A DNA stretch of 30,291 bases from Acidimicrobiales bacterium (GTDB taxonomy: Bacteria; Actinomycetota; Acidimicrobiia; Acidimicrobiales; AC-14): positions 1 to 30,291 of the forward strand of contig JBPCJV010000256.1 of the NCBI GenBank assembly GCA_051004925.1. Reading direction: 5' to 3'. Shown one piece after another: positions 1 through 30,291 of the stretch. The position numbers were made by a program, and so were the translations under genes. The number at the start of each line of letters is the position of its first letter. Position 1 is the first letter of the stretch. Below the pieces are notes generated by a model that was not told the origin of the DNA, searched no databases, and worked only from the letters and a program-made list of their open reading frames with translations.

Positions 1-210
1 TGGCGCACGGTCGAGCAGCGTGGCCGCTGGTGCGAGCTCCATGAACACCGGGAACAGCGTGCGGCTGTTGACCAGCAGCGCGACCTGCGGCCGCCAGAAC
101 AGGGCCGTCGCGAACCAGTCGCCGAGCGCGGTGGTCGACGCGTCGCCGACGACGACGGGCGCGCCCTTCACTCGGTCGCGCAGCTTCTTGGTACCTCGGA
201 CCACGAGCAC
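1..210 (-). CDS. DUF6933-like protein, 3' end runs off the window
   Basis: Not in the ORF track. Hand translation from GTG at 210 gives 70 open codons, VLVVRGTKKLRDRVKG...STTALGDWFATALFWRPQVALLVNSRTLFPVFMELAPAATLLDRAP. The 'R.TKKL...LGDW.A......L.VN..TL.P' pattern resembles DUF6933 proteins as I recall them. Confidence 0.65.
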   Translation of the reverse strand, partial: MLVVRGTKKLRDRVKGAPVVVGDASTTALGDWFATALFWRPQVALLVNSRTLFPVFMELAPAATLLDRAP

Positions 211-252
211 GGGGTCAGTCTCGCGCTTGCGTGGGGTCGTGCTGGGCGGCCG

Positions 253-346
253 TGACTTCTACCGAAACTTCTACCGGACGGGTAGAAACGGGGTAGAACC
301 GAGCATCACGGTTCGGCACGCCCAATCGCGAAAGTGCTGTTCAGAG
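253..346. repeat. Copy 1 of a direct repeat with TTCTACC x2 / GGTAGAA x2 (recombinase arm-like site)
   Basis: 253-283 (tgacttctaccgaaacttctaccggacgggt) is identical to 1464-1494, and looser similarity continues for about 60 more bp. Confidence 0.9.
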
Positions 347-437
347 GCGAGCGCCCCCCGCCGGTGGTCATCCCGACCGGCGACTTCGACGCAACCGGTG
401 ATGCGTTGCACCGCCACCCCGTCACGCTGCACCCTGT

Positions 438-503
438 GAGCTACAACGGTCTTTGCTCGTCGAGCAGGGAGCTACAAGGCGACGGCCGGTTCCTTTGTAG
501 CTC
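438..503. repeat. GAGCTACAA motif cluster: two direct copies and one inverted copy
   Basis: gagctacaa at 438-446 and 469-477; ttgtagctc at 495-503. Confidence 0.75.
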
Positions 504-537
504 GTGTCGGGATTAGGCCAAGCTGGGAAGAATCACT

Positions 538-561
538 TTCGGATGTACGCCAATTTCCGAA
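538..561. promoter_or_regulatory. Putative operator (TTCGGA-N12-TCCGAA) just upstream of the HTH gene
   Basis: Inverted repeat at 538-543 and 556-561, immediately before the start at 568. An autoregulatory role is inferred. Confidence 0.35.
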
Positions 562-567
562 GGCAGA

Positions 568-1053
568 GTGTACGCTCGGGAGATGTCGCTCGTTGAGGTC
601 GTCGACGATCTTCTGACCCTGGAGGAGCTGGCAGAGCATGAGGACGATCCGGATCGCCGTCGATCACTCGAGGCCGTGCGCAGCCACTTGGCCGACAGAG
701 ACCGAGGGGCAAAGGTATCTGAAGCGGCTCAGGTCCTGAGCCTCTCGCAACCGACGGTGAGGGCTTGGATCGCGTCCGGCCTCCTCGAACCGATCGCCGG
801 AACGACGCCTGTGCGTGTTGACGTCCGCTCGCTCGCCGATGTCAAGCGAGCACTCGACCTGATCCGCCGCCACAAGGACGATCGGCGGCTACTTGCGGAC
901 GTCATGCGCATCCTTCGTGACAGGGCGGCGCTGGCCGGGTCCGAGGAAGGCTTTGCCGATCTCGCCGCCGGACGGGTCGTCCCCGTTACTGACGAGCTGC
1001 TCGATGAGCTGCGGGCGACGCAACGGGGGAAGAAGCGATCCAGGTCGAGCTGA
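568..1053 (+). CDS. MerR/excisionase-type HTH protein, putative antitoxin
   Basis: Central KVSEAAQVLSLSQPTVRAWIASGLL is a MerR/HTH_17-like motif. The stop overlaps the next ORF. Alternative start is ATG 583. Confidence 0.7.
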   Translation: MYAREMSLVEVVDDLLTLEELAEHEDDPDRRRSLEAVRSHLADRDRGAKVSEAAQVLSLSQPTVRAWIASGLLEPIAGTTPVRVDVRSLADVKRALDLIRRHKDDRRLLADVMRILRDRAALAGSEEGFADLAAGRVVPVTDELLDELRATQRGKKRSRSS

Positions 1054-1466
1054 CGGGCATCGCCGAGCGCCAGGTTCGGAAGCTGCGCGGTCGGCGACTC
1101 AAGGTGGCGCTCGACGTGCTTGTGGCCCTGCGAGCCAGCGGATGCGAAGCCGCCGGTTACCGCCTCGCCGGTGCTGTGCTCGATTACGTGTGTTGCCGGC
1201 ACCTCTACGGCGGGGATCGGATGCTCATCGCGTGGCCCGCCGACGATCACGCCGTCGTGATCCTGGTCGCTCCGCACGACCGCACCGCCAACGATGTCTA
1301 CCGTCGGCTGCTGGACGCGCTCGACATCGGCGAACCGGAGGACGATCGAGAAAAGCCCCCGTGTTGCGACGAGGCTGGGCAGCCACCAGCTGACCGCAAC
1401 GTGGCCCTCGACGTCGCCGATGCGGTCGAGCGAAGGGAGCGCGCCGGCCGCCGGAGAGCCCGCTGA
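1050..1466 (+). CDS. Cys-rich small protein, putative RelE/ParE-like toxin
   Basis: The track ORF starts at 1104, but the frame is open back to 1008 and reads IQVELTGIAERQVRKL, like a RelE N-terminus. Start is uncertain (CTG 1050, ATC 1038 or GTG 1104). Confidence 0.5.
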   Translation: MTGIAERQVRKLRGRRLKVALDVLVALRASGCEAAGYRLAGAVLDYVCCRHLYGGDRMLIAWPADDHAVVILVAPHDRTANDVYRRLLDALDIGEPEDDREKPPCCDEAGQPPADRNVALDVADAVERRERAGRRRAR

Positions 1467-1559
1467 CTTCTACCGAAACTTCTACCGGACGGGTTGAAAT
1501 CGGGTAGAAGCCGCCGGCACGGTCCAACACGCCAATCTGCAAAAGCCCAGGTCACGGCC
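1464..1559. repeat. Copy 2 of the TTCTACC/GGTAGAA direct repeat
   Basis: 31-bp identity with 253-283. It begins exactly at the TGA stop (1464-1466) of the toxin-like gene. Confidence 0.9.
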
Positions 1560-1701
1560 ACTTTTCAACATCGATCGGCATCGATCAATACCGCGAAAAG
1601 GCAGGCGTATCGAGTGTTGCCCCGAAATGGGTTGCCTTGGGATCATCGTTGAGGTTCATCGCCGGGCGGAGCGGCCTGACCTCCGACCTGCTCGGCCGCA
1701 C

Positions 1702-2972
1702 CTAAGTCGGTCTGATCGTTCCGAGGTTCACCGCGAGCGCCGCCTGCGCCTGGGCTCCGACGACCTGGAGGAACAGGTCGAGAGGAAGGGTGCCGACCCC
1801 GGCCGCCATTGAGTCGGGCTGGCCGACGGTGGCTTGAGGGGTGATGAGGAAGCAGCGACCCTTGAAACGGGGGTGCCGATCCATGAGCGCGCGCATGCCA
1901 GCTCGACCGTGGTCGGGCGAGGCACCGATCTCGAAGGCCAACGGGTGATCCGGGTGGTCGAAGACCAGGTCGACCTCGTGCCTGCCGTCACGCCAGTGGT
2001 ACAACCGGACGCTGGAGTGGAGGGCGAGTGATCCACGGTGGCGGCAACGAGATTCTCGAGGAGGGCGCCGAGCTCCGTCGGGTTGTCGAGCGGCGCCAGG
2101 CCTCGTTGGAGTGCCGCGTTCCGAATGGCCCCATCGACGAAGTAGAGCTTGCGGCCACGCTTCTGCACGGTCGTTTCCCGTCCGGAGTAGTTCGGCAAGG
2201 TGAAGACGAGGAACGCCTGCTCGAGGTAGGAGAGATATCGGTCGAACGTCGGCTGGGACAGTCCGAGGTCACCGCATATGTTCGATGGTGAGAGCAGGCC
2301 GGTGACCTGGGCAGCCAGGACGTAGAGCAACCGCTCGAGCATCATCGGGTTGTCGACCCCAAAGGACTGGGGGATGTCCTTATAGATGGCCCGCTCGACG
2401 GCGTCGCTCCGCAGGACCTGCTGTGACTCGAGGAGCCGGCTCGGCTCATCCTCGTCGGGGCGGTCACGAGCGGCTGTCAGCAACTCGGGGAATCCACCAA
2501 CGAGCATGAAGAGGCGGCGCCATGTGGCGAGGTCGGGATCGGCCCGCTGGCCCTGCTCGAGCATGGCGAGGCTGCCTGCCAGGGTGTCGCCCACGACAAC
2601 GGGTCGGTCCCGGCCAACAAGCGCCAGGAATTCCGTGAACAGGTAGGGCGTGAGGTGTTGCTCGGACCAGCGGCCGATACCGCTCTCCAACCGCCGCTCG
2701 CGAAGAGCAGCCGTGGCACTGGACGTCGCGGCGATCCGGACAGGCCACTGTTCGTCGAAGAAAGTCTTCAGCCAGAGGTCCCATCGCTCGGTGTAGACGA
2801 GCTCATCGAGCATGAGGAAGACGGGCCGCTGCGGGGTGTGCGATGTGGTGAGGACGGCGCGCACGAGATCACCGAGACTCTCCTGGAGCAGAAGGGGATG
2901 GTAGAGGCGCATCCACCAGATTCGGTCCGGCTCGACCTTGGCCTCAAGGAGGTGGCGGACGGTCTGGTAGAG
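1702..2972 (-). pseudogene. AAA+ ATPase with DUF4143-type C-terminus, 5'-truncated and frameshifted
   Basis: Walker B (LMLDEL), GGFPE, KLYFVDGAIRN and YHWRD...EVDLV are present. There is no Walker A before LYQTVRHLL. The frame shifts near 2034, where ORF 1728-3020 continues in ORF 1702-2004. Confidence 0.8.
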
Positions 2973-2982
2973 AGCGCCGCGC

Positions 2983-4290
2983 TCAGTGTGACGGCCCGCC
3001 ATCGCGCGGTGGCGTCGCATCTGCCGCGGGGGCCCGGCGCGCGTTCGGGTCTGCCGCTTCCGCCTGTTGGCTCAGGTAGTTCTGGATGCCTATCGACACC
3101 TGCAGCGAGTAATCGAGCGACACGGCCGGCGGCGCGGGCGGTTCGGTCGGCATGAACACCTGGCCCGAGGGCACGTTGCGGAACCAGTAGGGGATCTGTG
3201 ATTGGGTCGGCGGGAACATGGGGGCGATGTCGGACGGAGTCTGGGCGGTCGAGTGACAGGACAGACACGAGGAGCTCGGGTTGTCCACCGGCCCGTTCAG
3301 CCGCCCTTGGTAACCGAGATGGGGCATCGTCACCGCCGAGTTGATCCAGGTCTCCTTCAGCGGCCCCGATCCGCTGTAGTCGGGATCGTTGCCCCACATC
3401 ACCCCGACCGGCGAGACGTTGGTCCAGCCCGTCCCCTGGGTTGTGCCAGGCGTCGGCCCGCCGCCGTAGACGAAGGTGCCGAACACCCAGCCGGTCGGGG
3501 ACCGCTGGTCCTTGACGGCGAGGTCGATCTGCAGCAGCCGCACCGCCACCTTCGCCCGCTCGGTGGGGTCGGGCTGGGAGGAGTTCAGTTCGCTGTACAC
3601 GTAGACGTTCCACGCCGGCGAGCCGGCGAGATAGGGGACCTGATCGGTCCCCGCAGTGGTGAAGAGCAGCTTCGCGCCCACCGTGCCTTCGGGCATGATC
3701 CCCATCGCGGCATCGGGGGAGCCATGGTTCGCCCAGACCTTGCCGATCGCGCTGGCGCCGGCGGCGTTGTAGAAGCCGACCGCGTAGTTGTTCCACTGCA
3801 GGGTCTGCGCGGGATCGAGCTCGCCCGGCTTGTTGACGCGCTCGCGGGTCAACCCGTGGGCGGGCTCGCGGCCGTTGAAGCCGAAATCCTGCCATGGCGC
3901 GTTGTACCACTGGCGCACGGTATTGAGGGTCGGGTCGAAGGAATTCTCGACGCTGTCGCGGATGTTGCCCGCGTAGAAGTAGTCGAGCACCGACTGGACG
4001 AACTCCTGGGACTGGGCTGTCGGATCGAAGGCGAGCCACGGCTGGGTGTCCGGTGCCACCGTCGCCGGGTAGTCCTGGGCGAGCTTGAAGATGTGGCCAT
4101 CCCACCCCGCCGGCGGCGCCACCGTCGAGTCGCAGAACGGCGTGGTCGGCGTATCACACTGGCCCGAGCCGGAGACGAGCGACACACTCGGTGCCGGCGT
4201 CGATTCCTCCTTGTCGGCACTGTTCCCGCATCCGACCAGCACTGCCGCCGAAACCAACAGAACCGATATGCCCGAACGTGTCCTGCGCAT
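2983..4290 (-). CDS. Uncharacterised lipoprotein with a single CxxCH heme c motif
   Basis: Signal peptide with lipobox LVG-C21, GRLNGPVDNPSSSCLSCH in the C-terminal part, and a GAGGGG SD upstream. Confidence 0.8.
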   Translation of the reverse strand: MRRTRSGISVLLVSAAVLVGCGNSADKEESTPAPSVSLVSGSGQCDTPTTPFCDSTVAPPAGWDGHIFKLAQDYPATVAPDTQPWLAFDPTAQSQEFVQSVLDYFYAGNIRDSVENSFDPTLNTVRQWYNAPWQDFGFNGREPAHGLTRERVNKPGELDPAQTLQWNNYAVGFYNAAGASAIGKVWANHGSPDAAMGIMPEGTVGAKLLFTTAGTDQVPYLAGSPAWNVYVYSELNSSQPDPTERAKVAVRLLQIDLAVKDQRSPTGWVFGTFVYGGGPTPGTTQGTGWTNVSPVGVMWGNDPDYSGSGPLKETWINSAVTMPHLGYQGRLNGPVDNPSSSCLSCHSTAQTPSDIAPMFPPTQSQIPYWFRNVPSGQVFMPTEPPAPPAVSLDYSLQVSIGIQNYLSQQAEAADPNARRAPAADATPPRDGGPSH

Positions 4291-4330
4291 CGGCTAACCC
4301 CCCTCAGAGCCTATGGCGGCGACCAGGGAA

Positions 4331-4359
4331 CAAATGGCATTCCCGCCACCAACCATTTG
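4331..4359. promoter_or_regulatory. Possible operator (CAAATGG-N15-CCATTTG) in a divergent intergenic region
   Basis: 7-bp AT-rich inverted repeat between the lipoprotein gene and the ferritin-like gene. Confidence 0.25.
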
Positions 4360-4531
4360 CCGGCTTTCCGGGGGACAACTACCGGCGCCTCTCCCGACGC
4401 GATGCTGTGCGGTCTCATCCGGCCATGACGAACGATAGTCCGGCCCGGCTCCGGGAGTTGGGTCTTGCCCCGGCCCGACCCGTCGACGAGAATATCGCGT
4501 CCACGGGTCCTCGGGGGGAGGTAGGGCGGCC

Positions 4532-5707
4532 ATGCTGCGGCTGAGGCGACCCATGAGTCCGTCCGTCGGCCTTCGCACCGGGTCCGCCGACCTGGGGGCG
4601 GCGACGGCCCCGGTCACGATCGTCCGTGACTTCGCCGATCCGCATCTGGAAATGGTGCGGCTGCTTCGGGAAGCGGCCGAGGTGGAGCACGCCCTCATGG
4701 TCCAGTACCTGTATGCCGCCTTCTCGGTGAAGGGGTCCGAGTACCCGAGGGTGCTCGGGTTGCCGTCGGCGGGCGCAACGAGCCTGCTGGGTGTCGCCAT
4801 CCAGGAGATGGAGCACCTGCACACGGTCAACCAGATGTTGGTGGCCATCGGTGCCGCTCCCGGTCTGGTGTCACAGGAGTTCCCGTACGAGCCGCAGATC
4901 TTTCCCTTCCCGCTGCATCTCGAGCCCCTGAGCCAGAGGGCCCTGGCGAAGTACGTGTTCGCCGAGGCGCCGAAGTCGGCGCTGGATCGTGACGACCCGG
5001 CCAACGCCGGCGAGTCGGGCTTCCTCGACCTCCTCTTCGACCTCCTCGATGATCTGCGGCCGAACCAGCTGGGCAGCCTGTACGGCGTACTGCTGAAGCT
5101 CTGCGAGGAGATCTCCCAACAGGCCATGACCGACTTGCCTGACCTGCAACCGTGGATGGTCAAACTCGAGCAGATCAAGGAGGAAGGGGAGGGCGACCAC
5201 TTCCGCTTTTTCAAGGAGCTCTTTCTCGGCGTCCACCAAGGCTTCAAGGGCCGCCCGGTGTGGACGCTGTCCACCGAAGACCCCCAGTACCCGGCCTTCC
5301 CGATACTGGTGGACCCCAGCGCGTACGAGGGCCATCCGCTTCAGATTCCCGACGATGCCGTCCGGCGGGTGGCGTTCCTCGGTGACGTGCAGTACTGGAT
5401 CGTCCTCATGCTCCTCGACCTGTCGTACCGCCAGCCCGATGTCGCCGCGTACGTCACCCAGGCGAAGAAGCACATGAGGTTCCCGATGAAGGAGCTGGGC
5501 ATCCACCTGGCTTCCCTCGGTGCCGGGCTGCCGTTCGACCCGTTGGGCATGGGCTACTCCCCGGGCGTCGACCGGGCCGGGACGTTGCGGTTGTTGCGTC
5601 ACCTCTTGGGGGAGTCGCAGCGCCTCACCGTCGAGCTCAGGGCGTCGCTTCCCGAGACGTACTCCTCGACCACTGACGACGAGACCCTCACGGCACTGCC
5701 GAGCTAG
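4532..5707 (+). CDS. Ferritin-like domain protein (VioB C-terminal / PF12902 type)
   Basis: LREAAEVEHALMVQYLYAAFS and IQEMEHL are signature motifs, followed by later AEA and EEGEGDH. GGAGG SD before ATG 4532. Confidence 0.8.
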   Translation: MLRLRRPMSPSVGLRTGSADLGAATAPVTIVRDFADPHLEMVRLLREAAEVEHALMVQYLYAAFSVKGSEYPRVLGLPSAGATSLLGVAIQEMEHLHTVNQMLVAIGAAPGLVSQEFPYEPQIFPFPLHLEPLSQRALAKYVFAEAPKSALDRDDPANAGESGFLDLLFDLLDDLRPNQLGSLYGVLLKLCEEISQQAMTDLPDLQPWMVKLEQIKEEGEGDHFRFFKELFLGVHQGFKGRPVWTLSTEDPQYPAFPILVDPSAYEGHPLQIPDDAVRRVAFLGDVQYWIVLMLLDLSYRQPDVAAYVTQAKKHMRFPMKELGIHLASLGAGLPFDPLGMGYSPGVDRAGTLRLLRHLLGESQRLTVELRASLPETYSSTTDDETLTALPS

Positions 5708-5716
5708 GAGAAGGGC

Positions 5717-6433
5717 ATGAGTGACATGAATGGCGGCACCGACCCGCGGGCACGGGCTACGGAGTTCTGGTTCCAGTTCGACAACGCCTTCAATCCCGGG
5801 TTCGGCCAGGTCAGCGACGAGGTCTTCGAGGCCTACGCGGCAACCGACAGTCCTGATGGCCCGTTGCAGCGCTGGAACCATCACCGCCGCAACGGCACCT
5901 ATCCGGACGGCTTCCGCCAGGACATGGAGCGCGCCCGCGACTCGCACCTGCGCCTCGCCGAGCTGCAGTTGCAGATCATCGACCAGCACTTCGCAGGCGA
6001 CTCGGACGCGGAGCGGGGTGCCTTCGAGGACTTCGGGCAGGGAGTGCTCTTCAACGACCGCCGGCCACCGACGGACAAGGTGCACAAGATGGACATCGGC
6101 GGCCCGGACGACCCCCCCATCGGCTACCACCGCTGGCATGCGTGCATCCGTGCTGCGGTGACGGTCGGTGCCGACCCCGACCGCTGGTTGACCATCGACC
6201 GGCTCGTGGGCCTGGCCTGGGCGATCCAGTCCGAAGCCCGGCCGGAGCAGGACTCCGCGACCAACCCGGGGCTGTCGGCGGAGCGCCTCGCCGCCCTGCG
6301 GGAACACTGGACGAGCCTCGACTTCGACGCCCTCGACACAGAGTTCGACAGCGACCCGTTCCCTCGAAGTGCCCAAGGGCGGCAGGCGCCGCAGGGCGCG
6401 GCGCGTGCCGTCAGCGGCTACGACCGGCAGTAG
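5717..6433 (+). CDS. Hypothetical protein with VHKMD and GYHRWH motifs
   Basis: Starts 9 bp after the ferritin-like stop with an AGGAGAAG SD. The sequence has normal protein-like composition. Confidence 0.75.
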   Translation: MSDMNGGTDPRARATEFWFQFDNAFNPGFGQVSDEVFEAYAATDSPDGPLQRWNHHRRNGTYPDGFRQDMERARDSHLRLAELQLQIIDQHFAGDSDAERGAFEDFGQGVLFNDRRPPTDKVHKMDIGGPDDPPIGYHRWHACIRAAVTVGADPDRWLTIDRLVGLAWAIQSEARPEQDSATNPGLSAERLAALREHWTSLDFDALDTEFDSDPFPRSAQGRQAPQGAARAVSGYDRQ

Positions 6434-6561
6434 GAACCAGGGCTAGGCGACGCGGTCTTCGGCGGCTGTCTGACGCGTCGATTGCCGGCCCCTGCCAGGC
6501 AGTGACCTGCGAAGACCGGACCGACTACCGACTGTCCGTGAACGCCTGAAAAAGTAGGGCC

Positions 6562-7522
6562 GTGGTGGACTCCGACATGCCGGTGGAAGAGATGAGCCGG
6601 CTTCGTGCGCTGCGGGCATCCGGCCTGCTCGACACTCCGGCCGAGGAGCGCTTCGACCGGGTCACCCGGATGGCGCAGCGGCTGTTCGACGTCCCCATCG
6701 CCCTCGTGAGCCTGGTCGATGAGGACCGCCAATGGTTCAAGTCGCGGCAGGGCCTGGACGCCACGGAGACCCCTCGGGCCCTCTCCTTCTGCTCCCACGC
6801 CATCGGCGGCGACGATGTCTTCCAGGTCGACGACGCGGGCGCCGACGTCCGCTTCGCGGACAATCCCCTTGTCCTGGGCGACCCCAACATCCGTTTCTAC
6901 GCCGGTTGCCCGATCGCCGCGCCCGACGGGTCGAAGCTGGGCACGCTCTGCGTGATCGACCGCCAGCCCCGGCATCTCCCAGGCCGACGTGCAGGCGCTC
7001 CAGGACCTGGCCGAGATGGTGGAGGCCGAGGTCGGGCAGGCCCACACTGCCCTCACCGACGACCTGACGGGGCTCAGCAACCGACGGGGACTCGGGCTGT
7101 TCGGTCAGACGGTGCTCGACATCGGCGCACACCGAAAGCTGGCGGCGACGCTGGTTTACGCCGACCTGGACGATTTCAAGCGGATCAACGACAGCTTCGG
7201 CCACGGCGAGGGTGATCGGGCCATCCAGGAGGCGGCGGAGCTGTTGGCGTCGACGTTCCGGTCCTCCGACGTGGTGGCCCGGGTCGGCGGCGACGAGTTC
7301 TGCGTCCTACTCACCGGCGCCGGCTCGGACGAGGTGCCGGTCTCCCGACTCCACGCCCAGGTCGACTCCCGCAATCGATCGCCAGGCGCCCGTTACCCGC
7401 TGGGCTTCAGCGTCGGCCGAGCCGTCTTCGACCCCGAGGCGCCCCTGACCCTGGACGAGCTCCTGAACGCTGCCGACTCGGCGATGTACGCCGAAAAGCG
7501 GCACAAACGCGCCGCGGGCTAA
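6562..7522 (+). CDS. GAF-GGDEF diguanylate cyclase with a frameshift near 6978
   Basis: GAF part (EERFDRVTRMAQRLFDVPIALVSLVDEDRQWFKS...RFYAGCPI) is in ORF 6562. GGDEF part (DDLTGLSNRR, DLDDFKRINDSFGH, RSSD I-site, GGDEF) is in ORF 6989. Confidence 0.85.
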
Positions 7523-7573
7523 GCCGGCGGCGACGACCCCGACGAGTTCGAGCCGTCTCGCCCACGGCGCTCC

Positions 7574-8185
7574 TCAGGCGACGCGGTCGTTGCCGGCGGC
7601 CCACACCCGGGTGGCGGCAACCTCGCGGGCGTAGTCGGCGAAGTCGCGGGGCGCCCGGCCCAGGGCGCGCTGCACGCCGTCGGCCAGGTGGGCGTTGTGG
7701 CCGAGGACCTCGGTGAACAGGTGGGTCACCAGCCACACGAAGTCGGCCGGGACCTCGGCCTCGGCCAGCGCCGACGCGTAGGCCTCCATCGGGACGGTCA
7801 CGAACCGGATCTCACGGTCGGCGGCCTCGGCGATCTCGGCGATGGCTGCGGCGAAGGTGAGCAGGCGGGGACCCGTAAGCTCGTAGAGCTCGCCCCCGTG
7901 CCCGTCGTCGGTCAGGGCGGCCACGGCCACGTCGGCGATGTCGTCGGCGTCCACGAACGGCTCGCCCACGTCGCCCACGGGAAGGGCGACCTCGCCGGCG
8001 AGGATCGGGTCGACCAGGTAACCCTCGCTGAAGTTCTGGCTGAACCACGTGGCGCGCACGATCGTCCACTCGGCCCCGGCGTCGCGCACGGCCTGCTCCG
8101 CCACCTCGGCCCCCTCCTCCCCCCGCCCGGACAGCAGCACGAGCCGCCGCACCCCCTGCGCCACCGCGGCCCGGGCGACCCGCCC
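7574..8185 (-). pseudogene. NmrA-family atypical SDR, N-terminal Rossmann part deleted
   Basis: GVRRLVLLSGRGE, WTIVRATWFSQNF, FVDADDIADVAVAAL and YELTGPRLLTF are present. There is no GxxGxxG start, and the sequence upstream of ~8185 is an AraC-family gene on the other strand. Confidence 0.8.
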
Positions 8186-8759
8186 TGGTCGGTGCGCATC
8201 CAGGACGAGGCGCCGCTGTCGCTGGTGGCCGTCCTGGCGGGGGAGGCCTGGGTGATCCCCGACGACCGCGCCGCCCGGCGGCTGGGCCCCGGCGACGTCG
8301 CCGTCATGCGCGGCCCCGACCCGTACACCTTCGCCGACGACCCCGAGACGCCGATCCAGGTCGTGATTCACCCCGGCCAGCGTTGCACGGACCCTCACGG
8401 TGGCGAGCTGGAGCAGGCCATGGACCTCGGCGTGCGCACCTGGGGGAACAGCCCGGAAGGCTCGACGGTGATGCTGGTCGGCACCTACCAGCTGGGGGGC
8501 GAGGCCGGCGGACGGTTGATGCGCGTGCTCCCCCCGCTGCTGGTCCTGGCCGCCGACGCCTGGGACTCCCCGCTGATCCCGTTGCTCGCGGAGGAGATCG
8601 TGCGCGACGAGTCGGGGCAGGAGGTGGTGCTCGACCGGTTGCTCGACCTGGTGCTCATCGCCGTCCTGCTACGGGAGCCCGTTCGCCCTCAGCACCGCCT
8701 TCAAGCGGGTGCACGGCGTCAGCCCCCACGAGTACCGGGCGGGCGCGGGCAACCGCTGA
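8177..8759 (+). pseudogene. Cupin_6-AraC family regulator, 5'-truncated with an internal deletion
   Basis: DPPWSVRIQDEAPLSLVAVLAGEAW...DRLLDLVLIAVL jumps at 8668-8669 into another frame reading (G)YGSPFALSTAFKRVHGVSPHEYR, which is the final AraC helix. Confidence 0.8.
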
Positions 8760-8817
8760 GCCACCAGCCGCAGGCGGAGGCCCACCGGCATACCCTGGCG
8801 CCGAATACCCTGAAGAC

Positions 8818-9270
8818 ATGGACGATTCCGGGGTCATCGAGGCCTTCCTCCAGGAGGGCTCGGGTGGCGTGTTCGGCCCGACGCTGAACGTGGAGGGTGC
8901 CACGCTGAAGCTCGACGGGTGGTGGGCGCTGGCCTACCGGGTGTCCGACCGCACCTTCATCGTGCGCGACGAGGAAGCCCCGTCAAACACCACTGCTCCC
9001 GCCGACGTGGCCGCCGCCCTCACCGCCAAGGGGCTCTCCGCCGTGGGTGCCGACCTTCCCGCCATCACCCTGCTCACCTACACGAACCTCGACCTGGGCT
9101 ACGCGCCTTGGGTGCTGTGGTCGACCGACCTGACCACGGGCGAGGCCGACATCAACGCCAAGGCCACCGAGGAGTCGTTCCTCGACACCGGGGCGCCGGC
9201 CGCACCTCCGACCACGCCCGACAACACCGACATGATCCGGGGCGCCCGCAGAGTGGCGGGGGACAGCTGA
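8818..9270 (+). CDS. Hypothetical protein (150 aa)
   Basis: Protein-like C-terminal half of track ORF 8383-9270, starting MDDSGVIEAFL. No SD is visible, so it may be leaderless. Confidence 0.65.
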   Translation: MDDSGVIEAFLQEGSGGVFGPTLNVEGATLKLDGWWALAYRVSDRTFIVRDEEAPSNTTAPADVAAALTAKGLSAVGADLPAITLLTYTNLDLGYAPWVLWSTDLTTGEADINAKATEESFLDTGAPAAPPTTPDNTDMIRGARRVAGDS

Positions 9271-9372
9271 ACGGCCGTTCCGGCGTGCGCGTCGCGGAGG
9301 TCTGATGGGTGTTTCGCACGCCAGAAGCGGTTGGGACCTCACGTTTCCGGCCGGCGGAACGTTTACCCGGGT

Positions 9373-9855
9373 ATGAGGCCGCGGCCGTTCGAGGAGATCG
9401 TCGACGAGCACGGGGCGGTGGTGATGCGCGTGGTGCGCGCCCTCCTCGGGCCGGCCGACGCGGCCGACGCCTGGTCGGAGACCTTCCTCGCCGCCCTCCA
9501 GGCGTATCCCCGCATCCGCCCCGACAGCGACGTGCGGGCGTGGCTGGTGACCGTCGCCCACCGCAAGGCCATCGACAACCTCCGGGCCAGCCGGCGGGCG
9601 CCGTTGTCATCGGACGACCTGGCCGACCGACCGGCACCCGAGACCCAGGTCCCCGACCCCGACCCCGACCTGCTGGCTGCTGTCGGGGCGTTGCCGTTCA
9701 AGCAGCGCGCGGCCGTGGCCTACCACCACCTGGCCGGCCTGCCCTACGCGGAGGTCGGGGCCCTGATCGACACCAGCGAGGTGGCGGCCCGGCGCTCGGC
9801 TGCCGACGGCATCGCCACCCTGCGCAGGACCTTTGCAGGAGGGAGAACGGCATGA
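9373..9855 (+). CDS. ECF sigma factor
   Basis: Region 2 (DAADAWSETFLAALQAY...RAWLVTVAHRKAID) and region 4 (LPFKQRAAVAYHHLAGLPYAEVG). ATGA overlap with ogt. Confidence 0.88.
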   Translation: MRPRPFEEIVDEHGAVVMRVVRALLGPADAADAWSETFLAALQAYPRIRPDSDVRAWLVTVAHRKAIDNLRASRRAPLSSDDLADRPAPETQVPDPDPDLLAAVGALPFKQRAAVAYHHLAGLPYAEVGALIDTSEVAARRSAADGIATLRRTFAGGRTA

Positions 9856-10457
9856 GCACCGACCAGCAGTTCGTCGACGACCTGGTGATAGCGGGAGCCG
9901 GGTTGGTTCCCGACGACCTCCGTGCCCGTCTGGCGGCCGACGCCGAGCGGGCCGGCCTCCTCGACGTGGCCTACCGAACGGTGGACAGCCCTGTCGGGCC
10001 GCTGCTGCTCGCGGCAACCGAGGCCGGCGTGGTGCGGGTGGCCTTCGCCAGGGAGGACCACGACCACGTCCTCGAGGTGCTGGCCGAGAGGATCAGCCCT
10101 CGCATCCTTCGGGCCCCGGGCCGCCTCGACCCCGCCGCCCGCCAGCTCGACGAATACTTCGCCGGCACCCGGCGGAGGTTCGACATCCCGCTCGACCTGC
10201 GCCTGGCCCACGGGTTCCGCCGTGCCGTGCTCGACCACCTGCGGTCCATCCCGTACGGGAGGACCGAGAGCTATTCGGCGGTGGCGGCGGCGTCGGGCAG
10301 CCCCGCCGCCGTCCGGGCCGCGGGATCGGCCTGTGCCACCAACCCGCTGCCGCTGGTGGTGCCGTGCCACCGCGTCGTGCGCAGCGACGGCTCCATCGGG
10401 CAGTACGGCGGCGGAACGGAGGCCAAGAGGATGCTCCTGTCCATGGAGGCGGCGTAG
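9852..10457 (+). CDS. ogt: Methylated-DNA-protein-cysteine S-methyltransferase
   Basis: Active-site motif NPLPLVVPCHRVV, plus IPYGRTESY and RAAGSAC. Start is ATG 9852 inside track ORF 9309. Confidence 0.93.
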   Translation: MSTDQQFVDDLVIAGAGLVPDDLRARLAADAERAGLLDVAYRTVDSPVGPLLLAATEAGVVRVAFAREDHDHVLEVLAERISPRILRAPGRLDPAARQLDEYFAGTRRRFDIPLDLRLAHGFRRAVLDHLRSIPYGRTESYSAVAAASGSPAAVRAAGSACATNPLPLVVPCHRVVRSDGSIGQYGGGTEAKRMLLSMEAA

Positions 10458-10510
10458 CCGCTCCGGATGGTGGAGGCGGCGTAGCCGCTCCGGATGGTGG
10501 AGGCGGCGTA
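10444..10510. repeat. 27-bp tandem repeat, about 2.5 copies, spanning the ogt stop
   Basis: tggaggcggcgtagccgctccggatgg at 10444 and 10471, with a partial copy at 10498. Confidence 0.9.
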
Positions 10511-10518
10511 AGGCTTCT

Positions 10519-10558
10519 GGTCAGGTTTCGGAGGGCCATATCCCTCCGAAACCTGACC
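10519..10558. terminator. Perfect 17-bp hairpin between convergent genes (bidirectional terminator or REP-like element)
   Basis: ggtcaggtttcggaggg-ccatat-ccctccgaaacctgacc; no U-tract on either side. Confidence 0.65.
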
Positions 10559-10598
10559 GGAACGTTGGTGGGGCTTGCCGGCGGCGTGGCCGCTCCGG

Positions 10599-11651
10599 TC
10601 AGGCGAGGAAGGCGGCCATGCGGTCGGCCTCCTCGTGTACCTGCGTGCGCACCCGGGCGGCGAGCGGTTCGAAAGGCTCGACGTCGACGCGGCTGCCCGC
10701 GAACCTCCACGTGCCCGCCACCTGTCCGTCGACGAGGAAGGTGTGTGCCGACTGGGGCGTCTTGGTGTTGAACACCTTCGGACGGTGTGGCTCGGGGAGC
10801 ACCACGGCCCGCCGGGCGTGGGCGAGGAGGATGGCGTCCCACGCGGGCAGCAGCCGCACCGGCGCCGGGGTCCCGGCGTCGGGGAGGGGGGCCCGGGGAA
10901 GGTCCACCAGCTCGTCGCCGTCCTCGGCCCGGAAGCGGCGCACGGTGACCCGGCCGAGCGCGGCGGCCACCGTCGGGTTCCTGAGCCCGGCCCAGTTGGC
11001 GATCTCGGCAACGGTCGCCGGGCCGAACCCGCCCAGATACCGGCGCACCAGGTGGTCGACGGCGGTATCGGTGTCGAGGTGGGCCGGCGGTGGCCCGAGC
11101 CAGTCCTCGGCCGCGCCGTAGAGGTCGGCCCGGCGCCGCTCCCACGTGCCCGACGGCGGCACCCGCACGAGGTCGAGCCACATGCCCACGCCGTTGGTCT
11201 GCTCCTTGCCGACGATCTGGTCGAGCTGGCGACGCCGTAGCGGGCTCTCGCTGCGCAAATGAGCCCGTAGGCGCCCGGCCGAGGCGGCCAGATCGTCGGC
11301 GCCGGGTTGATGGCGCACGGCCCGGAGCCACATCTGGCGGCGTTCGTCGCGGATGGCGATGGCAAGCGGCCAGTAGTCGGCGGCCGAGACGAGGTGGATC
11401 GTGGCCCGCATCAGCGTCCCCTGCACGACGGTTCGCCGCTCGAGGGCTTCGGTGAGGTCGGGCCGCTCGAACCCGTGGAGCCTCGACCACAGGCCGATGT
11501 ACATGGCCGGCGCGTACTGGGCCTGGAGGCCGCTCACGCGCTCGAGGGCCGTGGGTGGGCTGATGGCGGCCCGGTCGAGCAGGAGCTGGCGGGCGAGGAC
11601 GGCCCGGTTCAGGTCCCGCGGGGTGAGCGTGCGCAGCGCCGGCCGGCCCAC
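10599..11651 (-). CDS. HTH_42 winged-helix DNA glycosylase, AlkZ-like
   Basis: LNRAVLARQLLL, GLQAQ (QxQ catalytic motif of AlkZ-type enzymes), TLMRATIHLV, YLGGFGPAT and RLLPAWD. Confidence 0.85.
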   Translation of the reverse strand: MGRPALRTLTPRDLNRAVLARQLLLDRAAISPPTALERVSGLQAQYAPAMYIGLWSRLHGFERPDLTEALERRTVVQGTLMRATIHLVSAADYWPLAIAIRDERRQMWLRAVRHQPGADDLAASAGRLRAHLRSESPLRRRQLDQIVGKEQTNGVGMWLDLVRVPPSGTWERRRADLYGAAEDWLGPPPAHLDTDTAVDHLVRRYLGGFGPATVAEIANWAGLRNPTVAAALGRVTVRRFRAEDGDELVDLPRAPLPDAGTPAPVRLLPAWDAILLAHARRAVVLPEPHRPKVFNTKTPQSAHTFLVDGQVAGTWRFAGSRVDVEPFEPLAARVRTQVHEEADRMAAFLA

Positions 11652-11670
11652 GAGGAGAGAGCGGCCGGGA

Positions 11671-12714
11671 TCAGGGCCCGAGGGCGGGCTCCGGGAGGGG
11701 GTGGCGGAGCGACGTGCGCCCCGACCCCCACTGGTCCAGGAGGTGGCGGGTGAAGCGTGCCTCGACGGCCATCACCGTGGCCGCACCGAAGAGGATGTCG
11801 CCGACGAGGTCCCGGTCGGTACGGGCCAGGCCGGCGGCCAGCCGATCGGCGGCCACGAACTGGTGCTCGGCGTCGGCCTCCACGTGGACCTCGTAGAACC
11901 GCCGGCCGCTCGCCCCGACTCCCAACCGCTTCAGTGCCGCCGCGTAGCGGCCCATGGGGCCCACCGACGTCATCTCGAACACGGCGAGGTGGCCGACCAG
12001 CGCGCCTCGCCAGCGCCGGTGCAGGCCGAAGAAGGACACCAGGTTGACGGTGGCGAGCGTGGGAGCGGGAAGCCAGTCGAGGTAGGCCCCGTACGTGGAG
12101 TCGAGGCCGACGGCGTCGAGGGTGTCGGCGAACAGGGAGGAGTGCATGTCGGCCTCGACCCCGTTGCCGTACTCGTCGGCCTGGATGTGCACCAGAGCGG
12201 CCTTGGCCTCCCCGGTCAGGCGGGGAATGGCCCAGGTGTGCGGGTCCGCCTCCTTGAGCTGGTAGGCCGACCGGTGGACGAGGAACCCGCGTAGCTGGTC
12301 GTAGGTGGCCCGCTCGGCGACGAAGGTCGACAGCGACGGGCCCGAGGCCTCGGCGATCATCTCCCAGAGGCGGTCGGCCACGTCGGCCGTCCACTGCTGC
12401 GGACCCACGAGGTCGCGCAGGCCCTGCTCGAAGCACTCTTCGAGTCGGCGGCGGAGGGCGAGCAGCGAGGGTTCCCACTCCCACCGGTCGTCGATGCCGG
12501 CGAACGACCGGTAGTGCAACTCGTAACAGAGGTAGAGGGCCAGCTGGAGGTCGTCGCCTGTCCAAATCGATTCGATGCGCGGCGCCACGCCGAGGTCGTG
12601 CGCCGGTGACTGCAGGGCATCGACAACCAACGCGCTGAGCGGACCGCGGGGCGGAGGAAGGGCGGGAGCCCTGGGTGGGCACCTGAGTTCGGTCGACGCT
12701 CGCATGCTCACCAT
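11671..12714 (-). CDS. Heme-oxygenase-like diiron (iron-containing redox enzyme) family protein
   Basis: HRSAYQLKEADPH, IQADEYGNG...HSSLF, GHLAVFEMTS and FYEVHVEADAEH. AAGGAG SD before ATG 12714. Confidence 0.85.
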   Translation of the reverse strand: MVSMRASTELRCPPRAPALPPPRGPLSALVVDALQSPAHDLGVAPRIESIWTGDDLQLALYLCYELHYRSFAGIDDRWEWEPSLLALRRRLEECFEQGLRDLVGPQQWTADVADRLWEMIAEASGPSLSTFVAERATYDQLRGFLVHRSAYQLKEADPHTWAIPRLTGEAKAALVHIQADEYGNGVEADMHSSLFADTLDAVGLDSTYGAYLDWLPAPTLATVNLVSFFGLHRRWRGALVGHLAVFEMTSVGPMGRYAAALKRLGVGASGRRFYEVHVEADAEHQFVAADRLAAGLARTDRDLVGDILFGAATVMAVEARFTRHLLDQWGSGRTSLRHPLPEPALGP

Positions 12715-12841
12715 GGGTCGTTCTCCTTCACGTGCCGCCCGGAGTGGTTCGACCTCTCACGGCTGTTGGCTGTCGCCTTTCTATCCCCTCCCGCCCTCGG
12801 CCTAACCCCGCGGCCACCGGCGGGGAGCTAGCTTGCGGCCG

Positions 12842-13489
12842 GTGGCAGGACGAAAGCGCAACCGGCGTCGAACAGGCCGAGAGGCCCGCATCGCCGCGGC
12901 CGCGGCCGCTCAGCGCCGGGCCCGACGACGCAAGATTGCCCTGTTCGCCGGCGTCCCTGCGTTGCTCGTGGCCGTACTTGTGGTGGCCGTCGTCGTGTTC
13001 AGCATGGACGACGACGACAAGACCGAGGTGGCCTCCTCCGACACGACCACCACGACGGCGCCGCCGGCGGCCGGCTCGGCTGCGGGCAAGCCGTGCGTAC
13101 CGGTGGCCGACCCCCTTCCCCCCGGGGCACCGGCGGTGCCGGGGAAGGAGGGCCCTCCGCCCACGGAGCTGGTGAAGGAGGACCTGAGGGTCGGCGGCGG
13201 CGCGCCCGTGGAGGCCAACTCCACGGTCACGGTCAACTACATCGGGGTGTCGTGCTCGACCGGGAAGATCTTCGACTCGTCCTACTCACGCAACCAGCCG
13301 GCCACCTTCCCCCTCGGCCAGGTGATCAAGGGATGGCAGGACGGCATGCCCGGCATGGCCGTGGGCGGCCAACGCCTGCTGGGCATCCCGTCGGCCCAGG
13401 CGTACGGCCCCCAGGGGCGACCGCCCACCATCGCCGGCGAAGAGACCCTGTGGTTCGTCGTGGAGGTCATGGACGCAAAGCCGGCCTGA
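12842..13489 (+). CDS. Membrane-anchored FKBP-type peptidyl-prolyl isomerase
   Basis: Basic N-terminus, one TM helix, a Thr/Pro linker, then VNYIG...FDSSY...VIKGW...G.QRLLGIP..AYG. Confidence 0.9.
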   Translation: MAGRKRNRRRTGREARIAAAAAAQRRARRRKIALFAGVPALLVAVLVVAVVVFSMDDDDKTEVASSDTTTTTAPPAAGSAAGKPCVPVADPLPPGAPAVPGKEGPPPTELVKEDLRVGGGAPVEANSTVTVNYIGVSCSTGKIFDSSYSRNQPATFPLGQVIKGWQDGMPGMAVGGQRLLGIPSAQAYGPQGRPPTIAGEETLWFVVEVMDAKPA

Positions 13490-13564
13490 GCCGGCACGGG
13501 AACTCAGCCGGCCTGAGCCGGCACGGGAACTCAGCCGGCCTGAGCCGGCAGGGTGCTCAGCCGG
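13479..13564. repeat. 27-bp tandem repeat, about 3 copies, between the convergent FKBP and GYD stops
   Basis: agccggcctgagccggcacgggaactc at 13479 and 13506, with a variant third copy at 13533. Confidence 0.9.
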
Positions 13565-13859
13565 GCGGCGGCTGGAGGTCCTTCACCAGCCTGTCGGTCT
13601 CCGACTCGTTGAAGGCCCGCATCGTGGTGATCGAGAGGCTGCCGGTGAGGCCCATGAGGGCGAACTTGGCCATCGTCTCGTCGTCGGGTGCCTCCACGAC
13701 GTTGACGATGTCGTACTCGCCCATCACCAGGTACTGCTGCTTCCAGGTGATCCCCAGCGCCTTCGCCGCCTTCTTGCCCGCCGCCCGTCCGACGTGGGAC
13801 TGCTTGATCGAATCGATGCCCGGTTCGATGAACTTCATCATCATGATGTAGGTGGCCAT
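13557..13859 (-). CDS. GYD domain protein
   Basis: MATYIMMMKF...GEYDIVNVVEAPDDETMAKFAL...G.L.ITTMRAF. Confidence 0.85.
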   Translation of the reverse strand: MATYIMMMKFIEPGIDSIKQSHVGRAAGKKAAKALGITWKQQYLVMGEYDIVNVVEAPDDETMAKFALMGLTGSLSITTMRAFNESETDRLVKDLQPPPG

Positions 13860-14371
13860 GGCCGGTCCTCTCTGTTGGTTCGAGGGTCATTGTTGTTCGG
13901 GGATCTTGGTCGTGCGGGAGCCGAACGGGCGCCGAGGCGCAGGCCGGCCAGACCCATGCCGATCAGGAGCAGGGCGGGCAGGAGCAGCGACGGGGCACCG
14001 GTCTTGGGGTGGGTGACGTCCACCGGTGCCTGGGCCGCCGTCGGGGGGGTGGTACTCGTCTTGGGGATGGTCTCCGACGGCCCGGGCACCGCCGGTGACC
14101 CGCTTCCCGTCGCAGGTGCCGTGGTGTTCACGCCGGGGGCGGCGGCCGGTGCGCCACGACCGGGAGCGGTGGTCGTGGTCGTGGCGGCCGGGCTCGTCGT
14201 CGGCACCGTAGACGTCGTCGCTGTGGTGGTCGTCGACGGGGAACTGGTCGGAGACGACGAGACCTGGGTCTTGGGATCGTCGCGCCCGACACGGACGACA
14301 ACGGCCACGACGTCGATGGCCAGGACGATGGCGATGAGGGCGATGAGGCCGTTGCGCGTCGTGGACTTCAC
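13841..14371 (-). CDS. Thr/Pro-rich surface protein with an LPXTG-like HPKTG sorting signal
   Basis: N-terminal hydrophobic helix, a Thr-rich stalk, then HPKTG, a hydrophobic stretch and an Arg-rich tail. GAGGA SD. Confidence 0.6.
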   Translation of the reverse strand: MKSTTRNGLIALIAIVLAIDVVAVVVRVGRDDPKTQVSSSPTSSPSTTTTATTSTVPTTSPAATTTTTAPGRGAPAAAPGVNTTAPATGSGSPAVPGPSETIPKTSTTPPTAAQAPVDVTHPKTGAPSLLLPALLLIGMGLAGLRLGARSAPARPRSPNNNDPRTNREDRPWPPTS

Positions 14372-14558
14372 GTGGTCCTCGCCATGGGTGCCAACCGGGT
14401 CTGGCTAATCGGAGCCAGATTAGATGGCGCCGACGGTCGCCGTGACCATGGTGGGGTACGACCGGCGGGCGGGCGGGTAGGACCCCGCCATGGTTCGTGG
14501 CAGCGACAAGCACTCACCCCGTATCGACGACAGCCTCGACCTCTAGGACACCGCCGGG

Positions 14559-15488
14559 TCAGGCCGAGAGCAGGTCGCGGACGCCCCGGCTGGCGGAGCG
14601 ACGGAGCTTGGCGATGGCCTTGACCTCGACTTGGCGCACGCCCTCCCGGGTCAGGCCGAACTGCTCGCCCACCTCCTCGAGGGTACGGGGCTTGCCCCGG
14701 TCGAGGCCGTAGCGCAGGCAGAGCACCTCCCGCTCCCGGGGCTCGAGCCCGGCGAGGAGCTCGGTGACCTGGGCGGGCAGCATCGAGGAGAAGACGACCT
14801 CGTCCGGCGGAGGCGCCGAGGTGTCCTCGACCAGGTCGCCCAGCTCGGCCTCCCCGTCGCTCAGGCGCTCCGACAGCGAGACGGGCTCGGCGAGGAAGGG
14901 CCGCAGCTCCTCGACCTTCCGGGAGGGCATCCCGAGGGCCTGGCCCACCTCGTCGGGACGGGGCATCCGACCCAGCTGCACCTCGAGGGAGGCGCTGGTC
15001 ATCCGGATGGCGAGCAGCTGGTCGCCCGCGTGCACCGGCAGGCGGATCGACCGGCCGGTGTTGGCGATGCCCCGGGCGATGGTCTGGCGGATCCACCACG
15101 TGGCGTAGGTGGAGAACTTGAAGCCCCGCCGCGGGTCGAAGCGCTCGACCGCGTGCATCAGCCCGAAGTTGCCCTCCTGGATGAGGTCGAGGAGCGGGAG
15201 GCCTGAGGCCTGGTACTTCTTGGCGATCGACACCACGAGGCGCAGGTTGGCCCGCACGAAGCGCTTGGTGGCCTTCTCGCCCGCCTTCACGAGGGCTTCC
15301 AACTCGCGCTTGCGTTGGGGCGGGACCTGGCCCTTCGAGAGCTCGGCGGCGGCCTGACGACCGGCGGCAGCCAACTCGCCCAGGCGGACCTCTTCGGCCC
15401 TTGTGAGCAAGGAGTGCTTGCCGATGTCGTTCAGGTAGAGCTGAAGGAGATCTTCCTCCTCACTGCTCCGACCGCCCTGCTTGGCCAA
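14559..15488 (-). CDS. Sigma-70 factor, RpoD-like without region 1.1
   Basis: Region 1.2 (DLLQLYLNDIGK), region 2 (ANLRLVVSIAKKY, GFKFSTYATWWIRQ) and region 4 (RTLEEVGEQFGLTREGVRQVE). Start is TTG 15488 with a GGAGG SD; the track start is 15554. Confidence 0.9.
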   Translation of the reverse strand: MAKQGGRSSEEEDLLQLYLNDIGKHSLLTRAEEVRLGELAAAGRQAAAELSKGQVPPQRKRELEALVKAGEKATKRFVRANLRLVVSIAKKYQASGLPLLDLIQEGNFGLMHAVERFDPRRGFKFSTYATWWIRQTIARGIANTGRSIRLPVHAGDQLLAIRMTSASLEVQLGRMPRPDEVGQALGMPSRKVEELRPFLAEPVSLSERLSDGEAELGDLVEDTSAPPPDEVVFSSMLPAQVTELLAGLEPREREVLCLRYGLDRGKPRTLEEVGEQFGLTREGVRQVEVKAIAKLRRSASRGVRDLLSA

Positions 15489-15560
15489 CGAACCCTCCCG
15501 GTGCCACAGAAAAAGTAGCAAACCATCCTGACCAACGTCGCTCAGGCTGCCCATCTTCCT

Positions 15561-15950
15561 TCACGGCCGGTCGAAACGCATCACCAGCACCACGCCGTCG
15601 TCGTCGCGCCCGACCTCGCACGTGCTCGTCACCCGGTCGATGAGCCACAGGCCCCGCCCGCGCTCGGCCAGCGGATCAGGGGCCTGGCGGGCGTGGAGGT
15701 CGAGGTCGAAGCCCGGCCCGGTGTCCCACACCATGATCACCAGCGACGACGCCTCGAGGGCCACCTGGGCCCGCAAGACCGCACCGGCGTGGCGCTGGGC
15801 GTTCACCAGCGCCTCGTGCACGGCGAGGACGACCTCGTCGGCATCGCCCTCCCACTCGATCTCGTGAAGGAGCTCGCGCACCTGCTGGCGAGCGCGGGAC
15901 GGCTGCCGCGACAGTTCGATTGGTTGGTGGGCGAGCTCCGACGCCGTCAA
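15561..15950 (-). CDS. RsbW-like anti-sigma factor / HATPase_c protein
   Basis: LAVHEALVNAQRHA (N box), VWDTGPGF (G1) and ERGRGLWLI (G2). TTG start with a GGAG/AAGG SD. Confidence 0.85.
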   Translation of the reverse strand: MTASELAHQPIELSRQPSRARQQVRELLHEIEWEGDADEVVLAVHEALVNAQRHAGAVLRAQVALEASSLVIMVWDTGPGFDLDLHARQAPDPLAERGRGLWLIDRVTSTCEVGRDDDGVVLVMRFDRP

Positions 15951-15957
15951 TATTGAC
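15946..15957. promoter_or_regulatory. Perfect palindrome GTCAATATTGAC over the anti-sigma start codon
   Basis: 12-bp AT-rich palindrome covering the SD-to-start spacer and the TTG. Confidence 0.35.
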
Positions 15958-16038
15958 CTTCTCCCGGCGAGTCATGCGACCTGTTGCAAGTGTTCCCCGG
16001 GCGACGGCGGGCTAACCGCAGAGCAGGACAGATGCGCG

Positions 16039-17139
16039 TCAGGCGCCGAAGACGGCGGCGAGCTCCTCGGGCACGACCACGTCGAGCTGGGCGTAGGTGC
16101 ACGACTGGGGCCTGCGGTCGGGCCGCCACCGTTGGAAGTGGGTGGCGTGGCGGAACCGGTCGCCCTGGAGGTGGTCGAACGCCACCTCGGCCACCAGCTC
16201 GGGGCGCAGGGGCTCCCACGAGAGGTCGCGCTTGGCGTTCCACCGGCTCTGGGCGCCCGGCATCCGTTGGGGATCGGCGTCGCCGGGCACGCCGTCACCG
16301 GGCGCGGTGTCTCCGGGCTCCCCGGCCCACGCGGCCCACGGGTGGCCGTCGAGGGCGCCGGTGCGCAGCGGCGCCAGCTCGTCGACCAGCTCCCGCCGCC
16401 TAACCATGGTGAAGGCGGCCGCCACCCCGACGTGATGGAGCACCCCGTCGGCGTCGTACAGGCCGAGCAGGAGCGACCCGATCACTCCGCCGCTCTTGTG
16501 CCAGCGGAACCCGGACACCACGCAGTCGGCGGTGCGCTGGTGCTTGACCTTGAGCATCACCCGCTCGTTCTCGCGGTACGGCAGGTCGACCCGCTTGGCC
16601 ACCACGCCGTCGAGGCCCGCACCCTCGAAGCGCTCGAACCACTGGGCGGCCACCGTCGGGTCGTCGGTGGCCGGGGTGAGGAAGACGGGGGGGCGGGTGC
16701 CGGCCAGCGCCTCGGCGAGCAGGGCCCGGCGCTCGACGAACGGACGGGGCCGCAGGTCGTCGTCGCCCAGGGCCAGCATGTCGAAGGCGACGAACGAGGC
16801 GGGGGTCTGCGCGGCCAGCATCCGGACCCGTGAGTCGGCCGGGTGGATGCGCTGGAGGAGGGCCTCGAACTCGAGCCCGCCGTCGCCGGCGATGACGATC
16901 TCGCCGTCGACCACGCACCGCGCGGGCAGGAGGGCCCGGATGGGGTCGGCCAGCTCGGGGAAGTAGCGGGTCAGCGGGCGTTCCTTGCGGCTCCCGAGCT
17001 CCACCTCGTCGCCGTCGCGGAACACGATGCAGCGGAACCCGTCCCACTTCGGCTCGTACACGAGCCCCTCGCCCTCGGGCAGGGTCCGAGCCAGCTTGGC
17101 CAGCATCGGGCTCACCGGCGGCATGACAGGAAGGTCCAT
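16039..17139 (-). CDS. ligC: ATP-dependent DNA ligase, LigC type
   Basis: PVSPMLAK, YEPKWDGFR (adenylation Lys), DGEIV, GLDGVVAK, MLKVKHQRTADCVV and RFRH...RWRPDR. Confidence 0.92.
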   Translation of the reverse strand: MDLPVMPPVSPMLAKLARTLPEGEGLVYEPKWDGFRCIVFRDGDEVELGSRKERPLTRYFPELADPIRALLPARCVVDGEIVIAGDGGLEFEALLQRIHPADSRVRMLAAQTPASFVAFDMLALGDDDLRPRPFVERRALLAEALAGTRPPVFLTPATDDPTVAAQWFERFEGAGLDGVVAKRVDLPYRENERVMLKVKHQRTADCVVSGFRWHKSGGVIGSLLLGLYDADGVLHHVGVAAAFTMVRRRELVDELAPLRTGALDGHPWAAWAGEPGDTAPGDGVPGDADPQRMPGAQSRWNAKRDLSWEPLRPELVAEVAFDHLQGDRFRHATHFQRWRPDRRPQSCTYAQLDVVVPEELAAVFGA

Positions 17140-17174
17140 TCTTCAGAGGTTAGGAGGCCGGGTAGCTTCCCGGG

Positions 17175-19913
17175 ATGGCAACCGCGAGCGGCGACGAGCC
17201 GGCGCCGAGGGCGACGTACCGGGTCCAGCTCCACGCCGGGTTCGGGTTCGACGACGTGGCCGCCATCGCCGGCTACCTGGCCGACCTGGGCGTCAGCCAC
17301 GTCTACTGCTCGCCCTACCTCCAGGCCGCGGCGGGAAGCACCCACGGCTACGACGCGGTCGACCACAGCCGTCTCAACGTCGAACTCGGCGGTACCGAGG
17401 CCTTCGAACGCATGACCCAGGCCCTGGCCGCCGCCGGCCTCTCGCAGGTGGCCGACATCGTCCCCAACCACATGGCCGCCGTGGGCGCGCAGAACCGTTG
17501 GTGGTGGGACGTCCTGGAGAACGGGCCGTCGAGCCGGTGGGCCGACGCCTTCGACATCGACTGGGGCCAGCCGGTACCCGCGGGGGGCGACGGAACGGCG
17601 CGGGTCCTGCTGCCCATCCTCGGCGACCACTACGGGCGTCTCCTGGAGGCGGGCGAGCTGTCGCTGGCCCGGGAGGGGGCGTCGTTCGTGGTCCGGTACG
17701 CCGACCACACCGTGCCCATGTCGCCCCGCACGCTCGACACGCTGCTGGGGGGAGCCGCCGACCGCTGCGGCTCCGAGGAACTGGCCACCCTCGCCACCGC
17801 CCTCGGCCGCCTCCCACCGGCGACGGCCACCGACCGGTCCAGCCTGGGGGAGCGCCACCGCGACAAGGAGGTGCTGGGCCACCTGCTGGCCCGCCTCCTC
17901 AGCGACGAGCCGGCGGTGGCTGCCGCCGTCGACGGCATCGTGTCGGTGACCAACGCCGACCCCGACGCTCTCGACGCCCTCCTGGCCCGGCAGAACTACC
18001 GGCTGGCCTACTGGCGGGTGGCGTCGGAGGAGCTCGACTACCGGCGCTTCTTCGACATCACCAGCCTCGTGGGCCTGCGCATGGAGCTGCCCCACGTGTT
18101 CGACGAGACCCACGAACTGATCCTCGGCCTGGTGGCCGACGGCACGGTGACGGGGCTGCGCGTCGACCACCCCGACGGCCTGCGCGACCCCGAGGGGTAC
18201 CTGTGGAGGCTGTTCGAGGCGGCCGGGGGCACCTGGGTGGTGGTCGAGAAGATCCTCGAGCCGGGCGAGGAGTTGCCTCCGACGTGGCCGGTCGCTGGTA
18301 CCACCGGCTACGACTTCCTCAACCTGGTTGGCGGGCTGTTCGTCGATCCCGACGGCGGGGAGCCGCTGACCGAGCTGCATGAACGTTTCACCGACACGGT
18401 GGAGGGCTACGCCGACGTCGTCCGGGAGAAGAAGCACCTGGTCATGAAGGAGGCCCTCGCCGCCGACCTTCGTCGGGTGGTCGACCTGGCGGTGGCCGTC
18501 TGCGGTGAGGACCGGCGCTACCGCGACTACACGCGCCCGGAGGTGTCGGGCGCGCTGGCCGAGCTGGTGGCCTGTTTCCCGGTTTACCGCACCTACGTCC
18601 GCCCGGGCCACGCCGCGTCCGACGTCGACGTGGCCCACGTGGCCGTGGCCGCCGAGGACGCCCGCACGCGGCGGCCCGATCTCGACCCGGAGCTGTTCGC
18701 CTTCCTGACCGACGTGCTGCTCCTGCGCGTGCCGGGCGCGGGCCCGAGCGGCCCCCTGAGCGGGATGATCGCGGCCACGGAGCTGGCCCTGCGCTTCCAG
18801 CAGCTCACCGGCCCGGTGATGGCCAAGGGCGCCGAGGACACGGCCTTCTACTGCTGGCGCCGGCTGATGTCGCTCAACGAGGTCGGGGGCGACCCGGCCC
18901 GCTTCGGCACCACGGTCGCCGAGTTCCACCAGTCCAACCGGCGGGCCGCGGTCGCCACGCCGTGCGGCCTGTCCGCGCTGTCGACCCACGACACCAAGCG
19001 CAGCGCCGACGTGCGGGCCCGCATCGGCCTGTTGTCGGAGATCCCCGGCCCGTGGGCGCTGGCCGTGCGCCGGTGGTCGGCGATGAACGAGGCCCACAAG
19101 ACCGACGGGCTCCCCGACCGCGGCGCCGAGTACCTGCTCTACCAGACGCTCGTCGGGGCCTGGCCCCTTCCCGCCGACCGAGCGGTCACGTTCATGGAGA
19201 AGGCATCGCGCGAGGCCAAGGAGCACACGTCGTGGACCCGGCCCGACCCCGCTTACGACCGGGCCCTGGCCGCCTTCGTCGAGGCGGTGGTGGCCGACCC
19301 GGCGTTCGCCGCCGACCTGGCTGCCTTCGTGTCGCCCCTCGTGACGCCCGGGCGGGTCACGTCGCTGGCCCAGGTGCTCCTCGCCGTCACCTGTCCCGGC
19401 GTGCCCGACTTCTACCAGGGCTCGGAGCTCTGGGACCTCAGCCTGGTCGACCCCGACAACCGGCGCCCCGTCGACTATGAGATCCGGCGACGGCTGCTGG
19501 AGAAGGTGTCGTCAGCGGTCCCGAGTGGCCCACTGAGCGGGGGACAGGGCCCCGACGACGTGTGGCCGGCTCCGATCGACGACGAGGGCACAGCCAAGCT
19601 TTGGCTCGTCCACCGGGCCCTGCGTGTCCGCCGGGCGCGGGTCTCGGCCTTCGCGGTCGGGTCGTCGTACGAGGTGCTGGCCGTGGCCGGGGAGAAGGCC
19701 GATCATGCCGTGGCCTTCTGCCGCGGCGGCCAGGTGGCGGTGGTGGTCCCCCGGCTCGTCGTCGGGCTGGGCGGCGACTGGGCCGACACGACCGTCCCCC
19801 TTCCCCCGGGTCGGTGGACCGACGCCCTGGGGGGCGAGACCGTGGACGGCGGACCGGTCTCCCTGGCCGGGCTGCTCGCCCGGTTCCCGCTGGGCCTGTT
19901 GGTGGCGGAATGA
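17175..19913 (+). CDS. treY: Malto-oligosyltrehalose synthase
   Basis: PRATYRVQL, GSTHGYD, DIVPNHM, YRRFFDI, GLRVDHPDGL, RFQQLTGPVMAKG.EDT, LSTHDTKRS and PDFYQG.E.WDLSLVDPDNRRPVDY. Confidence 0.96.
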   Translation: MATASGDEPAPRATYRVQLHAGFGFDDVAAIAGYLADLGVSHVYCSPYLQAAAGSTHGYDAVDHSRLNVELGGTEAFERMTQALAAAGLSQVADIVPNHMAAVGAQNRWWWDVLENGPSSRWADAFDIDWGQPVPAGGDGTARVLLPILGDHYGRLLEAGELSLAREGASFVVRYADHTVPMSPRTLDTLLGGAADRCGSEELATLATALGRLPPATATDRSSLGERHRDKEVLGHLLARLLSDEPAVAAAVDGIVSVTNADPDALDALLARQNYRLAYWRVASEELDYRRFFDITSLVGLRMELPHVFDETHELILGLVADGTVTGLRVDHPDGLRDPEGYLWRLFEAAGGTWVVVEKILEPGEELPPTWPVAGTTGYDFLNLVGGLFVDPDGGEPLTELHERFTDTVEGYADVVREKKHLVMKEALAADLRRVVDLAVAVCGEDRRYRDYTRPEVSGALAELVACFPVYRTYVRPGHAASDVDVAHVAVAAEDARTRRPDLDPELFAFLTDVLLLRVPGAGPSGPLSGMIAATELALRFQQLTGPVMAKGAEDTAFYCWRRLMSLNEVGGDPARFGTTVAEFHQSNRRAAVATPCGLSALSTHDTKRSADVRARIGLLSEIPGPWALAVRRWSAMNEAHKTDGLPDRGAEYLLYQTLVGAWPLPADRAVTFMEKASREAKEHTSWTRPDPAYDRALAAFVEAVVADPAFAADLAAFVSPLVTPGRVTSLAQVLLAVTCPGVPDFYQGSELWDLSLVDPDNRRPVDYEIRRRLLEKVSSAVPSGPLSGGQGPDDVWPAPIDDEGTAKLWLVHRALRVRRARVSAFAVGSSYEVLAVAGEKADHAVAFCRGGQVAVVVPRLVVGLGGDWADTTVPLPPGRWTDALGGETVDGGPVSLAGLLARFPLGLLVAE
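18740..18765 (+). repeat. Dispersed 26-bp intragenic repeat, copy in treY
   Basis: gggcccgagcggccccctgagcggga; 23/26 match to the reverse complement of the copies at 24694 and 24724. Confidence 0.7.
19517..19542 (+). repeat. Dispersed 26-bp intragenic repeat, second copy in treY
   Basis: ggtcccgagtggcccactgagcgggg; 22/26 match to the same consensus. Confidence 0.65.
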
Positions 19914-19932
19914 TCGCCCGACAGGATCGGAG

Positions 19933-21660
19933 ATGAACGACGCGTTGGAGGTGTGGGCGCCCCGGGCGACGGAGGTGGCGGTCGTCCTGGGGGACCGGCG
20001 GCTGGACATGGACGGCCCCGACGCCGATGGCTGGTTCCGGGCCGAGCTACCGGCCGACGCTGGTCTGGATTACTGCTTTTCGCTCGACGGCGGCCCGCCG
20101 CTTCCCGACCCGCGTTCGCCGTGGCAGCCCGAGGGTGTCCACGGCCCCTCCCGGCGGGTCGGCCACGACGCGTTCTCCTGGAGCGACGACGGCTGGGCCG
20201 CCCCGCCGCTGGCCGACGCTGTGGTCTACGAGTTGCACGTGGGCACCTTCTCGCCGGAGGGCACGTTCGACGGCGCCGTGGCCCGCCTCGGCCACCTGGT
20301 CGACCTCGGGGTCACCGCGGTGGAGGTGATGCCGGTGGCCGAGTTCCCCGGCCGCCGGGGGTGGGGCTACGACGGCGTCGACCTGTGGGCCCCCCACTCC
20401 GCCTACGGGGGCCCCGGCGGCTTCAAGCGCCTGGTCGACGCCTGCCACGCGCACGGCCTGGCCGTGGTGCTCGACGTGGTCTACAACCACCTGGGCCCCG
20501 ACGGGAACTACCTGCCGCAGTTCGGGCCCTACTTCACCGACCGCTACTCCACACCGTGGGGCGAGGCCATCAACTTCGACGGGCCCGACAGCGACCCGGT
20601 GCGGGCCTTCGTCGTCGACAACGCCTGCATGTGGGTGCGCGACTACCACGTCGAAGGGCTGCGTCTCGACGCCGTGCACGCCATCGCCGACATCTCGGCC
20701 ACGCACGTGGTGGAGGAGGTGGCCGACGCCGTGCACCGGTTGGCCGACGACCTCGGGCGACCGGCCTGGGTCGTCGCCGAGAGCGATCTCAACGATCCCC
20801 GGGTGGTGCGGGACCCGGAGCTGGGCGGGTGGGGCTGCGACGCCCAGTGGAGCGACGACTTCCACCACGCCCTGCACGCGGTGCTCACCGGGGAGCGCAC
20901 CGGGTACTACGGCGACTTCGGCTCACCGGCCCAGCTGGCCAAGGCCCTCGGCCAGGCCTACGTGTACGACGGCTGCCGGTCGGACCATCGCCGCCGCCGG
21001 CACGGGCGCCCGCCCACCGGGGTGGCGCCCTCCCGCTTCTTCGGCTACCTCCAGAACCACGACCAGGTGGGCAACCGGGCCGCAGGCGAACGCTCGGCGG
21101 CGCTCATGGGGACCGGCCGGCTGAAGATCGCCGCCGCCCTCGTGCTGTGTTCGCCCTTCGTACCCATGCTGTTCCAGGGCGAGGAGTGGGGGGCGTCGAC
21201 GCCCTTCCAGTACTTCACCGACCACGGCGACGCCGACCTGGGCCGGGCGGTGAGCGACGGCCGGCGGCGGGAGTTCGCCGCCTTCGGGTGGGACCCCGCC
21301 GACGTGCCCGACCCCCAGGACCCCGGGACCTTCGACCGTTCGCGGCTCGACTGGGACGAGCCGGGCCGGTCACCGCACGCCGAGGTGCTGGCCTGGCACC
21401 GCCACCTCATCCGGTTGCGCCGCGAGGTGCCGGCCCTGTCCGGGGGCGAGACCGAGGTTCGCTACGACGAGGAGGCGGCCTGGCTGGTGGTTGACCGGGG
21501 GCCGGTGTCGATCGTGTGCAACCTGGCCGGGGGCGAGCAGCCCGTGCCTCTGGGCGAGGGCCGGCAGGGCGCCGCCCTCGATCCCTCGTTCGTGAGCCTC
21601 CTCACCGACGACGGACGTGCCGTGGTGGTCCCTCCGGAGACCGTCGTGATCCTGGGGTGA
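19933..21660 (+). CDS. treZ: Malto-oligosyltrehalose trehalohydrolase
   Basis: VWAP, PDPRS..QPEGVHGPS, YELHVGTF, WGYDGV, DVVYNHLGPDGN, GLRLDAVHAI, QWSDDFHH, QNHDQVGNR and PMLFQGEEW. Confidence 0.96.
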   Translation: MNDALEVWAPRATEVAVVLGDRRLDMDGPDADGWFRAELPADAGLDYCFSLDGGPPLPDPRSPWQPEGVHGPSRRVGHDAFSWSDDGWAAPPLADAVVYELHVGTFSPEGTFDGAVARLGHLVDLGVTAVEVMPVAEFPGRRGWGYDGVDLWAPHSAYGGPGGFKRLVDACHAHGLAVVLDVVYNHLGPDGNYLPQFGPYFTDRYSTPWGEAINFDGPDSDPVRAFVVDNACMWVRDYHVEGLRLDAVHAIADISATHVVEEVADAVHRLADDLGRPAWVVAESDLNDPRVVRDPELGGWGCDAQWSDDFHHALHAVLTGERTGYYGDFGSPAQLAKALGQAYVYDGCRSDHRRRRHGRPPTGVAPSRFFGYLQNHDQVGNRAAGERSAALMGTGRLKIAAALVLCSPFVPMLFQGEEWGASTPFQYFTDHGDADLGRAVSDGRRREFAAFGWDPADVPDPQDPGTFDRSRLDWDEPGRSPHAEVLAWHRHLIRLRREVPALSGGETEVRYDEEAAWLVVDRGPVSIVCNLAGGEQPVPLGEGRQGAALDPSFVSLLTDDGRAVVVPPETVVILG

Positions 21661-21673
21661 CCCGGCCCCCCCT

Positions 21674-21724
21674 CGTTCTTTCAGCGATTTCCAACATCAG
21701 GCGTTAGAAATCGCTGAAAGAACG
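21674..21724. terminator. 18-bp inverted repeat hairpin between convergent genes (REP-like or terminator)
   Basis: cgttctttcagcgatttc at 21674-21691 and gaaatcgctgaaagaacg at 21707-21724. Confidence 0.65.
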
Positions 21725-21740
21725 GGTTGGATGGGTGGGA

Positions 21741-22796
21741 TCAGTGGGTGGCGGCCCAGGCGACGAGGTCGTCGGCGGTGCGGGTGTTGACCACGGATTC
21801 GAGGGGCACGTCGGCCTCGGCGGCCCGGGTGCAGCCGTTACCCAGCCATTCGAGCTGGCCGGGGGCGTGGGCGTCGGTGTCGATCGACACGGTGCACCCG
21901 GCAGCCACGGCCTGGCGGAGCAGGCGCATGGGCGGGTCGAGGCGTTCGGGGCGGGAGTTGATCTCCACGGCGGTGCCCGTGGCCACGCAGGCCGAGAACA
22001 CGGCGTCGGCGTCGAAGGTGGACTCCGGGCGCCCGCCGCCTCGCCCCCGTCCGGCGGTGTCGGTGGGCCCCTTCGCCAGGAGGCGTCCGGTGCAATGGCC
22101 GAGGATGTCGACATGGGGGCTCTGCACGGCGGCGACCATGCGCCGGGTCATCTCCGGCGCCTCCATCCGCAGCTTCGAATGCACGCTCGCCACCACCACG
22201 TCGAGCGATGCCAGCAGCTCCTCCTCCTGATCGAGGGTGCCGTCCACGAGGATGTCGACCTCGATGCCGGTGAGGATGCGGAACGGGGTCAGCTCGTCGT
22301 TGAGGGCGGCGACAACGTCGAGCTGCTGGCGCAGGCGGTCGGGCGAAAGGCCGTGGGCGATGGTCAGCCGGGGGGAATGGTCGGTGAGCACGACGTACTC
22401 GTGGCCCAGGTCGCGCGCCGCCCTCGCCATCTCGTCGATGGGGCTGCCGCCGTCGGACCAGTTCGAGTGGGTGTGGCAGTCGCCGCGCAGGGCGGCGCGG
22501 ATCTCCGCGGCCCGACCGGCGAGTGGTGCCGCCTCGGCGGGTGCCACGTCGTCCTCCAGTCGGGCCAGGTACTCGGGCACCCGCCCGGCCACGGCCTGGG
22601 CGATCACCTCGGCCGTCTTCTCGCCGATGCCCTTCAGATCGCGCAGGCGCCCCTGCTCGGCCCGGAGCTTGACGTCCGCCGGGTCTAGGTCGGACAGCGC
22701 GGAGACGGCGCCCCGGAAGGCCCGCACCCGGTAGGTGGGGGCGCCCGACCGCTCCAGCAGGTAGGCGATGCGCTCGAGGGCCTGGACGGGGTCCAC
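21741..22796 (-). CDS. PHP domain protein with a PolX-like N-terminal helical/HhH domain and no polymerase core
   Basis: YRVRAFRGA and LKGIGEKTA lead directly into GDCHTHSNWSDG, TDHS, GIEVDI, HCTGR, EINSRPER and DTDAH. Confidence 0.88.
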   Translation of the reverse strand: MDPVQALERIAYLLERSGAPTYRVRAFRGAVSALSDLDPADVKLRAEQGRLRDLKGIGEKTAEVIAQAVAGRVPEYLARLEDDVAPAEAAPLAGRAAEIRAALRGDCHTHSNWSDGGSPIDEMARAARDLGHEYVVLTDHSPRLTIAHGLSPDRLRQQLDVVAALNDELTPFRILTGIEVDILVDGTLDQEEELLASLDVVVASVHSKLRMEAPEMTRRMVAAVQSPHVDILGHCTGRLLAKGPTDTAGRGRGGGRPESTFDADAVFSACVATGTAVEINSRPERLDPPMRLLRQAVAAGCTVSIDTDAHAPGQLEWLGNGCTRAAEADVPLESVVNTRTADDLVAWAATH

Positions 22797-22825
22797 GAAC
22801 CGGGCAGCGTACCGTCGTGGGCGAG

Positions 22826-23317
22826 ATGACCCATGTCGTGGTGCTCGCCGACACCCACATCCGCCAGGGCTCGACGCGCCGGATGTCCGACGCCGCCTAC
22901 GCCCACCTCGACAGGGCCGACGTCATCCTCCACGCCGGCGACGTGCTGGTGGGCGACGTGCTCGACGAGCTGAGCGGGTTCGCGCCCGTGCACGCCGTCC
23001 TGGGGAACAACGACGCCGAGCTCGTCGGCCTGCTCCCCGAGACACGCCTGCTCGACCTCGAGGGACTGCGCATCGGGATGATCCACGACAGCGGGCCCTT
23101 GACGGGCCGGGCCGGCCGGATGCGACGGCGGTTCCCCGACGCCGACGTTGTGGTGTTCGGCCATAGCCACATCCCGTGGGACACCGAGGGGGTCGACGGC
23201 CAGATCCTGTTCAACCCCGGTTCGCCGACCGAGCGGCGGGCCCAGCCCTCTCGCACGCTGGGCACCCTCGACATCGACGACGGCCGCCTGGTCGCCCGCC
23301 ACATCCATCAGGTGTGA
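22826..23317 (+). CDS. Metallophosphoesterase, YfcE/MJ0936 family
   Basis: ADTH, HAGD, GNND, IHD, GHSH and NPGS motifs. Confidence 0.9.
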   Translation: MTHVVVLADTHIRQGSTRRMSDAAYAHLDRADVILHAGDVLVGDVLDELSGFAPVHAVLGNNDAELVGLLPETRLLDLEGLRIGMIHDSGPLTGRAGRMRRRFPDADVVVFGHSHIPWDTEGVDGQILFNPGSPTERRAQPSRTLGTLDIDDGRLVARHIHQV

Positions 23318-23321
23318 GGCT

Positions 23322-26186
23322 CTACTTCAGCAACTCCTGGAGCAGTTGTTCGCACTCGGGGGTCGGGCTGAGGTCGAGGTCGCCCAGGCGGGCCTGCAGC
23401 CGGCGGAAGGTGGCGTCGACCTCGTCGGGCCGGAACTGCTTGGCGTGGAGGCGCATGATCCGCCGGTAGAGCTGCTCGGCCACCGGGTCGACCTCGACGG
23501 CGTGGGAGAGGGCGTCGAGGGCGCCGCGCACGTCGGCGGCCACCAGTCGGGTGGCGGCCAGCGACACGAGTACGTCGACGGCCCGCCGCCGCAGGTCCTC
23601 ACGGGGCACGTCGGCCCACGCCCAGTCGACGCCGGCCAGCAGTTCGCCTCCGTACAGGTCGGCGGCGCTCTCCAGGGCCGCGGCCCACTCGGGGTCGTTG
23701 GTGCCGGCGCCGGGCTGGGGCAGCGCGGCCTGGAACCGCCAGAGGTCGACGTCGAAGACCGGTTCGATCCGGTAGCTGTCGCCGTCGCGCTCGACGATCT
23801 TGAGGGCCTTGGTGCCCGTGACGTTGCGGAGGAGGCTGCGCAGGTTTCCGAGCGCGGTCCAGAACCACTCCGAGCCGCGCCCCGGATCGGCCTCGGGCCA
23901 AAGGGCCTCGGTGGCCACGTCGAGGGTGGTGCCTTCGGGGTGGAGCAGGTAGAAGGCCAGCAGCTCCCGGGCCTTGGCCCGCAGGCCGCTGCGGATCTCC
24001 TCGCCGCCCACGTCGATGCGGTAGGGACCGAGCACCCGCACCTTGATCGGCGCCGGGGCGGCGCCGATCAGCACGGGGAACGGCTCGTCGGCCGGGTCGA
24101 CGACAGGCGTCACGTCGTCGTCGGTGCGGGCGGCGGCGAGCAGGTCGAGCAGCTCTGAGGCGGGACCGAGCCCCAGGCTGAACATCCGGCTCCCGGCGAG
24201 GTCGGGGGCCACGTCGGGGGGGGCGACGGTGCGGACACCACCCCCGGGCTGGAGGGTGGCCACAGTGGATCCGGGAAGGGCCTCGCCGACGGTCAGCACG
24301 GCCACGCCGAGGGGCCGGCCCCGTCGAGCCAGGTCGGCTAGCCGGTCAGCCTGTTGAGGAGCCACGGCGGGTGTGGCCAGGACGACAAGGGGCGTGGCGT
24401 CGTCGGGGCCGCGGCGGCGCGCCAGCTCGTCGTCGATCAGATCGAGGGCGGCGGCCAGCCCGTCCGTCCGCTCGAGGCCGGGGAAGGGGACGCCGGGCGG
24501 CAGGAGCTCGCCGGCGACGACGGCCCGACCGGATGCCGGCTCGTTCACGGCGAGGAAGGTGGTGACCAGGGCCCGGGCCGCGTCATGGGCATCGGGGCCC
24601 ACCAGGGCCAGGGGGCTGGTCGCGGCCAGGTCGACGGCCAGCTCCTGCCCGTCGCGCTCGGCCACGACGACGAACGCGGTCGCGGGCCGGCCCCCCCGCT
24701 CGGAGGGCCGCTCGGGCCCGCTACCCCGCTCGGAGGGCCGCTCGGGCCCCGCAGGATCGGCCCCGTTGGGGTTCCAGGCCAGGCCGGGTCGGGCCAGGGC
24801 GAAGCGCTCCAGGCGTCGGCTGACCTCGCCGGCGAAGGGGTCCTGCCGGAAGAGCCCGGCGGTGGGAGCCCCGGCCCGTCGCCGGCGGCGGCGGCGCAGG
24901 CGGGCTCGGCCGAGGGCGTCGCTCACACCCATGGCCAGCGTCGGCCCCACGGCCACCCCGGGGAGCACGCAGACAAGGCCGGACTCCTGTTCGGCCCCGG
25001 CGTCGGCGGCGGCGCGGTCCTCGGTGACGGTCTCGACCGCCGCGCCTCCGGCAGGGGCCTCCGCCGGTGGGGATACGGCCTCCGCCGCGGCCTCAGATTC
25101 GGCGCCTCCCAGGTCGGCGGGTCCTCGTTGGCTCCCGCCGGCGACGTCGGAGGCGGAGCCGGTCTCGGTCCGGTCATCCGCCGCCGGTGCGGGCAGGGGC
25201 GGGTCGGGAGGCGCGTCGTCGGGAAGGGGCGCATCGCCGGCCACGCCGGCCGGGCGGGTCGGAAGCGGGTCCGGGGCGACGGGAGGGGCCGCGACCTGGG
25301 CGGCGGTGACCGGTTCAGGCGCGGGAGGCGCCGGAGTCGGGGCGGCCGGCGCCAGCCATCGTTCCGCCGCTCGACGCACGGCCTCGTCGACCACGATGGT
25401 GAACCACTCGGCGGCCTCGTCCGGGGCCTCGTGGAGCTGCGACACCGGGTCGACCGCCCCACCGTCGTCCGCCGGCGCCGGGTCGGGATCGACCGCCAGG
25501 GCCGGGGTGAGGGCTTCGGCGACCGCGCCGGGAAGGGCCTCGGTGAGGGCGGCCCCGAGCTGGGCCACGGAGGCCCGCAGCTCGGCGACGGCGGCGCGGA
25601 CGGCGTTGTCGACCGTCGTGGCCACGGCGGCCTGCACGGCTTCGGCCACCAACCCGGGCAGTTGGGTGCGGGTGTCCCGCAGGGTGGCGGACTCGTTGCG
25701 AAGCTGGGCCGAGCAGCCCTCCAGCTCGGCGAGCGACGAGTTGAGCTCCTCCTCCTGGGCACCCGTGCTGCGCAGGAGGGCCTCCTCCTGGCGGGCCAGG
25801 CGCTGAGAGAGGCTGCGCAGGTTGGCGTTCACGGCGTCGAACTCCCCGCGTAGCCAGGCCAGGACCTCGGCTGCCGGGTCGGCCACGGGAGGCGGTGCCT
25901 CGGCCCAGCCACGCCCGGCCTGCTGATGGCCGTCTCCCGGCTCTGCCGGGCCCGCCACCCCGCTCGAAGGGCCGCTCGGGCCCGCGGGCTGGGTCATCTC
26001 GGCCTCGACCTCGGCGGCGATCTCGGCCTTGATCTCGGCCTCCACCTCGGAGACGGGCGCGGGCGCCGGCTCGCCCGCGTACGGGGCATCCCGATCGCGG
26101 TCGGACATCACCGGCGCGCGCGCGGTCGACGGTGCCTGCTGAGGCCGTCGCGATGGTCGACGAACTGGCCCATGAAGCCGTGACAC
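23322..26186 (-). CDS. Large regulator with a C-terminal wHTH-BTAD (SARP-like) module
   Basis: C-terminus VRVLGP...ARELLAFYLLHPEG...EALWP...VDLWRF...LYGGELL...AEQLYRRIMRLH. N-terminus is coiled-coil-like and Pro/Ala-rich. Alternative start is ATG 26108. Confidence 0.8.
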   Translation of the reverse strand: MSRLHGPVRRPSRRPQQAPSTARAPVMSDRDRDAPYAGEPAPAPVSEVEAEIKAEIAAEVEAEMTQPAGPSGPSSGVAGPAEPGDGHQQAGRGWAEAPPPVADPAAEVLAWLRGEFDAVNANLRSLSQRLARQEEALLRSTGAQEEELNSSLAELEGCSAQLRNESATLRDTRTQLPGLVAEAVQAAVATTVDNAVRAAVAELRASVAQLGAALTEALPGAVAEALTPALAVDPDPAPADDGGAVDPVSQLHEAPDEAAEWFTIVVDEAVRRAAERWLAPAAPTPAPPAPEPVTAAQVAAPPVAPDPLPTRPAGVAGDAPLPDDAPPDPPLPAPAADDRTETGSASDVAGGSQRGPADLGGAESEAAAEAVSPPAEAPAGGAAVETVTEDRAAADAGAEQESGLVCVLPGVAVGPTLAMGVSDALGRARLRRRRRRRAGAPTAGLFRQDPFAGEVSRRLERFALARPGLAWNPNGADPAGPERPSERGSGPERPSERGGRPATAFVVVAERDGQELAVDLAATSPLALVGPDAHDAARALVTTFLAVNEPASGRAVVAGELLPPGVPFPGLERTDGLAAALDLIDDELARRRGPDDATPLVVLATPAVAPQQADRLADLARRGRPLGVAVLTVGEALPGSTVATLQPGGGVRTVAPPDVAPDLAGSRMFSLGLGPASELLDLLAAARTDDDVTPVVDPADEPFPVLIGAAPAPIKVRVLGPYRIDVGGEEIRSGLRAKARELLAFYLLHPEGTTLDVATEALWPEADPGRGSEWFWTALGNLRSLLRNVTGTKALKIVERDGDSYRIEPVFDVDLWRFQAALPQPGAGTNDPEWAAALESAADLYGGELLAGVDWAWADVPREDLRRRAVDVLVSLAATRLVAADVRGALDALSHAVEVDPVAEQLYRRIMRLHAKQFRPDEVDATFRRLQARLGDLDLSPTPECEQLLQELLK
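24694..24749 (-). repeat. 30-bp tandem duplication holding two copies of the 26-bp intragenic motif
   Basis: ccccgctcggagggccgctcgggccc at 24694 and 24724; encodes GPERPSERG twice. Confidence 0.85.
25958..25985 (-). repeat. Dispersed intragenic repeat, N-terminal copy in the BTAD gene
   Basis: ccccgctcgaagggccgctcgggcccgc; one mismatch to the 24694 copy, but read in another frame (AGPSGPSSG). Confidence 0.8.
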
Positions 26187-26289
26187 CAGGCCATGAAGAG
26201 GGAGCTTACCGGCCGTGCCGGAGGCGACCCAAGGCCGGATCGCCGGTCGGCCGGAAGGCTACGTTCGTTGGGTGAGAACCACGCCGGCG

Positions 26290-27285
26290 ATGGACCGTCG
26301 CATCGACCTGGCCCACCTGCCCACGCCGCTCGAGCGGATGGACCGCCTCGGGGCCCACCTGGGCATGGCGCCCGGGCACCTCTGGGTGAAGCGCGACGAC
26401 ATGACGGGTCTGGCGGGCGGCGGCAACAAGGCCCGCAAACTCGAGTACCTGTGCGCCGACGCCCTCGACCGGGGCTGCGACACCCTCGTCACCGGCGGCG
26501 GGGCCCAGAGCAACCACGTGCGCATGACCGCAGCCGCCGCCAACCGCCTGGGGCTGGCCTGCACCATCGTCCTCAACGGCGAACGCCCCGAGCCCCCGAC
26601 CGGCAACGTGGTCCTCGACGAGCTGCTCGACCCCGAGATCGTATGGGCCGCCCGGCAGGGTGAGCTCGACTACTTCGGCATCGAGGCGGCTATCGAGAGC
26701 GCCTGCCGGCGACTGGAGGACTCGGGGCGCCGTCCCTACGCCATGCCCATCGGTGGGGCCAGCACCGTGGGCGCCCTCGGCTACGTCCGGGCCGCGGTCG
26801 AGCTCCGGGCCCAGGATCCTCGGTTCGACCTGGTGGTCGTGGCCGACGGCTCGGGCGGCACCCACGCCGGCCTGGTGGCGGGGCTCGGCGACCACCGCGC
26901 CGTGTACGGCGTCGACGTGGGAGCGCGGCCCAACCTCGACGAGACGGTGCCACCCAAGGCCGCCGAGGTCGCCGCCCTCGCCGGTCTTCCCGCCCCCGTC
27001 GGCGATCCCGGCCCGTCCGGGCTTCCGGCGGCGGTCATCGACCACGACCGCTTCGGTGCGGCCTACGGCGCCCAGACCGACGAGACCCGCCAGGCCCTGC
27101 GCCTGGCGGCGCGCTGCGAGGGCCTCATCCTCGACCCGGTGTACACGGGCAAGGCCATGGCCGGAATGGTGGCCGGCGTGTCGAGCGGCCGCGTCCCCGT
27201 CGATGCCCGGGTGGTTTTCGTGCACACCGGTGGGCTTCCCGCGCTGTTCGCGGCGGGATTTCCGGAGTGGCTCAGGCATGGGTGA
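26290..27285 (+). CDS. D-cysteine desulfhydrase / ACC deaminase family PLP enzyme
   Basis: PTPLE, WVKRDD, GGNKARKLEYL (PLP Lys), QSNHVR, GSGGTHAG, LDPVYTGKA and VHTGG. Confidence 0.9.
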   Translation: MDRRIDLAHLPTPLERMDRLGAHLGMAPGHLWVKRDDMTGLAGGGNKARKLEYLCADALDRGCDTLVTGGGAQSNHVRMTAAAANRLGLACTIVLNGERPEPPTGNVVLDELLDPEIVWAARQGELDYFGIEAAIESACRRLEDSGRRPYAMPIGGASTVGALGYVRAAVELRAQDPRFDLVVVADGSGGTHAGLVAGLGDHRAVYGVDVGARPNLDETVPPKAAEVAALAGLPAPVGDPGPSGLPAAVIDHDRFGAAYGAQTDETRQALRLAARCEGLILDPVYTGKAMAGMVAGVSSGRVPVDARVVFVHTGGLPALFAAGFPEWLRHG

Positions 27286-27334
27286 CCGGTCCGCTTTGAG
27301 CAAGAGCATGAGACCGCCGTATGGTCGCGGCAGG

Positions 27335-28222
27335 ATGGCCGACGAAACCGCAGTCAAGACCCGCAGTCGAATCTCGGCCTATGTGGCCCTGACGAAGCCA
27401 CGGATCATCGAGTTGTTGCTGGTGACGACGGTGCCCACGATGGTGGTCGCCGAGCGCGGGCTCCCGTCAGGCTGGTTGATCCTGGCCACGCTGGTGGGCG
27501 GCGCGCTGGCCGCCGCGGGGGCCAACACCATCAACATGTACGTCGACCGCGACATCGACAAGCTCATGAAGCGCACGAGCGGCCGGCCCCTCGTGACCGG
27601 CGCGATCTCCCCCACCGCCGCCCTGGTCTTCGCCGTCCTCCTCGAGTTGGCCGCCGTCGTGGAGCTGTGGCTGCTGGTCAACCCCCTCAGCGCCGCGCTG
27701 GCGGTGAGCGCCACGTTGTTCTACGTGTTCGTGTACACGCTTTGGCTGAAGCGCACCTCGTCGAACAACATCGTCATCGGCGGTGCCGCGGGCGCCGTGC
27801 CCGTGCTGGTCGGGTGGGCGGCGGTGACCAACTCGCTCGGTCTGGCCCCCATGGTCCTGTTCGCCATCATCTTCTACTGGACGCCCCCCCACTTCTGGGC
27901 CCTGGCCATCCGCTACCGCGAGGACTACGCGGCCGCCGCCGTGCCCATGCTCCCGGTGGTGGCGTCGTTCGCCCAGACCGCCCGCAAGATCGTCATCTAC
28001 ACCCTGATCCTCTGGGCCATCACCCTCGTGTTCTGGCCGGTGGGGAACATGGGCAACCTCTACCTGGCGGCCGCCATCCTGCTCGGCGGAGTGTTCACCT
28101 GGAAGGCCGTCCAGCTGGCCCGCAGCGGCACCACCGAGCGGGCCATGGGCCTGTTCGGGTGGTCGATCACCTACGTCACCCTGCTCTTCGGGGCGATGGC
28201 CGCCGACCAGCTCATCCAGTAG
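27335..28222 (+). CDS. ctaB: Protoheme IX farnesyltransferase (heme o synthase)
   Basis: LTKPRII, INMYVDRDIDKLMKRT..RPL, YT.WLKR, NIVIGGAAGA and WTPPHFWAL. Confidence 0.95.
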   Translation: MADETAVKTRSRISAYVALTKPRIIELLLVTTVPTMVVAERGLPSGWLILATLVGGALAAAGANTINMYVDRDIDKLMKRTSGRPLVTGAISPTAALVFAVLLELAAVVELWLLVNPLSAALAVSATLFYVFVYTLWLKRTSSNNIVIGGAAGAVPVLVGWAAVTNSLGLAPMVLFAIIFYWTPPHFWALAIRYREDYAAAAVPMLPVVASFAQTARKIVIYTLILWAITLVFWPVGNMGNLYLAAAILLGGVFTWKAVQLARSGTTERAMGLFGWSITYVTLLFGAMAADQLIQ

Positions 28223-28322
28223 TCCCCGCGGCTCCGTCACTGCCTGATGGTCGGCTGCGCCGACCGGGGCCGGCAGGCCCCGAGTCGATCCGCCGGGGGG
28301 CGTCTGTATAGAGTCCGCCGAG

Positions 28323-30047
28323 ATGTCTGCCACCGACACCACCGAGGAGCGGGAGGTCGAGGCCCCGGCTCCCGGGGAGCCCGCGGTCTCCGACCCCTGG
28401 CCGGCGGCCACCAACCACAAGGTGGTCGGAACTCTCTTCATTGTGCTCGGCATGCTGTCCCTCGTCGCCACGGGAGTGCTGGCGCTGGTGCTACGGGCGG
28501 AGGTCAGTGGCTCCGACGTCGGCCTGATCGGCGACACCACCTACCGCCAGGTGTTCACCCTGCACGGCGTGCTCGGCGTGTTCGGGTTCCTGGGCCCCGT
28601 CTGGGTCGGTCTGGCCACCGCCCTGGTGCCCCTCCAGATCGGAACCGCCCGCCTGGCCTTTCCCCGGCTCCAGCCCATGACCCTGTGGATGGCGGTGGTG
28701 GGCATCGCCATGATCGTGACCTCGCCGTTCCTCTCCGGCGCGGAGGCGATCAGCGGGTGGTCGCTCTCCGACCCCATCCCCGAAGGCGGCGCCTTCAGCG
28801 GCGACGGTCCCGACCTGCTCATCCTGGGCCTGGCCGTGGTGGCCGTGGCCCTCGTCGTGGCCGCCGTCAACCTCATGGTCACCGTGATCAAGATGCGGGC
28901 TCCCGGGCTCACCCTGCGACGCACCCCGCTGTTCTCGTGGTCGGTGCTGGTCTCGGGGTCGGTCATGATCCTCGCCCTGCCCGTTCTCGTCGGGGCCCTG
29001 GTCATGCTGTTCGTCGACCGCCGCTACGACTGCCACATCTCCAACGGGTTCACCGGCTCGGGCGGCGGCGACCCCCTGCTCTGGCCCCGCCTGTTCTGGT
29101 TCGCGGCCTACCCGGTGCTGTGGGCCCTGCTGTTGCCGGGCCTCGGGCTGGTGTCCGAGATCGTCCCCGTCTTCGCCCGCCGGCGCATGTTCTCCCACCA
29201 ACGGGCGGCCGCCGCCCTGGGGGCCGTCGGGGTGCTGGCCTTCGCCGGGTGGGGGAGCGAGCTGCCCGACCTGTCCCGGGCCCGAGTCCTGTTCGCCATC
29301 GGCGCCCTCGCCGTTCTTGCCCCCGTGGCGTTGCTGTTCCTCAACTGGCTGGCCACCATCGGCTCGGCCCTGCGGGAGCAGACCGTGAAGGTAGCCGAGC
29401 TGCTGAGCCCCCCAATGGTGTACGCCGGGGGCTTCATGGCCGTGCTCGCCCTGGGCCTGGCCGCCGGCGCCGTCGCCGCCGTCGGCGCCGGTACCGACCT
29501 CCACCGCAACTACTGGCAGGTGGCCACCCAGCACACGCTGTTCTTCGGGGCCGCAACCCTCGCCGTGGTGGCGGCACTGGCCTACTGGTCGCCCAAGCTC
29601 TGGGGCCACCACCTGTCGGAGAAGGGCAGCCTGCCCACTGCGGCCCTCCTGGTCGGGGGCATGGTGGTCACCTTCGGTGCCATGTTCGTGCTGGGTATCC
29701 AGGACATGCCCGTGCACCAGGCCGGGTTCGACGCCGACGGCGACTTCGGCTCCGCCAACCTCGTCTCCTCGATCGGGGCCGTCGTCACCGCCGTCGGTGT
29801 GCTGGCGTTCGCCTTCGACCTGGCTGTCAACGTCATCGGCCGTCGCGGCCGACCGGCCGGCGACGACCCCTGGTCGGGCCACACGCTCGAGTGGGCGACG
29901 TCGTCGCCCCCTCCGTCGTACAACTTCGACCGTCTACCCGAGATCCGCTCCGAGGCGCCCATGCTCGACCTGCGAACGACCCCGGCCGACTCCACCATGG
30001 ATGCGTCGGGGATCCCGACGGCCACGCTGGACCGGGCGGCCCACTGA
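28323..30047 (+). CDS. Degenerate cytochrome c oxidase subunit I homologue lacking the binuclear-centre ligands
   Basis: A-type scaffold motifs are present (TNHKVVG, TLHG, AFPRL, MRAPG, GGDP.L, W.PKLWG, DPW.G.TLEW...SPPP.YNF), but HPEVY, HH and the heme a3 His are replaced. Confidence 0.88.
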   Translation: MSATDTTEEREVEAPAPGEPAVSDPWPAATNHKVVGTLFIVLGMLSLVATGVLALVLRAEVSGSDVGLIGDTTYRQVFTLHGVLGVFGFLGPVWVGLATALVPLQIGTARLAFPRLQPMTLWMAVVGIAMIVTSPFLSGAEAISGWSLSDPIPEGGAFSGDGPDLLILGLAVVAVALVVAAVNLMVTVIKMRAPGLTLRRTPLFSWSVLVSGSVMILALPVLVGALVMLFVDRRYDCHISNGFTGSGGGDPLLWPRLFWFAAYPVLWALLLPGLGLVSEIVPVFARRRMFSHQRAAAALGAVGVLAFAGWGSELPDLSRARVLFAIGALAVLAPVALLFLNWLATIGSALREQTVKVAELLSPPMVYAGGFMAVLALGLAAGAVAAVGAGTDLHRNYWQVATQHTLFFGAATLAVVAALAYWSPKLWGHHLSEKGSLPTAALLVGGMVVTFGAMFVLGIQDMPVHQAGFDADGDFGSANLVSSIGAVVTAVGVLAFAFDLAVNVIGRRGRPAGDDPWSGHTLEWATSSPPPSYNFDRLPEIRSEAPMLDLRTTPADSTMDASGIPTATLDRAAH

Positions 30048-30291
30048 TGGCCGTCACCGCTCCCGTCCGGGCCACGGCCCCGCCCGCCGCCACCCCCGGG
30101 ACCTCCCTCCCCACCCTGCCCGCGGGGGCAGGGACGCCGGCGCCCGCCGGCCGACCGCATGGGACCACGCTCCTGGGCATGAAGCTCGTCATCGCCGCCG
30201 ACGCCATGGTGCTGGTGGCCCTGCTGGTGGCCTTCTTCGTCATCAAGGGGAGCTCGCCGGTATGGCCGGCGAGGGGAGTGAAGCTCGGCAC
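30047..30291 (+). CDS. Cytochrome c oxidase subunit III-like protein, partial
   Basis: Not in the track. ATG 30047 overlaps the previous stop (TGATG). Hand translation: ...GTTLLGMKLVIAADAMVLVALLVAFFVIKGSSPVWPARGVKLG, matching the subunit III 'LGM.L.I..E.M.F..L...Y......WP' pattern. Confidence 0.7.
   Translation, partial: MAVTAPVRATAPPAATPGTSLPTLPAGAGTPAPAGRPHGTTLLGMKLVIAADAMVLVALLVAFFVIKGSSPVWPARGVKLG

Follow-up and report, generated by a model that had tools for sequence, protein, structure and literature searches.

A subunit I-like protein without active-site histidines in a conserved three-gene module of Acidimicrobiales

The window analysed here, a stretch of 30,291 nucleotides from an Acidimicrobiales bacterium (GTDB Acidimicrobiia; Acidimicrobiales; AC-14; GCA_051004925.1, contig JBPCJV010000256.1, positions 1-30,291 of the forward strand), carries at 28323..30047 on the plus strand a 574-aa protein with the 12-TM COX1 fold and the low-spin haem site only. 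We named it pseudo-CtaD and consider it, at a probability of about 0.55, to be a non-catalytic paralogue of the A-family haem-copper oxidase subunit I, whose module would be attached to the caa3 oxidase and act there as a relay or scaffold.

Fold and ligands of the pseudo-subunit

The pseudo-CtaD frame was open from ATG to TGA over 574 aa, and PF00115 (COX1) covered it end to end with 240 bits, which agreed with the intact frame described in the initial annotation. The AF2 model reached a pLDDT of 86.6 and a pTM of 0.88, and Foldseek gave TM-scores of 0.85-0.89 against actinobacterial CtaD and against CyoB. The full 12-helix fold was shared with the actinobacterial aa3 CtaD of M. smegmatis (6HWH/6ADQ) and C. 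glutamicum (7Q21) at a TM-score of 0.85-0.89 and an rmsd of about 2 Å, with 30-32% identity in the structure alignments. These results showed that pseudo-CtaD belongs to the haem-copper oxidoreductase (HCO) superfamily at the level of the fold. Its score on the CtaD model TIGR02891 was 375.7 against a cutoff of 670.75, so that the equivalog was not assigned, and on the actinobacterial aa3 model NF050116 it also stayed below the cutoff (342.5 against 880). In the databases these genes are named 'cbb3-type cytochrome c oxidase subunit I'.

Residue replacements were read from a HMMER alignment against M. smegmatis CtaD (6hwh, 6adq), and were also checked against the canonical ctaD of the same genome (contig C158) and 120 homologues. 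His81 in helix II, the first axial ligand of the low-spin haem (28563..28565, plus strand), was kept, FTMHG of M. smegmatis being aligned with FTLHG, and it was His in 120/120 and 22/22 sequences. Where the canonical protein has AHFH, pseudo-CtaD has ATQH; in this TQH (402-404; 29526..29534, plus strand) the haem a3 His is lost while His404, the second low-spin ligand, is kept. Among the homologues, position 402 was T in 60, Q in 48 and E in 7, with others including S, and position 404 was H in 120/120. No replacement of H81 or H404 was seen in more than 120 sequences, the most divergent of which were 42% identical. The GHPEVY motif was aligned with AYPVLW, and the resulting YPVLW (263-267; 29109..29123, plus strand) retains neither the first CuB His nor the gating Glu nor the cross-linked Tyr. 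In the 120 homologues position 263 was Y (112) or F (8), the position of the gating Glu varied among T, L, M and V, and W267 was present in 120/120. WGSE (310-313; 29250..29261, plus strand) replaces WAHH with loss of the second and third CuB His, position 312 being S in 115, T in 3 and G in 2, and position 313 E in 103 and Q in 17. No His was found in the CuB columns (Y263, S312, E313) of any of the 120 homologues. The initial annotation had claimed this pattern residue by residue, with H81 and H404 kept and CuB, the Tyr and the a3 His lost, and the alignments bore it out. With these substitutions fixed throughout the family, the pattern is far from anything expected by chance.

Both proton channels were affected as well. 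The Asp at the D-channel entrance is replaced by Arg110 (28650..28652, plus strand; R in 120/120 homologues), the channel Asn by Q or H, the Glu by V, T, L or M, and the K-channel Lys by L or V (L338 in the window). HD became HR (394-395) in the alignment to the canonical ctaD and the 120 homologues, and MPRRY was aligned with MPVHQ, so that the PRR arginines are lost and the His of PVH is residue 465. All four of these changes (D to R110, K to L338, HD to HR, PRR to PVH) had already been read from the window and were found again here. Since the binuclear centre and both channels are gone, pseudo-CtaD cannot reduce O2 or NO or pump protons. It also lacks what an NO reductase requires, namely a high-spin haem His and a three-His FeB site with Glu or Asp (PMC11214002). 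A search for alternative ligands that might rebuild a binuclear site, raised in the initial annotation as a possible refutation, found no consistent set, as the candidate positions all vary (E/Q, S/T/G, Y/F, T/Q/E).

Arg58 (28494..28496, plus strand) was aligned with the canonical Arg of helix I, which we take to be the equivalent of bovine R38, hydrogen-bonding the formyl group of haem a. It was invariant in 62 and in 120 family members, and was kept in 21/21 sampled sequences with Gly in a 22nd (L061). W398, W427 and Q460 were also invariant in the family. Because the formyl-binding Arg is kept, the low-spin haem in pseudo-CtaD is probably haem A. In common with actinobacterial CtaD, pseudo-CtaD thus has the low-spin His pair, the helix-I Arg, the C-terminal DPW..TLEW..SPPP and subunit III-like and IV-like partners, but unlike it lacks the haem a3 His, the CuB His, the cross-linked Tyr, the D- and K-channel residues and PRR.

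Distribution, selection and the three-gene module

Among the 58 genomes of the GTDB family to which the window belongs, a group of uncultured Acidimicrobiales, pseudo-CtaD was detected at E<=1e-120 in 56, and inspection of the locus added a 57th. It is a single-copy gene, with two matches in only 2 of the 56 genomes, and the frame was intact in the window and in 54/56 genomes with a match at this threshold. At least 97% conservation was seen at 131 positions, 39 of which were specific to the family. In a class-wide search with P0001, no close orthologue was found outside the GTDB family, and the best matches there (36-40% identity) were canonical proteins with all ligands present. The NG86 dN/dS of pseudo-CtaD was 0.23 between the two closest sequences and 0.30-0.38 among pairs from the genus. 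The true COX1 next to it in these genomes gave 0.16-0.20, and all of these values are rough since dS is probably near saturation. Pseudo-CtaD is therefore under purifying selection. It had been proposed from the window that the protein was repurposed and not decaying, and three results favoured this proposal: the orthologues also lack the active-site ligands, dN/dS (about 0.23-0.38) is well below 1, and a separate canonical ctaD is present in the genome, on contig C158.

In the window, pseudo-CtaD directly follows ctaB (27335..28222, plus strand), a haem O synthase gene of the UbiA family (Pfam UbiA, 209 bits). The start of ctaB is uncertain, with candidate ATG codons at 27278, 27308 or 27335, and relatives carry a UbiA gene of 294-313 aa in the same position. 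Downstream, the ATG of a subunit III-like gene (30047..30291, plus strand; 5' part of 81 codons, cut by the contig end) overlaps the TGA of pseudo-CtaD as ATGA. Compared with the beginning of P0121 (L004), a protein with a Pfam COX3 match of 68 bits, this fragment showed 67% identity. A soil metatranscriptome yielded a single contig of 205 nt, 98% identical over 28481-28685, which is too weak for a claim of transcription.

The relatives showed that pseudo-CtaD is part of a module of three genes, followed by a CtaE-like (COX3-like) protein and a CtaF-like 7-TM protein, and lying between ctaB and a complete caa3 operon. The order ctaB, pseudoCOX1, COX3-like, TM-cupredoxin, COX2-cyt c, COX1, COX3, COX4, CtaG was read on five long contigs, and in L034 the trio lay about 5 kb away from the caa3 genes. 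The module has no subunit II gene. In the window's own genome (G000) P0122 gave no match, the copper subunit gene lying beyond the contig end, and the caa3 operon was not assembled. A COX1 fragment on contig C128 was considered as the neighbouring caa3 and ruled out, because it represents a third type of oxidase, with 50% identity to each of the other two.

In the third protein, four CtaF-like helices are joined by three more and by a C-terminal domain, and the model shows 7 TM helices plus a beta-sandwich. Its TM part had no Pfam or NCBIfam match at E<=1, and the likeness to CtaF was seen only by profile-profile comparison: in hhalign, run against the CtaF from the aa3 cluster of this genome and from relatives, residues 4-127 matched with a probability of 97.2% and an E of 3.6e-11 over 120 columns. 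The C-terminal domain matched Pfam Cupredoxin_1, with auracyanin A (2AAN) and amicyanin (1ID2) as the nearest structures. The type-1 copper ligands H269, C311, H314 and M317 were invariant in 11/11 and in 77/78 sequences, and the third protein adjoined the pseudo-subunit in 55/58 family genomes. The relatives' protein thus has the ligand set of type-1 (blue) copper and the cupredoxin fold, that is, a predicted copper site. With auracyanin and amicyanin it shares the fold and the His, Cys-x2-His-x2-Met ligands; unlike those free or lipid-anchored proteins, it is fused to a 7-TM CtaF-like part inside an oxidase-derived module.

The module in the window's family would accordingly keep two predicted redox sites, a bis-His low-spin haem and a type-1 copper, their binding being predicted from the ligands only. 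What follows on occupancy by haem and copper, complex formation, outward orientation and the course of electron transfer (its direction and its partner) is inferred. The 7-TM subunit IV-like protein would anchor the blue-copper domain at the outer face, in the place otherwise taken by subunit II with CuA. Electron exchange between the blue copper and the haem would be the module's most likely way of working, the copper being the one electron donor or acceptor identified for the haem, and the complex may dock to the caa3 oxidase next to it, or feed it, in the role of relay, buffer or scaffold. Among the roles listed in the initial annotation, a single-haem electron wire or structural partner fits best, given the blue-copper partner and the adjacent caa3 operon.

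Since family genomes also encode a cytochrome b complex together with two or three true oxidases, the respiratory chain has no gap to be filled, which counts against our preferred reading. A replacement for a missing bc complex was ruled out, as a cytochrome b gene was present in 5/5 near-complete family genomes; it lay within about 3 kb of an aa3 ctaD in the 4 genomes with both on one contig.

Sister lineages and competing explanations

All pseudo-subunits formed one clade across Acidimicrobiales with an SH-aLRT of 100, and the module arose once, in this order. In the other Acidimicrobiales families the low-spin His are also lost and all six His are replaced, as at L011:3578-5263, L017:3610-5283 and L024:3562-5208, with the sole exception of L026, which keeps both low-spin His and has no copper domain. 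These ligand-less sisters belong to the same clade as pseudo-CtaD, precede the caa3 operon in the same gene order and likewise have a subunit III-like and a CtaF-like partner. They differ in having lost the low-spin His (except L026), R58, W146 and H465, and in a third subunit without the cupredoxin. R58 was replaced in 15/16 ligand-less relatives and in L026. Only the window's GTDB family keeps the haem-a environment R58, W146 and H465, and only there does the third subunit carry the type-1 copper domain. H81, H404, R58, W146, H465 and the copper domain therefore occur together in the window's family, while the sisters have lost the residues (apart from the His pair of L026) and have no copper domain, a co-variation that amounts essentially to one phylogenetic contrast. 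G456, which had seemed to lack both features, was considered as a second, independent contrast between haem ligands and copper domain and was ruled out, since it carries both. As the sisters keep the module without cofactor ligands, its basic function cannot require redox chemistry.

A purely structural pseudo-enzyme is a less likely explanation than our preferred reading, and the most likely of the alternatives. The module would then be a cofactor-independent scaffold or assembly platform for caa3 or a supercomplex, the haem site kept in this family a structural or slowly decaying relic, and the blue copper would serve the true oxidase directly, like a tethered auracyanin, instead of the pseudo-subunit. 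The sister lineages, in which the three-gene module stays beside caa3 with none of the six His left and the copper domain absent, point in this direction, and the features common to both branches look structural (W517, E523 and W524 at the C-terminus, and the SR motif of the third subunit). However, H81 and H404 did not vary in more than 120 sequences, nor R58 in 120 (the one Gly exception was found separately), W146 and H465 are also kept, and the sister branch has lost the whole set. If the haem site were no more than a relic, it should have eroded here just as it did in the sisters, so its conservation counts against this explanation.

The position beside ctaB had also suggested a haem a chaperone working with CtaB, in which pseudo-CtaD would bind haem A transiently and pass it to the true subunit I, or handle copper. 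The adjacent ctaB, a CtaG-family gene just upstream in some relatives and the retained formyl-binding Arg58 are consistent with this, but ctaB is the usual first gene and precedes the whole cta cluster, and the ligand-less sister modules cannot bind haem and are nevertheless conserved in the same place. A full 12-TM subunit that comes with its own III-like and IV-like partner subunits and with a copper domain goes well beyond the needs of a chaperone, and no homology to the assembly-factor family CtaG was seen in any of the three module proteins. We found no specific support for the chaperone role and regard it as very unlikely.

Very doubtful as well is a new catalytic or quinol-reactive site, in which Y263, W267, S312, E313, T402, W398 and Q403, or a site near the haem, would bind a substrate, metal or quinone, making the module a quinol:blue-copper oxidoreductase or another enzyme. 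The high conservation of the replacement residues (W267, Y263 and S312, with W398, W427 and Q460 invariant) speaks for it, and quinol oxidases were also among the top PDB sequence matches, aligned from residue 25. Against it, the candidate ligand positions vary chemically (E/Q, T/Q/E, Y/F), and the newly conserved residues are mostly bulky aromatics, as expected for filling an emptied haem a3 pocket. In E. coli CyoB numbering, the quinol site of the bo3 type comprises R71, D75 and H98; the family has A/V, L/I and T/P at these positions, and Q101 of the same numbering is common to all COX1. A recent pseudogene or assembly artefact, which would account for the missing ligands only, was ruled out by conservation, dN/dS and distribution: the frame is intact and the substitutions are fixed, dN/dS is well below 1, pseudo-CtaD is translationally coupled to the next gene, and the same DNA was recovered from several independent soil and sediment metagenomes.

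Within our preferred reading of a non-catalytic paralogue attached to caa3, a more specific form can be put forward tentatively. The module may be a hitherto unknown kind of oxidase-derived respiratory complex, with haem a and blue copper and no catalytic site, that serves caa3 as an electron entry, buffer or wire, and the ligand-less sisters may represent its stepwise conversion to a pure scaffold.

Relation to known systems and significance

Duplicated membrane subunits that have lost a cofactor or substrate site and are kept in the complex are known from cytochrome bd (CydB versus CydA) and alternative complex III (ActF versus ActC). CydB and ActF are subunits within one enzyme, whereas the pseudo-CtaD module is a whole duplicated subunit I/III/IV set beside the true enzyme, with which its physical association is putative. 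Murali et al. (2024, PMC11214002) described eNOR, bNOR, sNOR, gNOR and nNOR, divergent families of the HCO superfamily without the active-site Tyr, for which no reduction of O2 is predicted. They retain the high-spin haem together with a metal site of three residues, and the paper names gNOR as the first in the superfamily to have even a single active-site His replaced (PMC11214002); in pseudo-CtaD all four active-site His are replaced. The initial annotation had cautioned that the clade might already be characterised, and full-text literature searches found no published description of the pseudo-CtaD family, nor any publication on the ligand-less pseudo-subunit I of other Acidimicrobiales.

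In the current classification the active-site His are conserved in all HCO families, bar one His in gNOR (PMC11214002). A subunit I that is conserved and under selection and yet lacks every one of these His violates this rule. Because such genes carry the label of a cbb3-type oxidase subunit I, genome-based oxidase counts and inferences of aerobic capacity are inflated in soil Acidimicrobiia. The graded series from true oxidase through haem-only with blue copper to fully ligand-less provides a natural experiment on the change of a metalloenzyme into a pseudo-enzyme, and the pseudo-CtaD module offers the low-spin haem step isolated from catalysis. If the two-centre complex is real, it would be a natural 'CuA to haem a only' half-oxidase in which the first electron-transfer step stands alone.

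Subunit I homologue and its conservation

The gene of the pseudo-subunit I (28323-30047, plus strand) runs uninterrupted from its ATG to its TGA, for a product of 574 aa. The Pfam COX1 model matched the product from end to end with 240 bits, while the score of TIGR02891 (CtaD) was 375.7, far under its cutoff of 670.75, and the curated actinobacterial aa3 model gave 342.5 against a cutoff of 880. When the product was aligned by HMMER with CtaD of M. smegmatis (6HWH, 6ADQ), H81 and H404 fell on the two low-spin haem ligands, and HPEVY is replaced by YPVLW, WAHH by WGSE, HFH by TQH, and PRR by PVH. Further alignments with the canonical ctaD of the same genome and 120 database homologues placed R110 at the D-channel Asp and L338 at the K-channel Lys. 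The residue-level claims of the initial annotation were thus all borne out, with a remark on numbering only (PVH has its His at position 465). The separate canonical ctaD lies on contig C158 and has HPEVY, WAHH, HMH, and PRR. An AlphaFold2 model of the pseudo-subunit (62-sequence alignment; pLDDT 86.6, pTM 0.88) superposed on CtaD with a TM-score of 0.85-0.89 and an rmsd of about 2 Å. The pseudo-subunit I cannot reduce O2 or NO, nor can it pump protons, and it has no bo3-type quinol site.

The window is an entire contig of a soil or sediment MAG of an uncultured Acidimicrobiales, 79% complete. Orthologues with 43-83% identity were found in 56 of the 58 genomes of its GTDB family (17/18 genera), as a single match in 54 of them, and one of the two genomes apparently lacking it carries a pseudo-CtaD with 45% identity. 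These tallies take in four genomes flagged unpublished (G404, G437, G438, and G440), on which no sequence-level claim is based. The two low-spin His occur in every one of the 120 homologues, and the replacement residues are fixed as well: W267 and R110 in 120/120, S312 in 115, Y263 in 112, and position 313 as Glu in 103 and Gln in 17. At least 97% conservation was seen at 131 positions, 39 of which are family-specific. The closest pair of pseudo-CtaD genes had a Nei-Gojobori dN/dS of 0.23, and comparisons inside the genus gave 0.30-0.38, against 0.16-0.20 for the adjoining true COX1 in the same genome pairs; these figures are rough, since dS of 0.5-0.9 is probably near saturation in a 71% GC genome, but still far from 1. 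Family-wide orthologues, fixed replacements, and dN/dS far below 1 ruled out decay, and the proposal that the protein was repurposed held, with orthologues that likewise have no active-site ligands.

A 205-nt soil metatranscriptome contig (run X23) matched 28481-28685, within the gene, at 98%; as evidence of transcription this single short contig is weak, and it may be DNA carry-over.

Three-gene module and its ligand-less relatives

In the window, the pseudo-subunit gene has ctaB upstream of it. Downstream, its stop codon overlaps the start (30047) of a subunit III-like gene that is truncated at the end of the contig. The full arrangement was visible on five long orthologue-bearing contigs: an opposite-strand BTAD regulator, a PLP enzyme, ctaB, then pseudo-COX1, a COX3-like gene (~220 aa), and a ~325-aa protein with a C-terminal cupredoxin, followed by a complete caa3 operon (COX2-cytochrome c fusion, COX1, COX3, COX4, CtaG). 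In locus L034 a Fur/ZnuABC insert separates the trio from the caa3 genes, indicating that these three genes form the unit. The third gene and the caa3 operon are absent from the assembled contigs of the window's own genome. Directly upstream of ctaB, the ~950-aa BTAD-domain regulator (minus strand) and the PLP-dependent enzyme gene (23322-27285 in the window; also L004, L033, L034, and L035) keep their synteny across the family, and the regulator might control the cluster.

The third protein adjoins the pseudo-subunit in 55/58 family genomes and is predicted to have seven TM helices and a beta-sandwich. Pfam gave no match in the TM part; helices 1-4 share homology with subunit IV (CtaF) of actinobacteria, as shown by hhalign against CtaF from the aa3 cluster of the window's genome (probability 97.2%, E 3.6e-11). 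Type-1 copper ligands (His, Cys-x2-His-x2-Met) are present in the C-terminal domain, where the set is invariant in 11/11 aligned family members and 77/78 database homologues; the closest structures to this domain are auracyanin A and amicyanin. The loop charge distribution agrees with an N-in, C-out orientation that would place the predicted copper domain outside. In genus g181 of the same family (L056:2745-4199, minus; L059:6765-8198, plus), the third subunit has 454-463 aa and matched the cupredoxin part of the third protein P0122 twice, as two tandem blue-copper domains.

Other Acidimicrobiales (Microthrixaceae, Acidimicrobiaceae, and others) have a COX1-like gene ~4.5 kb upstream of caa3 COX1 in identical gene order, in which all six His are gone, the low-spin pair included, except that L025 keeps one low-spin His and L026 both. 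Their third gene has the TM domain in common with that of the window's family, down to an invariant Ser-Arg motif, but no cupredoxin domain. In a maximum-likelihood tree of 71 sequences (quick LG+G4 search, with long branches as a caveat), all pseudo-subunits formed one clade (SH-aLRT 100), split between the window's family (100) and the others (100). Elsewhere in the class, the matches of 36-40% identity from other families proved to be ordinary oxidases.

Other oxidase and cytochrome b genes

The true caa3-type COX1 beside the module (L004:14520-16808, P0124; also L033 and L035) has 700-760 aa, and its helix XII is followed first by a low-complexity repeat rich in Asp and His (units DADSN and DGHDG) and then by a two-helix hairpin, which by BLAST matches the C-terminal half of CtaF. 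From its sequence this COX1 looks like subunit I with a fused piece of subunit IV and a possibly metal-binding linker. A third canonical COX1 type, only ~50% identical to the aa3 and caa3 types, occurs in the family (G000 contig C128:4-300, L003; G415:C12; G445:C2:115278-116618); its open frames in relatives reach ~1100-1200 aa, possibly a subunit I-III fusion. In Solirubrobacterales and Mycobacteriales, COX1 of L013:5039-7366, L014:7185-9527, and L018:7902-9656 keeps all six metal ligands and the Tyr; its channel layout differs, in that the D-channel Asp and Asn are replaced by Ala/Gly, the gating Glu by Val, and the K-channel Lys by Glu. All five family genomes checked have, in addition to the qcrB-like cytochrome b, a second, short match to the N-terminal domain of cytochrome b (G445:C2:261868-262236, with equivalents in G402, G403, G415, and G401), its open frame being ~270-285 aa in four genomes and 572 aa in G401.

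Possible role of the module

Residues found around haem a in true oxidases are retained in the window's family and lost in the sister branch together with the two His: R58, W146, and H465 (or Arg) at the second Arg position of PRR. R58 aligns with the canonical helix-I Arg, the residue that in the bovine enzyme is R38 and forms a hydrogen bond with the formyl group of haem a. Conservation of the whole haem site is therefore seen only where the partner has blue copper, which is the principal reason to think that the haem is present and exchanges electrons with the copper, as CuA does with haem a. The argument is suggestive rather than statistical, since there is effectively one evolutionary contrast and L026 has both His without a copper domain.

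The best reading is a non-catalytic complex, in which the pseudo-I, III-like, and IV-like-cupredoxin subunits would assemble, bind a single low-spin haem and a single type-1 copper, and attach to the caa3 oxidase as an electron relay, buffer, or scaffold. The genomes already encode a cytochrome b complex along with two or three true oxidases, so the chain has no gap for the module to fill. A pure scaffold without a redox role is still a live alternative, as the ligand-less sister modules indicate that the basic role needs no redox centres; the joint retention of haem site and copper speaks for the redox-active complex. A chaperone or a new catalytic site is less likely, because the would-be ligands vary (E/Q, T/Q/E, Y/F), so that no alternative set has been rebuilt, and most of the newly invariant positions hold bulky aromatics.

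A full-text literature search found no description of the pseudo-subunit I. The pseudo-subunits form a branch of pseudo-enzymes within the haem-copper oxidase superfamily, and the name under which NCBI lists them, 'cbb3-type cytochrome c oxidase subunit I', is functionally wrong.
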